Assembly: GCA_036556205.1 (NCBI GenBank) | Contig: DATBJW010000065.1 | Location: 4,285 to 68,284 of the forward strand | Length of the DNA: 64,000 nucleotides | DNA from: Gemmatimonadota bacterium | GTDB taxonomy: Bacteria > Gemmatimonadota > Gemmatimonadetes > JACCXV01 | Direction of reading: 5' to 3' | Shown here: one piece after another, positions 1-64,000 of the stretch | Layout of the letters: each line of letters starts with the position of its first letter | Position numbering within the stretch: position 1 is the stretch's first letter | Program-made: the position numbers and the translations under genes | Notes under the pieces: generated by a model | What the model saw: only the letters and a program-made list of their open reading frames with translations | Databases searched by the model: none | What the model was told of the DNA's origin: nothing

Positions 1-58
1 GTCGCAACCGACCCGGGAAAGGGCCGAGGCGGGCATCCCATCCCCGGGGGTCGGTCAT
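1..58 (-). CDS. 5' end of a gene running off the window (MTDPRGWDARLGPFPGRLR...)
   Basis: ATG at 58 preceded by a strong GGGAGGGAGGGG Shine-Dalgarno; frame open to the window edge. Confidence 0.5.
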   Translation of the reverse strand, partial: MTDPRGWDARLGPFPGRLR

Positions 59-224
59 CCCCTCCCTCCCGACCGGCCTGCGGCCGGCTGACGCCGACGG
101 CTCGAGCGATCGGGGTTTCGGTGTCGAATTTACGACAGCCACGGATCTGTGACCAGAGGTTTGTCAGAATAATCTACACCGCACAACGTGTCGTGTGTAC
201 CCCCGCCACCGATTCTCGTCCGCC

Positions 225-1478
225 TCAGCGACGGGCCGCAGGCTTCGCGTTCTCGGGCCGACCCGACGCGACGGCAACGGGCCGCCCGCTGGCCGCGCTT
301 CCCGTGGAGATCGCCGGTGCGCCGGATGGCTTCGAGGTGGTCGTCCCCGACGCGGGTGCGGTCCCCGACGCGGCCGCGGTCCTCGGCGCAGGCGCGGTCC
401 TCGGCGCGGGTGCGGTCCCCGGCGCGGGCTGGCTCCCGTTGCCGGCCGGCTCGGTGGCGGCAGGCGCCTCCTTCAGGATTCCCAGCGCTTTCCGCAGATC
501 GCGCTCGATCGCATCGGCGATGTCCGGGTTCTCCTTGAGGAACGCGCGCGTGTTCTCGCGACCCTGCCCCAGCCGGTCCTCCCCATAGGAGAACCAGGCG
601 CCGGACTTCTCCACGATCTTGTTCTCGACGCCCAGGTCGATGAGCAGCCCTTCGCGCGAGATCCCCTCGCCATACAGGATGTCGAACTCCGCTTGCTTGA
701 ACGGTGAGGCGACCTTGTTCTTGACGACCTTCACCCGCACGCGGTTCCCGGTCGCCTCGTCGCCTTCCTTGATGGCGCCGATGCGGCGGATGTCGAGCCG
801 GACCGAGGCGTAGAACTTGAGGGCGCGGCCGCCCGGCGTGGTCTCGGGCGAACCCCAGAGCACGCCGATCTTCTCGCGCATCTGGTTGATGAAGATGACC
901 GACGTGTTCGAGCGCGCGATGGCGGCCGTGAGCTTGCGCAGGGCCTGCGACATGAGCCGCGCCTGGAGCCCCACGTGCGAGTCCCCCATCTCCCCCTCGA
1001 TCTCGGCCTTGGGGACGAGAGCAGCCACCGAGTCCACGACCACAACGTCCACGGCGTTCGAGCGCACGAGCACCTCGGCGATCTCGAGGGCCTGCTCGCC
1101 CGTGTCGGGCTGCGAGACGAGCAGGTTGTCCACCTGGACGCCCAGCTTCCTCGCGTAGTCGGCGTCGAGCGCGTGCTCGGCGTCGATGAAGGCCGCGATG
1201 CCGCCGTTCCTCTGGGCGTTGGCCACGACCTGGAGCGCGATCGTGGTCTTGCCCGAGGACTCGGGGCCGAAGACCTCGGTCACGCGCCCGCGCGGGATCC
1301 CGCCCACGCCGATCGCGGCGTCCAGGTTCAGGGCCCCCGTCGGGATGGCCTCGACGCGGATCCGCTGGTCGGCCCCCAGCCGCATGATCGAACCCTTCCC
1401 GTGCTGCCGCTCGATCTGCCCGATCGCGAGCTCCAGCGCCCGGCTCTTCTCTTCCCTGTCCCTGCGGTTCTCGTCCAT
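225..1478 (-). CDS. recA: Recombinase RecA with a Pro/Ala-rich C-terminal tail
   Basis: GPESSGKTT Walker [44 protein letters not shown]; start moved to ATG 1478 behind an AGGAGAGG RBS. Confidence 0.99.
348..430 (+). repeat. About four degenerate 18-bp tandem repeats encoding the RecA tail (APGT/APRT-type hexapeptides)
   Basis: gcggtccccgacgcggcc / gcggtcctcggcgcaggc / gcggtcctcggcgcgggt / gcggtccccggcgcgggc. Confidence 0.75.
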
Positions 1479-1560
1479 GATCCTCTCCTGGTCGCGGGCT
1501 TCAGAGTTCAGATCGGCGATCTGCGGCCGTGGGGGCCGCGCGCACACGCGCAGGTGCCGC

Positions 1561-1758
1561 TCACCGGCGCTCTCCCACCGCCGGCGCATGCCGCGGCGCG
1601 GCGAGGAGCGGGAGCTCGAGCTGGCCCGCTTGTACCCGGTCGAGCAATTCGCGGACCGCGTAGCGGACGAGCCAGGCGTGCGAGCGGTCTGCCTCGCGGG
1701 CCAGCTGCCGCAGTCCGGAGAACTCGTCGGGCTCGAAGGAAACGGTTATACGGTGCAC
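1561..1758 (-). CDS. Ribbon-helix-helix (CopG/Arc-like) DNA-binding protein
   Basis: [37 protein letters not shown] fits the beta-strand + helix + helix RHH pattern; 65 aa. Confidence 0.8.
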
Positions 1759-1765
1759 GGCGGTG

Positions 1766-1793
1766 AACGTAGCATCACACCACGGGATGTCAA
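1766..1793 (-). promoter_or_regulatory. Sigma70-type promoter of the RHH-recA unit (leaderless)
   Basis: TTGACA-N16-TACGTT with an extended TG; the -10 ends 7 nt before the GTG start at 1758. Confidence 0.7.
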
Positions 1794-1938
1794 GTATTTT
1801 CGGTATTCTATCGGTTTAGGTCACAGCTGACAAGGGCAAACCCGCTGTTTGGAGATTGGTCGGCGGCCTTAAGCCCCACACCGGCCGGATCGAAGGAGAC
1901 GCCTTCCGCAGCCCTCCACCGGCTCTATCTTGGCGCGC

Positions 1939-3654
1939 ATGACGACCCCGACCTTCTGGTCGCGCGCACGGCGGGCCCGCCTTCCACGGGTCCTGCTCGT
2001 CTACCTCGCCGCTTCCTGGGTCGTGGTCCAGGTCGCGAACGAGCTGCGGGAGACGTTGAGCCTGCCCGCCTGGATCTCCCCCGTCGTGCTCCTGCTGCTC
2101 TTGGTCGGGCTCGTGATCATCTCGGCCACGGCTTTTGTGCAGGCGGATCCGTCCGCGCCGGCGCGCGCGAAGCGCGAGGAGATTCCCGAGGCCTGGGAGA
2201 TCGACCTGGGTGACGTGCGCGAATTGGTCGCCGAAGGCCGCCTCCCGCATCTCACCTGGGCGCGCGCGATCCTGGGCGGGGTCGTGGCGTTCTCACTGCT
2301 CTTCGGCCTGGCCGGTGGCTACGTGCTCCTCCGCAACGAGGGGCCGGAGGAGGCCCACGCGCGCGGACGCACGATGGTGGCGGTGCTCCCCTTCGAGAAC
2401 CTGGGCTCGCCCGAGGACGGCTACTTCGCCGACGGCATGACCGAGGAGATCACCGCACGGCTCGCCGGCCTCCAGCAGCTGGGCGTCATCTCCCGCACGA
2501 GCACGCTCCAGTACAAGGGCACGACCAAGCCCATCAAGCAGATCGGCAAGGAACTCGGGGTGGACTAGGTGCTCGAGGGCAGCGTGCGCTGGCAGCCGGG
2601 TGCCGAGGGGAAGAAGCTCGTCCGCATCACGCCTCAGCTCATCAAGGTCTCCGACGACAGCCACGTCTGGGCCGACGTCTACGAGGAGGACTCGGCCGAG
2701 ATCTTTCGCATCCAGTCCGACATCGCCGGCCAGGTCGCCCGGGCTCTGGATGTGACGCTGCAGGGACCCGAGCGGCGCTCCCTCGAAGCGAAGCCCACGG
2801 AGAACCTGGAAGCCTACGACTACTACCTGCAGAGGCGGCAGGGGCGCTTCGACGAAGCCCTGGTCACGCTGAAGCGCGCCGCGGAGCTCGATCCGCGCTC
2901 GGGACCGCGAGCGTTGGAACTCGGGAGCACGCTTCTGATGATGCGGCGATACGCGGAGGCCGAGCCGTATCTCGATCGCGCGATCGCTCTCGTCCCCGAG
3001 ATCGCCGATGCCTATCAGAACAAGTTCCTTCTGTACCTCGACTGGGGCGCCGACACGGTCCGGGCCAGGGCTACGTTGCTGGACGCGATGGGGAAGGCAG
3101 GTGAGGCCCGGGTCCTGTCGGACGCCGCGCGCAACTTCGGGCCGCTCCTGCTCGAGAGGATCATGGGGAGGGACGTGCGCGACAAGCTGATGGCGCTGGA
3201 TGTCTCAGCCTTCTCGCCCGATACCGCCGTCTACTATTGGACGCGCGCCCGAATCCTCCGGGCGGCCGGCCAAGAGGCTCGTGCCCTCGCCTACGCCGAC
3301 TCCGCCCGCGCTCGACTCGAACGCGTGCTCGAGCTGCGCCCGGATGCGGGAGAGGTGCACGCGTCGCTCGGTTTCGCGCTGGCGCTGCTCGGACGTTCGG
3401 AGGAGGCCGTACGGGAGGCGCGGCGAGGTGTCGAGCTCCTGCCCTACTCGAAGGACGCTATCTCACTGACGGCGTGGCGGCTGGCCGGCGTGCTGGCCTT
3501 GGTCGGACAGGATGATGCCGCGGTGGACGAGCTCGAGAGACTGCTGGCTCGTCCAGGCTACATCTCCGCCGACTATCTGCGGATCGACCCCGGCATGGAT
3601 CCCCTCCGCGACAACCCGCGCTTCCAGAAGCTCGTCGCCGAAGGAAAGTCGTAG
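1939..3654 (+). pseudogene. Membrane protein with TolB-like (VAVLPF) and TPR domains, interrupted by an in-frame TAG at 2566-2568
   Basis: ORFs 1930..2568 and 2569..3654 are one frame; ...KELGVD-TAG-VLEGSVR splits the family motif ELGVDYVLEGSV; N-terminal TM helices; C-terminal TPRs and LRIDPGMDPLRDNPRF motif. Confidence 0.75.
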
Positions 3655-3685
3655 GCGGCGGAGATCCGGACGACGGCCGCCAATC

Positions 3686-5011
3686 TCACCCCCGCATCGA
3701 GATCGACCTCTCCGCCTGCCGCCGGTCCTGATAGACCGGCGCCGTGTCGTTGAGCGTGCGCTCGGTGATGAGCCGCGCGCCCCGCTGGTAGGTGACGTAG
3801 GCCCAGGCCCACTGGATGAGCACGAGGAGCCGGTTCCTGAAGCCGATCAGGAAAAAGATGTGGATCATGAGCCAGGCCATCCAGGCGACGAAGCCCCACA
3901 AGTGGAAGCGTCCCAGCTCGGCGATCGCCGCGGCCCGGCCGATCGTGGCCAGATTCCCCTTGTCCCGATAGTGGAACGGCCGCGTCGGACGGCCCGCGAC
4001 CCGGTTTTGGATATTTTCCGCCGCCGATCGGGCCTGTTGCATGGCGACCGGCGCGACACCCGGTAGCGGCTCTCCCGTCTGGTGGGTGAAGACGGCCATG
4101 TCCCCGATCGCGAAGGCCTCGGGGTGGCCCGGAATCGAGAGGTCCGGCTCCACGATCACGCGGCCGACTTTGTCGAGCGGTACGCCCAGCGTGCGAGTCA
4201 ACGGAGAGGCCACATTGCCGGCGGCCCAGAACACGTTCCGCGCCGGGATGCGCTCGCCCCCGACCTGCACGCCCTGCCGGTCCACGCCAGTGACGATCGA
4301 GTTCGTGCGGACCTCCACGCCGAGCTTCTCGAGCTGGCGCCGTGCTTTCTCGGACAGATCCGCAGGATAGCTCGGGAGGACGCGCGGCCCACCCTCCAGC
4401 AGGAGCACGCGCGCTTCGCGCGGGTCGAAGGTGCGGAAATCGCGGCGCATCGTGTGGCGCGCGATCTCGCTCATGGCGCCGGCCAGCTCGACGCCCGTCG
4501 GCCCCCCGCCCACGATCACGAACGTCAGCAACGGCCGCCGGCGCACGGGATCGGGCTCGAGCTCGGCGTTCTCGAAGGCGGTCAGGAAGCGCTGGCGGAT
4601 CTCACGCGCGTCGGCGAGGCTCTTCAGGCCCGGCGCCAGGGGTTCCCACTCGTCGTGACCGAAGTAGGCGTGGCGCGATCCCGTCGCCAGGATCAGGTAG
4701 TCGTACCCCATCTCCAGCGGGACCTGATCGTCCTCGATCACGACGCGCCGGCGGGTCAGGTCCACCGAACGGACCTCGGCGAGGAGGACCCGCGTGTTCC
4801 TCTGCCGTTTGAGCACCCAGCGGATCGGCTGCGCGATGTCGCTGGGGGCCAGGGAGGCGGTGGCGACCTGATAGAGGAGCGGCTGGAAGAGGTGATGGTT
4901 GCTGCGGTCCAGCAGCGTGACACGCACCGGGGCGCGTCGCAGATGGCGGGCGGCGAAGAGACCGCCGAACCCGCCGCCGACCACGACGATCTGCGGCAGC
5001 GCGCGGGCCAT
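3686..5011 (-). CDS. ndh: Type II NADH dehydrogenase (NDH-2)-like FAD oxidoreductase
   Basis: VVVGGGFGG, HLFQPLLYQVAT, VIVGGGPTGVELAG, AIGD, C-terminal GARLI. Confidence 0.92.
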   Translation of the reverse strand: MARALPQIVVVGGGFGGLFAARHLRRAPVRVTLLDRSNHHLFQPLLYQVATASLAPSDIAQPIRWVLKRQRNTRVLLAEVRSVDLTRRRVVIEDDQVPLEMGYDYLILATGSRHAYFGHDEWEPLAPGLKSLADAREIRQRFLTAFENAELEPDPVRRRPLLTFVIVGGGPTGVELAGAMSEIARHTMRRDFRTFDPREARVLLLEGGPRVLPSYPADLSEKARRQLEKLGVEVRTNSIVTGVDRQGVQVGGERIPARNVFWAAGNVASPLTRTLGVPLDKVGRVIVEPDLSIPGHPEAFAIGDMAVFTHQTGEPLPGVAPVAMQQARSAAENIQNRVAGRPTRPFHYRDKGNLATIGRAAAIAELGRFHLWGFVAWMAWLMIHIFFLIGFRNRLLVLIQWAWAYVTYQRGARLITERTLNDTAPVYQDRRQAERSISMRG

Positions 5012-5021
5012 GGAACGAACC

Positions 5022-5654
5022 CTAGCCGGCGTTGGACCGGACGAGCGTCAGGAACTCGGAGCGCGTCTTCTCGTCCTTGCGGAAGTGGCCCAGCATGGCG
5101 GACGTGATCGCCACCGAATGCTGCTTCTCGGCTCCGCGCATGGTCATGCACAGGTGCCGCGCCTCGACGATCACGCCCACCCCCTTGGGCTCGAGCGCCC
5201 GCATGAGGGTTTCCGCGATCTGCGTCGTGAGCCGCTCCTGAACCTGGAGCCGGCGGGCGAAGGCGTCCACCAGCCGGGCGATCTTGGAGAGGCCGAGAAT
5301 CTTCCCGTCCGGCAGATAGCCGACGTGGCACTTGCCGAAGAAGGGCAGGAGGTGGTGCTCGCAGAGACTGTAGAGCTCGATGTCCTTCAGGATCACCATC
5401 TCCTCGTAGTGCTCGCTGAAGAACGCCTCGTTCAGGATCGCGTCCACGTCCTGCTCGTAGCCGCGCGTGAGCTCCCGCAGGGCCCGCGCCACGCGAAGGG
5501 GCGTCTTGAGCAGTCCCTCGCGGGCCGGGTCTTCCCCGACGGCCCGCAGGAGGGCGGCCACGTGCTCGGCCATGGCGTCGGACGACGCCCGCCGTCCATC
5601 CTCGGAGGCCCGGCGCCGGGCGGGAGTGGTCTTGCGATCGTGGCGGAGGGTCAT
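5022..5654 (-). CDS. folE: GTP cyclohydrolase I
   Basis: [49 protein letters not shown]. Confidence 0.97.
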
Positions 5655-5661
5655 GGCGCGC

Positions 5662-6039
5662 TCATCCCGCGGACTCGATCAGCTCGATCTCGATCCCGTC
5701 GGGATCCTTGATGAAGGCGATCCGCGAGCCACCTGGCGTGACCTGGTAGGGCCCGCGTGTGAACGAGATCCCCAGCCGCTCCAGCCGGTCCTTCTCGGCG
5801 TCCAGGTCGGCGACCGCGAAGGCGAAGTGGCCGAACTGGTTCCCCAGCTGGTAGTCCCGCCCGTCGTGGTTGTAGGTGAGCTCGATCCGGTGCTCGCCCC
5901 CGTCGGTCAGGAACAGGATCGTGGCGTCGGCCTTGGCCAGGACGCGGCGGCTCTCCTCGCGCATCCCGAGCACGTCCCGGTACCAGCCCACCGAGCGCTC
6001 GAGGTCCTTGACCCGGATCATCGTATGGAGGAGTCGCAC
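5662..6039 (-). CDS. gloA: VOC-family protein, lactoylglutathione lyase-like
   Basis: [40 protein letters not shown]. Confidence 0.85.
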
Positions 6040-6108
6040 GGCCGTCCGCCCCTGTTGGAGACCCGGTGGCCTCCCGTCCCCGCAGGACCGGAATCGGTCC
6101 CCGGCAGG

Positions 6109-6137
6109 TTGTTCGGCCCCGGACCCACAAATATACT
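6109..6137 (+). promoter_or_regulatory. Sigma70-type promoter for the M61 peptidase
   Basis: TTGTTC-N17-TATACT, followed by an AAGGAG RBS before ATG 6166. Confidence 0.6.
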
Positions 6138-6165
6138 ACTCGGCCGCCCGACCAAGGAGACGCCG

Positions 6166-8019
6166 ATGAAGTGGCTCGCCCTTTCCACGCTGCTCGTCGC
6201 GGCGTGGGGCGCTCGAACCGACGCCCAGCAGGTGAACGAGTACACGCTGAGCTGGCGGGATCCCGCGACACACCTCTACGACGTCTCGCTCACGTTCGCG
6301 ACCGAGGGGCGGGACTCGGTGGACCTGCAGCTGCCCGTCTGGCGCCCCGGCCGCTACGTGCGTCAGAGCTACGCGGCCAACGTGCAGGAGTTCTCGGCTC
6401 ACAAGGGAGGCGACGCGCTCGCGTTCCGGAAGTCCGGGATCTCCACCTGGCGCGTGTCCACGGGCGGGGCCTCGCGCGTCACCGTGCGCTACCGCTACTA
6501 CGCGAACACGATGGACGCGGGAGCCAGCGTCCTCTCCGCGGGCGAGGCGTATTTCAACCCGGTCAACCTGTTCGTCTATCCGGAGGGCCAGATCGAGCGC
6601 CCGCTGCGGCTCACGATCGAAGCGCCGCGCACCTGGAAGATCGCCACGGCCCTGGTCCCGGCGGACAAGCCCGACGTCTTCAGCGCGCCGGACTACCACA
6701 CGCTGGCCGACTCGCCGACGATCGTGAGCCCCACGCTCGAGAGCCTGCAGTTCACGGTCGACGACGTCCCCTACACGCTCTGGTTCCAGGGCCGCTTCGA
6801 ACCGGGAGCCTACCGCGAGCGAATCGAGCCCGACGTCGAGAAGATCGTCCGCCTCCAGACCGGGATCTTCGGGGGAGCGCCCTTCGACGAGTACTTCTTC
6901 CTGTTCCACCTGCTGCCCTACCCGTTCGGGCACGCCGTCGAGCACGCGAACTCCTCCTCGTACGCGATCCAGGACAACGCGTTCGAGAGTGACGCGAACT
7001 ACGCCGGCTTCCTCTCGATCGTCGCCCACGAGTTCTTCCACGCCTGGAACGTGAAGCGCATCCGGCCCGCCGCACTCTGGCCCTACGACTACACGCGCGA
7101 GCAGCTGACCGGCCTGCACTGGTTCACCGAGGGCGTCACGAGCTACTACGAGGCGCTCACCCTGCGCCGCACGGGCCTCGAACCGGTGGAGACGTTCCTC
7201 GGCAACATGGGCCAGCAGATCGACGCGCTGCAGAAGACACCCGGCCGCAGCGTCGTGCCGGCCTCGCTGGCCTCGTGGGACAGCTGGCTCTCGGGCTATG
7301 GGCAGGGGAACCCGAACATCAGCGTCAACTTCTACGGCAAGGGCGCGATCCTGGGCTTCCTGCTGGACGCCCGGATCCGCGACCTGACCGACGGCGCGCG
7401 ATCGCTGGACGACCTGATGCGGCACCTCTTCGAGACCTCTTTCAAGCAGGGCCGCGGTGTGCCGGAGGACGGCGTGCGGCTGGCCGCCGAGGCGGTCACG
7501 GGCAGCTCGTTCGCTGACTTCTTCGCGCGCTACGTGGACGGCACCGAGGAGCTGCCCTACGACGACGTCCTGGGTCCCTTCGGCCTGCAGGTGCGGGCGG
7601 CCCCCGACCCGACACGCCCCGAAGCGACCCTGCGGGTGCGCACTCGACCGGGTGGCGAGCGCCCCGTCGTGGTCTCCATCGACCCGGACTCGCCGGCACT
7701 CACGGCCGGCCTCGACACCGGCGACGAGATCGTCGCGGTGAACGGGACCCTCGCACCCGCCGGCGGCTGGGAGGCGCTCCTCGCCGACAGCAAGCCGGGC
7801 GACGAGGTGCGCCTCACGGTGCTCCGGCGTGATCAGGTGCTCGAGATGGAGATCGAAGCGGCCGGCGGGGGGAACGTGCGCTGGACCCTGGAGCGTCGCG
7901 CCGAGACCGACGCGCGCCAGGACCGGCTCTTCGACGGCTGGCTCGGCGCGGCCGGCGAGGCTCCCGCGACGGCCGGTCGGCGCCTCGAGCGCGCCGCTCC
8001 TCGCGCCGCGACCGGCTAG
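6166..8019 (+). CDS. Secreted M61-family (glycyl) aminopeptidase with C-terminal PDZ domain
   Basis: Signal peptide MKWLALSTLLVAAWGA, LPVWRPGRY, HEFFHAWNVKRIRP (HExxH), WFTEGVTSYY, GLDTGDEIVAVNG; start set at ATG 6166. Confidence 0.93.
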   Translation: MKWLALSTLLVAAWGARTDAQQVNEYTLSWRDPATHLYDVSLTFATEGRDSVDLQLPVWRPGRYVRQSYAANVQEFSAHKGGDALAFRKSGISTWRVSTGGASRVTVRYRYYANTMDAGASVLSAGEAYFNPVNLFVYPEGQIERPLRLTIEAPRTWKIATALVPADKPDVFSAPDYHTLADSPTIVSPTLESLQFTVDDVPYTLWFQGRFEPGAYRERIEPDVEKIVRLQTGIFGGAPFDEYFFLFHLLPYPFGHAVEHANSSSYAIQDNAFESDANYAGFLSIVAHEFFHAWNVKRIRPAALWPYDYTREQLTGLHWFTEGVTSYYEALTLRRTGLEPVETFLGNMGQQIDALQKTPGRSVVPASLASWDSWLSGYGQGNPNISVNFYGKGAILGFLLDARIRDLTDGARSLDDLMRHLFETSFKQGRGVPEDGVRLAAEAVTGSSFADFFARYVDGTEELPYDDVLGPFGLQVRAAPDPTRPEATLRVRTRPGGERPVVVSIDPDSPALTAGLDTGDEIVAVNGTLAPAGGWEALLADSKPGDEVRLTVLRRDQVLEMEIEAAGGGNVRWTLERRAETDARQDRLFDGWLGAAGEAPATAGRRLERAAPRAATG

Positions 8020-8046
8020 GCACCGCTCAGCCGGCGGTCGCGGCCC

Positions 8047-8712
8047 TCAGCCGCGTCGCTCGTCCCGGACCCCGGCCACCGCACCACCCTCCATCAGGAT
8101 CAACTCCTCGGCCAGGGCCTCGGCTTCCTGCGCATCATGCGTCACGAGCACGGTCGGGACGCGCGTGCGGTCCAGGATGCTCTGCAGCTCGCCCACGACC
8201 TCGTCCCGTGTCTGGCGGTCGAGTGCCGCGAACGGCTCGTCCAGAAGCAGCACCGCCGGATCCGAGGCCAGCGCGCGGGCGATGGCCACCCGCTGACGCT
8301 GACCTCCCGAGATCTCCCGCGGGTAGCGCTCCACGAGGCCCTCCAGCCGGCAGAGCGCGACGAGTTCGGCGAGGGCCGCGTCGCGCCCCGCGCGCCCGTT
8401 CTCCGGGAAGCCGAAGAGCACGTTCTGCCGCACGGTCAGATGCGGGAAGAGCGCGTAGTGCTGGAACACGAAGCCGATCCGCCGCCGGTGCGGCGGGACG
8501 TTCACCCCCGCGCTCGAGTCGAAGAGCAAGCGCTCCCCGATCCGGATCCGCCCCCGGTCGGGACGCTCCAGGCCCGCGATGCAGCGCAGCGTGAGTGTCT
8601 TGCCGCAGCCCGACCGGCCGAGCAGGGCGACCACTCCGCGCGAGCTCTCCCAGCGGGCGTCGAGCGTGAAGCCCGGAAGCTCCTTGCGGCAATCGAAGGA
8701 GATCCAGCTCAC
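8047..8712 (-). CDS. ABC transporter ATP-binding protein, ModC-like
   Basis: GRSGCGKT, PPHRRRIGFVFQHYALFPHL, ISGGQRQR, LLLDEPF; GTG 8712 overlaps the upstream stop. Confidence 0.85.
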   Translation of the reverse strand: MSWISFDCRKELPGFTLDARWESSRGVVALLGRSGCGKTLTLRCIAGLERPDRGRIRIGERLLFDSSAGVNVPPHRRRIGFVFQHYALFPHLTVRQNVLFGFPENGRAGRDAALAELVALCRLEGLVERYPREISGGQRQRVAIARALASDPAVLLLDEPFAALDRQTRDEVVGELQSILDRTRVPTVLVTHDAQEAEALAEELILMEGGAVAGVRDERRG

Positions 8713-9299
8713 GGCCGGCCGTCCGCCCGGCGCAGGGCCTCGGCCAGCGCGCGCGGGGCCGGACGACTCCAGAGCCAGAGCGCGAGTGCCAGCGTGAAAT
8801 AGAGCGTGAGCGTCAGGCGCGGGGCCGGCTGGAGCGCCAGGGCCAGCGTGAGGCCCACCAGCGCCAGCGCCTCGGCGGCCGCCCACTGCAGCACGGAGAG
8901 GCCCAGGAAACGCACGGCCACGGCACGCGCCGCCGAGACCCGCACCACCGGTGCGCCCGCAGGCGACACACCCGGGCCCGGTCGCTCCGGCGACCGGGCG
9001 GGCGGCCCAACGGCCCCGCGCCGGGCCAGCGCCTGGGGGTCCCGCAGGCGGGCCCGCAGGGTTCCGACGAGGTAGGCGGCGGAGAGGAACAGAAGGGCGA
9101 AGAGCGTGAGATGCGCCGAGGGAGACAGCGGCCCGCCGGCGTCCTCGATCCGCACCACCCGCTCCCGCTGGAGGTAGAGGAGCAAGGCGAACTCGGCCAG
9201 GATCGACAGGCCGATGGCGCCCCAGATCGCGTACAGCCCGGCCGCCAGCGACCCGGGATCGGGCTCGGGCAGCTGTCTCCGCGGGCCGAGCCCGCTCAC
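8709..9299 (-). CDS. Hypothetical membrane protein (about 4 TM)
   Basis: Hydrophobic segments (YAIWGAIGLSILAEFALLLYL, LTLFALLFLSAAYLVG, QWAAAEALALVGLTLALAL); packed in the operon; start inferred. Confidence 0.6.
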   Translation of the reverse strand: MSGLGPRRQLPEPDPGSLAAGLYAIWGAIGLSILAEFALLLYLQRERVVRIEDAGGPLSPSAHLTLFALLFLSAAYLVGTLRARLRDPQALARRGAVGPPARSPERPGPGVSPAGAPVVRVSAARAVAVRFLGLSVLQWAAAEALALVGLTLALALQPAPRLTLTLYFTLALALWLWSRPAPRALAEALRRADGRP

Positions 9300-9316
9300 C
9301 CGCCGCTCTCCTCGGC

Positions 9317-9886
9317 CTACGCGAAGCCGGACAGCTTGGCGGCCGTCCACTCCAGCAGGCGCACGTCCTGCTCGTCGAAGGCGTCGAGAAGGTCGCTGTC
9401 TACGTCGATCTCGCCCAGAACCTCGCGGTCGCGCAGGATGGGCACCACGATCTCCGAGCGCGTGGAGGCGAAGCAGGCGATGAACTGCTCGTTCTGGCTC
9501 ACATCGGGAACGATCTCCGTCTCCCCCGACTCGGCCGCGAGGCCGCAGATCCCCTCGCCGATCTTGATGCGCGTGTGCTCGGTCTCCTCGGACCCCGCCC
9601 AGGCCGCCAGCTCCAGCTCGTCCCCGTCCACCATGTAGATCCCCACCCACGAGTAGTGGTTGAGCTCGTGGTAGAGGATCTCGCACACGCTCTCCTGCGC
9701 CTCCAGCGGGCCCGACGCCTCGCGAAAGACGCTCGAGAGGAGGCGCCGAATCTCCTCGTAGGCCAGGGGGTCCCGCTCGGGCGCGGGAGAGCTGTCCGGA
9801 GGTGGCTGAGATGCGCGGCGTGGCGGGGGCGGGGCCGCGGAGCGGGCGGTCGCGGACGCCCCGGAACGCTTGCGGCTCTTCGTCAT
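9317..9886 (-). CDS. GAF-domain protein, free methionine-(R)-sulfoxide reductase (MsrC/YebR)-like
   Basis: SWVGIY, GEGICG, IAC..TRSEIVVP, GEIDVDS; ATG 9886 with an AAGGAGG RBS. Confidence 0.8.
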   Translation of the reverse strand: MTKSRKRSGASATARSAAPPPPRRASQPPPDSSPAPERDPLAYEEIRRLLSSVFREASGPLEAQESVCEILYHELNHYSWVGIYMVDGDELELAAWAGSEETEHTRIKIGEGICGLAAESGETEIVPDVSQNEQFIACFASTRSEIVVPILRDREVLGEIDVDSDLLDAFDEQDVRLLEWTAAKLSGFA

Positions 9887-10668
9887 GCTACCTCCTTGGC
9901 GATCGGTTGGGACAGTGCTCCCTGGATCCGCTCCCGGACGGCCCGCATGAGATCGGGCAGCGCCGCCTTCCCCCCCGGCAGGGGGGCAACGGGCGGGATG
10001 AACGTGACGTGCGCGGTTCCCGGGCGAAGGATCCACTCCCGCTTCCGCATGATACGCTCCGTTCCGGAGATGGCCACCGGCAAGATCTCGAGCCCCGCGT
10101 CGAGCGCCAGGTGGAAGCCGCCCTTCTTGAACGGCAAGAGGTCCTCGTTCACGCTGCGCGTGCCCTCCGGAAAGATCACGACCGAGACTCCCCCGCCGCC
10201 CACCTGCGCCGCGCTGCGGATGGCACGGATGCCACGCTCGCGGTTGCCACGGTCGATCTTGATGTGCCGCGAGAGCCCGAACGCCCACCCGAAGAAGGGC
10301 ACGGGCACGATCTCCTTCTTGCCCACCCAGCGAATGTCCCGCCCCCCGAGGGCCACGTGAAGGATGGGCACGTCCATCCAGGAGCGGTGGTTGGGCATGA
10401 AGACGTAGGCGTGGTCGGGCCGCACGTGCTCCCAACCGCTCACGGCCACGCGCACGCCCGAGAGCTTCAGCAGCGCGCCGAAATAGACCCGCTCGATCAC
10501 CCGCTCGGGGCGACCCGGGAGCGCGAGCAGGCTGACCAGCATGTGCGCGATTCCCAGGACGACCGTGAGCGGCGCGATGACGAGCGCGACAGCCAGCATG
10601 CGCGCGGCGGTCTCGAGCCGCCGGCGCGGGCTCGCGGCCAGGGTCGCCTCAGACCGCGAGGGCGGCAA
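9883..10668 (-). CDS. plsC: 1-acyl-sn-glycerol-3-phosphate acyltransferase family
   Basis: NHRSWMD (HxxxxD), FPEGTRS, FKKGGF; start uncertain (TTG 10668 or ATG 10599). Confidence 0.88.
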   Translation of the reverse strand: MPPSRSEATLAASPRRRLETAARMLAVALVIAPLTVVLGIAHMLVSLLALPGRPERVIERVYFGALLKLSGVRVAVSGWEHVRPDHAYVFMPNHRSWMDVPILHVALGGRDIRWVGKKEIVPVPFFGWAFGLSRHIKIDRGNRERGIRAIRSAAQVGGGGVSVVIFPEGTRSVNEDLLPFKKGGFHLALDAGLEILPVAISGTERIMRKREWILRPGTAHVTFIPPVAPLPGGKAALPDLMRAVRERIQGALSQPIAKEVA

Positions 10669-12250
10669 GCCCGTGGCGCCCCCGAGGCTGCCGCAGGTCC
10701 AGCCCGGTCCTCCAGCCCGGCGCAGGCACGATCTTGCCCGGATTCAGAACGCCGTCGGGATCGCAGATCCGGCGCACGTCGCCGAAGAAGTCCAGCGCTC
10801 CTCCGAAGCGACGGCGGGCGAACGCCGCCCGCGCGAGGCCGTCCCCGTGCTCGCCCGAGAGCGTGCCGTCGAGATCCTCCACGAGGCCGCAGACCCGCTC
10901 CGCGACGCGCTCGATTCGCTCGGCTCGCCGGGGGTCGCGCGGGTCGAAGAGCGGGTTGGCGTGCACGTGGGACTCGCCGGCATGCCCGAAGAGCACGACC
11001 GGGATCCCCTCCTCGGAGAAGATCCTGCGCAGCCCGGCGAGGAGGTCTGGAAATCGTCCCGGCGGAACCGCGCAGTCCTCGACGAACTGCTGGGTCACGA
11101 GCCCGGGGTGAAGCCGCGCGAGGGCGGGAGAGGCTCCCCTGCGGAGCCCCCACAGCCGCTCGGCGGCCTCCGCGTCGGGCGCCAGCCGGGCCCCCGGCAG
11201 CGCCAGCGGAGCGACGGCGCGCAGCGCCTCGCGGGCGGCCTCGGAGGCGAGCCCGGGAGTCGGAGCTTCGGTCTCGACGTACAGGACGGCCTGCGCATCG
11301 GCGGGGATCGTCTCGCGGGCGAGCCCGCTTCCCGATCGTAGCACGTCGAGGAAGGTGGCGTCCAGGAACTCGACACCGCTCGGCTGCAGAGGGCGCACGA
11401 GCTCCACCGCCCGGGCCAGGTCGTCGAGCGAGCCGAACGCGGCGAGCAGCAGCGCGCGCCCGCCGGGCAAGGGTGCCGTGCGCAGCTCGATCTCGGTGAA
11501 GACGGCGAGCGTCCCCTCGGAGCCGACGAGGAGCTCGACCGGATCCAGCCGGGATCCGTCCCAGGCCGGCCACACCCGCAGGCCGGCGCTGTTCTTGGCC
11601 ACGCGCGTGATCCAGCTCGGCGGCGGCGGCAGCGACTCGCGCAAGAGAGCCGCCAGGCGCCCCAGCACCGGGTCGGCGTTGCCGTCCTCCCGACCGCCCG
11701 CCCCGCCGCCGGGCGGCGAGCCCGGCTCGGGACGCCACACGTGGAACGCTTCGCCGGTCCCCCAGACGCCAGAGATCGCCGTCACCCAGGGGGCGACGGA
11801 GCCGTACTTGACGCTCCGCAGTCCGCTGGCGTTGCTCGCCACCATGCCGCCCAGGGTGCAGAACGCGCTGCTCGAGGGGTTGGGGGGCAGGAAACGATTG
11901 TGCGGCCGCAGAGCCTGGTTGAGCCCGTCGCAGGTGACGCCGGGCTCCGTCCGCGCGCGCTCGGTCTCCGGATCGTAGCCGAGAACCCGGTTCAGATGGC
12001 GGGTCACGTCGAGGACGAGCCCCCGGCCGATGTTGTTGCCGACCAGTCCCGACCCCGCTCCGCGGACCGTGAGCGGCAGCCCGTGGCGACGGCAGAACGC
12101 GACCGCCGCGCGCACGTCGGCGGCCGTCGCGGGGAACGCCACGCCGCGCGGGAGCTGGGCGTAGATGCCGGCGGCTTCCGCGTAGCAACGGCGCATGAAG
12201 GACGAGGTCTCGACCTCGCCCGTGAGGGTCTCGCGCAGAGCGGCGAACAC
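10649..12250 (-). CDS. FAD-binding oxidoreductase (GlcD / D-lactate dehydrogenase-like)
   Basis: RGAGSGLVG, GGMVASNASG, LVGSEGTLAV, FGHAGESHVH, SGEHGDG, VLNPGK. Confidence 0.9.
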   Translation of the reverse strand: MFAALRETLTGEVETSSFMRRCYAEAAGIYAQLPRGVAFPATAADVRAAVAFCRRHGLPLTVRGAGSGLVGNNIGRGLVLDVTRHLNRVLGYDPETERARTEPGVTCDGLNQALRPHNRFLPPNPSSSAFCTLGGMVASNASGLRSVKYGSVAPWVTAISGVWGTGEAFHVWRPEPGSPPGGGAGGREDGNADPVLGRLAALLRESLPPPPSWITRVAKNSAGLRVWPAWDGSRLDPVELLVGSEGTLAVFTEIELRTAPLPGGRALLLAAFGSLDDLARAVELVRPLQPSGVEFLDATFLDVLRSGSGLARETIPADAQAVLYVETEAPTPGLASEAAREALRAVAPLALPGARLAPDAEAAERLWGLRRGASPALARLHPGLVTQQFVEDCAVPPGRFPDLLAGLRRIFSEEGIPVVLFGHAGESHVHANPLFDPRDPRRAERIERVAERVCGLVEDLDGTLSGEHGDGLARAAFARRRFGGALDFFGDVRRICDPDGVLNPGKIVPAPGWRTGLDLRQPRGRHGLAALAV

Positions 12251-12257
12251 GAAGGCT

Positions 12258-12287
12258 AGGCTACGGGTCGCGCTCCGGGGATGTCAA
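12258..12287 (-). promoter_or_regulatory. Sigma70-type promoter of the FAD-oxidase operon (leaderless)
   Basis: TTGACA-N18-TAGCCT, 7 nt before GTG 12250; no SD. Confidence 0.6.
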
Positions 12288-12392
12288 GAAATCAAGGACG
12301 CCAGCGACCCGGCCGCGGGGTGGAGCGGGGACGGGCGAGGGCGCGGGGACGCGCGAAGGACGTGAAGCGCGGGAGGGGGGAGAGGCGAAAGG

Positions 12393-14636
12393 CTAGTCGA
12401 GCTTGAAGGCGATCTGCTGCTGGGTCCAGGTGGGAACCGCCACGTCGTCGCGCCGCGCCGGGTTGTAGACCGTGCGGCGGATCGCGTCGCTCGCGGCCTT
12501 GTCGAGCTCGGGCTGTCCCGAGGAGCGCAGCACGCGCACGTCCTCGACCCGGCCGGAGGCGTTCACGAGCGTCCAGAGGGTTACCGTGCCGCCGATGGCG
12601 CGTGCGGCGAGCGCCGGCGGGTACTGGGGCCGGATCGGCGTGCGCGGCGAGGCCCGCACGTCCACCGGAACGAAGGTCGGCGCGCGGCGGATCGCGGCGA
12701 GACTGTAGTCCGCCGCCGGCGCGCCGCCCGCCGCCGACTCGGGCTCGGGCACCGCGCCGCCGCTGTCCCGCCCGGCGGAGGAGGCGTCCGGCGCGTTCCG
12801 CGCGGCGACGTCCACGCTCACGACTTCCACCGTCGCCTCGGCGGGCCGGACCGAATCGACCGCCGAGGGGTCGCCGCGCGCGATCCCGGAATCCCCCGCC
12901 GAGGAGGGTGCGGCGACCAGCGGGGCGGGGGCCTGGTCGGGCGTGCGCGGGGCGCGGCCCTCGGCCGCGCTCGCGGGGGCCGCGGTGAAGGGGGCGGCGG
13001 CGGACTCGCGCAGCAGGCCGACGCGGGGGGTTGGCTCCTGTTTTTCCCGCGCCTCACCGCCCCGGTCGCCGTCCAATCCGGCGTCGGCCGCCCGGCGCGC
13101 GGTGTCCAGATCGGCCGACGCCTTCTGGATCTCGCTGCGCAGCGCCGAGATCCGTTGCTCCGCGTCGGCTTGCGAGACGTCACCGCTCTGAACGGACTGC
13201 GAGAGCCCGTGGAGGATCTGCTCCAGGCTGTCGATCCTGGACTGGCTGGCGGCGGCCTCGAGCATGAGGCTCCGGTAGTCGGCGCTCTTCAGCTCTTCGG
13301 CGGGACCGTGGACCATGTCCGAGAAGAAGACCACGTACCCGCTCGCCAGGACCGCGATCGCCCCCGCGCCCACGAGCGCGGCCGCGGTGCGCGATACGCG
13401 CGGCCGCCGGCGGCGATCCGGGGCGGCTCCCTTGAGGAGCACGGTGCGCGGGCCCGGGTCGGGCCGTCCCGCGGAGTGGGACTCGCGGGGCCAGGTCTCG
13501 GGCTCGAACGCGCGCGGCTCGACCGGGCGCGGAGCGGGAGAGGCGGGGGGCGTGATCGGCGCGGATGGAGCCGGCGCGAAGATCGTGCGGGGATCCGCGG
13601 GTGCCACACCCTTGGCCGGCGGCTCCGGCAGGGCGAAGGGATCGAGCGCAGGCTCGACGTGGTCGCCCGGCGCGTCGGGAAGCCGGATCGGGGCCTCGAA
13701 GAGCGGGAGGCCGCTCTCCTTCCCGCCGGCTCTCGAAGGCTCGCTCGGCGCCGCCCCCTCGTCGTAGGCCTCGTCCTCGGCCAGGCCGGAGAGGAGCCAG
13801 TCCGCGGAGTCCGCCTCTTCGCGGTGCTCGAAGTCGAAGGCCTCCCCCCGATTCGCGGCGTGGTCGGCTTCCTCGCTTCCGGGCGCGCCGCCGTACGCGT
13901 GACGCGTCCCCTCGTCGTGCAGGCGGAGCGCCTCCAGCAGCAGCGAAGAAGTGGGCTGGTTGATCGTCCGCGTGCCGTTGAACGCGCCGGCCTCGAAGCG
14001 GAAGCTGCCGCGCTTGACCGTCAGAAGCGAGCCGAGGGCCATCACCCCGGACTCCTCGTGGTAGCGCGCGTCCACGATCTCGCCTTGATCGAGCGCAATG
14101 CGCCCGTCCAGCATGCCGCCCGAGAGGACCAGGAGACCGGTCTTGCGACCCAGGTTCAGGAGCTGGACGATGTCGAGGATCTCGATGGTCTCGAGGTTGC
14201 CGCGAAAGATGCGCGCGTCGGGGCGCGCGGAATCGGGAGCGGTGGGTGCGGAGGGCGCGGGATCGAGCTCCGCGATCACGCCGTGGAGCTCGGCCACGAC
14301 GGTCGGCCAGCCGTCTTTCTTGTGCAGGACTCGCAGCGCGCCTTCGGCGCGACAGAGCGAGCCGATCTCTTGATCCTCGACCTCTGTGAGAACCACGACC
14401 GCCGGCGGCTCGAGGCCGGCCCGCTCACGCGCCGACCTGAGCTCGCGCAGGAAATGGAGGCCGTTCTTGTCGGGCAGCCGGGTCTCGGACACGATCAGGT
14501 CGAACGGGCGCTCGGCGTCGCACGTCAGGGCCTCGGCGACGCGCGACAGGAGCTCGACCTGATGGCCGGCGGCTCCGAGCTCGAGGGTGAGGTCGCGTTG
14601 AAACGCGCTGTCCCAGTCCAGGGAGAGGATTCGCAC
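12393..14636 (-). CDS. Fusion: atypical receiver + DUF4388-like domain + Pro-rich linker + TM + coiled coil + TonB C-terminal domain
   Basis: N-term RILSLD...DLIVSETRLPDKNG; FRGNLETIEILDIVQLLNLGRKTGLL (DUF4388-like); TM LVGAGAIAVLASGYVVFF; C-term PQYPPALAARAIGGTVTLWTLVNASGRVEDVRVLRSSG..LDKAA. Confidence 0.85.
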   Translation of the reverse strand: MRILSLDWDSAFQRDLTLELGAAGHQVELLSRVAEALTCDAERPFDLIVSETRLPDKNGLHFLRELRSARERAGLEPPAVVVLTEVEDQEIGSLCRAEGALRVLHKKDGWPTVVAELHGVIAELDPAPSAPTAPDSARPDARIFRGNLETIEILDIVQLLNLGRKTGLLVLSGGMLDGRIALDQGEIVDARYHEESGVMALGSLLTVKRGSFRFEAGAFNGTRTINQPTSSLLLEALRLHDEGTRHAYGGAPGSEEADHAANRGEAFDFEHREEADSADWLLSGLAEDEAYDEGAAPSEPSRAGGKESGLPLFEAPIRLPDAPGDHVEPALDPFALPEPPAKGVAPADPRTIFAPAPSAPITPPASPAPRPVEPRAFEPETWPRESHSAGRPDPGPRTVLLKGAAPDRRRRPRVSRTAAALVGAGAIAVLASGYVVFFSDMVHGPAEELKSADYRSLMLEAAASQSRIDSLEQILHGLSQSVQSGDVSQADAEQRISALRSEIQKASADLDTARRAADAGLDGDRGGEAREKQEPTPRVGLLRESAAAPFTAAPASAAEGRAPRTPDQAPAPLVAAPSSAGDSGIARGDPSAVDSVRPAEATVEVVSVDVAARNAPDASSAGRDSGGAVPEPESAAGGAPAADYSLAAIRRAPTFVPVDVRASPRTPIRPQYPPALAARAIGGTVTLWTLVNASGRVEDVRVLRSSGQPELDKAASDAIRRTVYNPARRDDVAVPTWTQQQIAFKLD

Positions 14637-15024
14637 GCGGTTCGTTCCTGTCGGGGTGGGGGCTCGCGGTCAGCTGCCTCGCGCCGGAACGCACGCGCGG
14701 GGCAGGAGATAGCGGCCTGGACGACATTCGGACACCGGCAATTTCTGTTCCGCCCGGGCCCATCCGGCGCAGGCGGCGTTTCAACCCTCTGCGTCCGTGA
14801 GGGTTACGTCGCGCGATGCATGGGTCCGAAGGCCTGAAAGGGACCGGGAGCCGGAGCCCCGCGATTGCAATTTCCCAAGCGCTCCCTCACGCTGCCGCGC
14901 GCGGAGCGCCCGGGCCGCTTCGGAGGCGTCGCGGGCGGCGCGAAGTCCGCCCGCGAACGTCCTCTTCAGGATCGCCGCTGCCTGGGTGGGGGGATGACCG
15001 TGCGGCGCTCCAGCCAGGTGCAAA

Positions 15025-15041
15025 AGCAGGCGACGTGCCAG
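15025..15041 (-). promoter_or_regulatory. Sigma54 (-24/-12) promoter
   Basis: CTGGCACGTCGCCTGCT gives TGGCACG-N4-CTGCT, GG-N10-GC, in the 560-bp intergenic region upstream of the TonB fusion. Confidence 0.6.
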
Positions 15042-15197
15042 CCTGCAGAGCGGGGATGGAGGTCGCGTCAGAAGTGATTGTTGATCAGCACGATAGCGAT
15101 TCTTGACGACCTCCTGGCGGAGGCCGTCGGGCGTGCGAAAGCGCGTCAACTGCGGGGTCCCGGAACGCGCCGGTGACCGATTTCCCGCGCCGGGCGG

Positions 15198-15617
15198 CTA
15201 GACGTCCGACGTGCAGTTCGGACAGCGCGTCGCCTTGAGCGGGATCTGGGAGGCGCAGCGGGGGCACTCCCTGGTGGTGACCGGGGCCGGCGCGCGCAGC
15301 CGGTTGATCTGCCGGATCACGAGGAAGAGCACGAACGAGATGATCATGAACTCGATCAGGGTGTTCAGGAACGCGCCGTAGTTGATCGTCGCCGCTCCGA
15401 CGGCCTTGGCTTCGGCGAGTGAGGCGTGGTGCTGGCCGCTCAGGTCGATGAACAGATTCCCGAAGTCGACCTTGCCGAGTGCGAGGCCGATGGGCGGCAT
15501 GATCACGTCGTTGACGAGCGAGGTGATGATCTTGCCGAAGGCCACACCCAGGATCACGCCCACGGCCAGGTCGACCACGCTGCCGCGCATCGCGAACTCT
15601 TTGAACTCCTTCAGCAT
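15198..15617 (-). CDS. mscL: Large-conductance mechanosensitive channel with C-terminal CxxC-CxxC extension
   Basis: [41 protein letters not shown]; ends [23 protein letters not shown]. Confidence 0.97.
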
Positions 15618-15671
15618 CCTCCTCGCTCCTCCGGCTGGGGTTCTTGAATCGCGCTCGGGGCGCGCCGCCGC

Positions 15672-16439
15672 TCAGCTCACCGCGGCCGCCGAGGCCGGGC
15701 GCGCCCGGCTGTGCACGATGGCGAGGCCGGCCAGGCCCACGACGACCATTCCGATGCTCAGGAGCTGAGCCTCGGTGAGACCCAGGGCCACGGGCTCGTT
15801 CGTGCGCAGGAATTCCACGCCGAAGCGCTCGAGCCCGGCCAGCACGAACCACAGGAAGACCAGCGCTCCGTCGGGCGCCGGACGCCGGCGCCGCGCCCAC
15901 AGGAACGCGAAGATGGCGGCGCTGGCGAGGGTCTCGTAGACCTGCGTGGGATGGACGGGGCTCTCGGTGGGCGGGGCGCCCTCGGGGAACGCGACCGCCC
16001 AGGGAACGGCGGCCGGCCGGCCGTAGTCGTCCCCCACCAGGAAACACCCGATGCGGCCGATCGCGTAGCCGAGCGTGAGTGCCGGCGCCATGCAGTCGAG
16101 CCCGCGCAGGACGGGGATCTTCCGGGCCCGCGCGAAAAGGACGAGCAGGAGTGTCGCGAGGACGAATCCGCCGTACCACGTCAGGCCGCCGCGCGAGGTG
16201 GCCATGCCGACCACGTCGCTCGTGAGCTCGTCCCAGTGGTCGAGCAGGTAGTAGAGCTTGGAGCCCAGGACGCCGCCGAAGGCGCCGATCAGGATCGCGG
16301 TCTGCGCGTCCCGGGGGGCAAGGCCTTTGCGGGCGAACTCGCGCGTGAGGATCACCCAGCCGGCGAAGAAGCCGGCCACCATCATGATCCCGAACGTGGA
16401 GACCGTGAAGTCGCCGAGACGGAAAAGGACGGGGTGCAC
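15672..16439 (-). CDS. lgt: Prolipoprotein diacylglyceryl transferase
   Basis: MHPVLF, GLTWYGG, GRIGCFLVGDDYG, HPTQVYE, RFGVEFLR. Confidence 0.93.
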   Translation of the reverse strand: MHPVLFRLGDFTVSTFGIMMVAGFFAGWVILTREFARKGLAPRDAQTAILIGAFGGVLGSKLYYLLDHWDELTSDVVGMATSRGGLTWYGGFVLATLLLVLFARARKIPVLRGLDCMAPALTLGYAIGRIGCFLVGDDYGRPAAVPWAVAFPEGAPPTESPVHPTQVYETLASAAIFAFLWARRRRPAPDGALVFLWFVLAGLERFGVEFLRTNEPVALGLTEAQLLSIGMVVVGLAGLAIVHSRARPASAAAVS

Positions 16440-16589
16440 GGGCTCAAGTTAGCCGCTCATGCGACGCGGCGCACCGACGACCTCACTCGAAATCGCTGGG
16501 CCCTGACCTTCCTCCGGACAGACCGCCAGGCCCGCGAGGTGGATGGTCCTCCCCTTCTTCCCGCCCATGGATCAAGGGTGCTCTCGCGC

Positions 16590-17702
16590 TCAGTCGTAGA
16601 CGCGCGGCGGGCTCCCCCGCAGCGCGTCGTCCAGGCCGAGCTCGGCTCGCAGCCGCTCGAGCTCGAAACCCCAGCGCTCGAGCATCTCCGCCCGCCGGCG
16701 CTCGGGAAGCAGCGCGCACTCCAGCCCCCCGAGGATCAGCCCCTCCACCGCCGACTGGCCCAGCCGGAACGTCCGGGCCATGGCCTCGAGCTCCCCCGCC
16801 AGCGTCGTGTCGAAGAGGGTCGGGTCGTCCGTGTTGATCGAGATCAGGAGGCCGGCCTGGAGGAAGCGCCGCAGCGGGAACTCGGCGAGCGAGGCCACGA
16901 CTCCGGTGCGCAGGTTGCTGGTCGGGTTGAGGGCGACCGGGATTCGCCGCTTGCGCAGCTCCTGCAGCAGACCCGGCTCGCCGGCCGCGGCCACGCCGTG
17001 GACGATGCGGTCGGCGGCCAGATCCTCGAGCGCCTCCCGAACGCTCTCGGTGCCGGCGGCCTCCCCGGCGTGAATGTCGGCGGCGAGGCCGTGGCGGCGG
17101 GCCTCGGCGAACACCTGCGCGAAGGCGCCCACGCGCTCGCTCCCCAGCGCGCCCGCCAGGCCGAGCGCGGGCCAGCGCGCACGCGGGAGCGGCGCCACGC
17201 GCTCGACGACCCGGGCCAGCGCATCCGGTCCGTGCTTCTGGACCCCATCCGCAATGAAGCGCAGCTCCGGCCCCCCCGCCGCCTCCACGGCGTCGGCCGC
17301 GGAGGTCAGCGCGTCCAGGATCTCGCCCAGCGGACGCCGGAAGAAGAGCAGCGCGCCGGCCGAGACGGAGAGCTCGGCATAGCGGATGCCGGCCGCCGCC
17401 AGCCCCGGCGCCACGTCCAGCAACGCCCCGACGTAGTCCTCCGGAGCGCGGAAGTGGTTCTCCAGCACCCAGCGGTAGAGCGCGAGGAAGCCCTCGAAGG
17501 AATCGAACCGGCGCCGCCGGTCGAGCTCGCCTTGCGTGGCGCCGGCCCACGGCAGCCCGTGGCGAGTTGCGGCGGCGTCCAGGAACGCCCCCGAGACCGC
17601 GCCCTCGAGGTGGACGTGGATCTCGGCCTTGGGCGCGCGGGCGAGGAAGGCCCGGAACGGATCCGCCGGATCGCCGGCCCCCGCGTGACGCCGCGCGCTC
17701 AC
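16590..17702 (-). CDS. Adenosine/adenine deaminase family (HxHxE type)
   Basis: PKAEIHVHLEG, IHAGE, RIVHG, LNPTSN, INTDDP; GTG 17702 overlaps the PNP stop (GTGA). Confidence 0.88.
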   Translation of the reverse strand: MSARRHAGAGDPADPFRAFLARAPKAEIHVHLEGAVSGAFLDAAATRHGLPWAGATQGELDRRRRFDSFEGFLALYRWVLENHFRAPEDYVGALLDVAPGLAAAGIRYAELSVSAGALLFFRRPLGEILDALTSAADAVEAAGGPELRFIADGVQKHGPDALARVVERVAPLPRARWPALGLAGALGSERVGAFAQVFAEARRHGLAADIHAGEAAGTESVREALEDLAADRIVHGVAAAGEPGLLQELRKRRIPVALNPTSNLRTGVVASLAEFPLRRFLQAGLLISINTDDPTLFDTTLAGELEAMARTFRLGQSAVEGLILGGLECALLPERRRAEMLERWGFELERLRAELGLDDALRGSPPRVYD

Positions 17703-18514
17703 GAAGGCAGGGCGCGCAGGAAGCCGCGCACGAGCGCTTCCAGGCGCGGTGCCGCGCGCGCCCCGGCCGCCACGACCTCGGCGTGGCTCAAGGGTTCGGT
17801 GGAGAGCCCCGCGGCGTGGTTCGTGAGGCACGAGACGGCCGCCACGCGCAGGCCGCGCTCGCGGGCGGCCAGCACCTCGGGAACGGTGGACATCCCGACC
17901 GCGTCGGCGCCCGCGCGGCGCAGAAACCGGACCTCGGCCGGAGTCTCGTAGCTGGGGCCGAGAACCGCCGCGTACACGCCCTCGGCCAGAGGCACGCCCG
18001 CGGCCGCGGCGGCCTCGCGCAGGAGTCGTCGCAGCTCGGGATCGTAGGGCTCCGACATGTCGGGGAACATGTCGTGGATCTCCGCGGGCGGACGCCCGAC
18101 GAGAGGGCTCGTCCACTGCAGGTTCAGCTGGTCCCGGACGAGGAGCAGGGTGCCCGGGGCCCAGCGCCGCCGAAGGCTGCCGGCCGCGTTCGTGACCAGC
18201 AGGATCCGGCCCCCCAGCTCGTGGAGGAGCCGCACGCCGGCCGAAACATCCCCCGGGCTGTGACCTTCGTAGAGGTGGAAGCGTCCTGAGAGGACGCAAA
18301 CGTCGTGGCCTGCGAGGCGGCCCAGGACGAGACGCCCCGCGTGGCCGGGCACGCTCACCCGCGGGAACCCGGGCAGATCCGCGTAGCCCGTCTCCCACAC
18401 GCGCTCCACCGCCCCGGCCAGAGCGTCGAGCCCCGAGCCGAGCAGGAGCCCGACCTCGGGCCTGAAGTCCGTCCGCGCGCGGACGGCCGCGGCGGCGGCG
18501 GACGCAGCCGCTAT
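17699..18514 (-). CDS. punA: Purine-nucleoside phosphorylase (trimeric PNP-I); probable ATA start
   Basis: GLLLGSGL, GRFHLYEG, TNAAG, GPSYETPAE, GADAVGMSTVPE, LTNHAAG; the conserved N-terminus lies upstream of the first canonical start (18409). Confidence 0.9.
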   Translation of the reverse strand: MAAASAAAAAVRARTDFRPEVGLLLGSGLDALAGAVERVWETGYADLPGFPRVSVPGHAGRLVLGRLAGHDVCVLSGRFHLYEGHSPGDVSAGVRLLHELGGRILLVTNAAGSLRRRWAPGTLLLVRDQLNLQWTSPLVGRPPAEIHDMFPDMSEPYDPELRRLLREAAAAAGVPLAEGVYAAVLGPSYETPAEVRFLRRAGADAVGMSTVPEVLAARERGLRVAAVSCLTNHAAGLSTEPLSHAEVVAAGARAAPRLEALVRGFLRALPS

Positions 18515-19209
18515 GCCTCCTCCTCCGGCGCGAGCTCCTCGCGGTCGGCGCCGGCCGGCGGCGTGCGGCCCGCCCTCCGCGCCGGGGCGCCCGCGGCGCG
18601 CCGCCGCTGCAGGAGCTTGATCACCCCCGGCAGCAGAGAGGCCACGACGACGATCACGATGATGACGTGGACGTAGCGATCCACGTCGGGGATCACGCGC
18701 CCCAGGAAGTAGCCCAGCAGCGTGAGCCCCCAGACCCAGAGCACGCTGCCCAGCAGGTTGTAGAGCATGAAGCGGCGGTAGTCCATGCGGCCCACGCCCG
18801 CCACGATGGGCGCGAAGGTGCGCACGATGGGCATGAAGCGCGCGATCACGATCGTGAACGGCCCGTGGCGATTGAAGAACTCCTGGGTCGTGATCAGGTG
18901 CCGGCGGTGGAAGAAGAGCGAGTCCTCGCGCGAGAAGATGCGCGGCCCGGTCTTGGCGCCGAACCAGTAGCCGACCATGGGACCCAGCACGGAGGCCACG
19001 CTCAGGACGCCGAGCAGGCTCCAGATCTCCAGCACGCCCGTGGCGGCGAACAGGCCGGCCGTGACGAGGAGCGAGTCTCCCGGCAGGAAGAAGCCCACGA
19101 AGAGGCCCGTCTCCGCGAACACGATCACGGTGAGCGCGACCAGCCCGCCGACGCGGATCCAGTGCTCGACGTCGTAGACCCGGTGCAGCAGATCGAGCAG
19201 GCCGTCCAT
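18511..19209 (-). CDS. DedA/VTT-family membrane protein
   Basis: FAETGLFVGFFLPGDSLL, ARFMPIVRTFAPIVAG. Confidence 0.95.
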   Translation of the reverse strand: MDGLLDLLHRVYDVEHWIRVGGLVALTVIVFAETGLFVGFFLPGDSLLVTAGLFAATGVLEIWSLLGVLSVASVLGPMVGYWFGAKTGPRIFSREDSLFFHRRHLITTQEFFNRHGPFTIVIARFMPIVRTFAPIVAGVGRMDYRRFMLYNLLGSVLWVWGLTLLGYFLGRVIPDVDRYVHVIIVIVVVASLLPGVIKLLQRRRAAGAPARRAGRTPPAGADREELAPEEEA

Positions 19210-19243
19210 GCGCGCTCCTTCGCGGAAGTCGCGATCGCCGGGC

Positions 19244-20575
19244 CTAGAGGAGCATGCCCGCGATGGCGGCGGTCTGGAAGCTCGCGAAGGCGCCCGCCAC
19301 CATGGCCCGCAGGCCCAGCCGCGACAGGTCGTGCCTTCGCTCGGGGGCCATCGCGCCGATGCCGCCGATCTGGATCGCGATCGAGGCGAAGTTCGCGAAC
19401 CCGCTGAGCGCGTAGCTGGCGATCACCACCGAGCGAGGCGAAAGCTGCATGCCCTCGCGCAGGCCGTTCGCGAGCTGCAGGTAGGCCACGAACTCGTTGA
19501 CCACGGTCTTCACGCCCAGCAGGGATCCCACCTCGACCGCGTCGCGCGCGGGAACGCCGAGGGCGAAGGCCAGCGGCGCGAGACACCAGCCGAAGATGCG
19601 CTCCAGGCTCAGCCCGGGCAGGCCCAGCAGGCCGCCCGCCCACCCCACGCCCGCGTTCACGAGCGCGATCAGGGCGATGAAGGCGAGCAGCATGGCCCCC
19701 ACGTTGAGGGCCAGCGACAGGCCCTCGCTCGCCCCCCGGGCGGCGGCGTCGATCACGTTCGCGTCGGGAGTCTTCACGTCGATCGCGACGTCTCCGCGCG
19801 TGGCGGGCTGCTCGGTCTCCGGCACGATGATCTTGGAGAACGCCAGCGCCGCCGGCGCGCTCATCACGGAGGCCGCGAGCAGGTGCCCGGCGATGCCGGG
19901 GACGTACGGGCCGAGCAGGCCGACGTAGGCGGCCATCACGCCGCCGGCGGTGTTGGCGAAGCCGGCCGCCATCACGCAGAGGAGCTCGGAGCGCGTCATG
20001 CCGGCCACGAACGGGCGGATCATGAGCGGCGCCTCGGTCATGCCCACGAAGATGTTCGCGGATGCAGCCAGCGTCTCCGCGCCCGAAGTGCGCATCGTGC
20101 GGCACATGGCCCAGGCGAAGGCGCGGACGATACCCTGGAGCACCCGGAAATGGTAGAGCACGGCCATCAGCGAGGAGAAGAAGATGATGGTCGGCAGCAC
20201 GCCGAAGGCGAAGTAGGCGCCGGTGCGAGCCCACGCGGTCACGCTCCCGGCCGGGAGCGGGGCGCCGGCGGGAGGTCCGCCGGCAGGCGTGCCCACCGGC
20301 ACGTTGTTGTCCACGAGATTGCCGAAGACGAAGCGCGCCCCCTGCTGGGAGAAGTCGAGGAGCCGTACGAACGCGTCGTTGACGGCCGCGAAGAAGACCT
20401 CGCCGGCCGCCGTCCGCAGGACGAGCACCGCGAAGGCGAACTGCAGGGCGATCCCCCACGCCACGACCCGCCAGTCCACCGCGCGGCGATCGGTGGAGAG
20501 GAGCCAGGCCAGGAGCACCAGCAGCCCGGTCCCGAACAGGCCGGTCAGACGCTCGAGGAGCGTGGTCTCGCTCAT
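19244..20575 (-). CDS. nupC: NupC/CNT concentrative nucleoside transporter
   Basis: FAFGVLPTIIFFSSL, TSGAETL, IFVGMTEAPL, NEFVAY, YALSGFANF; ATG 20575 overlaps the upstream stop. Confidence 0.95.
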   Translation of the reverse strand: MSETTLLERLTGLFGTGLLVLLAWLLSTDRRAVDWRVVAWGIALQFAFAVLVLRTAAGEVFFAAVNDAFVRLLDFSQQGARFVFGNLVDNNVPVGTPAGGPPAGAPLPAGSVTAWARTGAYFAFGVLPTIIFFSSLMAVLYHFRVLQGIVRAFAWAMCRTMRTSGAETLAASANIFVGMTEAPLMIRPFVAGMTRSELLCVMAAGFANTAGGVMAAYVGLLGPYVPGIAGHLLAASVMSAPAALAFSKIIVPETEQPATRGDVAIDVKTPDANVIDAAARGASEGLSLALNVGAMLLAFIALIALVNAGVGWAGGLLGLPGLSLERIFGWCLAPLAFALGVPARDAVEVGSLLGVKTVVNEFVAYLQLANGLREGMQLSPRSVVIASYALSGFANFASIAIQIGGIGAMAPERRHDLSRLGLRAMVAGAFASFQTAAIAGMLL

Positions 20576-21675
20576 GCCCAGGCCTCGAGCTCCGCGCTCA
20601 CCTCGCCCACGAGGGCGCGCCGCTCGTCGTAGGGCAGGAAGGCGCTCTTGAATCCGTTCAGGACGAGCTTGCGGATCTCGCGCCAGTCGAACCCCAGCGC
20701 CACGTGCGCCCGCAGGAGCTCGTCCGTCACCGTTGTGCGGGAGATGAGCCGGCTGTCGGTGTTCACCGTGACGCGCAGGCCGGCGTCGAAGTAGCGGCGC
20801 AGGGGATGCTCCGCCACGCTCGGCACGGCACCGGTTTGAGCGTTCGAGAGCAGGCAGATCTCGAGCGGGATGCGATGGTCGTTCACGTAGTTCAGCAGGT
20901 CCTGGTCTTCGTGGAGATGCGTGCCGTGGCCGATCCGGTGCGCGCCGCAGTCGTGGATCGCCTGGCGAATGGAGTCCGCCCCCCACCCCTCGCCGGCGTG
21001 GATCGTCAGGTTGACGTTCCGATCGCGCACGACCTTGAAGGCCGTGCGGTGACGCTTGGCCGGGTAGTAGGCCTCGGGGCCGGCCAGGTCGAAGCCGACC
21101 ACGCCCCGGTTCTTGTAGTCCACGCAGAGCTCGGCCAGCTCTTCCGACACGAGCGGGTCGAGGTGTCGCAGCGCGCAGATGATGATGCCCGAGCGCACGC
21201 CATGCGAGGCCTCGGCGTGGCGCAGGCCGTCGCGAACCGCCTCCACGGACTCGTGAAGCGAGAGCCCGCGGTCGCGGTGCAGGACGGGCGAGAACCGCAC
21301 CTCCAGCCAGCGCACGTTCTCGGCGGCGGCGTCCTCGGCCAGCTCGCGGGCGATGCGCGAGAGCGCCGGCGTTTCCTGCATCACCAGCAGCGTGACGTCG
21401 AAGCGCGTGAGGTACTCGACCAGGCTGCGGCCGGTCTCGGGATGGGCGAAGTACGCCTCGAGCCCGGCTTCGTCGTCGGCCGGGAGCCTCACCCCCTGCT
21501 CGCGAGCCAGCTCGAGGAGCGTCGAGAGACGCAGGCAGCCGTCGAGGTGGCAGTGGAGGTCGGTCTTGGGCAGGGCCAGGATGCGCTCGCGCGTCACGAG
21601 CGACTCGCTCGGCGCGGAGTGCGGCGCGCGCGTCGCGACGGGGGTCCGGCGTGTCGTTGGCGGCTCAGCGCGCAT
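20572..21675 (-). CDS. add: Adenosine deaminase (HxHxD type)
   Basis: PKTDLHCHLDG, GFDLAGPE, IHAGE, RIGHG, EICLLSN, VNTDSR. Confidence 0.9.
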   Translation of the reverse strand: MRAEPPTTRRTPVATRAPHSAPSESLVTRERILALPKTDLHCHLDGCLRLSTLLELAREQGVRLPADDEAGLEAYFAHPETGRSLVEYLTRFDVTLLVMQETPALSRIARELAEDAAAENVRWLEVRFSPVLHRDRGLSLHESVEAVRDGLRHAEASHGVRSGIIICALRHLDPLVSEELAELCVDYKNRGVVGFDLAGPEAYYPAKRHRTAFKVVRDRNVNLTIHAGEGWGADSIRQAIHDCGAHRIGHGTHLHEDQDLLNYVNDHRIPLEICLLSNAQTGAVPSVAEHPLRRYFDAGLRVTVNTDSRLISRTTVTDELLRAHVALGFDWREIRKLVLNGFKSAFLPYDERRALVGEVSAELEAWA

Positions 21676-23419
21676 CGCGGGTCGCGGGGACGTCCTCCAG
21701 GAAGCGGATCCGGCCCTGCAGCTCGTAGCGAATGGGCTGCGGCAGGCCTTCCTGCAGGTGGTGGACGAAAGCGTCGAGGTCCGTGATCCCCGTGTTCTCG
21801 GCGAGCCGTGCGTCCGCCAGCATCGTGTAGCCGTCTCCGCCCTGGAACATGAACTCGTTGACGGTGACCGAGTAGGTGGCATACAGCCGGACCGGCCTCC
21901 CGTCCTCCAGACGCGGGCTGCGCACGCGCCGGCCGGGCTGCGCGTGAGGATCCACCGTGAACCGCACCCCTGAGACCTGCACCAGCCCGTGCTCGCCGCT
22001 CGCACCGTTCTCGAGCGCCGCCAGGAGCGTGCGCCCGTCGAGCTCCAGCCGGTAGAGCCGGTTGTCGAAGGGCTGGACCTCGTAGGCCTCGCGCCACCGG
22101 ATGGGCCCGGCGTCGATCTCGGCACGGATCCCGCCCGAGTTCGTGAGCGCGATCTGGGCGCCGGTGGCGGCGCGCTGCGCGTCGGTGACCAGATCGCCGA
22201 GCACCGACTCCCGCCGGCGGTCGGCCGTCAGGGGATGCGCCGCCTCGGCGATCACGCGATCGGCGAGGGGGTCCAGGCGGGCTTCGTAGCCTTCCACGAG
22301 GGCGGCCACCGTCGAGTCCGGCGCCACGCCGTCGCCGTAGGTCGTCACGACCTCGGCGTCCGAGCAAGCCAGGTCGTGCGTGCGCGCATCCACCCAGAGC
22401 TGAACGACGCCCAGCGCGGTGCCGCGGGAGCGCGCCTGCACGAGCCGGATCCCGTTCACCTCGCCGTCCAGCAGCGTGTGCGTGTGACCCGACACGACCA
22501 GGTCCACCGAAGGCGGGAAGCCGCGCATCGCGTTCACGATCTCGCCGTGGAAGGCGTTCGAGTCCGGATTGAAGGTGCCCCCGGCGTGCGCGACGACCAC
22601 GATCAGGTCGGCGCCGGCACGTTCGAGCCTCGCGGCCTCCGTCCGCACGGCCCCGGCCAGGTCCGTGAACCGCAGGCCGGTCACGTGCACGGGCAGCGTG
22701 GTGCTCGGCGTGCTGCGGGTGGTCAGGCCCACGATGCCGATCGCGAGGCCCTTGCGCCGCACCAGGGCCGTCGGCACGGCCCAGCGCGGCCGGGCCGCGT
22801 CGGCCGCGCCCACGATGTTGGCGGAGAGCCACGGGAAGCGCGCCTGGGTCATGCGCCGCTCGAGGACCTCGATCCCCCAGTCGAACTCATGGTTGCCGAT
22901 CGCCGCGGCGTCGTAGCCGACGGCGTTGTAGAAGTCGATGACCGACTCACCCTGGACCAGGTTCGAGACCGCCGTGCCCTGCATCAGGTCGCCGCCGTCC
23001 AGGAGCAGGGTCCCCTCGGGGTTCGCGGCCCGCTCGCGCCCGATGTACGCGGCCACGACCGCCGCTCCGCCCACGGGCCGGCCGGCCTCGGCCCAGGGAT
23101 AGGTCTTGCTCTCGAGGGCGCCGTGGAAGTCGTTCGTGGCCAGCACCGTCAGGTGCACGAGCGAATCGCTCCCGAGCCCCGGACAGGGCGGGGGCAGCGC
23201 CGAGAGCGGGGTCTCCGGCAGCGAGTCGGCACGCGGGACGGGGGCCGCACGACCGCCGGCGGAGTCCGCGCCGGCGACCGCCGCCGGTGGCGTCGGCTCG
23301 CGAGCGGGCTCGGCCGAGGGGGCGCCCGGGCGGGAGGGGCCGGCGCTGGCGCAGCCGTAGAGGCAGCCACAGAGAAGGATCAGCAGGGCCCACGGGCCCG
23401 CCGGGACCCGGGCGGTCAT
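21665..23419 (-). CDS. 5'-nucleotidase / 2',3'-cyclic phosphodiesterase family lipoprotein
   Basis: Lipobox LYGC, TNDFHG, LDGGD, IGNHEFDWG, SGHTH, NSGGIRA, QPFDN, GGDGY. Confidence 0.93.
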   Translation of the reverse strand: MTARVPAGPWALLILLCGCLYGCASAGPSRPGAPSAEPAREPTPPAAVAGADSAGGRAAPVPRADSLPETPLSALPPPCPGLGSDSLVHLTVLATNDFHGALESKTYPWAEAGRPVGGAAVVAAYIGRERAANPEGTLLLDGGDLMQGTAVSNLVQGESVIDFYNAVGYDAAAIGNHEFDWGIEVLERRMTQARFPWLSANIVGAADAARPRWAVPTALVRRKGLAIGIVGLTTRSTPSTTLPVHVTGLRFTDLAGAVRTEAARLERAGADLIVVVAHAGGTFNPDSNAFHGEIVNAMRGFPPSVDLVVSGHTHTLLDGEVNGIRLVQARSRGTALGVVQLWVDARTHDLACSDAEVVTTYGDGVAPDSTVAALVEGYEARLDPLADRVIAEAAHPLTADRRRESVLGDLVTDAQRAATGAQIALTNSGGIRAEIDAGPIRWREAYEVQPFDNRLYRLELDGRTLLAALENGASGEHGLVQVSGVRFTVDPHAQPGRRVRSPRLEDGRPVRLYATYSVTVNEFMFQGGDGYTMLADARLAENTGITDLDAFVHHLQEGLPQPIRYELQGRIRFLEDVPATRDAR

Positions 23420-23517
23420 CGTCGTGCGCGCTCCAGCTCGAGGGGGGTTCCGGAGACACGCAAATGAACAGAAAAGGGCCGGGGCGGGCAATGGGGGGCC
23501 GGAACGAAGGTCCGCGC

Positions 23518-23562
23518 AAAAAAGATCCCCGCCCCCTCGCAACGCAGGAGGAGGAGGCGGGG
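23518..23562 (-). terminator. Rho-independent terminator after phoR
   Basis: Minus strand: ccccgcctcctc-loop-gagggggcgggg (12-bp stem with one G-U) followed by atcTTTTTT. Confidence 0.65.
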
Positions 23563-23627
23563 AAGGCCGGGACTCGACCGGCCCGTCGGCGGCGGGGCGT
23601 CAACGCTCTCCGCCGTCAGGCCCCAAG

Positions 23628-25535
23628 TTACGAGCGCGGCGTCGTGGGTCCAGACTCGTGTTGAGCCGGGTCCGGCCCCTCCTCCGGGCCGTTCTCCGAT
23701 CCCGGCGGCCGTCCCGCCCCGGGCGGCCCCTCGAGCGGCAGGAGAACCGCGAACGAGCTTCCCTCCCCCACCCGACTCTGCACGCGCACATCGCCGCCGT
23801 GGAGCAACACGATGTGCTTGACGATCGCGAGGCCCAGGCCCGTGCCTCCCAGCTTCCGCGAGCGCGCCCGGTCCACCCGGAAGAAACGCTCGAAGACCCG
23901 GCCCAGGTCGTGCGCCGGGATGCCGCAGCCCGTGTCCTCCACCGTGAAGGCGACGTGGCCGTCCTCGCGCGCGGCCCGCACGCCCACGCGGCCGCCCGGC
24001 TCGGTGTACTTGAGCGCGTTGTCCACCAGGTTCGCCAGCACCTGGTCCAGGAGCTTGCGGTCGCCGCGCAGGGTCATGCCCGGCGCGGCCGCGCCGACCT
24101 CGAGCAGGATTCCCTTTTCCGCCGCGCGGGGACGGAAGGCTTCCTCCACGGCGGCCAGCAGGTCGGCGGCCGAGAGGATCGCGAGCTGCAGGCTGTATCC
24201 CTCGCTCTCGAGCGTGGAGAGGGCGAGCAGGTCGTCCACCAGGTCCGTCAAGCGGTCGGCGTGGCGGATGATGATCTCGGCGAAGCGGGCCCGCTCCTCG
24301 GGGCTGTCGGCCGCCGCGCGCAAGGTCTCGGCGTAGCCGCGGATGGCCGTGACCGGCGTGCGGATCTCGTGCGACACGTTGGCGGCGAAATCGCGCCGCA
24401 CGCCCTCGAGCTTCTTGAGGCGCGTCACGTCGTGGAACACCGCCACCACGGCGTGCGCGTCCCCGTCGCGTCCGAGCGGGGCTACCTCCACCTCGAGCTG
24501 CCGCTCCGCCGGGTGCGAGAGACGCACGACGCCGCCCGCGCGCTCGCGGCGCTCGATCGCGCGCTCGAGGATCTCCTCGAGCGAGGGGCTGCGCAGGGCT
24601 TCGAGCGACGTGCGGCCGACCGGGGGCCGGCTCAGTCCGAACATCTGCTGCAGGGCCGCGTTCGTTTGCAGGACGCGGCCCGCGCGGTCGGTCACCAGCA
24701 CGCCCTCCACCATCCCCTCGAGCACCCCCTGCAACTGCTCCTTCTCGGCCACGATCTCGGAGCGCTGGCGGGCCAGCTCGCTCGACATGCGGTTGAACGC
24801 CCCGGCCAGCTCCTCGTGCTCGTCCCCGGTGCGCAGCCGGATCTCGTGACCGAGCTCGCCCCGGCTCAAGCGCTCGGCCGCCTCCCGCAGGCGCCGGATG
24901 GGGCGCGTGAGGCGGCGCGAAACGTAGGCGGCCAGCGCCGCCGCGACCAGCAGGGAGAGGCCGAGGGCCGCGACCAGCGCGCGGGCGGCCACGCGCCGCT
25001 CGTCCTGGATGCCGGCCAGCGTGAAGGCCAGGCGCACGGCGCCGACCGGCCGCCCGGCGGCGTCGCGCAGGGATCGCGCACGGTACAGGAACGGCTCCTG
25101 CACGGTCTGGCTCGTGCGCGTACTCACCCCCTCGCCACCCTGGAGCGCTTCTTCGATCTCGGGCCGGAGCGCGTGGTTCTCCATGGCGAGCAGCGCCGGT
25201 CCGGAGAGCTCCGAGTCCCCCAGCACGCGGCCGTCGGGCGCCACGACGGTGATGCGGCCGCCGGCCCCGCGCGCGAGGCTGTCCACCAGGGGATCGATCT
25301 GAGCGGGACCGGCCTCGCCGGTGGGCCACCCGGCCGCCAGCGAGCTCTGCAGCAGGGAGAGCTGCTGGCGCTGGCGCAGCGTGATCTCCGACTCGAGCGC
25401 CGCGCGCAGGCGGGCGTAGAGGAAGAGGCCCAGCGGAAGGAGCGCGACGAGGCTGAGGAGCAGGAAGGCGGCGAAGAGCTTGACGACGAGAGGCCGGCGG
25501 GCCCGGGTCCCCGCGACGGTGGACGGCCGCGGCAC
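23628..25535 (-). CDS. phoR: Phosphate regulon sensor kinase (2 TM, HAMP, PAS, HisKA, HATPase)
   Basis: ANVSHEIRTP, NLVDNALKY, VEDTGCGI, ERFFRVDRARSR, GTGLGLAIVKH; follows phoU-phoB. Confidence 0.92.
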   Translation of the reverse strand: MPRPSTVAGTRARRPLVVKLFAAFLLLSLVALLPLGLFLYARLRAALESEITLRQRQQLSLLQSSLAAGWPTGEAGPAQIDPLVDSLARGAGGRITVVAPDGRVLGDSELSGPALLAMENHALRPEIEEALQGGEGVSTRTSQTVQEPFLYRARSLRDAAGRPVGAVRLAFTLAGIQDERRVAARALVAALGLSLLVAAALAAYVSRRLTRPIRRLREAAERLSRGELGHEIRLRTGDEHEELAGAFNRMSSELARQRSEIVAEKEQLQGVLEGMVEGVLVTDRAGRVLQTNAALQQMFGLSRPPVGRTSLEALRSPSLEEILERAIERRERAGGVVRLSHPAERQLEVEVAPLGRDGDAHAVVAVFHDVTRLKKLEGVRRDFAANVSHEIRTPVTAIRGYAETLRAAADSPEERARFAEIIIRHADRLTDLVDDLLALSTLESEGYSLQLAILSAADLLAAVEEAFRPRAAEKGILLEVGAAAPGMTLRGDRKLLDQVLANLVDNALKYTEPGGRVGVRAAREDGHVAFTVEDTGCGIPAHDLGRVFERFFRVDRARSRKLGGTGLGLAIVKHIVLLHGGDVRVQSRVGEGSSFAVLLPLEGPPGAGRPPGSENGPEEGPDPAQHESGPTTPRS

Positions 25536-25537
25536 GG

Positions 25538-26332
25538 CTACTCCCGGAACCGGTACCCGACGCCCCAGGCGGTCTCGATCCACTCACCGCGCGCGCGCAG
25601 CTTCTTGCGAAGGCGCGCCACGTGCGTGTCGATCGTGCGATCGTAGCCGGCGTAGTCGTAGCCCCAGACCTCGCGCAGCAGCCGCTCGCGGGTCTGGACG
25701 CGCCCCCGCTCGCGCAGCAGGTGCACGAGCAGGTCGAACTCGATCACGGTCAGGGACACGGGCTCGCCGTCCACGCGCACCTGCCGGCGCGGGATGTCCA
25801 CGGCCAGGAAGCCGTCGGCTGTCAGGACCTCGGAGGCGCGCCGGGCGGCGTGCTCCTCGTAGCGGCGCAGCACGGCGCGCATCCGCAGGACGAGCTCGCG
25901 CAGGTTGAACGGCTTCGTGACGTAGTCGTCGGCGCCGAGCTCGAGGCCGACGATGCGGTCCACCTCGTCCTTCTTGGCGGTGAGCATGACCACCGGCAGG
26001 TGCGCGGTGCGCGGGTCGCGCCGCAAGCGGCGCGTGAGCTCCAGGCCGTCCAGGCCGGGCAGCATCAGATCCAGCAGCACCAGGTCCGGGGGATCCTGCT
26101 GGATCTTCTCCAGCGCCTGGACGCCGTCCTCGGCGATCGAGACCCGGAAGTCCTCGCGCGCCAGGTTGTAGTAGAGCAGATCGCGGATGTCCTCCTCGTC
26201 CTCCACGATCAGCACGCGCTTGCGCGCGAGATCGGCCTCGCCGCGGCGGGCGAGGTGCGCGTGGTTGGCCGGTCCGTCCGCGGCGGCCTTCGCAGCCAGG
26301 GCGTGGCTCCGGCGCGGCGCCGTCTCGCTCAT
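25538..26332 (-). CDS. phoB: OmpR/PhoB-family response regulator
   Basis: VLIVEDE, LVLLDLMLPG, GADDYVTKPF, winged-helix RTIDTHVARLRKKL. Confidence 0.9.
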   Translation of the reverse strand: MSETAPRRSHALAAKAAADGPANHAHLARRGEADLARKRVLIVEDEEDIRDLLYYNLAREDFRVSIAEDGVQALEKIQQDPPDLVLLDLMLPGLDGLELTRRLRRDPRTAHLPVVMLTAKKDEVDRIVGLELGADDYVTKPFNLRELVLRMRAVLRRYEEHAARRASEVLTADGFLAVDIPRRQVRVDGEPVSLTVIEFDLLVHLLRERGRVQTRERLLREVWGYDYAGYDRTIDTHVARLRKKLRARGEWIETAWGVGYRFRE

Positions 26333-26333
26333 G

Positions 26334-27047
26334 TCAGGCATCCGCGGTCCCCTGGGCCACCGGCGCCGCGACCGGCGAGGACTCCTGCATGTCGCTGGCG
26401 TGGTGCTTCACGTTGCGGGCTTCCACGATGTAGATCACATCCTCGGCGATGTTCGTCGCCATGTCCGCGATGCGCTCCAGATTGCGGCTCACGAGCAGCA
26501 CCTCCATGCCCCACGAGATGCGCCGTGGGTTCTCCATCATCACCGTGAGCAGGATGCGGAACACGCTGTCGTTGTAGCGGTCCACCACGTCGTCGCGACG
26601 CAGGATCTCGACCGCCGAGCGGGCGTCGCGCTCCACGAACGCGTCCACCGCACCGCGCAGCATCTCCAGCGCGATCTCGGTCATGGCGCCGACCTCGGGG
26701 GGCGGCTCGATGGCGGGCGCGCCCTGCAGGCGCAGGGTGGACTCCACGATGTTCACCGCGTGGTCGCCCACGCGCTCCAGATCGCTCGACATCTTCAGGA
26801 TCATGCTGATGAGCCGCAGGTCGCGCGCCATGGGCTGCTGCGTGGCCAGCAGGTGGATGCCCGCTTCCTCGATCTCGTTCTCCATCGCGTCGATGCTGTG
26901 ATCCGATTCGAAGACGCCGCGGGCCAGGCCGGCGTCCCGCTCGAGGAACGCCTTCGTGGCCGCGCGCACCTGCTCTTCGGCGAGGCTCGCCATGCGCAGA
27001 ACCTTACTCTGGAGCTCGGTCAGCTGATGCTCGAAGTGTCGCTCCAA
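26334..27047 (-). CDS. phoU: Phosphate signalling regulator
   Basis: QQPMARDLR, DLERVGDHA, RRDDVVD, RNLERIADMATNIAEDV. Confidence 0.97.
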   Translation of the reverse strand: MERHFEHQLTELQSKVLRMASLAEEQVRAATKAFLERDAGLARGVFESDHSIDAMENEIEEAGIHLLATQQPMARDLRLISMILKMSSDLERVGDHAVNIVESTLRLQGAPAIEPPPEVGAMTEIALEMLRGAVDAFVERDARSAVEILRRDDVVDRYNDSVFRILLTVMMENPRRISWGMEVLLVSRNLERIADMATNIAEDVIYIVEARNVKHHASDMQESSPVAAPVAQGTADA

Positions 27048-27066
27048 GGCTAGCCCTCCTCGCGGC

Positions 27067-27882
27067 TCATCCGAAGCGGCCCGTGATGTAGTCCTCGGTC
27101 TCCTTCACGCGCGGGCTCGTGAACAGCTCGTCGGTGGCGGCGTACTCGATCAGGCGGCCCAGGTACATGAACGCCGTGTAGTCCGACACGCGCGCCGCCT
27201 GCTGCATGTTATGCGTAACGATGACGATCGAGTAGTCCTTCTCCAGCTCCTTCAGCAGCTCCTCGATCTTGGCCGTGGCGATCGGGTCCAGGGCCGAGGC
27301 CGGCTCGTCGAGCAGCAGGATCTCGGGCTTGACGGCCAGCGCGCGCGCGATGCAGAGCCGCTGCTGCTGGCCGCCCGACAGCTCGAGCGCGCTCTCGCGC
27401 AGGCGGTCCTTGACCTCGTCCCAGAGCGCCGCATGCCGCAGGGAGTCTTCGACGAGCTCGTCCATCTCACCCGCGAGGCCGTTGATGCGCGGGCCGAAGG
27501 CCACGTTGTCGTAGATCGACTTCGGGAAGGGGTTCGGCTTCTGGAAGACCATCCCGATCCGGCGCCGCACCTCGACCGGGTCCACGCCCCGACCCAGCAG
27601 GTTCTCGCCGTGGAACAGGATCTCGCCCTCGATGCGCGCGTTGGGGATCAGGTCGTTCATGCGGTTGAGCGAGCGCAGGAGCGTGGATTTGCCGCAGCCC
27701 GAGGGGCCGATCATGGCCACGATCGTGTTCACCGGGAAGTCCAGCGAGGCGTCCTTGACGGCCTGGAGGTCGCCGTAGAAGACGTCCAGGTGGCGCACCT
27801 CCAGGGCGTTCGGGACCGCGATCGAGGTCGCGGCCGGCTGGACGCCGGCCTCGGGCGCGGAGGGATCCATCCCCGTCACCAC
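27067..27882 (-). CDS. pstB: Phosphate ABC transporter ATPase
   Basis: [54 protein letters not shown]. Confidence 0.98.
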
Positions 27883-28772
27883 TTCCGCTGGAACTTGTTG
27901 CGCAGCAGGATCGCCGCCGAGTTCATGGCCAGCAGCACGGCCAGCAGGACCAGGATACCGGCCGCGGCGTTCACGTGAAAGCCGGGCTGGGGCCGGCTCA
28001 CCCAGTTGAAGATCTGGATCGGGAGCGCCGTGAACGGGTCGAAGACGGACACCGGCGTGAAGGCGATGAAGGTGAGTGCCCCGATCATGATCAACGGCGC
28101 GGTCTCGCCGATCGCCCGCGAGAGCGCCAGGATCGTTCCCGTGAGGATCCCCGCGAAAGCCGAGGGCAGCACGTGGTGCCGGATCGTCTGCCAGCGCGTG
28201 GCCCCCAGCGCGTAGGAGGCCTCACGGATCGAGCGTGGCACGGCGCGGATCGCCTCCCGCGAGGCGATGATGATGACCGGCAGGATCAGCAGCGCCATCG
28301 TGGCCGCGCCGGAGAGCACGCTGCGGCCCAGCCCGAAGAAGCGCACGAAGACCCCCAGACCGAGCAGGCCGTAGACGATGGACGGCACGCCCGCCAGGTT
28401 GGCGATGTTCACCTCGAGCAAGCGGTTGAGCCAGTTGTTGGAGGCGTACTCCTCGAGGTAGACCGCGGCCCCCACGCCCAGCGGAAAGGCCATGAGCGCC
28501 GTGAGCGAGATCATCCAGATCGAGCCCCAGAGCGCGGCCTTGATGCCCGCCTCGTCCGGCCGCCGGGACGGGAAGCTGCTCAGGAACTGGGGGGACAGGC
28601 GGCTCAGCCCATCGTGCAGCACGTCCAGGAGCAGCGCCGCGAGCGTGATCACACCCACCGCGGCGGCGGCGAAGCAGAGCCAGCGGTAGAGATCCCCCCT
28701 GCGGTGCCGCGCGGACAGCCGCCGCTCGAACGCCTCGTCGCGGAAGCCCGTCTGCGGCGCGCCGGCGCTCAC
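27876..28772 (-). CDS. pstA: Phosphate ABC permease
   Basis: [39 protein letters not shown]. Confidence 0.96.
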
Positions 28773-29875
28773 TCGTACACCTCGCGGAAGCGGCGGACGA
28801 ACCACTGGCTCAGGAAGTTGAGGAGCAGGGTGATCACGAAGAGCGCCATGCCGACCGCGAAGATCGTCTTGTAGGCCAGCGTCCCGGCGGGCGTGTCGCC
28901 CAGGCTGACCTGCACGATGTAGGCGGTCATGGTCTCCATGGCCTCGAGCGGATTCCAGGAGAGGCGCGGCATCTGCCCCGCCGCGATGGTCACGATCATC
29001 GTCTCACCGATGGCGCGCGAGATCGCCAGGATGAACGAAGCGGCGATCCCCGACAGGGCGGCCGGGATCACGACCCGTGTGGAGGTCTCGAACCGCGTCG
29101 CGCCCAGGGCTTGCGAGGCCTCGCGCAGGGACACGGGGACCGCGTTCATGGCGTCCTCCGAGAGCGACGAGACCATGGGCAGGATCATGATCCCCATCAC
29201 GATCGAGGCCGACAGCGCGTTGAAGATCTGCGTCTCGGGCACGATCGCCCGCAGGATCGGGGTCACGAAGAGCAGGGCGAAATATCCGTAGACGACGGTC
29301 GGGATGCCGGCCAGCACTTCGAGCAGGGGCTTCAGCACCGACCGCACCCGGCCGGGAGCGTACTCGTTCAGGTAGACAGCGCTCCCCAGGCCGAGCGGCA
29401 GCGCGACGACCATGGCCAGGACCGACGTGAGGAGCGTGGCGTTGAGAAGCGGGAGGATCCCGAAGTGCTTCTCGGCGAAGAGCGGCGTCCACTGCGTGTC
29501 GGTGAGGAAATCCACGATCGGGACCTCGCGGAAGAACGCGAGCGTCTCGACGATGAGAACCGCCACGATGCCGACCGTCGTGAGGATCGAAACCACGCCG
29601 CAGGCCAGGAGCGCACCCTGGATCACCCCTTCCCGGAGGCGCTCGGCGCGGCGGCTCCGGGTCAAGACGGCCACGGGCGCCGGGCTCGGCCTCACCGGTC
29701 CCGGAGCGGAGCCATCCCCGGCAGCAGGCTCCGCCGGCGGGGCCGGCGGCTGCGGCCGCTCGGCTCTCGCTTCGGGGAGCTGCGGAGCGGTTATCCTGAT
29801 GCGCGGCGCCGGGCCGGGGGGATCCCCCTCCCTGTGAGCCTCGCTCGGCCGGCTCGGCCCTTCTCGCGTTTGCAC
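28769..29875 (-). CDS. pstC: Phosphate ABC permease (long Pro-rich N-terminus; start uncertain)
   Basis: [36 protein letters not shown]. Confidence 0.95.
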
Positions 29876-29912
29876 GCCAGCCCTGCCCTCCTTCAGAAGA
29901 ACGCGGCGCCCT

Positions 29913-31028
29913 TCAGGCCGCAGGCTTCACGGCCGCGGTGTCGGCGGGCGCGCCCGGCGCGCCGCCTTCGGTGCTCCCCTTCTCCTGCTCCATCAGGTCC
30001 CGCAGCCGGACCCCGACCTGCGAGCCCTTCCCCGCGTAGATCGAGCCGGTGATTCCCCTGGCCACACGCTCGCGGCCCATCAGGTAGATCTCGTCGGGAA
30101 GCGGCACGTAGCCCGTCTCGGCCACCAGGTTGGGCGCGTTCGTGATCGTGTAGTCCACGAACGCCTTGACCTCGGGTCGCTCCATCGCGGTGGTGCGGAC
30201 GTACACGAACAGCGGGCGCGACAAGGGCTGGTAGGTGCCGTCCGAGATCGTCTGCGGCGAAGGCGAGACGCACCCCTTGCCACCGTCCACCTGGACGAGC
30301 TTCAGCTTGTCCTTGTTCTCCTCGTAGTAGGCAAAGCCGAAGAAGCCCAGCCCGTTGGGATCGCCGGAGATCCCCTGCACGAGCACGTTGTCGTCTTCGC
30401 TCGGCGTGAAGTCGCCGCGGCTCGAGCCTTCCTTGCCGACGATCGCCTCGGTGAAGTAGTCGTACGTGCCGCTGTCCGTGCCCGGGCCGTAGAGGCCGAT
30501 CTTCTTGTCAGGCCAGCCGCGGCGGACCTGGCTCCAGCTCGTGACCTTCCCCTGGGCCTCGGGCTGCCAGAGCTTCTTGAGCTCGTCCACCTTGATGCAC
30601 GACACGAAGTCGTTCGACGGGTTGACCATCACCGACAGCCCGTCGAAGGCGATCGGGACCTCGACGTACTCGAACCCCGCGGCCTTGCACGCCTCCACCT
30701 CGGTCGGCTTGATGGGGCGCGAGGCGTTCGAGATGTCCGTCTCGCCGGCGCAGAACTTCTTGAAGCCGCCGCCCGTCCCCGAGATCCCCATCGTCACGCG
30801 CACGCCGGGGTTCTCCTTCTGAAACTCCTCGGCCACCGCCTCCATGATCGGAAAGACGGTGCTCGACCCGTCTCCCTGAACGGCTCCGGCGAGCGTCGAG
30901 CCGGCCGCGGCGGGGCCCGCGCTGTCCGCTGCCGCGCCGGCCTGCTCGTCCGCCTGACGCCCCTTGCCACAGGCAGCCGCCGCCAGACACAGAACCGTCA
31001 CCACGACACTTCGCCCGAGCTTGCGCAT
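29913..31028 (-). CDS. pstS: Phosphate-binding lipoprotein
   Basis: Lipobox [47 protein letters not shown]. Confidence 0.96.
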
Positions 31029-31071
31029 GAGGTCCACCCGCTCCTTCTGGTTGAGAGTCCGCGAAGCATAG

Positions 31072-31098
31072 GTGACTTCTGTTACAGAATTGTGCCGA
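31072..31098 (-). promoter_or_regulatory. Putative Pho-box-like site upstream of pstS
   Basis: Minus strand GGCAC-N6-GTAAC at 11-bp pitch, overlapping the palindrome TTCTGT-N-ACAGAA (31077-31089). Confidence 0.4.
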
Positions 31099-31120
31099 GA
31101 CTGCAACATAAGGAAGGGCA

Positions 31121-31141
31121 TTTCGGTGGATACCACCGAAA
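31121..31141. terminator. Perfect 9-bp hairpin between the porin gene and pstS
   Basis: tttcggtgg-ata-ccaccgaaa; weak U-tract, so it could be a stabiliser rather than a terminator. Confidence 0.4.
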
Positions 31142-31233
31142 GCAACTTGTGCCGGAGCCTCGCAAGCTAGGGCCGGCGAGATTCACAGTCACCCGCGAGC
31201 AGCGACGCCAGCTGATCGGAAGAGGCCAAGGCG

Positions 31234-32385
31234 TTAGAAGAGGAGCTGGGCCTGGGTCCGGAAGGCGGTCTCCGTGTCGAGTGCGTCCGACTGCGGGAGG
31301 TTGACGTCCAGGTTCAGCTGCAGCTTGACGTTGGGTCCGAAGTAGAGGTTGAGTCCCGGCGTCAGCAGCAGGCTGGCGTCGTCGTCCGCGCCGGTGTCAG
31401 GATCGAACTGGTCGGCGCGGAAGGCCGGGGCCCAGGCCGTGAGCAGGCTCCCGCCCGTCGTGAGAAGGAACTCTCCCCATCCCTGAAGACCGAGGAAGCT
31501 CTCGAACTCGAGGTCTCCCGAGCGCGCGTCGAAGAGCTGCGGGTTGTCACCGAAGATCACGTTGCCCGCAACGTGAACACCCGGGAGCAGGTACTTTCCG
31601 AATTCCACCCACCCCTCGAACGCGGACGCGTACCGGGAGTCCTCCAGGCTCAGGCTGTCGCCGTCCACGACCCTGAGCGTGTCCCGCGGCGTGCCGAAGT
31701 AGCCGTTCGTCACGGCCGCGACACCGAGGACAAGGGGCTTCGACGTCTCGTGGGGCAGCGGGAGCACGCTGTACTCGATCCGCGCGGCGAGCTCCTTGCC
31801 GTCGTTCTTCTCCGAGTCCTCACCGCTTCCCGTCCAGCCCCCACCCGTGAGCGTGAGACGGTCCCTGGCGAACCGTGCGGTGATCATGACCCCGCGGTTT
31901 CGCGCCGAGAGGTTGTTGTCGTCGAGGAACGTGGAGGTGTGGTCCACGGGCAACCCGCGAATCCGGTTCCCGCGCTCGATCACGAGCAGGCGCTTGGAGG
32001 AGATGAGCTCGATCCCGTTGAAGGGGATCTTGAACTGGCCCAGGCGCAGCGCGAAGTGCGTGGACGGCCGGTACTCGAGAAAGGCGTCGCGAACGCGGGC
32101 GCGATCGGTCCCGAAGTCGGTCTGGAGCGTGCCGAAGAACCCGCCCCCCGCGTCGGCGATCGCGGTCAGGCGCATCCGGCGCAGCTCCGAGTCCCACGTG
32201 ACCACGCTGTCCACCGAGCTGCTGGCACCCTGCACCTGCAGCTGTCCTTCGAGCTCGAGCGAGCGTCCGGCGCCGAGCGAGATCGTGGGATGCTCGGGCT
32301 CCGCCTGGCCACGGGCCTGCCCGGCTTGAATGAGGAGACCGAGGGCCGCGACCAGCGCGGCACGAACCGGGAAGCCGACGGGCAT
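31234..32385 (-). CDS. OprO/OprP-like phosphate-selective porin (paralogue 1)
   Basis: Signal peptide, ELRRMRL, VRDAFLEY, LGQFKIPF, C-terminal KLQLN...AFRTQAQLLF; directly upstream of pstS. Confidence 0.8.
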   Translation of the reverse strand: MPVGFPVRAALVAALGLLIQAGQARGQAEPEHPTISLGAGRSLELEGQLQVQGASSSVDSVVTWDSELRRMRLTAIADAGGGFFGTLQTDFGTDRARVRDAFLEYRPSTHFALRLGQFKIPFNGIELISSKRLLVIERGNRIRGLPVDHTSTFLDDNNLSARNRGVMITARFARDRLTLTGGGWTGSGEDSEKNDGKELAARIEYSVLPLPHETSKPLVLGVAAVTNGYFGTPRDTLRVVDGDSLSLEDSRYASAFEGWVEFGKYLLPGVHVAGNVIFGDNPQLFDARSGDLEFESFLGLQGWGEFLLTTGGSLLTAWAPAFRADQFDPDTGADDDASLLLTPGLNLYFGPNVKLQLNLDVNLPQSDALDTETAFRTQAQLLF

Positions 32386-32475
32386 CGGCGAGCCTCCGAT
32401 CAGGTGTGCGACGACGGCGGGGCCGTTGGCGGCCGCACCCCGCGAGTGCGCGATATCTAGAATCGCCGGGGCTTC

Positions 32476-32502
32476 GTGTCTAATCCGTTGCAGGCCCGTG
32501 AC
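32476..32502 (-). promoter_or_regulatory. Putative Pho box (three half-sites at 11-bp pitch) upstream of porin 1
   Basis: Minus strand GTCACG / GCAACG / GACACG at 32502, 32491 and 32480; TAGATA-like -10 downstream. Confidence 0.55.
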
Positions 32503-32638
32503 GGAAATGCCGCAAAATACGCTGATCAGCGGGAGCCGCATCCCGCCGGCCGGTCCGAAGACCGACCGGCGAGCGCGTCGAGCAGTGGGTGGAGCGGGTG
32601 GGGTCGGAGGGTCGGTTCGGTCGACCCGTCGCCCCGGG

Positions 32639-33892
32639 CTAGAACAGCAGCTGCACCTGGGTGCGGAAGCCCGAGATCGTGTCGCGCCCTTCGGCCGCGG
32701 GATCGAGCACGTCGAAGTTCAGCTGCCAGCGGGCCGTCGAGCCGAAGTACAGGTTCAGACCCGGCGTCCAGAGGAAGAGCGAGTCGTCGTCGGCGTCCGT
32801 GTTCGGGTCGAAGCGGTCGGCCCGGAAGGCGGGGGCGATGCCGGTCAGGAAGGCGGGGGCGATGCCGGTCAGGAAGGCGGCGCTGACCGGGAACAGGAAC
32901 TCGCTCCAGCCCTCGATCCCCTGGAACGTCTCGAAGTTCACGTCGTCGTCGCCCGCGCCCGTGAAGATCGTGGGGTTGTCGCCGGTGATGAAGTTGCCCG
33001 CCACGTGCAGCCCCGGGGCCAGGTGCTTCCCGTATTCCAGCCAGCCTTCGTACGCCCAGGCGTACTGCGGGTCGTCGATGCGCAACGAGTCGCCGGCGAC
33101 GACGCGCAGCGTGTCGCGCGGGAATCCGTAGTAGCCGTTCGTGACGACGGCCGCCCCCAGGATCAGGGGCTTCGAGTTCTTGGCGGGGAGCTTCAGCACG
33201 CTGTACTCGAAGCGGGCCGCCACTTCCTTGCCGTCGTTGTTGTCGTTCGCCTGGCCGTTTCCCAGGAAGCCACCGAGCCAGAAGGTCGCCCGGCCCGGCT
33301 TGTAGACCGCCATCACGCCGCGGCCGCGGTCCGAGAGCCGCTGCGCCTGGATGAACTCCGAGGTCCCGGTGTTGGGGAAGCCCCGGATGCGCGCGCCGCG
33401 CTCGATCATGAGCCCGTACTTGTCGGACCACATCTGGATCCCGTTGAAGGGGACCTTGAACTGCCCGATCTGGAAGGTCAGGGGCGAGGTGGGAGTCGTT
33501 CGAAAGGCCAGGAAGGCGTCCTGGACGATCGCGCGGTCCAGCCCGAAGTCGGCCATCAGCGAGCCGCTCAGCCGGTCCGTGACGTCGGCCAACGCGGTGA
33601 GTCGGATGCGCCGCAAGTCGGAGTCCCAGGTCGTCACGCTGTCGATGCTGGAGCTCGAGACCTGGAACTGGATCTGCCCCTCGAACTTGAGGCCGCGCGC
33701 GCCGGCCGCGGTGACCTGTGCCTTCGGCGGAGGAGGGGGGGGAGCCGGCGCCGTGGAGTCCGGGGTCACGTCCACCTGTCCGGGCGGAAGGGCGGCCGCC
33801 GAGTCCGGAACCGGCTGCTGGGCGGCGGCGGGCAGAGTCGAAACACATAGTAAAATAGTAGGAATTAGGGGCGCGAGAAGGCGGCGCGTCAT
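32639..33892 (-). CDS. OprO/OprP-like anion porin (paralogue 2) at the end of the sulfate operon
   Basis: Signal peptide, DLRRIRL, VQDAFLAF, IGQFKVPF, C-terminal GFRTQVQLLF; clear paralogue of porin 1. Confidence 0.8.
   Translation of the reverse strand: MTRRLLAPLIPTILLCVSTLPAAAQQPVPDSAAALPPGQVDVTPDSTAPAPPPPPPKAQVTAAGARGLKFEGQIQFQVSSSSIDSVTTWDSDLRRIRLTALADVTDRLSGSLMADFGLDRAIVQDAFLAFRTTPTSPLTFQIGQFKVPFNGIQMWSDKYGLMIERGARIRGFPNTGTSEFIQAQRLSDRGRGVMAVYKPGRATFWLGGFLGNGQANDNNDGKEVAARFEYSVLKLPAKNSKPLILGAAVVTNGYYGFPRDTLRVVAGDSLRIDDPQYAWAYEGWLEYGKHLAPGLHVAGNFITGDNPTIFTGAGDDDVNFETFQGIEGWSEFLFPVSAAFLTGIAPAFLTGIAPAFRADRFDPNTDADDDSLFLWTPGLNLYFGSTARWQLNFDVLDPAAEGRDTISGFRTQVQLLF
32824..32880 (+). repeat. 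Exact 24-bp in-frame tandem duplication (AFLTGIAP x2)
   Basis: ggaaggcgggggcgatgccggtca twice plus a partial third copy. Confidence 0.9.
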
Positions 33893-33947
33893 CTCCGAAC
33901 CTCGACTCGGGGTTGAAGGGAAGGCGGGCGGGCCCGCCGCTTTCCGG

Positions 33948-35891
33948 CTACCGGCTGAAGGAGCCTTTCACGACCAGAACCGGCCGATCGGCCCGGGCCA
34001 CGAGCTCGATCGAGAGGTCCCGCTCCGGAAGATCGGCCCAGGTCTGGACCAGGTGTCCCCCGATCACGATCAGGTCGTGCTCTCCCTCCTGCGCGGCGGC
34101 CAGGATCTGCTCCAGGGCGTCTCCCTGTCGCACGCTGACCTGCGCCTGGACGCCCTGGGCGGCCAGCGTCTGAAGGCCCTGCTCGAGGTGGCGCTCGATC
34201 CAGAAGCGCCTCTTCCAGGCATCGGGCGCCCGTCCGTCGCCGCCCTCGGCGGAGACGGCGCCGAAGGCCGGCCCGTCCACGAAGAGCAGCGTCGCCGCGG
34301 CGCCGGTCGTACGCGCCACCTGGCCTCCGAAGAAGACGTCGAGCTTGCCGGGCTCCCCGGCGGCGGTGCAGAGCAGGATCCGCTTCAACTCGGGCCGCGG
34401 GCCGTGCGCCACGAGGACCGGGAAAGGCGACGAGCCCACCAGCCGCTCGCTGGTGATGCCCGCCACGACCTCGCTCTGGATGCGCTCCGAGAGCCGCGCC
34501 TTCACGTCCTCGCTGCGACCGGGAGCGACCACGAGGTCATAGGCCTCGCGGGCGGTCTCTCCCGCCAGCTCCTCCACGACGTCGCCGACCCTGAGCTTGA
34601 ATGCGGGGGCCGGCTTCTGCCGCGCCAGCGCCTCGCGCAGCTCGGCGACGATGCGCTCGCCCGCGGACTGGGTCGGCGCCACGCACAGCAGGGTCACGCT
34701 GGCCGCCATCGCCCGAGCCAGACGGAAGCCCTGCTCCAGCGCCTCGCTCGACCCCGACGTGCCGTCCACGAGGATCAGGAACGTGCGCGCCAGCCGGGGC
34801 AACAGGTGGTAGCCCCGCACACCGACCCACACCCGATCCCCGTTGCGGAACTCCAGGTCGCTCCCCGGCTTCCAGGGCAGCGCCGCCAGGAGGGCGACGC
34901 CCGCTTCGCCGAAGTCGCGCCCCAGGGGCCACACGCCCGGGATGGGCTGCAGCCGCAGGCGCAGGCGGCGGGCGGCTCCCAGGTCGAGGACCTCCTCCAC
35001 GACACCCTCACCCAGCACGGGCTCGCTGAGCTCCTCGCGCTCGCGGGCGACGGCGAGCTCCTCGGGTCGGAAGAGCGCGGCCCAGCGAATGCCCGGATCC
35101 TGCTCGGCGAGCCGGACGGGCAGCGGCAGGGTGAGCTCGCCCACCCGGACGCGGCCGCCGTCGCTCCTGACACCCAGCAGGTTGGCCTCGCCGACGAAGG
35201 TGGCGACGAACTCGTGCTGCGGGCGGCGGTAGAGCTCGGCGGGCGGTCCGACCTCCAGCAGCCGCCCGTGGTCCACGACCCCGATCCGGTCGGCCAGCTC
35301 GAAGGCCTCCTCCTGGTCGTGGGTCACGAGGATGGTCGTGACCCTGAGCGAGCGCTGGATGTCGCGCAGCGCGCGGCGGAGTGCGCCTCGGATCTTCACG
35401 TCCAGGGCGCCGAAGGGCTCGTCGAGGAGGAGCACGGAGGGCTCGAAGGCGAGCGCCCGCGCGACCGCCACCCGCTGCTGCTGGCCGCCCGAGAGCTGGC
35501 TCGGATAGCGGCCGGCGAAGCCCGCCAGGCCCACCAGCGCCAGCAGCTCGTCGCGCTTCACGACGCGCTCCGCCTGAGGCCGCTTCCGGACCTGCAAGCC
35601 GAACTCCACGTTCTCGGCCACCGTCATGTGCTGGAAGAGCGAGTAGTTCTGGAACACGAAGCCCGTGTTGCGCTCCTGGGGGGACAGGTCGGTCACGTCC
35701 CGGCCGTGGAGCAGGACCTGCCCGGAGTCTACGGGGACGAGGCCCGCGATCATGCGCAGGATCGTGCTTTTGCCGCTGCCGCTGGCGCCCAGCAGCACGA
35801 AGAGCTCGCCATCGGCGATCTCGAGCGAGACGTTGTCGACGACGGTGTGCTCGCCGTAGGTCTTGACCAGGTTGCGCAGGACGATGCTCAT
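33948..35891 (-). CDS. cysA: Sulfate ABC ATPase (CysA-like) fused to tandem universal-stress (USP)-like domains
   Basis: [32 protein letters not shown] region, then LILVDGTSGSSEAL... and RILLCTA...GDALEQIL..HDLIVIG..RPVLVV. Confidence 0.85.
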   Translation of the reverse strand: MSIVLRNLVKTYGEHTVVDNVSLEIADGELFVLLGASGSGKSTILRMIAGLVPVDSGQVLLHGRDVTDLSPQERNTGFVFQNYSLFQHMTVAENVEFGLQVRKRPQAERVVKRDELLALVGLAGFAGRYPSQLSGGQQQRVAVARALAFEPSVLLLDEPFGALDVKIRGALRRALRDIQRSLRVTTILVTHDQEEAFELADRIGVVDHGRLLEVGPPAELYRRPQHEFVATFVGEANLLGVRSDGGRVRVGELTLPLPVRLAEQDPGIRWAALFRPEELAVAREREELSEPVLGEGVVEEVLDLGAARRLRLRLQPIPGVWPLGRDFGEAGVALLAALPWKPGSDLEFRNGDRVWVGVRGYHLLPRLARTFLILVDGTSGSSEALEQGFRLARAMAASVTLLCVAPTQSAGERIVAELREALARQKPAPAFKLRVGDVVEELAGETAREAYDLVVAPGRSEDVKARLSERIQSEVVAGITSERLVGSSPFPVLVAHGPRPELKRILLCTAAGEPGKLDVFFGGQVARTTGAAATLLFVDGPAFGAVSAEGGDGRAPDAWKRRFWIERHLEQGLQTLAAQGVQAQVSVRQGDALEQILAAAQEGEHDLIVIGGHLVQTWADLPERDLSIELVARADRPVLVVKGSFSR

Positions 35892-35921
35892 GGGCGGATG
35901 GCGTCCGGTGCCGTCACGGGC

Positions 35922-36818
35922 TCAGGAGGTGCGCCGGGTGCGCTTCTTCACGACCTCCATGACCATCAGGAGACTGAAGGACAGCAGCGCCAGGACGAGA
36001 GCCATGCCATAGGCGGCGACGGTGTTGCGCTCGTCCAGGGTCCGGAAGATGAAGAGCGTGGAGGTCTCGGTGAGACCGCTGATGCTGCCGCTCACGACGA
36101 GGAGCGCGCCGAACTCCCCGAGCGCCCGGGCGAAGGTGAGCGAGACGCCGTACAGCACGCCCCAGCGGATCCCGGGAAGCGTGACCCGCCAGAACGTGCG
36201 CCAGCCGCTCGCGCCGAGCGTCTGCGCCGCGTTCTCCTGCTCGGTCCCCATCTGCTCCAGGACCGGCATCACCTCGCGGATGACGAAGGGGATCGAGACG
36301 AACATGGTTGCGAGCAGCATGCCCGGGAGGGCGAAGACGACCTTGATGCCGAGTGCGTCCGCCAGCGGAGCGAGCCAGCCGTTCCGCCCGAAGAGCAGGA
36401 TCAGCATGAAGCCCGCGATCACGGGGGAGACGGCGAAGGGCGTGTCCACGATCGCGTTCAAGAAGCGCCGGCCGCGGAAGTCGTCGCGTACGAAGAGCCA
36501 GGCCGCCGTCACGCCGAGGAGCGTGTTCAGGACGGTCGCCGCGACACTCAAGATCAGCGTCAGCTTGAGCGCGTGGACGGCGTCGGGCGTCGTGAGCTCG
36601 GCGAGAAGTCGCGAGACCCCCTCGCCGAAGGCGCCCCAAACCAGCGAAGCGAGGGGGCCCAGCAGGAGGAGCAGCGCATAGAAGAGAACGAGCCCGATCA
36701 GCACCCACTCCACCGGACGCCTGCGCTTCGCGCCGCGCTTTGGGCCGACCGCGGAGGGAGGCGCCGGAGGAGCCGTCTCGGGGGCGGCCGCCGGGTCTGC
36801 GTCGCGCGACTCAGACAT
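35922..36818 (-). CDS. cysW: Sulfate ABC permease CysW
   Basis: DTPFAVSPVIAG, PFVIREVMP, RALGEFGA. Confidence 0.93.
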   Translation of the reverse strand: MSESRDADPAAAPETAPPAPPSAVGPKRGAKRRRPVEWVLIGLVLFYALLLLLGPLASLVWGAFGEGVSRLLAELTTPDAVHALKLTLILSVAATVLNTLLGVTAAWLFVRDDFRGRRFLNAIVDTPFAVSPVIAGFMLILLFGRNGWLAPLADALGIKVVFALPGMLLATMFVSIPFVIREVMPVLEQMGTEQENAAQTLGASGWRTFWRVTLPGIRWGVLYGVSLTFARALGEFGALLVVSGSISGLTETSTLFIFRTLDERNTVAAYGMALVLALLSFSLLMVMEVVKKRTRRTS

Positions 36819-37662
36819 GGCGCAGCCCCTTTCGCTGCTGCCACCAGTCCAGCGCCAGCAGGAGCGCGAACGAGAGCCCGAGCAGGATGATCGACATGGC
36901 ACTCGCCCCGCGCGGGTTCTCGGACTCGATCTGCTGGAAGATGTAGACCGGTGCCGTGAGGGTCCGGCCGGGGATGTTGCCGGCGACCACGACGATGGAC
37001 CCGAACTCGCCCAGGGCGCGGGCGAAGGCCAGGAGCCCCCCCGAGATCACCGCCGGACGGATGGTCGGGAACACCACGCGGCGGAACGTGGTCCAGCCCG
37101 AGGCGCCCAGCGTGTGGGCGGCCTCCTCCTGCGAGCGCTCGGCCTCGAGCAGCACGGGCTGAACCGCTCGGATCACGAACGGATAGGATACCAGCAGCAG
37201 CGCCAGGATGATGCCCGGCCGGGCGAAGATCACGCTCACGCCCCGCGCTTCGAGGAAACCGCCGATCACACCCTGGGGACCGTAGAGTGTCACCAGCATC
37301 ACGCCCGTGACGAGGGTCGGGATCGCGAACGGCATGTCGATCAGTCCATCCAGCCACCGCCGTCCGGGGAAATCGTAGCGCACGAGCACGTAGGCCGTGA
37401 GCGTGCCCATCACGGTGTTGACGACGGCCATGATGGCGGCCGTGAGGAGCGTCAGCCGCAGCGCGTCCATGGCGGTCTGGCTCGTGAGCTCCTGCCAGAA
37501 GGCCGTCAGCCCGTCGGCGAAGCCGCGCTGCAGGACCGCCGCCAGCGGCAGCAGGATCATGAAGCCGAGGTACGAGGCGACGGCGACGCGCAGGCCCCAC
37601 CGCCCCCAGGGACGGGGGGCGGTGGAGGCCACGACGCGTGTGGATGCCGGGACGGACGTCAC
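36811..37662 (-). CDS. cysT: Sulfate ABC permease CysT(U)
   Basis: RYDFPGRR, DMPFAIPTLVTG, PFVIRAVQP, RALGEFGS. Confidence 0.93.
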   Translation of the reverse strand: MTSVPASTRVVASTAPRPWGRWGLRVAVASYLGFMILLPLAAVLQRGFADGLTAFWQELTSQTAMDALRLTLLTAAIMAVVNTVMGTLTAYVLVRYDFPGRRWLDGLIDMPFAIPTLVTGVMLVTLYGPQGVIGGFLEARGVSVIFARPGIILALLLVSYPFVIRAVQPVLLEAERSQEEAAHTLGASGWTTFRRVVFPTIRPAVISGGLLAFARALGEFGSIVVVAGNIPGRTLTAPVYIFQQIESENPRGASAMSIILLGLSFALLLALDWWQQRKGLRHV

Positions 37663-38786
37663 CGCGACGCGGCGACCTGCTGCTGGACCTTGTCCCAGAC
37701 CCCGCCGGCGGCGTAGATCTCGAGCCCCACCTTCTTCCATCCGCCGAGGAAATCGATCTTCCACAGGTCCTGGACGGGCGGGAACTTCGAGGCGACTTCC
37801 CTGGCGACCGCCGGATCCACTGGGCGCAGCCCGTACTGGGCGTACCCGCGCTGCGCCTCGGGCGTGCGCAGGAAGTCCACGAACCCCTCGGCCTGCTTGC
37901 GCGTCTTGTGCTTGTCCACGTAGGTGTCCACGACCGCGGCCGGATTCTCGATCAGGATCGTCGAGCGAGGCACGACGTAGTCGTAGGTCTGCCCCGTCAT
38001 GCGCCCGACCAGCACCTCGTTCTCGTACGTGATCGCCACGTCGCCCACACCCTTCTCGAAGGTCGTGATCGACTCGCGCGCGCCCTTGTCCATGATCGAC
38101 ACGTTCTTGAAGACCTTCACGAGGAAATCCTGCGCGGCCTTCTTGTCGCCCTTGGGGACGCCGGCGACGTAGCCCCGCAGCGCAGCGCCGTAGACCGCGT
38201 TGATGTTCCACTGCGCGCCGCCCGAGGTCCTGGGGTCGGGCGTCAGGATGTTGAGACCGGGCTGCGCCAGGTCCGCCCAATCCTTGATGCCCTTGGGATT
38301 CCCCTTGCGCACGGCCAGCACCACGATCGAGTTGCTCACCATTCCGGAGTACCCGCGCTGCTTCCAGTCGTGCTGGATCAGGCCCTCGGATTGGAGCTTG
38401 TTCATGTCGCCCTCGAGGGAGAGTGCGGCCACGTCGGCCTCGAAGCCGCCGATGATCGCGCGGGCCTGGGCGCCGCTGCCCTGGTACGAGGTCTGGAAAT
38501 TGACGTCTTCGCCCGTCCTGGCCTTCCACATCTTCTGGAAGGCGGGGATGATCGCCTTGGCGTAGGCCTCGCGAGGCGTGGTGTAGGCGCCGAGGATCAG
38601 CGTGGCCTTGGCCTGCCCGCCTTCACCGTCGCCTTCGGGTCCGCGCGCCTCCGCGACGGGAGGCGTGGAGGCGGCCCGCAACACGCCCGGCGACCAGGCG
38701 CGCGCGAGGAGGGTGGCGCCGACGAGAAGGGCGGCAAGCGCGCCCAGGGCGCTGCTCCATGCACGGCTACGCGAGTCTCTGAGCAT
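37659..38786 (-). CDS. sbp: Sulfate-binding protein (Sbp/CysP family), copy 1
   Basis: SYQGSGAQARAIIGGFEADV, KGNPKGIKDWADL, TPDPRTSGGAQWN, YENE; ATG 38786 behind GAGGAG. Confidence 0.92.
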   Translation of the reverse strand: MLRDSRSRAWSSALGALAALLVGATLLARAWSPGVLRAASTPPVAEARGPEGDGEGGQAKATLILGAYTTPREAYAKAIIPAFQKMWKARTGEDVNFQTSYQGSGAQARAIIGGFEADVAALSLEGDMNKLQSEGLIQHDWKQRGYSGMVSNSIVVLAVRKGNPKGIKDWADLAQPGLNILTPDPRTSGGAQWNINAVYGAALRGYVAGVPKGDKKAAQDFLVKVFKNVSIMDKGARESITTFEKGVGDVAITYENEVLVGRMTGQTYDYVVPRSTILIENPAAVVDTYVDKHKTRKQAEGFVDFLRTPEAQRGYAQYGLRPVDPAVAREVASKFPPVQDLWKIDFLGGWKKVGLEIYAAGGVWDKVQQQVAASR

Positions 38787-38832
38787 CGGTCTCCTCAGAC
38801 GAATTCGGGTTGGTTCCCAGGTAAAGACCTCT

Positions 38833-38857
38833 AATTCACAGCGTTGGACTAGGAATT
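38833..38857. promoter_or_regulatory. Putative Rrf2 (CymR-like) operator upstream of sbp1
   Basis: AATTCACAGCGTTGGACTAGGAATT; 18/25 identical to the site at 39418-39442. Confidence 0.6.
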
Positions 38858-38904
38858 GGACTGACACCGAAACACCGCCACTGCTTCCCGACGGGAAACC
38901 TCTG

Positions 38905-39357
38905 TCACCCCGCCTGCTTCGACTCCCCGGGCAGCATCGCGGCGGCGCGAACCGGGACGCAGAGGTCGGCGACGGTGGTCCCGTCGAGTACGGCGAGCAT
39001 CGCCTCGCGGCTCCTCGCCCAGAGCCTCTTCAGGCCGCATGTCGGCTCGAACTCGCAGGGCACGTAGTCGAACGTGCTCACGCAGCCCATGGGCGCGATC
39101 CGGCCGTCGAGCAGCCGAATGACCTCGCCGGCCGTGATCGCCGAAGCCGGACGCGTCAGCCGATAGCCGCCCCCCACGCCGACCTGGCCTTCGACCAGGC
39201 CGCCTTCCCTGAGCGTGCGCAGGATCTGCTCCAGGTACTTGACCGGAACGTGCCAGCTCTCGGCGATCTCGCGGGCGGGGACGAGTCCCTGGCCCGCGTG
39301 GCTGGCCAGGTAGATCAGAGCCCGCATGCCGTACTCGCTCTTGGTCGACACGTTCAC
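38905..39357 (-). CDS. Rrf2-family transcriptional regulator (IscR/CymR-like) with three Cys
   Basis: STKSEYGMRAL, YLEQIL, GGGYRLTRPA, PMGCVS..VPCEFEPTCGL; AGGAGG RBS 8 nt before GTG 39357. Confidence 0.95.
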   Translation of the reverse strand: MNVSTKSEYGMRALIYLASHAGQGLVPAREIAESWHVPVKYLEQILRTLREGGLVEGQVGVGGGYRLTRPASAITAGEVIRLLDGRIAPMGCVSTFDYVPCEFEPTCGLKRLWARSREAMLAVLDGTTVADLCVPVRAAAMLPGESKQAG

Positions 39358-39417
39358 GTCGAGCACCTCCTGCGCGGGCGGCCTCCAGATTCGTCGGGCC
39401 GGGGCCGCGCCAGCCCG

Positions 39418-39467
39418 AATCCCTACTTGAGCGCTGGGAGTTTAGCCCTGACCCCGGGGACTGTCAA
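39418..39467 (-). promoter_or_regulatory. Sigma70 promoter of the rrf2 gene overlapped by a putative operator
   Basis: TTGACA(39467-39462)-N17-TAAACT(39444-39439); 25-bp motif at 39418-39442 covers -10/+1. Confidence 0.75.
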
Positions 39468-39522
39468 CGACGAATTCCGTCCGGACGGCCTAGGCCGCCG
39501 GTAGTGTCGCGAAGCCGGTCGC

Positions 39523-40612
39523 CTAACGCCCGCGGCCGCGCTGCTCGAGGACGCGCGTGAAGACCCCGTCGCGTCCGTAAAGGCTTTCCGTGACCCGCCC
39601 CCAGCCTCCCAGATAGTCGACTCGCCAGAGGTCCTGGACCGGCGGAAACTCCGCGGCGACCTCTCGCCCGACGTCGGGGTCCACGGGCCGCAGGCCGTAT
39701 TCGGCGAATGCGCGCTGGGCCTCGGGCGTTCGAAGAAAGTCCACGAAAGCCTGGGCGGCGTCCCGCACCCCGTGCTCTTTCGCGTAGACGTCCACCACGG
39801 CCGCGGGATTCTCGACGAGGATCGTCGAGCGCGGGATCACGTACTCGTAGGTCTGCCCCGCCCGCCGTCCCACCAGGACCTCGTTCTCGTAGGTCACGGC
39901 GACGTCCCCCAGACCCTTCTCGAAGGTCGTCATGGACTCGCGGGCGCCCTTGTCCATGATGGAGACGTTCCTGAACACGCGCGCGAGGAAGTCCCGGGCG
40001 GCGGCGGAGTCGTCCTTCGCCACCCCCTCGACCTGGCCGCGCAGGGCGGCCCCGTACATCGCGTTCACGTTCCACTGCGCCCCGCCCGATGTCTTGGGGT
40101 CGGGGGTCAGGACGTTCAGTCCGGGTCGGGCCAGGTCGGCCCAGTCCCGGATGCCCATCGGGTTCCCCTTCCGGACCGCGAGCACCACGATCGAGGTCGT
40201 GACCACGCCGGAGTTCGGCTCGGCCCGCCAGTCATGAGTGATCAGCCCGGCCCCGGCGATCCGGTCCAGGTCGGCCTGGAGGGAGAGGGCGGCCACGTCC
40301 GCCTCGAAGCCCTCGACGATCGCGCGAGCCTGCGCCCCGCTCGCCTGGTAGGACTCGCGGAAGACGACGCTCTGGCCGCTTCGCTCGCGCCAGAGCCGCT
40401 CGAAGGCCGGCAGAATGGAGTCGCGATAGGCCTCGCGGGGCGTCGTGTAGGCGCCCAGGATCAGCGTGACCTCGCCGTCGGCGCGCGACGCCCCGCGTTC
40501 CGAGGGGGGGTTCCCCCCGCACCCGGCGAGCAGCAGTAGCGCTGAGAGGAAGAGGGCACACGAAGCGGGCGGCGGCGCGCTCGGCGAGCCTCCGCGATCG
40601 CGATCGCGGCAC
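39523..40612 (-). CDS. Sulfate-binding lipoprotein, copy 2 (5' end anomalous)
   Basis: LLLLAGC lipobox, TLILGAYTTPREAY, SYQASGAQARAIVEGFEADV, TPDPKTSGGAQWN; no in-frame canonical start near the lipobox. Confidence 0.85.
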
Positions 40613-40709
40613 CGATACGCCTGCCGGATTCCCTGCCACGGTGGAACCGTGCGGGCAGATGCGCGACCGCCGTCCGGTACGACGACGATTGCCGGGGTGG
40701 GGCGATCCG

Positions 40710-41945
40710 TCAGCCCACCACCTTCGCCCCGGGCTCGGTGCGGAGCGGGTAGTGCGGAAGGAGCCGGTAGTCCTTGAGACCCACCATCACGTCGTCGCCG
40801 GGGGAGAGCTGCATCTCGCCCGCCTCCCACTTCGTGCGGCTCACCGTGATCGGCAGGCCGCCCACGTAGACCTCGGAGCCGTCGGCCGCGGCGGGCCGCC
40901 CGGAGACGGTGGGCCGCCGCGGCGAGAACGTGAGCCGCACGACCAGCCGCTCCGCGGGACCGACGTAGGAGACGCCCTCCACCACGCCGTGCCCGAGGTG
41001 ATGAGGGGTGCCGAGCAGCGGGGCCTCGAAGTTGAGCACCACGTCCTCCGGCCGGAAGACGACCTTGACGGCCTGCCGGTCCTCCAGCACCGGCGGGTCC
41101 GCGGGAGGTCTCAGACGCAGCGGGCCCAGCGTGACCTCGTCGCTCCGCCAGCGCCCGAGCAGTACGTTGGCCGCGCCCAGGAAGGTGGCCACGAACTCGG
41201 TGCGCGGACGGTTGTAGACGTCGAACGGCGTGCCGATCTGCTCGATCCGGCCCTCGTTCAGGATGGCGATCCGGTCGGCCAGCTCGAGCGCTTCCTCCTG
41301 ATCGTGGGTGATGAAGAGCGCCGGCATCCGCGCCGACTGGAGGAGCGCCCGCACCTCGCGGCGCAGCTCCGCGCGCGTGATGGCGTCGAGCCCGCTGAAG
41401 GGCTCGTCGAAGAGCATGGCCAGCGGCCGGATGGCGAGCGCGCGGGCCACCGCCACCCGCTGGCGCATGCCGCCCGAGAGCTGGTAGGGGTACTTTCCGC
41501 GATCGGCGCCGAGCTCCACGAGGTCGAGCATCCGGTCGACGCGCCGGCGGACGTCTTCGGCGGCCACGCCGCGCAGCTCCAGTCCGAAGGCCACGTTCTG
41601 CTCGACCGTCATGCGCGTGAACAGCGCCTGCTCCTGGAACACGATCCCGAACCCGCGCCGCTGGGGTGGCAGGGACGTCGCCTCCCGTCCCAGCAGCTCG
41701 ATCTCACCGGCTTCCGCCGTCTCGAGCCCGGCCAGCAGCCGGAGCAGGGTGGTCTTGCCGCTGCCGGAGGGACCCAGCACGACGAGCAGCTCACCCTCGT
41801 GCAGATCGAAGCTCACGCCGGCGAGCACGACTTGCGGGCCGAAGCGCTTCGCGAGATCGCGGACGCGGATGGGCGGGGAGAGCGCGGCGGTCGGACCGGG
41901 AGAAGAGGCCCCGGTCGCGATGTCGATGACCTCGATCTCGGGCAT
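40710..41945 (-). CDS. Second CysA-like ABC ATPase with TOBE-like C-terminus
   Basis: GPSGSGKTT, LSGGMRQR, FDEPFSGLD, ITHDQEEALELADRI. Confidence 0.88.
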   Translation of the reverse strand: MPEIEVIDIATGASSPGPTAALSPPIRVRDLAKRFGPQVVLAGVSFDLHEGELLVVLGPSGSGKTTLLRLLAGLETAEAGEIELLGREATSLPPQRRGFGIVFQEQALFTRMTVEQNVAFGLELRGVAAEDVRRRVDRMLDLVELGADRGKYPYQLSGGMRQRVAVARALAIRPLAMLFDEPFSGLDAITRAELRREVRALLQSARMPALFITHDQEEALELADRIAILNEGRIEQIGTPFDVYNRPRTEFVATFLGAANVLLGRWRSDEVTLGPLRLRPPADPPVLEDRQAVKVVFRPEDVVLNFEAPLLGTPHHLGHGVVEGVSYVGPAERLVVRLTFSPRRPTVSGRPAAADGSEVYVGGLPITVSRTKWEAGEMQLSPGDDVMVGLKDYRLLPHYPLRTEPGAKVVG

Positions 41946-41963
41946 GATCCAGCGCTGGGCGGG

Positions 41964-42779
41964 CTACCGGCTCCAGCCCTGGGCGGGGCCGCGGGTGAAC
42001 TGCTCCATCTCCACGACGCCGCCCTCGACGTCCTCGAGGTCGAGGAAGTCGCGGATCTCGCGGCGCAGGTCCTGCTGGATCTCGTAGATCGAGCGGTTGC
42101 CGTCGATCACGCGGAAGTCGTAGTCCTCGGTGAGGTCCTCGAAGGCGTCGAGTAGCCGGCTCTGGTAGGCCATGAAGCTGTCGTAGGGGTCGGCGCCCAG
42201 GTTCAGGTCCATCCCGGCCTCCCAGTAGTCGATGCCGTCGCCCTGCAAGACGCGGCGGATCAGCGTGTCCGTCGGGACCTTGAGGTAGAGCACGAGGTCC
42301 GGCTGGAGCGCGAAGCCGTAGAGCGCCCGCACCCAGTCCTCGTCGATCCCGCGCACGCGAGCTCGCGCGAGCGCCGTGTACAGGTAGCGGTCGGCGAGCA
42401 CGATGAAGCCGGACTTCAGGGCGGGGATGATCTGGTTCTCGAGGCGGTCCGCGAAGTCGATGGCGTACATCAGCGTGAATGTGATGCGGTTCAGCTGGTG
42501 CCCCTCCTTGGCGATCTCGATCTCCTCGGCCATCAGCTTGGAGCGCGTCCAGCCCGTCTCGACCACGCCGAAGCCCTGCACCTCGAGCCATTCCCGGAGG
42601 CCCTTCATCTGCGTCGAGCGGCCGGAGCTGTCCGTGCCCTCGATCGAGATGAGCTTCCCGGTCAGGTCGCTGATGTCGATGTAGGGCAGTCCCTCGCCGA
42701 ACCAGGCGTGCGGCCGCGCCCGGCCAGGCGTGCGGGCGGACGGCCCGGAACGGGCGTCCATCCCGCGCGTTTCACTCAT
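41964..42779 (-). CDS. Thymidylate-kinase-like protein A (degenerate P-loop)
   Basis: ISIEGTDSSGRSTQ, DFADRL, IVLADRY, PDLVLYL. Confidence 0.85.
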   Translation of the reverse strand: MSETRGMDARSGPSARTPGRARPHAWFGEGLPYIDISDLTGKLISIEGTDSSGRSTQMKGLREWLEVQGFGVVETGWTRSKLMAEEIEIAKEGHQLNRITFTLMYAIDFADRLENQIIPALKSGFIVLADRYLYTALARARVRGIDEDWVRALYGFALQPDLVLYLKVPTDTLIRRVLQGDGIDYWEAGMDLNLGADPYDSFMAYQSRLLDAFEDLTEDYDFRVIDGNRSIYEIQQDLRREIRDFLDLEDVEGGVVEMEQFTRGPAQGWSR

Positions 42780-43509
42780 CGTGGTCCCTCCCCGTCTCGC
42801 GCAGCATATCGCTCACGATCTCGCGCACCTCCTGCTGCTGGTCGTCGATCTCGAGCGTGGCGTCGATCACGCGCAGACCGAACTCGTCCACCATTTGGTC
42901 GTACTCGTCGATGATGCGGCCCTGGAAGAGCTTGAAGGACTCCAGGATGTCTTCCGACAGGTGCATGTCCATGCCCGCCTCGTGGTACTTGATCTTGGCC
43001 CGGCCGCGGAGCAGCCGCGCGAGCGAGATCTCGACCGGCACCCGGAAGTAGAACGCCACGTCGGGCCGCACCGCGAAGCTGTAGAGCTCGCGCACCCAGC
43101 GGGGGCTCACTCCACGGGCCACATCGCGGCCGAAGGCCGTGAACGCGTATCGGTCGGCGAGCACGATCATGCCCGCCTTGAGGGCGGGAACGATCTTGAA
43201 GGTGAGCCGGTCGGCGAAGTCGGTGGCGTGCAGCAGGCTGAAGGTGGTGGGGGTGAGCAGGTCCTTCTTCTTGCCCATCCGCGTGGCGTTCTTCACGAGC
43301 GTGGACGAGTTCCACTCGGTGAAGAACGCGCGAAACCCGCGGGCCTGAAGCCAGCGCTGGAGCAGCACGAGCTGGGTGGACTTGCCGGACCCGTCGATGC
43401 CCTCGACGATGATCAGGCGCCCGGGGTAGGGGTGCGGCTCAGCCAGCTTGGAGGCCGGGCTCGGCAGCGGCCAGGACTTCGCCGGCGCGCTCGGCATCGG
43501 GAGCTTCAT
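42772..43509 (-). CDS. Thymidylate-kinase-like protein B
   Basis: IIVEGIDGSGKSTQ, FTEWNSS, HATDFADRL, IVLADRY, RPDVAFYF. Confidence 0.88.
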   Translation of the reverse strand: MKLPMPSAPAKSWPLPSPASKLAEPHPYPGRLIIVEGIDGSGKSTQLVLLQRWLQARGFRAFFTEWNSSTLVKNATRMGKKKDLLTPTTFSLLHATDFADRLTFKIVPALKAGMIVLADRYAFTAFGRDVARGVSPRWVRELYSFAVRPDVAFYFRVPVEISLARLLRGRAKIKYHEAGMDMHLSEDILESFKLFQGRIIDEYDQMVDEFGLRVIDATLEIDDQQQEVREIVSDMLRETGRDHDE

Positions 43510-45037
43510 CGGGCCTCTCCAGCTTGAATTCGGGCTCGGCCTCGAAGGCCAGCTCGAACAGATCGGATTTCCGACGCGCTCCCCAGAGCTCGATCTCCGC
43601 GTCGTGCCAGCTCAGCACGTGGAAGGTAGCCCGCCCGTCTTGAACCTGGCAATGCACGGCCTCCACGACCTGGTTGTGGCCGCGGTCCAGGCCGTCGGCG
43701 ATGCGCAAGAGCGCGGCGAGAACGCGCACCCGGCGCTGGTCGCCCTTGCGCAGGCGCGCGAACTCGGGGTGCCCCGCTCGCGGGAGCGACTTGCGGTGGT
43801 AGCGCGCCACGTTCGCGACGATCTCGATCTCGCGGGCCGTGAAACCGCGCAGACCGCCGTGCACGATCAGGTAGTAGGAATGGCGCTGGTGCCGGCGGTG
43901 CTCCACGTGGAGGCCGACGTCGTGGAGCACGGCGGCGACGTGGAGGAGCTGCCGGCATTCGGGCTCGAGCCCGTGCAGAGGTGCGAGGTCGTCGAAGAGC
44001 TCGAGCGCCAGCCGGGACACGTGAGCCGCGTGCGCCGTGTCGCCCTGCGCGCGGTGCAGGAGCTCGTTCACGCTGCGGAGACGCACGTCCGGAAGGGCGT
44101 CCTCGCGCCGGATGCGGTCGCGGGCCCGGTCCAGGTAATCCAGGATCAAGCCCTCGCGTAGAGCCGCGGCGCAAGCGGTCAGGCTCGGCGCTCCCAGAGC
44201 TTCCAGGACCTCCTGCAGGACCAGGCCCCCCGCCGCGATCGTCGCCACGCGTCCTTCGTCCAGCCCGGGGACCTTGCGCCGCTCCGAGGCGTCCAGCTTC
44301 AGGAGCTTCTTCGTGAGCCGGCGGACGGCATCGGCGTCCACGACGTGCAGGTGCGTCTCGCGGCCGTTCTTGCCCCCCTCGAGATCCATGCGGGCGAAGC
44401 TCTCGATCGTGCCCGAGGTGCCGACCACGAGGTCCACGGGGGAGCGGGTGTAGGGGCCGCTGACTCGCGCCAGGGTGCGGCGGCAGAGCGTGCGCACGGC
44501 CTCCACGGACTCCGGAGAGGGCGGATCGCCCTCCAGGAGGTCGGCGAGGCGGATGTGGCCGAGCTTCAGCGAGTCCACGACGATGGGCCGCGGGCCCGCG
44601 CCGAGGATCAGCTCCACCGATCCGCCGCCGATGTCCACGGCCACGACGCGGCGGTCTCCGATCTCGACGTAGTGGCGGATGGCGCGGTAGATCAGCCGCC
44701 CTTCGTCCTCGCCGGTGATGACGCGCACGTGGATGCCGGTCCGGCGCGCGACCTCTTCGATGAAGTCGCCGCCGTTCGAGGCCTCGCGCACCGCGCTCGT
44801 CGCGACCGCCAGGACGCGGGACACCTCGTGCCCGGCGCAGATGCGCTTGAAGCTCGCGAGCGATGCCAGAGCGCGCTCGGCGGCGTCGGGCGCGAGACGG
44901 CGGCTCGCGAACTCGCCGCGACCGAGCTGCACCATCTCCTTCTGGCTGTCGAGGATGCGGAACGAGCCGTCGGGCCGGAGCTCGGCCACGATCAGGTGCA
45001 CCGAGTTCGTGCCGACGTCGATGGCGGCTACGCGCAT
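43439..45037 (-). CDS. ppx: Ppx/GppA exopolyphosphatase with C-terminal HD-like domain
   Basis: AIDVGTNSVHL, ATSAVREA, GEDEGRL, DIGGGSVE, GTSGT, ALREG, LHDVG, NVARYHR, RIADGLD. Confidence 0.95.
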   Translation of the reverse strand: MRVAAIDVGTNSVHLIVAELRPDGSFRILDSQKEMVQLGRGEFASRRLAPDAAERALASLASFKRICAGHEVSRVLAVATSAVREASNGGDFIEEVARRTGIHVRVITGEDEGRLIYRAIRHYVEIGDRRVVAVDIGGGSVELILGAGPRPIVVDSLKLGHIRLADLLEGDPPSPESVEAVRTLCRRTLARVSGPYTRSPVDLVVGTSGTIESFARMDLEGGKNGRETHLHVVDADAVRRLTKKLLKLDASERRKVPGLDEGRVATIAAGGLVLQEVLEALGAPSLTACAAALREGLILDYLDRARDRIRREDALPDVRLRSVNELLHRAQGDTAHAAHVSRLALELFDDLAPLHGLEPECRQLLHVAAVLHDVGLHVEHRRHQRHSYYLIVHGGLRGFTAREIEIVANVARYHRKSLPRAGHPEFARLRKGDQRRVRVLAALLRIADGLDRGHNQVVEAVHCQVQDGRATFHVLSWHDAEIELWGARRKSDLFELAFEAEPEFKLERPDEAPDAERAGEVLAAAEPGLQAG

Positions 45038-45205
45038 AGTGGAATGTAGGCCGCGGAGGTTACAAAACGATGCCGATCGGAGCGGATCGAGCTAGATTAC
45101 CTCCGATCGTCCCGGAAGGCGAGCGCGACCGCATCGCCGCCGCTCTCCTCGCCCGTCGTGCTGCACGACCCGGCAGGCTTCGGCTACCCAAGAAGAGCTT
45201 CCCCC

Positions 45206-46789
45206 ATGAGCGATCCGATCTCGACCACGGCCGGGCGCGGCCTCTCCTCTGGTGACGTCGCCGAGCCGCACGCCGCCCGGGTAGGGGCGCTCGCCGCACC
45301 TCTTCCGCCCCAGGCGCGGATGGAGAGCCTGCTGGAGGAAGCCCAGCGGCAGCTTCCCGAGGCCCTGGCCGGAGACGAGGAGGCCGTCCACGATCTGCGC
45401 GTCGCTCTGCGGCGGATTCGCGTGCTCGCCCGCGAGCTCGTGGACACCGGTGGCGGGCTGGCTGAACCGCTGATCGAGCTCGCAGCCGGGGCGACCGCGC
45501 TCTTCCGTGCGCTGGCCGGCATACGGGACCTGGACATCCTGGGCCACGAGCTGGCCGATCTGGCCGCCGCCGGGGCGCTGGGTCCGGCCGTCGACCCGAG
45601 CCTCGCGCGCTGGGTCGAGGGGGAACGGGCGCGGCTGCGCGTGGGAGTGCCCGACGCCGCGGCCTTCTTCCGTCAGGAGGTCGAGCGCTACTTGCTGGCG
45701 GCCAGGCCGCGGGGCACGGACCGGCCAGCGCGTGCCGCGGCCGTCCAGGCCCGTCGGCGGGCCCGACCACGACATGGAGGCCGGCGCCTGGCGCGGCCGG
45801 CGCGACGGCTCCTGAAGGCCTTCGATCGCGTGCGCCGCCGTCCCACGCCGCAGCGTCTCCACCGCCTCAGGATACGCGCCAAGTCGTTGCGCTACACGGC
45901 CGAGACCCTGGCTCACAGGGAGGCGGGGCCACTCAGGCGAGGCCCTGGAGCGGGTCTCGCCGCGCTTGAATCCGGCCTCAAAAAGTTGCAGGATGCCCTG
46001 GGAGCCGTTCAGGACGCGGCGATGGTCCTGGCGCGACTCGACGGACTGGGCGCGGCGGACACGCTGCCGCCCTCGGCGGTCGGACCGGCGCGGGTGGCCG
46101 CCGCTCGGGAGCTGGAGCGCCGCCGTGCGGCGTTCCTCGCCAATCTGGAGCTCGGCGTGTATGCGAACCTTTTGCACGAGGTGAAGAAGGTGGCAGCCAA
46201 ACAGGGGGACGGGACGGGGGGCGAAACGCGTGACGCGGCTCGCATCCCGCTCGAGAAGATTCCGGGGATCGGGCCCGCGAAAGCGCGGCGGCTCGCGGAG
46301 GCGGGGCTCGCGAGCCCCGACGCGCTCAAATCGGCCAGCCTCGAGGACCTGGCCGCGGTGAAGACGATCGGGACGCATCAAGCCAAGCTCATCAAGGAGT
46401 ATGTGGACGAGAGCGGAAACGGCGGACCCGTCGACGGCGACGGCGAGGTGGATGGGAAGCGCTTCGAGCGCACGCAGGCGGTGCTTGGACTGGGGGCGAC
46501 CGTCTCGGACTACGCGCGCACGCTGGCCGAAGAGCTGTCGCGACACGAGGAAGGCGACACGGTCCGCGCGGGGCGCCAGGCCGAGCGGCTGGCCGATGGG
46601 CTCTCCGCGCTGTCCGACCGTCTGAACGAGGTCTCCTCGAAGCGACTGAAATCCTTGCGCGCCGAGCTGCGCGAGACCGAGGGGCTGCTCGCCAAGGTCC
46701 TCGACCTCGAGACCTCGAGCCTCAAGATGAACAAGCTGCGGAAAGCCTTGAAGACACACCGCAGGGCCATCGAGAGCTATCTGGGCTGA
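45206..46789 (+). CDS. CHAD-domain protein fused to a helix-hairpin-helix module and a helical C-terminal domain
   Basis: EEAVHDLRVALRRIR, IRDLDI, LHRLRIRAKSLRYTAE, LQDALGAVQD (CHAD); IPGIGPAKARRLAEAG..LAAVKTIG (HhH). Confidence 0.85.
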   Translation: MSDPISTTAGRGLSSGDVAEPHAARVGALAAPLPPQARMESLLEEAQRQLPEALAGDEEAVHDLRVALRRIRVLARELVDTGGGLAEPLIELAAGATALFRALAGIRDLDILGHELADLAAAGALGPAVDPSLARWVEGERARLRVGVPDAAAFFRQEVERYLLAARPRGTDRPARAAAVQARRRARPRHGGRRLARPARRLLKAFDRVRRRPTPQRLHRLRIRAKSLRYTAETLAHREAGPLRRGPGAGLAALESGLKKLQDALGAVQDAAMVLARLDGLGAADTLPPSAVGPARVAAARELERRRAAFLANLELGVYANLLHEVKKVAAKQGDGTGGETRDAARIPLEKIPGIGPAKARRLAEAGLASPDALKSASLEDLAAVKTIGTHQAKLIKEYVDESGNGGPVDGDGEVDGKRFERTQAVLGLGATVSDYARTLAEELSRHEEGDTVRAGRQAERLADGLSALSDRLNEVSSKRLKSLRAELRETEGLLAKVLDLETSSLKMNKLRKALKTHRRAIESYLG

Positions 46790-46851
46790 CGGGCGGCGGG
46801 CCGGGCTCGCGGTTCTCGACCCACCCTCGAGCCGCTATATTCGAGCCCGCC

Positions 46852-47421
46852 ATGGCCGTCTCCGCTCGCAACCGGGCCTACATCCAGCTCGCCGTACTCC
46901 ACTTCGGGCTGCCGCAGGACTACGTCGGGATCGTCCTCGGCGCGATCCGGGACTACCTCTCCCGCAACGGGCATCTTCGGCCCTTCCTCGAAGAAGACCT
47001 TCAGGATCTGGCGATCGACCTGATGCTGGAGCTCGGATGCGGGCCCTGGCAGAACGGTCGCGGCGAGTCCATCGACAGCGGCGCCACGGAGGGCATGCGC
47101 TACTTCAAGGTCGCTCTACGCAACCGGCTCACGAACTACGTGACCCGCGAGCTGCCGACCGAGCCGCACGAGTCGTATGACTCGCTCCCCGAAGAGCTGC
47201 CCGACCCGAGCACCGGCGACGCGGAGCTTCCCACGGTGGGCGAGATCCGGGACGCAATCCGGCGGTTGGGCTTCGTGGACCGCGTGGTCGTGACCTACAT
47301 GACCGAGGGCCTCAACCAGCGCGACATCGCGCGCATCACCGGCCTCTCGAAGAGCAACCTGAACCGCCGAGTCCAGCACATTCGCGCGACGCTCTCGCGC
47401 ATCCTCCAGTACCAGCCCTGA
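46852..47421 (+). CDS. Divergent ECF-like sigma-70 family factor
   Basis: EEDLQDLAIDL, YFKVALRNRLTNY, region-4 HTH GLNQRDIARITGLSKSNLNRRV. Confidence 0.7.
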   Translation: MAVSARNRAYIQLAVLHFGLPQDYVGIVLGAIRDYLSRNGHLRPFLEEDLQDLAIDLMLELGCGPWQNGRGESIDSGATEGMRYFKVALRNRLTNYVTRELPTEPHESYDSLPEELPDPSTGDAELPTVGEIRDAIRRLGFVDRVVVTYMTEGLNQRDIARITGLSKSNLNRRVQHIRATLSRILQYQP

Positions 47422-47427
47422 GCCGGC

Positions 47428-48219
47428 GTGGCCGCAGTCGTCCAGAGCGTCAAGTACGGGCTGTTCGAGCTCCAGGAGCTCTTCTCCTTCGCGGGGAGAG
47501 TGGCGCGCGCGGCCGTGCGCCGACCGTTCTACCCCCGGGAAGCCTTCGCGGCGATGGACCACCTCGGGGCGGGATCGGTCGGGGTCGTGGTGCTTGCCGG
47601 AGTCTTCGCAGGCGAGGCGCTGGCGCTGCAGATCGTCCGCCAGCTGTCGGACTTCGGAGCGCTCTCGCTGGTCGGCCGTGCGATGGCGCTCGGCGTGGTG
47701 CGCGATCTGGGCCCGGTCCTCACCGGGCTCATCGTCTCCGGGCGGGTGGCCTCCAGCGTCGCAGCCGAGCTGGGCGGCATGGTGCTGGGCAAGCAGGTGA
47801 TCGCGATCCAGGTCTACGGCGAGGACCCGATCCAGAAGCTCGTAGTCCCGCGCGTCTTGAGCCTGGCGCTGATGGTCCCGCTGCTCACGCTCTTCGCCGA
47901 CGCCATCTCCATCGTCGGCGGAGACTGGATCGCGCGCCTGATCGGCAACCTGAGCCCGGCCGTGTACTGGACCGGTGTCAAGGCGAACCTCACCCTGAAG
48001 ACGCTGCTCATCGGGACGCTCAAGCCCATGGTGTTCGGCGTGGTCATCGGGGTGATCGCCTGCTACGTCGGATTGAAGACGACCGGCGGGACGCTGGGGA
48101 TCGGGATGGCCACCCGCAAGTCCGTGGTCTGGAACTCGATCGCGATCCTGACCGTAAACCTGCTGATCACCCAGCTCGGTTTCCGCATCCTCGACCCGCT
48201 CCTCGGACCCGGGAACTGA
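47428..48219 (+). CDS. mlaE: MlaE-family ABC permease
   Basis: RDLGPVLTGLIVSGRVASSVAAELGGM, DPIQKLVVPR, TTGGTLGIG. Confidence 0.92.
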   Translation: MAAVVQSVKYGLFELQELFSFAGRVARAAVRRPFYPREAFAAMDHLGAGSVGVVVLAGVFAGEALALQIVRQLSDFGALSLVGRAMALGVVRDLGPVLTGLIVSGRVASSVAAELGGMVLGKQVIAIQVYGEDPIQKLVVPRVLSLALMVPLLTLFADAISIVGGDWIARLIGNLSPAVYWTGVKANLTLKTLLIGTLKPMVFGVVIGVIACYVGLKTTGGTLGIGMATRKSVVWNSIAILTVNLLITQLGFRILDPLLGPGN

Positions 48220-48223
48220 TCCC

Positions 48224-49066
48224 ATGATCCTTGGCGACACGCAGTCCGTCCAGCAGGCGCGGCCCGCTCGGGCCGGACGGGACGTCATGATCGCGTTCGA
48301 GGACGTCCACTTCTCACAGGGGCCCCTCAAGGTCCTGGACGGGGTGAGCTTCGAGGTGCGGCGGGGCGAGACCACCGTCATCCTGGGTCCGTCCGGATGC
48401 GGCAAGAGCACCGTGCTCTGGCTCATGCTCGGTGTCTGGAAGCCGGACTCGGGGAGGATCCGCATCGAGGGCGAGGATACCGCCCACTTCACCGAGGCGG
48501 ACTGGAAGCGCGTGCGCGGCCGACTGTCCATGGTCTTCCAGGAGAACGCTCTCTTCGACTCGCTCACGGTCGGCGAGAATGTAGGCTACCGCTTGTTCAG
48601 GGAGCGGACGCTCCCGCCGGCGGAGATCGAGCACAAGGTCCGCGAGACGCTCCAGATCGTCGAGCTCGATCCGGACCAGTTCATCGACCGCCGGCCCGAC
48701 GAGCTCTCCACCGGCCAGAAGCGGCGCGTGGCCATCGCCCGGGCGATCGCGAACAGCGACCCGGAGGCGATCTTCTACGACGAGCCGACGACGGGGCTCG
48801 ACCCCCGGACGGCCCGCAAGGTCGGGGACCTGATCATCCGGCTGCGCGACTTGCGAGGCAACACCTCGGTAGTCGTCACGCACGAGATCGCCGACGCGCT
48901 GCGCCTTGGAGACCGCTTCCTCCTGCTGGACGGGGGCAAGGTGGTTTACGACGGCGGCGCGGCGGGCCTGTTGTCCTCGACCCACCCGCAGGTCCAGGCG
49001 TTCCTCGAGCCGTTTCTCATGGACGTGGAGGAGCTCGCCCCGCGGATCACCGAGTCGCACCGATGA
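48224..49066 (+). CDS. mlaF: MlaF-family ABC ATPase
   Basis: [33 protein letters not shown] (variant signature), YDEPTTGLDP. Confidence 0.9.
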   Translation: MILGDTQSVQQARPARAGRDVMIAFEDVHFSQGPLKVLDGVSFEVRRGETTVILGPSGCGKSTVLWLMLGVWKPDSGRIRIEGEDTAHFTEADWKRVRGRLSMVFQENALFDSLTVGENVGYRLFRERTLPPAEIEHKVRETLQIVELDPDQFIDRRPDELSTGQKRRVAIARAIANSDPEAIFYDEPTTGLDPRTARKVGDLIIRLRDLRGNTSVVVTHEIADALRLGDRFLLLDGGKVVYDGGAAGLLSSTHPQVQAFLEPFLMDVEELAPRITESHR

Positions 49067-50016
49067 AGCGCGGCGAGACCCTACGCCTGTCGCAGGTCAA
49101 AGTCGGGATCATGCTCGTGGTGGGCTTCGTGATCCTCGTCTGGGTCGCCTTCAACAGCGACCTCCCGTCGCTCTTCAAGAGCAAGCGCGGACTCGCGGCC
49201 CGTTTCCCTTCCGCCGAGGGCCTCCCCGCAGGCGCTCCGGTATTCTTTCTGGGGATGGAGGCCGGTACCGTCGAGTCCGTGGAGTTCGACCCGGAAGGTG
49301 GAGACCCCCCGATCATAGTGACCTTCAACGTGCGCGAAGGGATCCACCAGCGGCTGCGCGCCGACGCCTTCGTCCGGATCTCGTCCTTCGGGATCCTCGG
49401 CGACAAGTACCTCGAGCTCCTGCGGGGGAGTGTGCCGGAGGCGCTCCCCGAAGGCGCGGTGCTGCCCGGCCGTTCGGCGGAATCGTTCACCGACCTGGTC
49501 GAGCCGGGCCGGCGGGCGCTGACGAAGGTGGACGGTTTGCTCACCGAGCTGGAGACGATCTCGATCGGTCTGCGCGACGGGAAGGGCACCGCCGGAAAGC
49601 TGCTCACCGACGAGGACGTTCACGACCGCCTGGTGACGACGCTCGACGAGACGCGCGCCGCCCTGGCCGACTTCCGCAAGACGCAACGCGACATGGGCGA
49701 GCAGCTGACCTCCGCCGCGAGCTCGATCGCCTCCACCGCGGGCTCCTTCGACTCGCTCGCAACCGACTGGCGGACGGGTCAGGGCACGATCAACCGGCTG
49801 GCGGAAGACCCCTCGCTCTACGAGAATCTGAACGCCGCCACCGCCCGGCTGGACCGGGTGCTGGCCGAAGTGGAACGCGGCGACGGCCTGCTCGCGCGCC
49901 TGCTCAAGGACCCGGAGTTCGCGAACCAGGTCACGGGCCTGGTCGTGGACCTGCGGGCGCTGCTGGTGGACATGCGCGAGCACCCCGGACGCTACGTTCA
50001 GTTCAGCGTGTTCTAG
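49063..50016 (+). CDS. mlaD: MlaD/MCE-family protein with long helical region
   Basis: KVGIML TM, FPSAEGLPAGAPVFFLG, GILGDKYLEL, GTAGKLL, HPGRYVQFSVF; ATGA overlap. Confidence 0.9.
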   Translation: MKRGETLRLSQVKVGIMLVVGFVILVWVAFNSDLPSLFKSKRGLAARFPSAEGLPAGAPVFFLGMEAGTVESVEFDPEGGDPPIIVTFNVREGIHQRLRADAFVRISSFGILGDKYLELLRGSVPEALPEGAVLPGRSAESFTDLVEPGRRALTKVDGLLTELETISIGLRDGKGTAGKLLTDEDVHDRLVTTLDETRAALADFRKTQRDMGEQLTSAASSIASTAGSFDSLATDWRTGQGTINRLAEDPSLYENLNAATARLDRVLAEVERGDGLLARLLKDPEFANQVTGLVVDLRALLVDMREHPGRYVQFSVF

Positions 50017-50042
50017 CCCCTCGCCGGGCCACCCAGTCGCCC

Positions 50043-52673
50043 ATGCCCGACCTGCCCACCGGCACGATCACCTTTCTCTTCACCGACATCGAGGGCAGCA
50101 CCCTCCTCTGGCAGCAACACCGTCGCCAGATGCCCGATGCGCTCGCCCGTCACGAACGGCTCCTGCGAGACGCAATCGAGACGTACGGCGGCTATGTCTT
50201 CAAGACTGTGGGCGACCAGTTCTGTGCGGTCTTCTCGCGCGCTCCCGACGCCGTGGCCACGGCGCTCGATGCCCAGCGGGCGCTGCACGACGAGGCGTGG
50301 GAGATCCCGGGTGGCATCCGAGTTCGCATGATCCTGCACAGCGGGATCGCACAGGAGCGCGATCGGGATTACTTCGGCACCACGCTGAATCGGACGGCGC
50401 GGATGCTCGCGGCGGGCCACGGCGGCCAGATCCTGCTCTCGCAGGCGGCCTGGGAGCTGGTGTGGGACGAGTTGCCGCCAGGGATCCAGGGTCGCGACCT
50501 CGGTGAGCACAAGCTAAAGGACCTCCCGCGGCCGGAGCGGCTCTTCCAGCTCGTGGCACCCGGGCTGCCCGCCGACTTCCCCTCCCCGCGAACCCAGCGC
50601 CGTCCCGCGCTCCAGAGTTGGTTGGCCTCGCTTCGGCGAGGCGAGCCGCGGGCGGTCGCGATCCTTGTCGCGGCGGGGCTCGTGGCCGGTCTGGCGATCG
50701 TCTTCCTCCAGGGAGGCCCGACGGGCGAGGACGCTGGCGGCGGGAAGTCCGGCGCCGCTCCCACCGTGGCGGTCCTGCCCTTCACGGTGCGCGGAGACGA
50801 GCTGGGCGTGTGGCGCGAAGGCATGGTGGACCTGCTCTCGACCAATCTGAGCGGCGTGCCGGGGCTGCGGGCCGTGGACAGCCGGACGGTGCTGGCGCGC
50901 TGGCACGAGAACGTTCCCGACTCGGGCACACCCGACCTCCGCACCTCGCTCGACGTGGCGGGGCGCACCGGAGCGCGCTATGCCCTCATCGGAAACGTGC
51001 TCCGCTTCCCCTCGGGGGTGCGGTTCACCGCCGACGTCTACGACGTGCAGCGTCGCGAGAGCGTGGGTGCGCGCCAGGTCGAGGGCCCCGCCGACAGCAT
51101 CCCCTCGCTCGTGGATCAGCTCTCCATCGAGGTCCTGATCCTCCTCCAGGGCCGTGATTCGGTCACGGTGAGCACCGGGGACGTGACCACGCGGTCGCTC
51201 CCGGCGCTCAAAGAGTACCTGCAGGGACAGAAGTGGCTCCGGCGCTCCGCGTTCAAACAGGCGATCCCCGCCTATCAGCGCGCGGTCGATCTCGACTCGA
51301 CGTTCGCGCTCGCCTACTACCGGCTCGCCACCGCCGGCGGCTGGACCGAGATCGACGAGAGCAACCTCGACCGGCGCTACATGGAGCGCGCGGCGCGCTT
51401 CGCGGGCCGGCTCACGAAGAAGGACGCGTTGCTCGTCCAGGCCAAGCTCGCGCTGTGGCGCGGGAACCTGGACGGTCTCGAGCCGCTCCGGCAAGCGGTC
51501 CAGCAGTATCCCGACGACCCCGAGGTCTGGTACCTGCTCGGCGAGACGTCTTTCCACCTCGGCCGGCAGGCGCTGGCCAGCCAGGCGGAGAACGACTCGG
51601 CCTTCGCCCGGGCGGTCGAGCTCGACCCGGGGTTCGCGCCCGCCTACATCCACCTGATCGAAAACGCGTTCAACTACCATGCGGACAGCGCCCGAGCCGC
51701 GCGTCTGGTCGAAACCTACGCGAAGGTCACGGACAATGCCGAATCCGCGCAGCTCAGTCGCCTGGCCCTCAGCCTGGCGTTCGGAGACGGAGCCAGCCAC
51801 GCTTCCGCGCGCGCCGGACTGGACAGCCTGGCGGGCACGGCACTCCTGGGAGTGGCCCTGCACCTCTGGCACCCGCGGTTCGGCGCGGATCAGGAGGCAG
51901 TTCTCGAGGCCGTGCGCCAGCGGGGCGGCCGCGAGGAGACCGACGCGGCGATCCTGCTCTTCGTGAACAGGTTGCTGCGCGGCAAGCTCCAGACGGCGCT
52001 GGCGAGCCTCGACGACCCCGGCCTCGAGGCAGGCTACCGGGCGGCAGGGTTCTACATCCCCTTCATGGCCCGGCTCCCCGGCGTGCCGTCGGAGCGCCGG
52101 GACGCCGCGCTGGCGCTCGGCGAGACGGACACCGTGCCGTACATCAGGACGTTTTACGCTGGAGCGTACGCGGCCGGCGACGAGCGCTGGACCGAACACG
52201 CGACCGCCGTCGAGCGCCTGCAAGCGGCGGCCGGCGGCATGCGGTCGCGGGGGGACCCGGTTGCGAGCCGCTTCACCCGGGGCATGGCCACAGCACTCGA
52301 GGGTTACGCTCTGATGAAGAAAGGGCGCGAGGAGGAGGCGCTGCACACGCTGATGGACGCCCAGCGCGAGACCACCGCCACGGGCAAGCTCGAGGTCGTG
52401 AACGCCACGATCCGCTTCTGGCTCAGCGAGCTCCTCCGCCATCAAGGCGACTTCCGGGCGGCGCGAACCTACGCCGCCTCGTTCTGGCAGGATCCCCTGG
52501 CCGCGTTCTCGCTGGCGCAGATCGACGAGCAACTCGAGGACTATGCCGCGGCGCGGGAGGCGTACTCGTTCTTCGTGGAGTCCTGGAAGGAGGCGGATCC
52601 CGACCTGCAGCCTCTCGTCGAGGAGGCGCGCAGAGCGTCCTCGCGGTTGTCCGAAAGCAAACGGCGTTCCTGA
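50043..52673 (+). CDS. Class III adenylate cyclase + TM + TolB-like + TPR protein
   Basis: TFLFTDIEGST, FKTVGDQF, DYFGTTLNRTAR, TM AVAILVAAGLVAGLAIVFL, VAVLPF, TPRs. Confidence 0.9.
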   Translation: MPDLPTGTITFLFTDIEGSTLLWQQHRRQMPDALARHERLLRDAIETYGGYVFKTVGDQFCAVFSRAPDAVATALDAQRALHDEAWEIPGGIRVRMILHSGIAQERDRDYFGTTLNRTARMLAAGHGGQILLSQAAWELVWDELPPGIQGRDLGEHKLKDLPRPERLFQLVAPGLPADFPSPRTQRRPALQSWLASLRRGEPRAVAILVAAGLVAGLAIVFLQGGPTGEDAGGGKSGAAPTVAVLPFTVRGDELGVWREGMVDLLSTNLSGVPGLRAVDSRTVLARWHENVPDSGTPDLRTSLDVAGRTGARYALIGNVLRFPSGVRFTADVYDVQRRESVGARQVEGPADSIPSLVDQLSIEVLILLQGRDSVTVSTGDVTTRSLPALKEYLQGQKWLRRSAFKQAIPAYQRAVDLDSTFALAYYRLATAGGWTEIDESNLDRRYMERAARFAGRLTKKDALLVQAKLALWRGNLDGLEPLRQAVQQYPDDPEVWYLLGETSFHLGRQALASQAENDSAFARAVELDPGFAPAYIHLIENAFNYHADSARAARLVETYAKVTDNAESAQLSRLALSLAFGDGASHASARAGLDSLAGTALLGVALHLWHPRFGADQEAVLEAVRQRGGREETDAAILLFVNRLLRGKLQTALASLDDPGLEAGYRAAGFYIPFMARLPGVPSERRDAALALGETDTVPYIRTFYAGAYAAGDERWTEHATAVERLQAAAGGMRSRGDPVASRFTRGMATALEGYALMKKGREEEALHTLMDAQRETTATGKLEVVNATIRFWLSELLRHQGDFRAARTYAASFWQDPLAAFSLAQIDEQLEDYAAAREAYSFFVESWKEADPDLQPLVEEARRASSRLSESKRRS

Positions 52674-52709
52674 GATGCAGGCTTCGGGGATCTGGCTGTG
52701 GAGCAATAC

Positions 52710-52749
52710 TTGACATACCAGAATGGCTTACTACCTTACTGGTCAGTAA
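52710..52749 (+). promoter_or_regulatory. Promoter and palindromic operator of the TA module
   Basis: TTGACA-N16-TACCTT; TTACTG-GT-CAGTAA at 52736-52749 over the +1 region. Confidence 0.7.
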
Positions 52750-52777
52750 ACACCCTCCTCACGAATGAGGTCCTCCA

Positions 52778-53290
52778 ATGGCCCAGCGTGGTTCTCCGGA
52801 TGTGGGCCGCATGATTCAACGCGCCCGCAAGCACAAGAACTGGACCCAGGCAATCCTCGCCGGTCGAGTCGGCGTCGCTCCAGAGTACATCAGTCACATA
52901 GAGCGTGGTATTCGAACACCGGCCGTGGCCCTCGCCAAGCGCATCGCGGACGCGCTCGACCTGGAACCCGAACCCCTGATCCTCCTCGCCCTTGCCCATC
53001 AGCATCCCGAGGCGGCGCCGTTTCTGGCGACGGATCGAAGCTCCGCCTTGGCGCAGCGTCGCGCGCGCCGTCTCAAGGTCATCCTCGAACGTGATCCCGA
53101 GGCCGGTCTCTGGGTGACTTACGTGCCGGCTCTGGGGCACCTGTCCACGTACGGGCACAGCAAGCGCGAGGCCTTGCTCCAGACCCGCGAGGCGATTCGC
53201 GGATACTTCGAGGCAGCCGAGAAAGCCGGCATCGATGTCGGAGACTCGGACGTGGACGTCGAGCTGACCGAGCTGGAGGTATCGGCCTGA
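52778..53290 (+). CDS. hicB: Antitoxin: N-terminal XRE HTH fused to a HicB-like domain
   Basis: RARKHKNWTQAILAGRVGVAPEYISHIERG (XRE); VILERDPEAGLWVTYVPALGHLSTYGHSKREAL..REAIRGYFE (HicB). Confidence 0.82.
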   Translation: MAQRGSPDVGRMIQRARKHKNWTQAILAGRVGVAPEYISHIERGIRTPAVALAKRIADALDLEPEPLILLALAHQHPEAAPFLATDRSSALAQRRARRLKVILERDPEAGLWVTYVPALGHLSTYGHSKREALLQTREAIRGYFEAAEKAGIDVGDSDVDVELTELEVSA

Positions 53291-53511
53291 CGCGACTACC
53301 CCGCGTCGGTGGACGAACTGTGATTCGCGCGCTCGAGCGTGCTGGATTCGAGATCATCCACATTCGGGGCAGTCATCACTACTTGCGACGTGGAAGTGGC
53401 GGGCTGGTCGTCGTTCCGTTACACGGGAATCGCGACCTGCCAGCCGGGACCCTCAAGGCAATACTTCGCCAAGCCGGCCTGACAGCGGAAACTCTAATCG
53501 AACTCCTGTAG
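53287..53511 (+). CDS. hicA: HicA-family toxin (probable CTG start)
   Basis: (L)TRLPRVGGRTVIRALERAGF..RGSHHYL..VVVPLHGNRDLPAGTLKAILRQAG. Confidence 0.9.
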   Translation: MTRLPRVGGRTVIRALERAGFEIIHIRGSHHYLRRGSGGLVVVPLHGNRDLPAGTLKAILRQAGLTAETLIELL

Positions 53512-53729
53512 GCCCCCCTCTTTACTCACCACCCACCAGACGACGCGACTGCCGCGGACGCGGACCCCGGTATCCGATACCCCTGGCGGCACTGGCGCCG
53601 CGCCATCGCGGCGAACCCGGAGAGCGAGGGCGTGTATGACTTCGATCTGACGAGCCAAGCCGGCCCGCCGGGGATGCTGGGCCACCGAGCAAGCCGAAGT
53701 CTCCGGGCACCCAACCGAAGCAGGACACC

Positions 53730-54170
53730 ATGGACGTGCGCAAGAACATCGCCCTCATCGCCCACGACAACCGCAAGGCCGACCTGCTCGAATGGGCGAC
53801 CTTCAATCGCGACCTGCTCGCCCGGCACCGTCTCTTCGGGACCGGCACGACGGGCAGGCTTCTGGCCGAGGAGCTGGGCCTCGAGATCGGGCTCTTCCGG
53901 AGCGGGCCGCTGGGCGGCGACCAGCAGATCGGGGCCGCGATCACCGTGGGCGAGATCGACTTCGTGATCTTCTTCTGGGACCCGCTGGCACCCCACCCCC
54001 ACGACGTGGACGTGAAGGCGCTCCTGCGCATCGCCGTCGTCTACAACATCCCGATCGCGTGCAACCGGTCCTCGGCGGACTTCATGATCTCGTCGCCGCT
54101 CATGTCCCGGGCGTACGAGCGGCTGGTGGTCGACTACGACGAGCAGCTGGCGGGCGGGCTGGTGGGCTGA
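53730..54170 (+). CDS. mgsA: Methylglyoxal synthase
   Basis: IALIAHD, TGTTG, SGPLGGDQQIG, FFWDPL..HPHDVDVKALLR, PIACN. Confidence 0.98.
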   Translation: MDVRKNIALIAHDNRKADLLEWATFNRDLLARHRLFGTGTTGRLLAEELGLEIGLFRSGPLGGDQQIGAAITVGEIDFVIFFWDPLAPHPHDVDVKALLRIAVVYNIPIACNRSSADFMISSPLMSRAYERLVVDYDEQLAGGLVG

Positions 54171-54198
54171 CGGACGGAGGGAGGGTTGCCGCGCGCTC

Positions 54199-55716
54199 CT
54201 AGAGGAGCGTTCCGCGCAGCAGGGCGGCAGCGATCGTGAAGTAGATCACGAGGCCCGTCACGTCGACCAGGGTCGCCACGAAGGGGGCCGAGCTCGTCGC
54301 GGGGTCGAACCCCAGGCGCTTAAGAAGAAAGGGCAGCATGCTGCCCGAGAGCGTCCCCCAGGTCACGACCCCGACCAGCGACAGCCCCACGGTGAGCGCG
54401 ATCAGCAGCACGTGCGGGCCGTAGTCGGTCCAACCGAAGGAGTCCCACAGCAGGACCCGCAGCACGCCGATCCCCCCCAGGACTCCTCCCAGAGCGAGCC
54501 CGTTCCGGATCTCGCGACCGAAGATCCGCCACCAGTCCCGCAGCGTCACCTCGCCGAGGGCGAGTGCCCGGATCATCAGCGAAGCCGCCTGCGAGCCGCT
54601 GTTGCCCCCGCTGGAGATGATGAGCGGAACGAAGAGCGCCAGCACGACCGCCGCCGCGATCTCGTGCTGGAAGAAGCCCATGGCGGTCGCGGTCATCATC
54701 TCCCCGATGAACAGGACGGCCAGCCAACCTGCCCGCTTCTGGATCATCGTCCGAAACGGCACCGCCAGGTAGGGAGCTCCCAGCGCCTCCATTCCGCCCA
54801 GCTTCTGGATGTCCTCGGTAGCCTCCTCCTCGGCCACGTCGGCGACGTCGTCCGCGGTCACGATCCCCAGCAACACGCCACGCGAGTCCAGCACTGGCAA
54901 CGCGGAGCGGTCGTATTTCCTTAGCACCCGAACCGCCTCGGCTTGCTCGTCGGTGGCGCGTAGCGCCACGAAGTTGCCGTCCATGAGCGAGCGAACCGTC
55001 TGATCGGGTTCGGCGAAGAGGAATTGGCGGATACGCAGGTCGTCGATCAGGATTCCGCGCTCGTCGGTGACGTAGATCACGTTCACCGTTTCGGCGTCCT
55101 TGCCCACGCGGCGGATGTGCTCGATCGCGTGCGACACGGTCCAGTCCGGCTTCACCCGCACGTAGTCGGGGCTCATGAGCCGCCCGACCGTGTCGGGCGG
55201 GTAGTTGAAGATCGCCTGCGTGATGGCCCGCTCCTTGGGGTCCATCATGGCGATCAGGCGGCGCGCGACGGGCCCCGGCAGCTCCTCCAGGAGCGCCGTG
55301 CGGTCGTCCGGGTCCATCTCGTTCAGAATCCGGGCGGCCTGCTCGTTCGTGAGCTTGGAGAGCAGCGCCTCCTGGCTCTGGGGGTCCAGATAGGCGAAGA
55401 CGTCGGCGGCCAGGTCGTGCGGCAGCAGGCGGAAGGCCAGCGCCTCCTGCTCGTCGCCCAGTGCCGAGAGGACATCCGCGATGTCGGCGGGCTCGAGCCC
55501 CATCAGCTCCTGGCGCGCCTGGTTGTAGCGCCGGGCCTCGAGCAGTTCGCCCACGTCGGGCGCGATCAGACCGCCGAGGACGTTGCGGCCCCCGCGCGGA
55601 ACCCCCTCACCCGGCTCCGCGCCGTCCGGCGTCCGCGCGGCGCCCGCGTCAGGCCCGTCCCCTTCCGGCCCGGTCTCAGGCGGCCCGGCCTCGTTCGGCC
55701 ACTTCAGGTCCGTCAC
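54199..55716 (-). CDS. mgtE: Magnesium transporter MgtE
   Basis: EMDPDDR, GRLMSPDY, CBS pair, GIVTADD, SSGGNSGSQA, DPATSSAPFVATLVDVTG. Confidence 0.97.
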   Translation of the reverse strand: MTDLKWPNEAGPPETGPEGDGPDAGAARTPDGAEPGEGVPRGGRNVLGGLIAPDVGELLEARRYNQARQELMGLEPADIADVLSALGDEQEALAFRLLPHDLAADVFAYLDPQSQEALLSKLTNEQAARILNEMDPDDRTALLEELPGPVARRLIAMMDPKERAITQAIFNYPPDTVGRLMSPDYVRVKPDWTVSHAIEHIRRVGKDAETVNVIYVTDERGILIDDLRIRQFLFAEPDQTVRSLMDGNFVALRATDEQAEAVRVLRKYDRSALPVLDSRGVLLGIVTADDVADVAEEEATEDIQKLGGMEALGAPYLAVPFRTMIQKRAGWLAVLFIGEMMTATAMGFFQHEIAAAVVLALFVPLIISSGGNSGSQAASLMIRALALGEVTLRDWWRIFGREIRNGLALGGVLGGIGVLRVLLWDSFGWTDYGPHVLLIALTVGLSLVGVVTWGTLSGSMLPFLLKRLGFDPATSSAPFVATLVDVTGLVIYFTIAAALLRGTLL

Positions 55717-55717
55717 G

Positions 55718-56095
55718 TCACGAGCTCCTCTTCTCGTAGCGGATCACGCGCACGTTCTCCATGGTGATCAGGACTCCCAGGTCGCGGATCAGGTCGTCGA
55801 GTCGTGCCAGCGCGGCCTCGACCCGCTCCCGTGCGTCCACCACCTCGATCAGGACGGGGAGGTCGCTCGACATCTCGAGCAGCTTTCCGGTGTGGATCAC
55901 GGACGAGGCCCCGAATCCCGCTTGCCCGTGGAAGACCGAGGCCCCGGCGAGTCCCTCCGCGCGGAGTCGTTGCAGGATCGCCTCCCAGGCGGCGCGGTGC
56001 CCGACCCGGTCGGCATCCCCCAGGAAGATCCGCAGCAGGACCTGCTCGCCCGCGAGCTCGCGCACGGCTCCCCCTTCGCGCTCGCCGTCCGTCAC
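55718..56095 (-). CDS. DUF190-family (PII-like) protein
   Basis: LLRIFLGDAD, GLAGASVFHGQAGFG, SSDLPVLIEVVD; classic crcB partner. Confidence 0.9.
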   Translation of the reverse strand: MTDGEREGGAVRELAGEQVLLRIFLGDADRVGHRAAWEAILQRLRAEGLAGASVFHGQAGFGASSVIHTGKLLEMSSDLPVLIEVVDARERVEAALARLDDLIRDLGVLITMENVRVIRYEKRSS

Positions 56096-56502
56096 CGCGC
56101 GAACCCGGTGAGCGCCCGCAGCGTCAGGTACCCGACGGCGGTCGCGGCGAGGCAGCCGAGGACGGTGGCGGCCAGGTTGAGCCCGGCGTAATAAAGCTCC
56201 CGCTGTCGCAGGAGCGCCAGCGTCTCGAGGCTGAAGGTGCTCATGGTCGTAAACCCGCCGCAGAGACCGGTTCCGAGCAAGAGCCAGACGTCGGGCGACA
56301 GGGCCAGCGTCCGCTCGCGCACGGCGAAGAAGAGGCCCAGCGCGAAGCTCCCCGCCAGGTTCACGGCCAGCGTCCCGCAAGGGAAGAACGGGCCTACGGC
56401 CTGCTGGACCCCGATCGAGACGAGCAACCGCAGGCCTCCGCCCAGGCCGGAGCCCACGATCACGATCAGGAGGCGGTAGAGGGAGTCCTTCCAGCCGTTC
56501 AT
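56092..56502 (-). CDS. crcB: Fluoride efflux channel Fluc/CrcB
   Basis: GSGLGGGLR, GTLAVNLAGSF, GLCGGFTTMSTFS. Confidence 0.96.
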   Translation of the reverse strand: MNGWKDSLYRLLIVIVGSGLGGGLRLLVSIGVQQAVGPFFPCGTLAVNLAGSFALGLFFAVRERTLALSPDVWLLLGTGLCGGFTTMSTFSLETLALLRQRELYYAGLNLAATVLGCLAATAVGYLTLRALTGFAR

Positions 56503-56521
56503 GCGGCCTCCACGGCCACGA

Positions 56522-56602
56522 TAAAAAAACTCCTACCGACCCTTCGCGGGTGAAGTAGGAGTCATCAGCTCCCCGGGGGAGCGGTGGCGAACTCCATCGC
56601 CG
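56522..56602 (-). ncRNA. Fluoride riboswitch (crcB motif) with intrinsic terminator
   Basis: GGCGATGGAGTTCGCC-ACC-GCTCCCCCGGGGAGC-TGATGACTCCTAC, then a CTCCTAC...GTAGGAG hairpin and T7. Confidence 0.95.
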
Positions 56603-56617
56603 GAACTGTCGTGCGGG

Positions 56618-56646
56618 AACCTACGCGGGGCGGGAGGCGCCGTCAA
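56618..56646 (-). promoter_or_regulatory. Sigma70 promoter of the fluoride riboswitch leader
   Basis: TTGACG-N17-TAGGTT. Confidence 0.75.
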
Positions 56647-56803
56647 CCGCGGGCCCGGGGGCAACCCGATGTGGACCCGGATGGGCCCCGTTGCCGAGCC
56701 GGCGGAGCGGTCTGAAAAAAGGTGCGCGCGGCCCCCGGGGGAGGGAGACCGCGCGCGGGGGGATCACGGAATCCCGGCGGACTCCGTGCCCTTTTTCGCC
56801 GCC

Positions 56804-57454
56804 TCAGTCGTCGGGATACGAAAGCAGCTTGTACTGCTCCCCGATGTGGAAGACCGAGCCGAAGAGCTTCACGTTTTCCCGTCGCTCCCCATCCACCTCG
56901 AGGTCCACGCGGCTCGTCTCGTCGAGCACGAAGTTCACGAAGTCCTGGTGCGGGTTCTCGAAGCGGATCGCCAGGATCCGCACTTTCTTGCCTCCGTAGT
57001 CACGCAGGAGACGTCGGAGCCCGCGACGCGAATCCGAGGCCTGGAGCAACCAGACCGTCTCGAAGTCCGCGTTGATGGGCGGATGCGCCGCCGGAAAGGA
57101 CGGGAACAGGATGTCGCGGAACTCCTGCGCCGTGACCATCAGGTCCTCGAGCCGCGTCGAGTCGCGCTCGGCCAATGCTCTCTCGACTGTCCTGAGCAAG
57201 CCATCCATGCCCTCGGCCGCGCCGGAGAGCCGCAACTTCTCCGGGGGCAAGCGCGGGATCTCGTAACCGCGCCCCGTGTCCGCATCGATTCGTGCCCGCG
57301 CAGGCCCCTCGCTCGCCGGCAAGTCGGACGCATGGTTGCACCCCGGCACGCCCAGCAACGACACCAGTGGCACGAGCAGCGATCCGAGCCACCCGGCAAT
57401 GGGCGAACGAGCCAAGTGGCTGCCCATGGGCACGCTGAACGCACGGACGCTCAT
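56804..57454 (-). CDS. Hypothetical lipoprotein
   Basis: Hydrophobic stretch ending LGVPGC; plausible globular C-terminus (VKLFGSVFHIGEQYKLLSY); start at 57454 or 57427. Confidence 0.65.
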   Translation of the reverse strand: MSVRAFSVPMGSHLARSPIAGWLGSLLVPLVSLLGVPGCNHASDLPASEGPARARIDADTGRGYEIPRLPPEKLRLSGAAEGMDGLLRTVERALAERDSTRLEDLMVTAQEFRDILFPSFPAAHPPINADFETVWLLQASDSRRGLRRLLRDYGGKKVRILAIRFENPHQDFVNFVLDETSRVDLEVDGERRENVKLFGSVFHIGEQYKLLSYPDD

Positions 57455-57578
57455 GAGAAGGGATGGGAACGCGGCGCGCGAGGGTCGGCTCCGCGCGAGT
57501 GCCCGGCCGGGAGCGGCCGATGGCCGGCCTCTCCCCAACCGGACGAGACCCCACGGGCCCGGCCGTCGACTCTGGCTG

Positions 57579-58976
57579 TTACTGCGTCACCCAGCTTGTC
57601 CAGCCGTCGATCCAGTTGTTGCTGCCGAACGCCCCCAGGTAATCCGCCGAGCCGTCCACGATGCCCGGGCCCGTCGGCGTGGCGGCGTTCGCCGCGTTCA
57701 GGGCCGGCGAGCCGGCTTGCGGCAGCGGGTTGGGCTGGTTCCCGTTGATCGGATTGCTGAAGTCCACCGACGTGAACTGCGGGTCGGCGAAGACGAACGT
57801 GCCGGCGCCGAAGGCGGTCGCGACGTCGGTCGTGACGTAGGCGCCGCCCGAGAAGCGGTTGATGTTCCTCTCGAGCGGAGTACCGGCCGCCTGCGCCGCG
57901 GGACTGGCGAGCCCCTGGTTGTTGAAGAACAGGATGTTGTTCAGGACCAGGTTCCCGGCCGCGACCTGTGCGAACGACGCGTCGCCGTCGATCACCGCCC
58001 CCACGTTGCCGAAGTTGGCGACGATGGCGTTGTGGACCAGGCTCCCCGAATTGCGGCGAATGTAGAGGCCGTCGTTGTTCTCGCTGTTCGCCCTCGCGAC
58101 GCCGGTCCCGACGTACGTCACGTTCCAGAAACTGGGGATCGTGAAGGGCAGGTTGCCGCTGCCGTTGGCGTCGTTGTCGCACTCCTCACCGCGGTTGGCG
58201 AGGTTCCTGTCCTGGATCACAAATGCGAACTGGACCGTACCCACCCAGCCGTTGTCGCAATCGAGGTTGTCGTCGTCGTTGGCCGAGCTGACGAGGAAGC
58301 TGGCGTTCACCGTGCCGCCGAACCACTCGAACCCGTCGTCGGCGATGAAGTGCGACTGCACGTGGTCGATGACGGTCCCGCTGCCGACGCCGGCCATCGT
58401 GAGCCCGTTGATCTCGTTGTCGGGAGTCACCTTCACCCCGCCGAACTCGATCACCAGGTAGTGGATCTCGCCGCTCGAGTCGTTGGCGTTCGTGCCGCCG
58501 AAGGGCTCGCTCACGCCCTCCGATATGCCGCTGCCGCCCGGCAGGTTGATGGGCGCGCAGCCGGCCAGCAGGACGCCGCCGCCCGTACCGCGCACGCGCG
58601 CGGTGCCCGCGGAGACCGCGGGACGGAAGACCACCGGATCCGCGGCCGTGCCCTGAATGATGAGCCTCCCGCTCGGGTTCACCGAGTCGCAGCGCCGGGT
58701 GATGAGCGTTCCCCTGGTGTCGGGATCGCTCAGGAGCTGCGTGCCGGCCGGGACGATCAGCGTCGCGCCGGGCGAGACACGGAAGAAGCCCTGGATGGTA
58801 TACGTCGTGTCGGGCGAGAGCGTGCGCGTCCCGTTCACGTCACCCGTCAGGGTGGCCTCCTGTGGGCCGGGAGGCGGGTTGTTGCCATCGTTGTTGCTGT
58901 CGCCGCAGGCAGCCAGGCTGGCGGCCACGAGCGTCGCCAGCGCGAGCCCTCTCAGACCCCGAAAGCTCATCCGCAT
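57579..58976 (-). CDS. Beta-helix-type surface lipoprotein partnering the TonB-dependent receptor
   Basis: Lipobox LAAC; GGVLLAG, DSSG.IHY..IEFGG, NEINGLTMAGVGSGT, DDGFEWFGGTVN, DDNLDCDNG; Asn/Asp/Gly-rich. Confidence 0.8.
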   Translation of the reverse strand: MRMSFRGLRGLALATLVAASLAACGDSNNDGNNPPPGPQEATLTGDVNGTRTLSPDTTYTIQGFFRVSPGATLIVPAGTQLLSDPDTRGTLITRRCDSVNPSGRLIIQGTAADPVVFRPAVSAGTARVRGTGGGVLLAGCAPINLPGGSGISEGVSEPFGGTNANDSSGEIHYLVIEFGGVKVTPDNEINGLTMAGVGSGTVIDHVQSHFIADDGFEWFGGTVNASFLVSSANDDDNLDCDNGWVGTVQFAFVIQDRNLANRGEECDNDANGSGNLPFTIPSFWNVTYVGTGVARANSENNDGLYIRRNSGSLVHNAIVANFGNVGAVIDGDASFAQVAAGNLVLNNILFFNNQGLASPAAQAAGTPLERNINRFSGGAYVTTDVATAFGAGTFVFADPQFTSVDFSNPINGNQPNPLPQAGSPALNAANAATPTGPGIVDGSADYLGAFGSNNWIDGWTSWVTQ

Positions 58977-59008
58977 CGCTTGCTCCCCCTTCGGTTGTCG
59001 GTGGTTGG

Positions 59009-61822
59009 TTAGAGGGTATACCCCAGGTCGAGCTTGATCTGGCGGCCCGCCTTGTACTCCCGGGTTCGGACATCGCCGAGCTCGTAGCGGTACTCGGCGT
59101 TGGTCAGATTCTCGATCGCGAGCTTGGCCATCATGGACTGGAAGAGCGGTTGTTCGAGCGTCACGTCGAAGGTGTGGCGCGGCAGCTCGTAGATGTCGTC
59201 GAAACCCTGCGTGCCGACCTGGTAGAGCCGCTTCCCGACGCCGTTGTAGAGCACGGTAGCGGTCGTTCCGACGGACGAGAGCGTGTAGTAGAGTGAAGCG
59301 TTCACGAGGAAGTCGGACTGCCCCGCCATCGGACGCTCGCTGTTCGTGAACACCTCGGGAGACAGCAGATCCGCGCCGCTGCTGCCGGCGGACCCCAGAA
59401 AGACCTCGACGGGCTCGTCTTGCTTCACCTTGGAGTCGGCGAGCGCGACGTTGCCCGAGATCCCGAGCCCCGTGAGACCCACCCGCGTCAGGTCTTGGCG
59501 CAACTCGAGCTCAACGCCGTAGACCTGCGCGCTGGGGGCGTTGTACGGCTCCGGAGATCCCACGTTCGTGCCGCCCGTCGGCAGGCGGACGATCTCGATG
59601 GGGTCGTTGAAGTACTTGTAGAAGACGCCGAGGGACACGATCTCGCCGGGTGCGGGGAACAGAGACCACCGCAGGTCGGCGTTGTAGATCGAGCCGTTCT
59701 GGAGGAAGGGATTCCCGAGGGTGCTCTCGAGGTAGTTGTCGTACCGGAAGGGGGCCAGCTCCCGGAAGTCGGGACGCACGATCGTGCGCGCCGCCGAGAC
59801 CTGCACGACCTGCTCGGTCGTGGGCTCCCAGCGCACGTTGAGCGTGGGCAGCGGCTCGACCGTGGACAGGTCGGCCGAAAGCGGGGTGATCGCCGCGCCG
59901 CTGCGGGGATCGAAAGCATCCACCTGCGTATCGTTGACCTCCACCCGCAGGCCCGGCGTCATCCGCACGCGACTCGAGAGCCCGATGTCGAGGCTGGCGA
60001 AGGCGGCGCCGCTCGGCTCCTTGGCCTCGTACTGGTCGGTCGCCTGTGTCGACTCGAGGAAGCGCAGGTCCCCGGCGGCGATGTTCGACGAGGTGAAGAG
60101 CTGATCGGGCGGCAGCTCGCGGACATCCTGGGTAGCCGCCTCGTAGCTGAACCGCCGGGCGTCGAAATCGCGGGTCCGGTAACCCCCGTAGAGGCCGGCC
60201 TCGATCAGGCTCTCGCCGAAGAGCCCCACGCGCGAGCTGAGCTTCAGGTTTCCCTGGAAGAGATTGTCCGACAAGGTCGAGAAGAATCGCCCGTTGTCGC
60301 CTGATTCGTTGAAGGCGAAAGTACCTTCCGTCGCCGACTGCTTCGTGTACCAGATCTGACGCGTGTCCGGCTCGTCGCGGTGGGTGTAGCCGTAGGAGGC
60401 GTCCCACTCCAGCCTGCCATCGCCCAGGGCCTGAACCTTGTGCTCGCCCCTGAGCAGCGTGCTGAGGAGCGTCCGCTCCACGAACGTCAGACGGTTGATG
60501 AGCGCGAAGCCGCTGGTCGAGAGGTCGAAGGGTCCCGTCACGATGCGCGTCTCGTCCTCCCCGTCCTGCGTGAACAGCACCTTCAGCGAGAGCCGATCGG
60601 TCTTGCCGACGTCCATGCTGTAGCCGCCCAGCACGCCCCAGAGCGCCTCCTCGCTGCCGATCTGCGAGTCGAAGTCGTACTGGAAGAGGTCGGATTCGAG
60701 GCTCGGGAAGAACTCGCTCTCGTCCCACGAATTCGTCTTGTACGAATAGCTGAGCCCGAGCGTGTAGCCGCCGTCCTTGCCGAAGAGGCGGCTCTTGTTT
60801 CCGAAGGAGAAGCCGAAGGACTTGTTGTAGTCGCCGAACTCCACGGGCTCGATTTCGCTCTGTCCCATCGGCTCGAACTCGGAGTGCAACTGCCCCGCCT
60901 GGGCCGGCGGAGTGGTGACCGAGATCAGGTCGGGCAGACCACCCGGCAGCGCGCGGGTGCCGTCGTCGATGCCCAGCCAGTCCGTGTCGCCTCCTGGATA
61001 GGTCACGACGTCGTTGTCGTTGTAGCTCGAGTTGTAGCCGATCCCGGTGGTGATGCGGAAGAAGCCCTCGTCGGGGATGTCCTTGGTCTGGATGTTCACG
61101 AGGCCGCCGGCGAAATTGCCCGGCAAGTCGGCCGTGAAGGACTTCACGGTGAAGACGCTCTCGATCATGTTCGTAGGGAAGAGGTCCAGCGGGACGACGC
61201 GCTTCTCGGGCTCCGGCGTGGGAAGCAGAGTGTTGTCGAGGAGTGCGGTCGAATAGCGTTCCCCCAGGCCCCGGACATAGACGTACTTGTCGTCCACGAT
61301 CGAGGCGCTCGAGACACGGCGCACGGCCTCGGCAGCGTCGGAGTCCGGCGCGCGCGCGATCTCCTGGGACGACACCCCGCTCACCACATTCATGGCGCTT
61401 CGCTGGTAGGAGAGGGCCGCCTCGACCGAGCCGCGCTCCTCCTGGGCCGTGACCTCCACCGTCACGCCCTCGGCGATCACGGCCTCGGCAACCATGCCGA
61501 CGTCCACGTTGGCCGGCGCTTCGGCCGTCACGGCCACACCGGATACGATCTTCTCGGCGTAGCCCAGGTAGAGCACCCGCAAGGCCTGCGTGCCCACGGG
61601 TACCCCGTCGAGCTCGTATTTCCCGTCCAGGTCCGTGAGGCCGCCGAGCTGGGTTCCTTGCACGTACACCTCGGCCCCCACCAGCGGATCACCGGTCTCC
61701 GAGTCCACGATCTTGCCTTGAATGCGGCCCCCGGCGGCCGCTTCCTGCGCGACGAGGCCGGAGCCACCGGCCGCGCACGCGAGGACGAGCAGCCACGCCA
61801 CGCAAACAAGTCGACGCATCAT
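59009..61822 (-). CDS. TonB-dependent receptor with N-terminal CarboxypepD_reg-like domain
   Basis: Signal peptide, GKIVDSETGDPLVGA, ARAPDSDAAEAVRRV, YVRGLGERY, PDFRELAP, NLTN...KLDLGYTL. Confidence 0.93.
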   Translation of the reverse strand: MMRRLVCVAWLLVLACAAGGSGLVAQEAAAGGRIQGKIVDSETGDPLVGAEVYVQGTQLGGLTDLDGKYELDGVPVGTQALRVLYLGYAEKIVSGVAVTAEAPANVDVGMVAEAVIAEGVTVEVTAQEERGSVEAALSYQRSAMNVVSGVSSQEIARAPDSDAAEAVRRVSSASIVDDKYVYVRGLGERYSTALLDNTLLPTPEPEKRVVPLDLFPTNMIESVFTVKSFTADLPGNFAGGLVNIQTKDIPDEGFFRITTGIGYNSSYNDNDVVTYPGGDTDWLGIDDGTRALPGGLPDLISVTTPPAQAGQLHSEFEPMGQSEIEPVEFGDYNKSFGFSFGNKSRLFGKDGGYTLGLSYSYKTNSWDESEFFPSLESDLFQYDFDSQIGSEEALWGVLGGYSMDVGKTDRLSLKVLFTQDGEDETRIVTGPFDLSTSGFALINRLTFVERTLLSTLLRGEHKVQALGDGRLEWDASYGYTHRDEPDTRQIWYTKQSATEGTFAFNESGDNGRFFSTLSDNLFQGNLKLSSRVGLFGESLIEAGLYGGYRTRDFDARRFSYEAATQDVRELPPDQLFTSSNIAAGDLRFLESTQATDQYEAKEPSGAAFASLDIGLSSRVRMTPGLRVEVNDTQVDAFDPRSGAAITPLSADLSTVEPLPTLNVRWEPTTEQVVQVSAARTIVRPDFRELAPFRYDNYLESTLGNPFLQNGSIYNADLRWSLFPAPGEIVSLGVFYKYFNDPIEIVRLPTGGTNVGSPEPYNAPSAQVYGVELELRQDLTRVGLTGLGISGNVALADSKVKQDEPVEVFLGSAGSSGADLLSPEVFTNSERPMAGQSDFLVNASLYYTLSSVGTTATVLYNGVGKRLYQVGTQGFDDIYELPRHTFDVTLEQPLFQSMMAKLAIENLTNAEYRYELGDVRTREYKAGRQIKLDLGYTL

Positions 61823-62304
61823 CTTCCTCCCTGTCCTTCGCCGGAGGGCCCTCCGGCCGGGGCCCCGAGGGGCGGTCGAGTGGGATGCGAAATGCTACGG
61901 TGGAGGCGCTAGGCTAACCGGCCGCTGTCACGGACCTTCGCCGGATCGGTCACGAAAGGATCAACAGGGGCGCCCGCGGGGTGGATGTAACCGTTTGTTC
62001 ACATTCGAGCTGGGGGCAACGCGCCACCGAGACGGCCGTGCCGTCACAAGTGTTACGCGGACGCTCGACATGGCCGCAGGGCACGGGAGACTCCGTCTCC
62101 CGGGGCCGGACGCCGATCGTCGTTGACCGCCGTCCGCTCGCCTTCTAGAGTCCCGCCTGGATGCCGGCGGGAAACTCCCGGGAAGCGGGACCGCGGGTTT
62201 CAGGGACGTGACGGGAGTCCGTCCGCCGGGGACGGAGTGTCGGAGGTCCTGGAGGAGAGCCCTCTTGCGGCCGCCCGTGCCGACCACCCGAGCCAGGAGG
62301 TGCC

Positions 62305-62799
62305 ATGGGGCGAGGAGCTTCGTTCGCGTTCTCGATCAAGAGCAGCGTTTTTCGTGAAGGCAACCCCATCCCCACCCGGTACACCTGCTGGGGCGCGAAC
62401 ATCTCGCCCCCGCTGGAGTGGAGCGGGGCGCCCGCGAACACGCGCGCGTACGTGCTCGTGATGGACAACCCGGATGCGCCCTTCCATGGACGCGTGCACT
62501 GGGTGCTGTTCAACATCTCTCCCGACACGACGCAGTTGCCCGAGGGCCTGTCACGGAACGGCGTGCTCTCGGAGCTGGGCGGCGCGCGCCAGGGGAAGAA
62601 CCACCTGGGACGCCTCGGGTACGACGGACCGTGTCCGCCGCCCGGGCCTGTGCGCCGCTACGTCTTCCGGCTGCACGCGCTCGACGCGCCGCTCGAGCTC
62701 GAGATGGGCGCCTCGCTGGAGGACGTGGAGCGGGCCATGCAGGGACGCTCCCTGGCGAGCGCCAAGCTCGCCGGCACGATGGTCCATCAAGGCGGCTGA
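62305..62799 (+). CDS. YbhB/YbcL (PEBP/RKIP-like) protein
   Basis: NISPPLEWS, DNPDAP, VHWVLFNI, YDGPCPPPG, RYVFRLHALD. Confidence 0.92.
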   Translation: MGRGASFAFSIKSSVFREGNPIPTRYTCWGANISPPLEWSGAPANTRAYVLVMDNPDAPFHGRVHWVLFNISPDTTQLPEGLSRNGVLSELGGARQGKNHLGRLGYDGPCPPPGPVRRYVFRLHALDAPLELEMGASLEDVERAMQGRSLASAKLAGTMVHQGG

Positions 62800-62898
62800 T
62801 CGGTCGCGAATCGCATCTCGGCGGGGGCGGAGCGAACGCTTCGCCCCACGCCGTTCGTTCGTCCGGCAGGCCGACTTCCCCCACCCACGGAGATCACC

Positions 62899-63852
62899 GT
62901 GATCTACGATTCCATCCTCGGCACGATCGGCAACACGCCGATCGTGCGCATCCACCGGCTCGCCCCTTCGCACGTGACCATCTACGTGAAGTGCGAGGCT
63001 TTCAACCCGCTCTCGTCCGTGAAGGATCGGCTCGCCATCGCGATCATCGAGGACGCCGAGCGGCGCGGCACGATCAAGCCGGGCCAGACGGTGGTCGAGG
63101 CCACCTCGGGCAACACCGGGATCGCGCTGGCGATGGTCTGCGCCGCCAAGGGATATCCGTTCGTGGCCGTCATGTCCGACAGCTTCTCGGTGGAGCGGCG
63201 GAAGCTCATGCGCTTCCTGGGCGCGCGCGTGCTCCTGACGCCCGCCGCCGAGCGTGGGACGGGGATGGTGAAGAAGGCCGAGGAGCTCGCGAAGAAGCAC
63301 GGCTGGTTCCTGGCGCGGCAGTTCGAGAACCCGGCCAACCCCGAGTATCACCGGAACACGACCGGACCCGAGATCCTGCGCGACTTCGCGGGCAAACGGC
63401 TGGACTACTGGGTCACGGGCTACGGGACGGGCGGGACGCTCACCGGCGCGGGTCAGATGCTGAAGGCGGCGCGGCCCGACGTGAAGATCGTCGTCACCGA
63501 GCCGGCCGGGGCGGCGCTTCTTTCGGGACGCGAGTGGCAACCGCACAAAATCCAGGGCTGGACGCCCGACTTCATCCCGGCGGTCCTGGACCGCGAGATC
63601 TACGACGAGGTCCTGCCGGTGACGGACGAGGAGGCGCGCGACGCCGCCCGCGACCTCGCGCAGAAGGAAGGGATCTTCTGCGGGATCTCCTCGGGCGGCA
63701 CGTTCGCGGCGGCCCAGAAGGTGGCCCAGAAGGCCCCCGAGGGAAGCGTCCTGCTGGCGATGCTGCCCGACACGGCCGAGCGCTACCTGTCCACGTTTCT
63801 TTTCGAGGGGATCGCCGAGGGGTCGGACGCGGAGCCGGCGGCGCTGCCCTAG
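62899..63852 (+). CDS. cysK: PLP-dependent cysteine synthase
   Basis: IGNTP, SSVKDR, EATSGNTG, QFENPAN, TTGPEI, GTGGT, HKIQG, GISSG, PDTAERYLS. Confidence 0.95.
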   Translation: MIYDSILGTIGNTPIVRIHRLAPSHVTIYVKCEAFNPLSSVKDRLAIAIIEDAERRGTIKPGQTVVEATSGNTGIALAMVCAAKGYPFVAVMSDSFSVERRKLMRFLGARVLLTPAAERGTGMVKKAEELAKKHGWFLARQFENPANPEYHRNTTGPEILRDFAGKRLDYWVTGYGTGGTLTGAGQMLKAARPDVKIVVTEPAGAALLSGREWQPHKIQGWTPDFIPAVLDREIYDEVLPVTDEEARDAARDLAQKEGIFCGISSGGTFAAAQKVAQKAPEGSVLLAMLPDTAERYLSTFLFEGIAEGSDAEPAALP

Positions 63853-63861
63853 AGCCCCGCC

Positions 63862-63999
63862 TCAGCGCCCCCAGCTCAGCATGTACAACAGGAGACCCAG
63901 CGGCGTGAAGAGCCAGTAGTCCCGCGGCATGATCCACCACCAGTTCGGCGCATGCCACCAGGCGTGTCGCGCGTCGAAGCGGCGGATCCCGAACGAGGG
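63862..63999 (-). CDS. 3' end of a Trp-rich membrane protein entering from beyond the window
   Basis: Open frame PSFGIRRFDARHAWWHAPNWWWIMPRDYWLFTPLGLLLYMLSWGR*. Confidence 0.5.
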   Translation of the reverse strand, partial: PSFGIRRFDARHAWWHAPNWWWIMPRDYWLFTPLGLLLYMLSWGR

Positions 64000-64000
64000 A

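Follow-up and report, generated by a model that had tools for sequence, protein, structure and literature searches.

A pseudo-receiver, PATAN and TonB_C fusion protein of Gemmatimonadota as a possible trans-envelope adaptor of type IV pili

Introduction

TonB_C domains are usually read as a sign of nutrient uptake. In classical TonB proteins, such as that of Escherichia coli, a few cytoplasmic residues precede a single N-in membrane-spanning helix, followed by a rigid Pro-rich (EP/KP) periplasmic spacer and a TonB_C domain with a YP motif, and the gene keeps company with exbBD or TonB-dependent receptor (TBDR) genes. An S-x3-H motif (SHLS) in the signal-anchor helix couples TonB to ExbB/ExbD.

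TonB_C-like ends also occur in motility and pilus machines. In the Agl-Glt gliding machine of Myxococcus xanthus, GltG (PglI) is organized as FHA-FHA-TM-TonB_C and GltJ (AgmX) as ZnR-GYF-TM-TonB_C; their cytoplasmic parts bind MglA, AglZ and GltI, factors of polarity or of the motor, and their periplasmic ends bind components of the machine, not siderophore receptors (PMC11135422, PMC11761067). In Pseudomonas aeruginosa, the known role of the TonB-family protein TonB3, together with PocAB, is to assemble and localise type IV pili (T4P) rather than to take up nutrients; pilus assembly requires TonB3/PocAB, the N0 domain of PilQ resembles a TBDR signalling domain, and a contact between TonB3 and PilQ N0 has been proposed (PMC5285504).

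PATAN domains (DUF4388 / PatA_N, PF14332) stand beside receivers in PatA-type regulators, including PixG, PixE, LsiR and PilG of Synechocystis and PatA of Anabaena, which are soluble proteins with phosphorylatable receivers and the order PATAN-REC. In Synechocystis, PATAN alone binds the N-terminal region of PilB1 and PilC's N-terminal domain at the membrane, acting as an output domain (bioRxiv 10.1101/2021.06.11.447907). PilB and PilC are the only partners of PATAN that have been tested. A literature search for PATAN with TonB returned nothing relevant, and among titles and abstracts on DUF4388 none dealt with a TonB_C fusion.

Results and discussion

Gene and domain organization

The fusion gene lies at positions 12393..14636 (-) of a stretch of 64,000 nucleotides (the window) from an uncultured Gemmatimonadota bacterium. 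It is an ORF of 747 aa with a GTG start, and its codon-position GC (0.76/0.55/0.90) is as in real genes of this DNA. From N to C terminus, the protein comprises a receiver, a PATAN domain, an acidic Pro/Ala linker, one transmembrane (TM) helix, a coiled coil, a flexible linker and TonB_C; Pfam and AF2 thus bear out the architecture of the original prediction (receiver, DUF4388, Pro/acidic linker, TM, coiled coil and TonB). Purifying selection acts on the folded domains, with dN/dS values of 0.14 for the receiver, 0.16 for PATAN and 0.24 for TonB_C, compared with 0.67 for the cytoplasmic linker.

This layout is that of the TonB_C connectors GltG and GltJ, with different modules at the cytoplasmic end. 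By published descriptions, GltG and GltJ likewise have folded docking modules in the cytoplasm, followed by a long disordered linker, a single TM helix and an extended, flexible periplasmic stretch that ends in a TonB_C-like domain. However, their docking modules are ZnR-GYF or FHA-FHA rather than a pseudo-receiver and PATAN, and Pfam finds no FHA, ZnR or GYF match in the fusion protein. Their genes sit in a glt context in another phylum, whereas the fusion gene is a Gemmatimonadota gene associated with minor pilins. The original prediction had taken a short N-terminal anchor as the norm for TonB, which holds for classical TonB, but a long cytoplasmic N-terminus has a precedent in GltG and GltJ.

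Pseudo-receiver domain

Residues 1-124 (14265..14636, (-)) adopt a (beta-alpha)5 CheY-like fold in the AF2 model, with a pLDDT of about 80. The Pfam Response_reg match at residues 7-107 scores 30.0 bits, just under the gathering cutoff of 30.2, and Foldseek matches the domain to the receivers of KdpE, PhoP and RpfC with a target TM-score of about 0.8 and an E-value of about 3e-6. HMMER alignments to RpfC (3m6m), SenB (9qih) and BasR/PmrA (3w9s) place E51 of 'LIVSETRLPD' (codon GAG, 14484-14486) at the phospho-acceptor position. MAFFT alignment with CheY likewise gives Glu for the acceptor D57, and the switch residues T87 and K109 are retained as Thr84 and Lys105/106. Neither set of alignments puts an Asp at the acceptor site, confirming the Glu-for-Asp replacement that had been predicted there.

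The replacement is shared throughout the family. Glu occupies the acceptor position in all orthologues and in C55-type paralogs, Ala occupies it in the C57 paralog, and no TonB_C-linked member has Asp. In alignment A1 (9 sequences), K106, D7 and D9 are invariant, the position of the CheY metal pair (D12, D13) being D7-W8-D9 here. W8 was rejected as proof of lost metal binding, since the acceptor Asp is retained in myxobacterial REC-PATAN relatives that likewise have D-x-D, which is therefore a subfamily trait. The invariance of the Glu in the most constrained domain of the protein, and a Glu or Ala acceptor in every TonB_C-linked member, argue that this domain (REC*) is a maintained, conserved pseudo-receiver and not a phospho-switch, probably serving as a docking or conformational module. 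Signal regulation in the two-component sense, as originally proposed, is hence unlikely, whereas control of localisation, the other part of that proposal, is plausible.

Natural pseudo-receivers keep the receiver fold with the phospho-Asp replaced by Glu or another residue, and act constitutively or by docking without phosphorylation; they include plant pseudo-response regulators, Chlamydia ChxR and the AglZ/FrzS-type receivers of Myxococcus. Their outputs (transcription, clock and coiled-coil scaffolds) are unrelated to those of the REC* fusion, and we know of none that is fused to PATAN and TonB_C. The Myxococcales REC-PATAN-TM-coiled-coil-TPR proteins (P0011; P0014 and P0017 of Archangium) are 26-30% identical to the fusion protein over REC-PATAN and share its long Pro-rich linker, single TM helix and helical extracytoplasmic region, but their acceptor residue is still Asp, and TPR repeats take the place of TonB_C at the C terminus.

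PATAN domain

The PATAN domain spans residues 143-247 (13896..14210, (-)), with a PF14332 match at residues 145-242 of 68.4 bits, where the cutoff is 25. A model of PATAN alone reached a pLDDT of 86 and a pTM of 0.78 in AF2; a Foldseek search of this model against the PDB returned nothing significant (best E 0.12, TM < 0.41), and structure therefore gives no hint of the partner. Compared with PatA-type regulators, the fusion protein has the same PF14332 domain beside a receiver but in the order REC-PATAN, with a Glu acceptor, a membrane anchor and TonB_C. Proteins that genuinely combine PATAN with TonB_C were confirmed with Pfam, and the 'PATAN' matches of an iterated local HMM that overlap TonB_C in multi-TonB_C proteins were discarded as spurious products of a contaminated profile.

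Membrane helix and periplasmic region

The cytoplasmic linker (residues 248-417; 13386..13895, (-)) has a pLDDT below 40, consists of 18% P, 16% A, 11% E and 7% D, and carries a net charge of -11. It ends in an Arg-rich positive-inside patch (RRRRPRVSR), the last 15 residues having a charge of +5. The TM helix follows at residues 418-441 (AAALVGAGAIAVLASGYVVFFSDM; 13314..13385, (-)), and the topology check, based on the AF2 helix, a hydropathy scan and the flanking charges, yields a single TM helix. Because of the +5 N-flank, its orientation is predicted to be N-in/C-out, leaving 417 residues in the cytoplasm. The helix contains no His and no S-x3-H, whereas this motif is present in the four canonical TonB/TolA-like anchors of the genome (C66, C3, C37 and C15).

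Beyond the membrane, residues 452-533 (13038..13283, (-)) form a juxtamembrane coiled coil with helices at 452-484 and 489-533 (pLDDT 84-90 in AF2), which is the most conserved periplasmic segment. Its start is strongly conserved, with invariant columns in the orthologue-only alignment A2 (ADYRSLMLEAAAxQAKIDSLEQ). The disordered linker behind it (residues 534-668; 12633..13037, (-)) has a pLDDT of about 30 and is rich in Ala, Pro and Ser (24%, 14% and 10%). The periplasmic spacer thus consists of an 82-residue coiled coil and a 135-residue linker, and EP/KP repeats are absent.

A single-pass protein with a conserved juxtamembrane segment could also work as a relay. FecR-type anti-sigma factors combine a cytoplasmic effector, one TM helix and a periplasmic domain that binds an outer membrane (OM) receptor, and the fusion protein parallels this layout. 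By analogy, TonB_C might sense the state of an OM protein and signal through the TM helix and coiled coil to REC*-PATAN, which would then alter a motor or regulator in its activity or polarity. Strong conservation of the coiled coil is what would be expected of a transmission element, and the output function of PATAN in cyanobacteria (bioRxiv 10.1101/2021.06.11.447907) would fit as well. However, we consider such an outside-in relay very unlikely, as the fusion protein has no sequence relationship to FecR, and the long disordered linkers flanking the membrane are poor conduits for conformational signals. In addition, an ECF sigma gene is not consistently adjacent to the fusion gene, occurring only at locus L008, several genes downstream and on the opposite strand.

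TonB_C domain and stators

Residues 669-747 (12396..12632, (-)) constitute a genuine TonB_C domain, in agreement with the original prediction. Pfam PF03544 matches residues 669-746 with 65.6 bits and NCBIfam tonB_Cterm (TIGR01352) scores 63.3 bits, both well over their cutoffs, and the YP motif is present as QYPPAL (QYPPALAARAIGGTV). Such a canonical, high-scoring domain fits ordinary TBDR binding equally well. The TBDR predicted in the window at 59009-61822 (-) is real (CarboxypepD_reg, Plug and barrel), and MotA_ExbB/ExbD genes of the assembly occur only on contigs C66 (operon tonB-exbB-exbD-exbD) and C37, forming two stators (exbBD and tolQR) of which none is on the contig of the window. 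Both MotA_ExbB-family genes sit in tonB and tol operons, and each has its own S-x3-H TonB/TolA-like partner. The predicted lack of an adjacent exbBD therefore holds, and at the level of gene neighbourhoods it extends to the seven loci examined, none of which has an exbBD or TBDR gene adjoining.

The fusion protein could accordingly be an orphan TonB paralogue, energising TBDRs through an ExbB-ExbD or TolQ-TolR stator in trans while REC*-PATAN only regulates or localises it, which is essentially the reading first proposed. Several TonBs for different receptors are common in one genome, the topology (N-in, one TM helix, long periplasmic spacer) and the YP-containing TonB_C are shared with classical TonB, including that of C66, and this genome holds both TBDRs and an exbB-exbD-exbD operon able to act in trans. 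We nevertheless regard it as unlikely, although it is the main rival of the pilus reading given below. In contrast to classical TonB and to the four other anchors of the genome, the TM helix lacks S-x3-H; about 417 cytoplasmic residues replace the few of classical TonB; the spacer is a coiled coil with an Ala/Pro linker instead of (EP)n/(KP)n; neither exbBD nor a TBDR gene stands beside the gene; and the gene's ancestral partners in the operon, under predicted sigma54 control, are minor pilins rather than genes for iron or nutrients. The fusion protein is thus probably not a nutrient-uptake TonB. In the original interpretation, the architecture, the Glu and the missing exbBD stand, but phospho-signal regulation is unlikely, and energy transduction to TBDRs, which retains a genuine TonB_C in its favour, is weakened by the missing S-x3-H and by the sigma54 minor-pilin link in relatives.

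A third possibility is that the protein, as an equivalent of TolA or GltG/GltJ unrelated to pili, belongs to a Tol-Pal-like system for envelope integrity or division, or else to a gliding machine of the Agl-Glt kind. The helical periplasmic part with a TonB_C-like end recalls TolA, for which there is a weak NCBIfam match (tolA_full, E 0.0038), and a relative without a receiver, P0023, adjoins tolB-pal-lptD; for gliding, MglA/MglB are present and GltG/GltJ share the layout (PMC11761067). However, this assignment is highly improbable. Neither an AglRQS-type third motor nor Glt partners were detected beside the two stators, each already paired with its own S-x3-H protein, in an assembly that is 89% complete, so a motor may have been missed. 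The FHA, ZnR and GYF domains of the gliding proteins are lacking, and the orthologues of the fusion gene sit with pilins and not with tol or glt genes.

Gene neighbourhood and promoters

In three relatives (L005, L008 and L009; 46-51% identity), the fusion gene directly follows GspH-like, N_methyl, PilW and PilX_N genes on the same strand, coming last behind a minor-pilin cluster with a sigma54 promoter. In each of them, a TGGCAC-N5-YTGC promoter is located 130-175 nt ahead of the first pilin gene. No pilin genes adjoin the fusion gene in the window or in its 88% relative L014. In L005, a gene of 113 aa separates the pilins from the fusion gene; it is kept only in L006 and L009, while L008, L014 and the window lack it, and it was therefore rejected as a core partner. 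The whole region is syntenic among relatives (Lgt ... FAD oxidase, acyltransferase, GAF, amidohydrolase, PPase, ABC and M61 peptidase), and the adjacency to pilins could therefore reflect general synteny and not function.

Two predicted sigma54-type promoters, both identified as consensus matches, precede the fusion gene in the window. The proximal -24/-12 element (GGAACAGAAATTGC; 14738..14751, (-)) precedes the GTG by about 100 nt and occurs once just upstream of the fusion gene at 6/6 loci (window, L005, L006, L008, L009 and L014); its pattern, which was drawn from the very sequences later used for counting copies, has one copy in the window against 0 expected and is unique in the 2.8-Mb genome. 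The distal promoter (TGGCACGTCGCCTGC; 15026..15040, (-)) is accompanied by a conserved leader block, and the two are homologous to the promoter and leader of the minor-pilin operon in relatives (alignment A3; blastn identity of 75-76% over 80-88 nt to the pilin leaders of L008 and L009). The window lineage thus lost the pilin genes from between the two promoters, so that the pilin promoter is now located ahead of the fusion gene. The genome encodes rpoN and has at least 11 loci for NtrC-type activators. Expression of the fusion gene is predicted to be sigma54-dependent, with ancestral co-transcription with the minor pilins.

Proposed role

The sigma54 minor-pilin operon link in relatives points to type IV pili and not to nutrient uptake. 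We tentatively favour, as a reading with a reasonable but less than even claim, that the fusion protein, anchored in the inner membrane, is a trans-envelope adaptor of the T4P system resembling GltG/GltJ or TonB3. Its binding partners, its pilus link and any use of a PMF-driven stator are inferred. REC*, which is expected not to be phosphorylated, and PATAN would form a cytoplasmic protein-docking module, in which PATAN would dock either on the motor or platform of the pilus (PilB/PilC) or on polarity factors linked to MglA. The TM helix, the coiled coil and the linker of about 135 residues would carry TonB_C toward the outer membrane, where it may bind a periplasmic or OM partner by beta-strand augmentation; the N0 domain of a secretin or a strand resembling a TonB box would be examples. 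In this way, the protein could couple or position both ends of a T4P or pilus-like machine, in parallel to GltG/GltJ in the Myxococcus gliding machine and PocAB-TonB3 in Pseudomonas pili. The homology drawn on for TonB3 is that of TonB_C. TonB3 itself is short and of the classical kind, works with an ExbBD-like PocAB of its own and carries neither REC nor PATAN.

A broader version of this adaptor role, which we consider quite unlikely, is that the three REC*/PATAN-TM-TonB_C paralog types represent a novel class of couplers that span the envelope in pilus- or secretin-type machines, in which a PilB/PilC-type motor held by PATAN would be clamped through TonB_C to the N0 domain of one of the three secretins encoded in the genome. 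Such couplers would take the place of the PilMNOP/GspL-GspC alignment complex of this Gemmatimonadota lineage, or add to it, and the Glu-locked receiver would mimic a permanently 'on' regulator.

If the adaptor role is correct, the family would be a third independent case, beside GltG/GltJ and TonB3, in which a TonB_C end is joined to a cytoplasmic docking module and linked to an apparatus for surface motility or pili, which suggests that TonB_C is a general periplasmic 'hook' reused by trans-envelope machines. The family also offers a naturally occurring pseudo-receiver, joined to PATAN, in which the Asp-to-Glu change is strictly conserved, and a concrete model of how PATAN may be anchored at the membrane, a question left open by the Synechocystis work. 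The database labels 'protein TonB' and 'CheY-like chemotaxis protein' now given to such proteins should be avoided.

Distribution, paralogs and pilus parts of the genome

The family is restricted to a single GTDB family of Gemmatimonadota, where each genome has three paralog types, and a search with the orthologue-only alignment A2 retrieved one named genome, a Gemmatimonadota MAG. The two other paralog types have unrelated neighbours (SURF1/GAF, Tol-Pal/LptD and fumarase/SDR). Neither the neighbours of the C55 paralog (fumarase, SDR and a large Ig-repeat protein) nor those of the C57 paralog (Hsp20, MsrA, a glycosyltransferase and a 182-aa ORF without a Pfam match) give a clue to function. 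The T4P parts of the genome comprise two PilB-class ATPases, several PilT-like ATPases, three secretins and MglA/MglB, together with at least three minor-pilin sets. PilB-class genes lie at C9:25887 and C64:73829, the secretin genes at C64:82719, C15:54011 and C52:13333, and the MglA gene at C15:36534-37112, while PilX_N proteins are encoded on C15 and C66. The three fusion paralogs match the secretins and minor-pilin sets in number, which could be a coincidence.

Domain architecture and topology of the fusion protein

The fusion gene (12393..14636, minus strand) starts with GTG and specifies a protein of 747 residues; its codon-position GC of 0.76/0.55/0.90 follows the pattern of true genes in a genome of ~70% GC. 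Pfam placed DUF4388, the PATAN domain, at residues 145-242 (68.4 bits) and TonB_C at residues 669-746 (65.6 bits; NCBIfam tonB_Cterm, 63.3 bits), in keeping with the TonB C-terminus of the original prediction. Because the Response_reg score (residues 7-107) fell just short of its cutoff (30.0 versus 30.2 bits), the fold was checked with an AlphaFold2 model whose input was six orthologues. In the model, residues 1-124 fold into a (beta-alpha)5 domain (pLDDT ~80), which Foldseek superposed on KdpE, PhoP, RpfC and other receivers (target TM-score ~0.8, E ~3e-6); after it come PATAN (143-247), a cytoplasmic disordered stretch (246-417), a single TM helix (418-441), helices (452-533), a second disordered stretch (534-673) and the TonB_C fold (674-747); no solved structural relative of PATAN was found. 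The cytoplasmic linker contains Pro (18%), Ala (16%), Glu (11%) and Asp (7%) and has a net charge of -11. Charge amounts to +5 over the 15 residues leading into the TM helix (RRRRPRVSR) and to -1 over the 15 that follow it, which predicts an N-in/C-out topology. The domain order first read from sequence alone (receiver, DUF4388, Pro/acidic linker, one TM, coiled coil, TonB) was borne out.

A maintained pseudo-receiver

The original prediction of Glu at the phospho-acceptor position (LIVSE) was upheld: Glu51 of FDLIVSETRLPD (GAG, 14484-14486) aligns in HMMER with the phospho-accepting Asp of RpfC (3m6m), SenB (9qih) and BasR/PmrA (3w9s), and MAFFT alignment with CheY gives D57 to E with T87 and K109 kept; no Asp aligns there. 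Glu occupies this position in every orthologue (P0003-P0010, P0020, P0021, P0027, P0064) and also in the C55-type paralogs (C55p, P0030, P0137), and the paralog on contig C57 has Ala. Against the 88% orthologue, dN/dS is lowest in the receiver (0.14), followed by PATAN (0.16), TonB_C (0.24) and the cytoplasmic linker (0.67), so the domain is a maintained pseudo-receiver rather than a decaying one. The "DD" pair position reads D7-W8-D9; since D-x-D is also present in Asp-retaining relatives, Trp8 was discarded as a sign of lost metal binding. A FecR-like outside-in relay would be conceivable for the protein, and we regard such a relay as improbable.

Paralogs and distribution

The genome encodes two further ORFs of the same plan, C55:53454-55844 (REC 66.8 bits; PATAN 22 bits, sub-threshold; one TM; TonB_C 56 bits) and C57:7277-9112 (plus strand; REC 22 bits, PATAN 20.5 bits, TM near the C-terminus, TonB_C 41 bits). 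The C57 paralog contains a helical TPR-like insert, and only ~70 residues separate its TM from TonB_C; a 182-aa ORF without a Pfam match ends 3 nt before its start (C57:6726-9112 for the pair, plus strand) and may be a candidate translationally coupled partner. An exhaustive HMMER search of residues 136-747 against 1.84 billion cluster representatives returned only 13 matches below 1e-30, and the single named relative is a Gemmatimonadota MAG. Local domain mapping and Pfam resolved three recurrent architectures, REC*-PATAN-TM-coiled coil-TonB_C, REC*-(weak PATAN)-TM-TonB_C and a REC-less PATAN-TM-coiled coil-TonB_C (P0023, P0044, P0045), where REC* is the pseudo-receiver; all three are present in the sister genus G123. 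The window's own GTDB family has matches in three of its four genomes (the window's genome, G122 and G123), and the sister family in the same order has none in 31; a phylum-wide sample of 120 further genomes gave no match at E <= 1e-15. The fusion family is confined to one uncultured GTDB family, which limits immediate experimental reach.

Probable loss of minor-pilin genes between two predicted promoters

Orthologues at three relatives' loci (L005, L008 and L009; 46-51% identity) share a gene order on one strand throughout: (Lgt), GspH-like, N_methyl, PilW, PilX_N (about 610-650 aa), a 113-aa gene in some, the fusion gene, FAD oxidase, acyltransferase, GAF and amidohydrolase. The window and L014, the locus of the 88% relative, instead read Lgt, MscL, a 560-nt gap, the fusion gene, FAD oxidase, acyltransferase and GAF: the four minor-pilin genes are missing between Lgt and the fusion gene (window 14637-15197 versus L008 1703-5617; same in L014), and MscL adjoins Lgt. 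Contig C15 ends with a pilin set (86505-88562) that shares 60% identity with the L008 set; this suggests that either the cluster was relocated there or the assembly is broken at this point. Because the entire region is unusually syntenic among these relatives, pilin adjacency alone is moderate evidence. Downstream, the GTP cyclohydrolase I genes of L005 (20741-22196) and L014 (14739-16061) look intein-split, with faint Pfam Intein_splicing, PT-HINT or LAGLIDADG_3 matches between two GTP_cyclohydroI matches.

A sigma54-type motif, TGGCAC-N5-YTGC, occurs once each in L005, L008 and L009, 130-175 nt 5' of the first pilin gene, and is also predicted in the window at 15026-15040 (minus strand). Its surroundings there, including the downstream block CCCCAGGCAGCGGCG, align with the relatives' predicted pilin promoters (blastn, 75-76% over 80-88 nt). 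This distal element and the conserved block lie within 14960-15045 (minus strand) in the window, 5518-5600 in L005, 1514-1595 in L008, 69-150 in L009 and about 5400-5480 in L014, where the aligned stretch stops at the first Cs of the (T)CCCCC block. The block itself, (T)CCCCC-N-ACCCCAGGCAGCGGCG-N-TCC, lies ~35 nt 3' of the distal -12 element, is kept in the window and the three diverged relatives, and might work as an RNA leader element or as an operator. A proximal sigma54-like element, GGAAY-N-GAAW-TTGC (GG-N10-GC spacing), is predicted at 14738-14751; it precedes the fusion gene start by 60-105 nt in the window, L005, L006, L008, L009 and L014, with one copy at each locus. The whole genome has no second copy, and 0 occurrences are expected by chance in the window. 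The genome carries rpoN and many NtrC-type activator loci. In the simplest history, the fusion gene would originally have been the last gene of a sigma54 minor-pilin operon and would also have carried an internal sigma54 promoter of its own; the pilin genes would later have been removed from between the two predicted promoters in the window's lineage. A one-mismatch relative of the proximal element (GGAACGGGAATTGC) at C37:17632 (plus strand) lies just 5' of a PATAN-only ORF (C37:about 17700-18716); C37 is also the tolQ-tolR-tolA contig. This element may mean that PATAN proteins share a sigma54 regulon.

Anchor, stators and a possible role in a pilus-type machine

The protein's TonB_C is canonical, with the YP motif, and the TonB-dependent receptor noted at 59009-61822 (minus strand) is real (CarboxypepD_reg, Plug and beta-barrel in an Oar/SusC-like layout). 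An orphan TonB with a regulatory head, serving such receptors via ExbBD in trans, would fit these features and is the main rival reading, which we consider rather unlikely. The anchor is not canonical for TonB: the TM helix (AAALVGAGAIAVLASGYVVFFSDM) lacks His, whereas four of the ORFs behind nine TonB_C matches in this genome (2.8-Mb MAG, 95 contigs, 89% complete; the window is C65:4285-68284), on C66, C3, C37 and C15, combine a short N-terminus with an S-x3-H motif in the TM. The predicted lack of adjacent exbBD also stood, with no exbBD/tolQR-type genes beside the query or its relatives in seven loci. The stator inventory of this 89%-complete assembly comprises two MotA/ExbB-family and three ExbD-family genes and no more, in a tonB-exbB-exbD-exbD operon on C66 and the tolQ-tolR-tolA-like cluster on C37. 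Neither a flagellar nor an AglR-type extra stator was apparent in it, and we hold a Tol- or gliding-type connector improbable as well. A 345-aa protein (C20:17810-18847, minus strand) begins with a signal-peptide-like segment and carries TonB_C twice in tandem, but lacks a TonB-type anchor; similar multi-TonB_C proteins are numerous among the homologue-search matches.

The genome also encodes two PilB-class and several PilT-like ATPases, three secretins, at least three minor-pilin sets and an unambiguous MglA small GTPase, directly upstream of which lies an MglB/Roadblock gene (C15:36534-37580, minus strand, beside recR and ybaB). A second Roadblock-like gene lies at C66:56401-56850. In Synechocystis, PATAN is the output domain and on its own binds the N-terminal region of PilB1 and the PilC NTD (bioRxiv 10.1101/2021.06.11.447907). 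In M. xanthus, SgmX-associated candidates include PATAN proteins (PMC11580455), and GltJ and GltG connect cytoplasmic polarity factors to periplasmic/outer-membrane parts of the motility machine through a cytoplasmic docking module, TM, disordered linker and TonB_C (PMC11135422, PMC11761067), a layout that the fusion protein shares. Pilus assembly in P. aeruginosa requires TonB3/PocAB, and a TonB3 contact with PilQ-N0 has been suggested (PMC5285504). On these precedents, together with the anchor, family, neighbourhood and machinery findings, we tentatively propose, at somewhat short of even confidence, that the fusion protein serves a type IV pilus-type machine as a trans-envelope adaptor. In such an adaptor, REC*-PATAN would dock constitutively on a motor, platform or polarity factor, the coiled coil would dimerise the protein, the long linker would cross the periplasm, and TonB_C would hook an outer-membrane or periplasmic partner through strand addition.

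The general design is already known from GltG/GltJ; no literature on PATAN or a receiver fused to TonB_C was found. Source databases label the fusion proteins "protein TonB" or "CheY-like chemotaxis protein". Distant Myxococcales/Archangium proteins (P0011, P0014-P0017; 840-1010 aa) share the REC-PATAN head and have a Pro-rich linker, and most of them also have a TM, but their acceptor Asp is retained and TPR repeats take the place of TonB_C at the C-terminus; they represent a parallel "REC-PATAN-TM-periplasmic binder" design.

Follow-up and report, generated by a model that had tools for sequence, protein, structure and literature searches.

The locus considered here raises the question of what two adjacent proteins resembling thymidylate kinase (Tmk) might do when they are encoded together with a Ppx/GppA-family protein and beside a gene for a CHAD-domain protein. 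It lies within a 64,000-nucleotide stretch of Gemmatimonadota DNA, referred to here as the window; the source DNA is bacterial and mesophile-like, with a G+C content of around 70%. A sequence-only reading had proposed that the two proteins form an active/pseudo-active heteromer working on polyphosphate (polyP) or related phosphates rather than on dTMP, within an undescribed module. Our analysis indicates that ppx-tmkB-tmkA is most likely, with a probability of roughly 0.85, a bacterial PPK3 operon in which TmkB would be the catalytic subunit (cPPK3) and TmkA the regulatory subunit (rPPK3). The features of the locus are as follows.

41964..42779, minus strand: tmkA, predicted regulatory/scaffold subunit (rPPK3), 271 aa, from the ORF list
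42772..43509, minus strand: tmkB, predicted catalytic subunit (cPPK3), 245 aa, from the ORF list
43439..45037, minus strand: ppx, putative Ppx/GppA-family exopolyphosphatase with an HD-type domain III, 532 aa, first gene of the operon
45038..45205, no strand: spacer separating ppx from the divergent CHAD gene, presumed from its position to hold promoters in both directions
45206..46789, plus strand: CHAD-domain protein with a helix-hairpin-helix (HhH) module and a long C-terminal tail, from Pfam

All four open reading frames were confirmed, with ppx, tmkB and tmkA overlapping on the minus strand and the CHAD gene divergent from them, as originally described. The overlap between ppx and tmkB is 71 nt, and tmkB has its ATG at 43509 with a Shine-Dalgarno sequence (GGAGAGG) ahead of it. 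An 8 nt overlap, ATGAGTGA, places the start of tmkA over the stop of tmkB, here with GGGAGGG ahead. The CHAD gene has an alternative GTG start at 45158. A consensus scan found no sigma-70-like site in 45038..45205, and scanning for promoters and terminators gave nothing useful for defining the operon limits.

The motifs quoted in the sequence-only reading were all found. TmkB carries the P-loop GIDGSGKST, FTEWNSS and DRY, together with GKKKDLLTP; TmkA carries GTDSSGRST, in which the P-loop Lys is changed to Arg, ETGWTRS and DRY, and has a Tyr at the position of a His that is conserved in the catalytic subunit. The two proteins are paralogues sharing 41% identity. TEWNSS in TmkB and TGWTRS in TmkA align with TREPGG of true Tmk, so the R-E-P dTMP-binding motif is absent from both and the dTMP-binding residues are not conserved. 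The Pfam Thymidylate_kin profile matches both proteins (76.7 and 76.9 bits), and against the NCBIfam model TIGR00041, which has a cut-off of 83.25 bits, TmkA falls below at 80.9 bits and TmkB barely above at 84.2 bits. TmkB matches PDB entries 2plr/5h70 with 194.8 bits (E 1.9e-56), compared with at most 53 bits for any real Tmk. The chain in these entries is STK_15430 from S. tokodaii, a cPPK3 homologue, and TmkA matches the same chain with 167.6 bits, compared with around 53 bits for solved Tmks. Identity between TmkB and the Sulfolobales cPPK3 proteins is 45-50%. We rejected a PPK2 assignment, since neither protein matched the Pfam PPK2 profile (PF03976) at E values up to 0.01, whereas the true PPK2 of this genome scores 223 bits.

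Phylogenetic analysis places canonical Tmks on a separate long branch with 100% support. Sequences of the TmkA type (A-types) and the Sulfolobales rPPK3 proteins form one clade that includes TmkA itself (97% SH-aLRT), and sequences of the TmkB type (B-types) form one clade (85) that includes TmkB; the Sulfolobales cPPK3 proteins lie beside it, near the base of the PPK3 clade where the branching is unresolved. The Sulfolobales loci have an identical gene order, ppx followed by cPPK3 and then rPPK3, and the second gene of their pair scores 101-133 bits against TmkA compared with 69-86 bits against TmkB.

The name PPK3 was given to the family in a 2024 preprint (10.1101/2024.08.28.610084) and a 2026 JBC paper (PMC12995831). 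Hofmann et al. demonstrated that Saci_2019 (cPPK3) and Saci_2020 (rPPK3) from Sulfolobus acidocaldarius constitute a heteromeric, reversible polyP kinase that uses polyP with ADP, and that neither protein has dTMP kinase activity (PMC12995831). The second subunit activates the catalytic one within an alpha2beta2 tetramer; alone, Saci_2020 has no PPK activity, with trace ADP formation reported, and this inactivity of rPPK3 was attributed to loss of the DRX arginine (PMC12995831). The same work predicted bacterial operons of the PPK3 kind with PPX and CHAD, and noted that the majority of PPK3 genomes lack both PPK1 and PPK2 (PMC12995831). The module is, then, not undescribed: earlier publications already cover the family, the fact that it is heteromeric and its ppx/CHAD operons in bacteria, and our locus is most likely a further PPK3 member. 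Whilst novelty has to be given up, the heteromer acting on polyP rather than dTMP has been shown for the orthologous Saci_2019 and Saci_2020, with which the window pair is placed by sequence, tree and synteny. The assignment rests, on our side, on orthology, synteny and motifs, on a canonical tmk encoded separately and on the lack of PPK1; what is known of polyP kinase activity, of the missing dTMP kinase activity, of how the second subunit activates the first and of the tetramer comes from the archaeal orthologues. From these we infer that the bacterial pair behaves as archaeal PPK3 does.

A separate canonical tmk, which had been thought worth looking for, is present on another contig of this genome (137 bits) with an ARDPGG motif. 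The observation that no ppk1 or ppk2 is visible holds for the window, and the search of the whole genome found no PPK1, but one PPK2 is encoded on another contig. The lack of PPK1 is less than certain in an assembly that is 89% complete, and given that the genome carries a PPK2, PPK3 need not be its sole polyP kinase.

Surveying 80 loci in other genomes, spread over many phyla, we found the B-then-A order on one strand in 77, a recurrence that argues against chance. The expected linkage of the pair to polyP genes was borne out. A Ppx homologue lies nearby in 55 of the 80 loci, 31 of which have it immediately upstream in the same orientation, and in 28 of the 80 a CHAD gene is found no more than 5 kb from the pair; all four of the CHAD assignments that were checked were confirmed by Pfam, although a few of the matches are over-long ORF calls that are CHAD in part only. 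These CHAD genes had to be sought with an iterated HMM, tblastn with the window protein having recovered CHAD in only six loci. Pst, PhoU or PhoB genes are found near the pair in around 10 of the 80 loci. Among 31 related genomes the pair occurs in 16 and PPK1 in seven, never both together, and in seven genomes of one related genus PPK2 is encoded no more than around 500 bp from the pair. Natural fusions of B to A lend indirect support to contact between the subunits: we retained P0139 and P0140 as probably genuine, and P0261 and P0271 also include Ppx domain III. MAFFT split single-domain A and B sequences between both domains of P0139. Five further apparent fusions (P0141, P0142, P0145, P0022 and P0144) were rejected, as they include junk stretches rich in Arg and Pro and resemble gene calls with a frameshift.

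If the PPK3 assignment is correct, TmkB would bind ATP or ADP at its normal P-loop and add the terminal phosphate to a polyP chain or take it from one, the chain presumably being held in a basic cleft replacing the dTMP site. TmkA would assemble with the catalytic subunit and raise its activity. By analogy with Sulfolobus the complex should be reversible: polyP would be made only when the ATP/ADP ratio is high, and under other conditions ATP would be regenerated from ADP and polyP. Ppx may then shorten polyP, releasing phosphate, and the CHAD protein encoded on the other strand may bind the polyP granule.

In P-loop enzymes generally, a Lys-to-Arg change abolishes phosphoryl transfer, and Arg occupies the P-loop Lys position (R54) in 77 of 79 A-type sequences (97%). 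The loss of the DRX arginine does not apply to TmkA, since the DGY variant occurs only in the 10 Sulfolobales rPPK3 sequences and D-R-Y is conserved at 97-99% in the 79 A-types, the Arg being R131 in TmkA. Because TmkA keeps DRY, we infer its inactivity instead from the altered P-loop and from the loss of residues conserved in TmkB. On our own mapping of the cleft, K80 and R170 are conserved in 100% of B-types, K174 in 95%, K81 in 85% and K82 in 64%; on the same mapping, the positions of K81 and K82 are variable among A-types, and K174 is replaced by D or N. We treat the loss of that arginine as a lineage trait rather than a defining one, given that tree and synteny place TmkA with rPPK3.

A different account would accept a PPK3-like pair but give TmkA a working ligand site, binding ATP/ADP or a polyP end, so that it serves as an energy-charge sensor, a chain holder or a second, slow catalytic site. 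We regard this as rather unlikely, but it is the alternative that survives best. The A-type pocket looks to be under purifying selection rather than decaying: besides R54 and D-R-Y, the residues G76, R79 and Y105 are conserved at 94-99% and E114, R139 and R143 at 91-99% (n=79). GSGRT is also found in seven of 10 Sulfolobales rPPK3 sequences, and the trace ADP formation by Saci_2020 points the same way. Against it stand the replaced P-loop Lys, the absence from TmkA of basic residues conserved in TmkB and the finding that Saci_2020 has neither PPK nor dTMPK activity (PMC12995831). A related and broader proposal, which we put forward as a doubtful one, is that the second PPK3 subunit of bacteria and Nitrososphaerota is a working ligand-binding subunit, an ATP/ADP sensor or polyP-end holder rather than a decayed paralogue, and that the CHAD-HhH fusion of this lineage might tie polyP granules to DNA. 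If this is the case, then the published explanation of rPPK3 inactivity through the DRX arginine would hold for Sulfolobales only. The conserved Arg P-loop offers a concrete mutational test of how the subunit works.

The CHAD protein matches Pfam CHAD (80.3 bits), a domain that binds polyP granules, HHH_5 (41.4 bits) and HHH_2 (30.9 bits); its combined architecture was found in only 12 close homologues, and the HhH module is lineage-specific. Ppx matches Pfam Ppx-GppA (214.5 bits) and Ppx-GppA_III (107.2 bits) and scores 263.7 bits against the NCBIfam model exo_poly_only, short of its cut-off of 307. Neither the exopolyphosphatase model nor the GppA model is matched at its trusted cut-off, and this shortfall is what could favour a module in which the Ppx/GppA protein works as GppA and the substrate is guanosine penta/tetraphosphate or another nucleotide polyphosphate rather than long-chain polyP. 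We consider that very improbable, as the neighbourhoods contain CHAD, Pst, PhoU and PPK2 genes, which speak for polyP and phosphate, and the archaeal enzyme itself uses polyP with ADP (PMC12995831). [quoted passage not shown]

As PPK3, the pair would belong to a class of polyP-making enzymes that fills a gap in organisms without PPK1. A single scan found PPK3 in at least 559 species-level genomes, and the family comprises 343 clusters at 50% identity. Its members are common among uncultured bacteria from soils and sediments, where databases still record 'dTMP kinase'. This matters for genome annotation, for phosphorus-cycling models and for the study of polyP-accumulating bacteria, and mesophilic PPK3 enzymes may be on offer for ATP regeneration.

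Several known systems help to place the locus. Two-domain class II PPK2 enzymes are likewise P-loop kinases moving phosphate between polyP and nucleotides, and they too pair an active unit with an inactive paralogous one, their N-terminal domain; the window proteins, however, have no Pfam PPK2 match, and PPK3 units are separate polypeptides in most genomes. Canonical Tmk (TIGR00041/PF02223) shares the fold family, P-loop, DRY and lid, but differs in its intact R-E-P motif, in the low scores that link solved Tmks to our pair and in its long, fully supported branch. The closest counterpart is SaPPK3. The window locus differs from it in being bacterial, mesophile-like and high in G+C, in being known here from sequence, in having no adjacent sixA, in a CHAD gene that is divergent and fused to HhH, and in the PPK2 found elsewhere in the genome; its r subunit also keeps DRY, with the P-loop Lys-to-Arg as the conserved change, whereas the Sulfolobales rPPK3 proteins have DGY in 10 of 10. 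STK_15430, at 46% identity, has TEWNSS, KKKDLLTP, the P-loop and DRY in common with TmkB. Both systems comprise two adjacent Tmk-superfamily paralogues in the order ppx-c-r with a CHAD gene alongside, in genomes that encode a separate canonical dTMPK and lack PPK1.

The pair of thymidylate kinase-like genes that we studied lies in a four-gene locus whose coordinates, overlaps and cited motifs were all confirmed as the sequence-only reading had described them:

41964-42779, minus strand: tmkA, Pfam Thymidylate_kin (~77 bits)
42772-43509, minus strand: tmkB, Pfam Thymidylate_kin (~77 bits)
43439-45037, minus strand: ppx, Pfam Ppx-GppA with domain III
45158/45206-46789, plus strand, divergent from the other three: CHAD gene, Pfam CHAD plus helix-hairpin-helix

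The tmkB ATG at 43509 is preceded by a GGAGAGG ribosome-binding site and the gene shares 71 nt with the 3' end of ppx, while tmkA starts within ATGAGTGA, with GGGAGGG upstream and an 8-nt overlap with tmkB. TmkA and TmkB are 41% identical, and the dTMP-binding motif of true Tmk, TREPGG, is aligned to TEWNSS in TmkB.

That reading took the locus to be a candidate undescribed module, but such a system has already been published. Two ppx-adjacent 'thymidylate kinases' of Sulfolobus acidocaldarius, Saci_2019 (cPPK3, catalytic) and Saci_2020 (rPPK3, regulatory), were studied by Hofmann et al. (bioRxiv 10.1101/2024.08.28.610084; J Biol Chem 2026, PMC12995831) and together make up PPK3, a polyphosphate kinase that is heteromeric and reversible. 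dTMP is not phosphorylated by either subunit, the real dTMPK being a third paralogue; rPPK3 has no activity by itself yet boosts activity ~ten-fold, and the two assemble into a tetramer, an enzyme that favours ADP + polyP -> ATP (PMC12995831). Bacterial PPK3 operons had also been predicted from PPX- and CHAD-containing neighbourhoods (PMC12995831).

Judged on sequence, the window pair is a member of this family, which had already been given its name, tested by assay and followed into bacteria. TmkB scores 194.8 bits against the S. tokodaii cPPK3 homologue of known crystal structure (2plr/5h70) and at most 53 bits against real Tmks; TmkA scores 167.6 bits against the same S. tokodaii chain. In all ten Sulfolobales loci compared, the order is ppx, a B-like gene (45-50% identity to TmkB) and a second gene, which scores 101-133 bits to TmkA vs 69-86 bits to TmkB. 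A maximum-likelihood tree of 73 sequences placed TmkA in a clade of its homologues (A-types) and Sulfolobales rPPK3 (97% support), and TmkB in the B-type clade (support 85) adjoining Sulfolobales cPPK3, apart from the canonical Tmks on a separate long branch (100% support). The latter include the product of the source genome's own tmk (137 bits, ARDPGG motif), a gene found on a different contig from the pair.

Relatives of TmkB were found in at least 559 species-representative genomes, the matches listed including Acidobacteriota, Nitrospirota, Binatota, Planctomycetota, Chloroflexota, Bacteroidota, Ignavibacteriota, Armatimonadota, Nitrososphaerota and others; an exhaustive profile-free search (E up to 1e-30) gave 343 clusters at 50% identity. 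In 77 of the best 80 loci from the scan of species-representative genomes, the gene after B on its strand is A, and the co-occurrence with ppx and CHAD recurs: 55 of the 80 have a Ppx gene, which in 31 cases is the immediate upstream neighbour on that strand, and 28 have a CHAD gene within 5 kb (29/81 with the window included), Pfam confirming all four CHAD calls checked. PstB, PstC/A, PstS, PhoU and PhoB-like genes recur in roughly ten. Within the phylum the pair is rare (7/301 sampled genomes), which fits the patchy, horizontally spread distribution described for PPK3 (PMC12995831).

Several homologous proteins carry PPK3-like domains in fusions. P0261 and P0271 (680-696 aa) join two PPK3-like Tmk domains and a Ppx/GppA domain III (HD) in a single chain, which ties PPK3 to Ppx. 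P0298, P0326 and P0342 (1030-1276 aa) combine an MFS transporter domain, a PPK3-like domain (44-51% identity to TmkB) and a DUF2252/APH kinase-like domain, an architecture of which we know no description. In the giant polyvalent-type proteins P0307 and P0333 (1610-2575 aa) an inorganic pyrophosphatase (InPase) domain adjoins the PPK3-like domain, suggesting use of the latter by mobile elements; one also has an ADP-ribosyltransferase domain.

The source genome has one PPK2 and no PPK1, and since PPK1 is lacking, PPK3 is the likeliest polyP synthase here. Among 31 genomes of the window's order the pair occurs in 16, PPK1 in 7 and both in none, which is not an independent statistic because all seven PPK1 genomes are of one genus. 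In seven genomes of another, related genus (G411, G412, G414, G421, G425, G427 and G429), the PPK3 pair has a PPK2 gene no more than ~500 bp away, so that two polyP kinase families share one cluster.

The polyP heteromer proposed by the sequence-only reading appears right by orthology and context, which are established here; its enzymology is taken over from the archaeal orthologues. TmkB would bind ATP/ADP at its P-loop and move phosphate to or from polyP, activated by assembly with TmkA, whilst Ppx would hydrolyse polyP, the CHAD protein would coat the granule, and PPK2 and PPK3 could both draw on the polymer.

The CHAD protein (45206-46789, +) has its helix-hairpin-helix module at residues about 362-421, plus a long C-terminal tail, and might link polyP granules to DNA. 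Only 12 close homologues share this architecture in a search of 5.8 billion proteins, some on contigs equal in recorded size to contigs with PPK3 homologues. Directly downstream of the CHAD gene, and ahead of an MlaE/MlaF-like ABC pair, sits a gene (46852-47421, +) whose small product has sigma-70 region 4 alone (Sigma70_r4_2, at cut-off).

On the other side, 18 nt after tmkA ends, an ABC-transporter ATPase gene (40710-41945, -) starts, and next to it comes a gene for an SBP_bac_11 solute-binding protein (39523-40830, -). No terminator-like site separates them from tmkA in the window, and the PPK3 operon transcript may extend into both; the Rrf2 regulator gene that comes next (38905-39366) suggests instead a sulfur/anion regulon.

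The PPK3 family, its assay and its presence in bacteria were already known, and our additions are small: the bacterial breadth of the family, the CHAD-helix-hairpin-helix fusion and the arginine P-loop signature of the second subunit. This replacement of the P-loop lysine marks 77 of 79 A-types; across all 79, D, R and Y of DRY are each conserved at 97-99%. Compared with B-types, A-types have G76 for E65, R79 for S68 and Y105 for H94, D or N for K174, and lack the K81-K82 lysines. Having conserved residues of its own, subunit A seems to be under purifying selection rather than decaying; from its sequence we infer that it is inactive, and it may have a ligand-binding role. The P-loop arginine is also seen in seven of ten Sulfolobales rPPK3 (GSGRT). 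Inactivity of rPPK3 has been ascribed to the lost DRX arginine (PMC12995831), and all ten Sulfolobales proteins carry DGY, unlike TmkA, in which DRY is kept.
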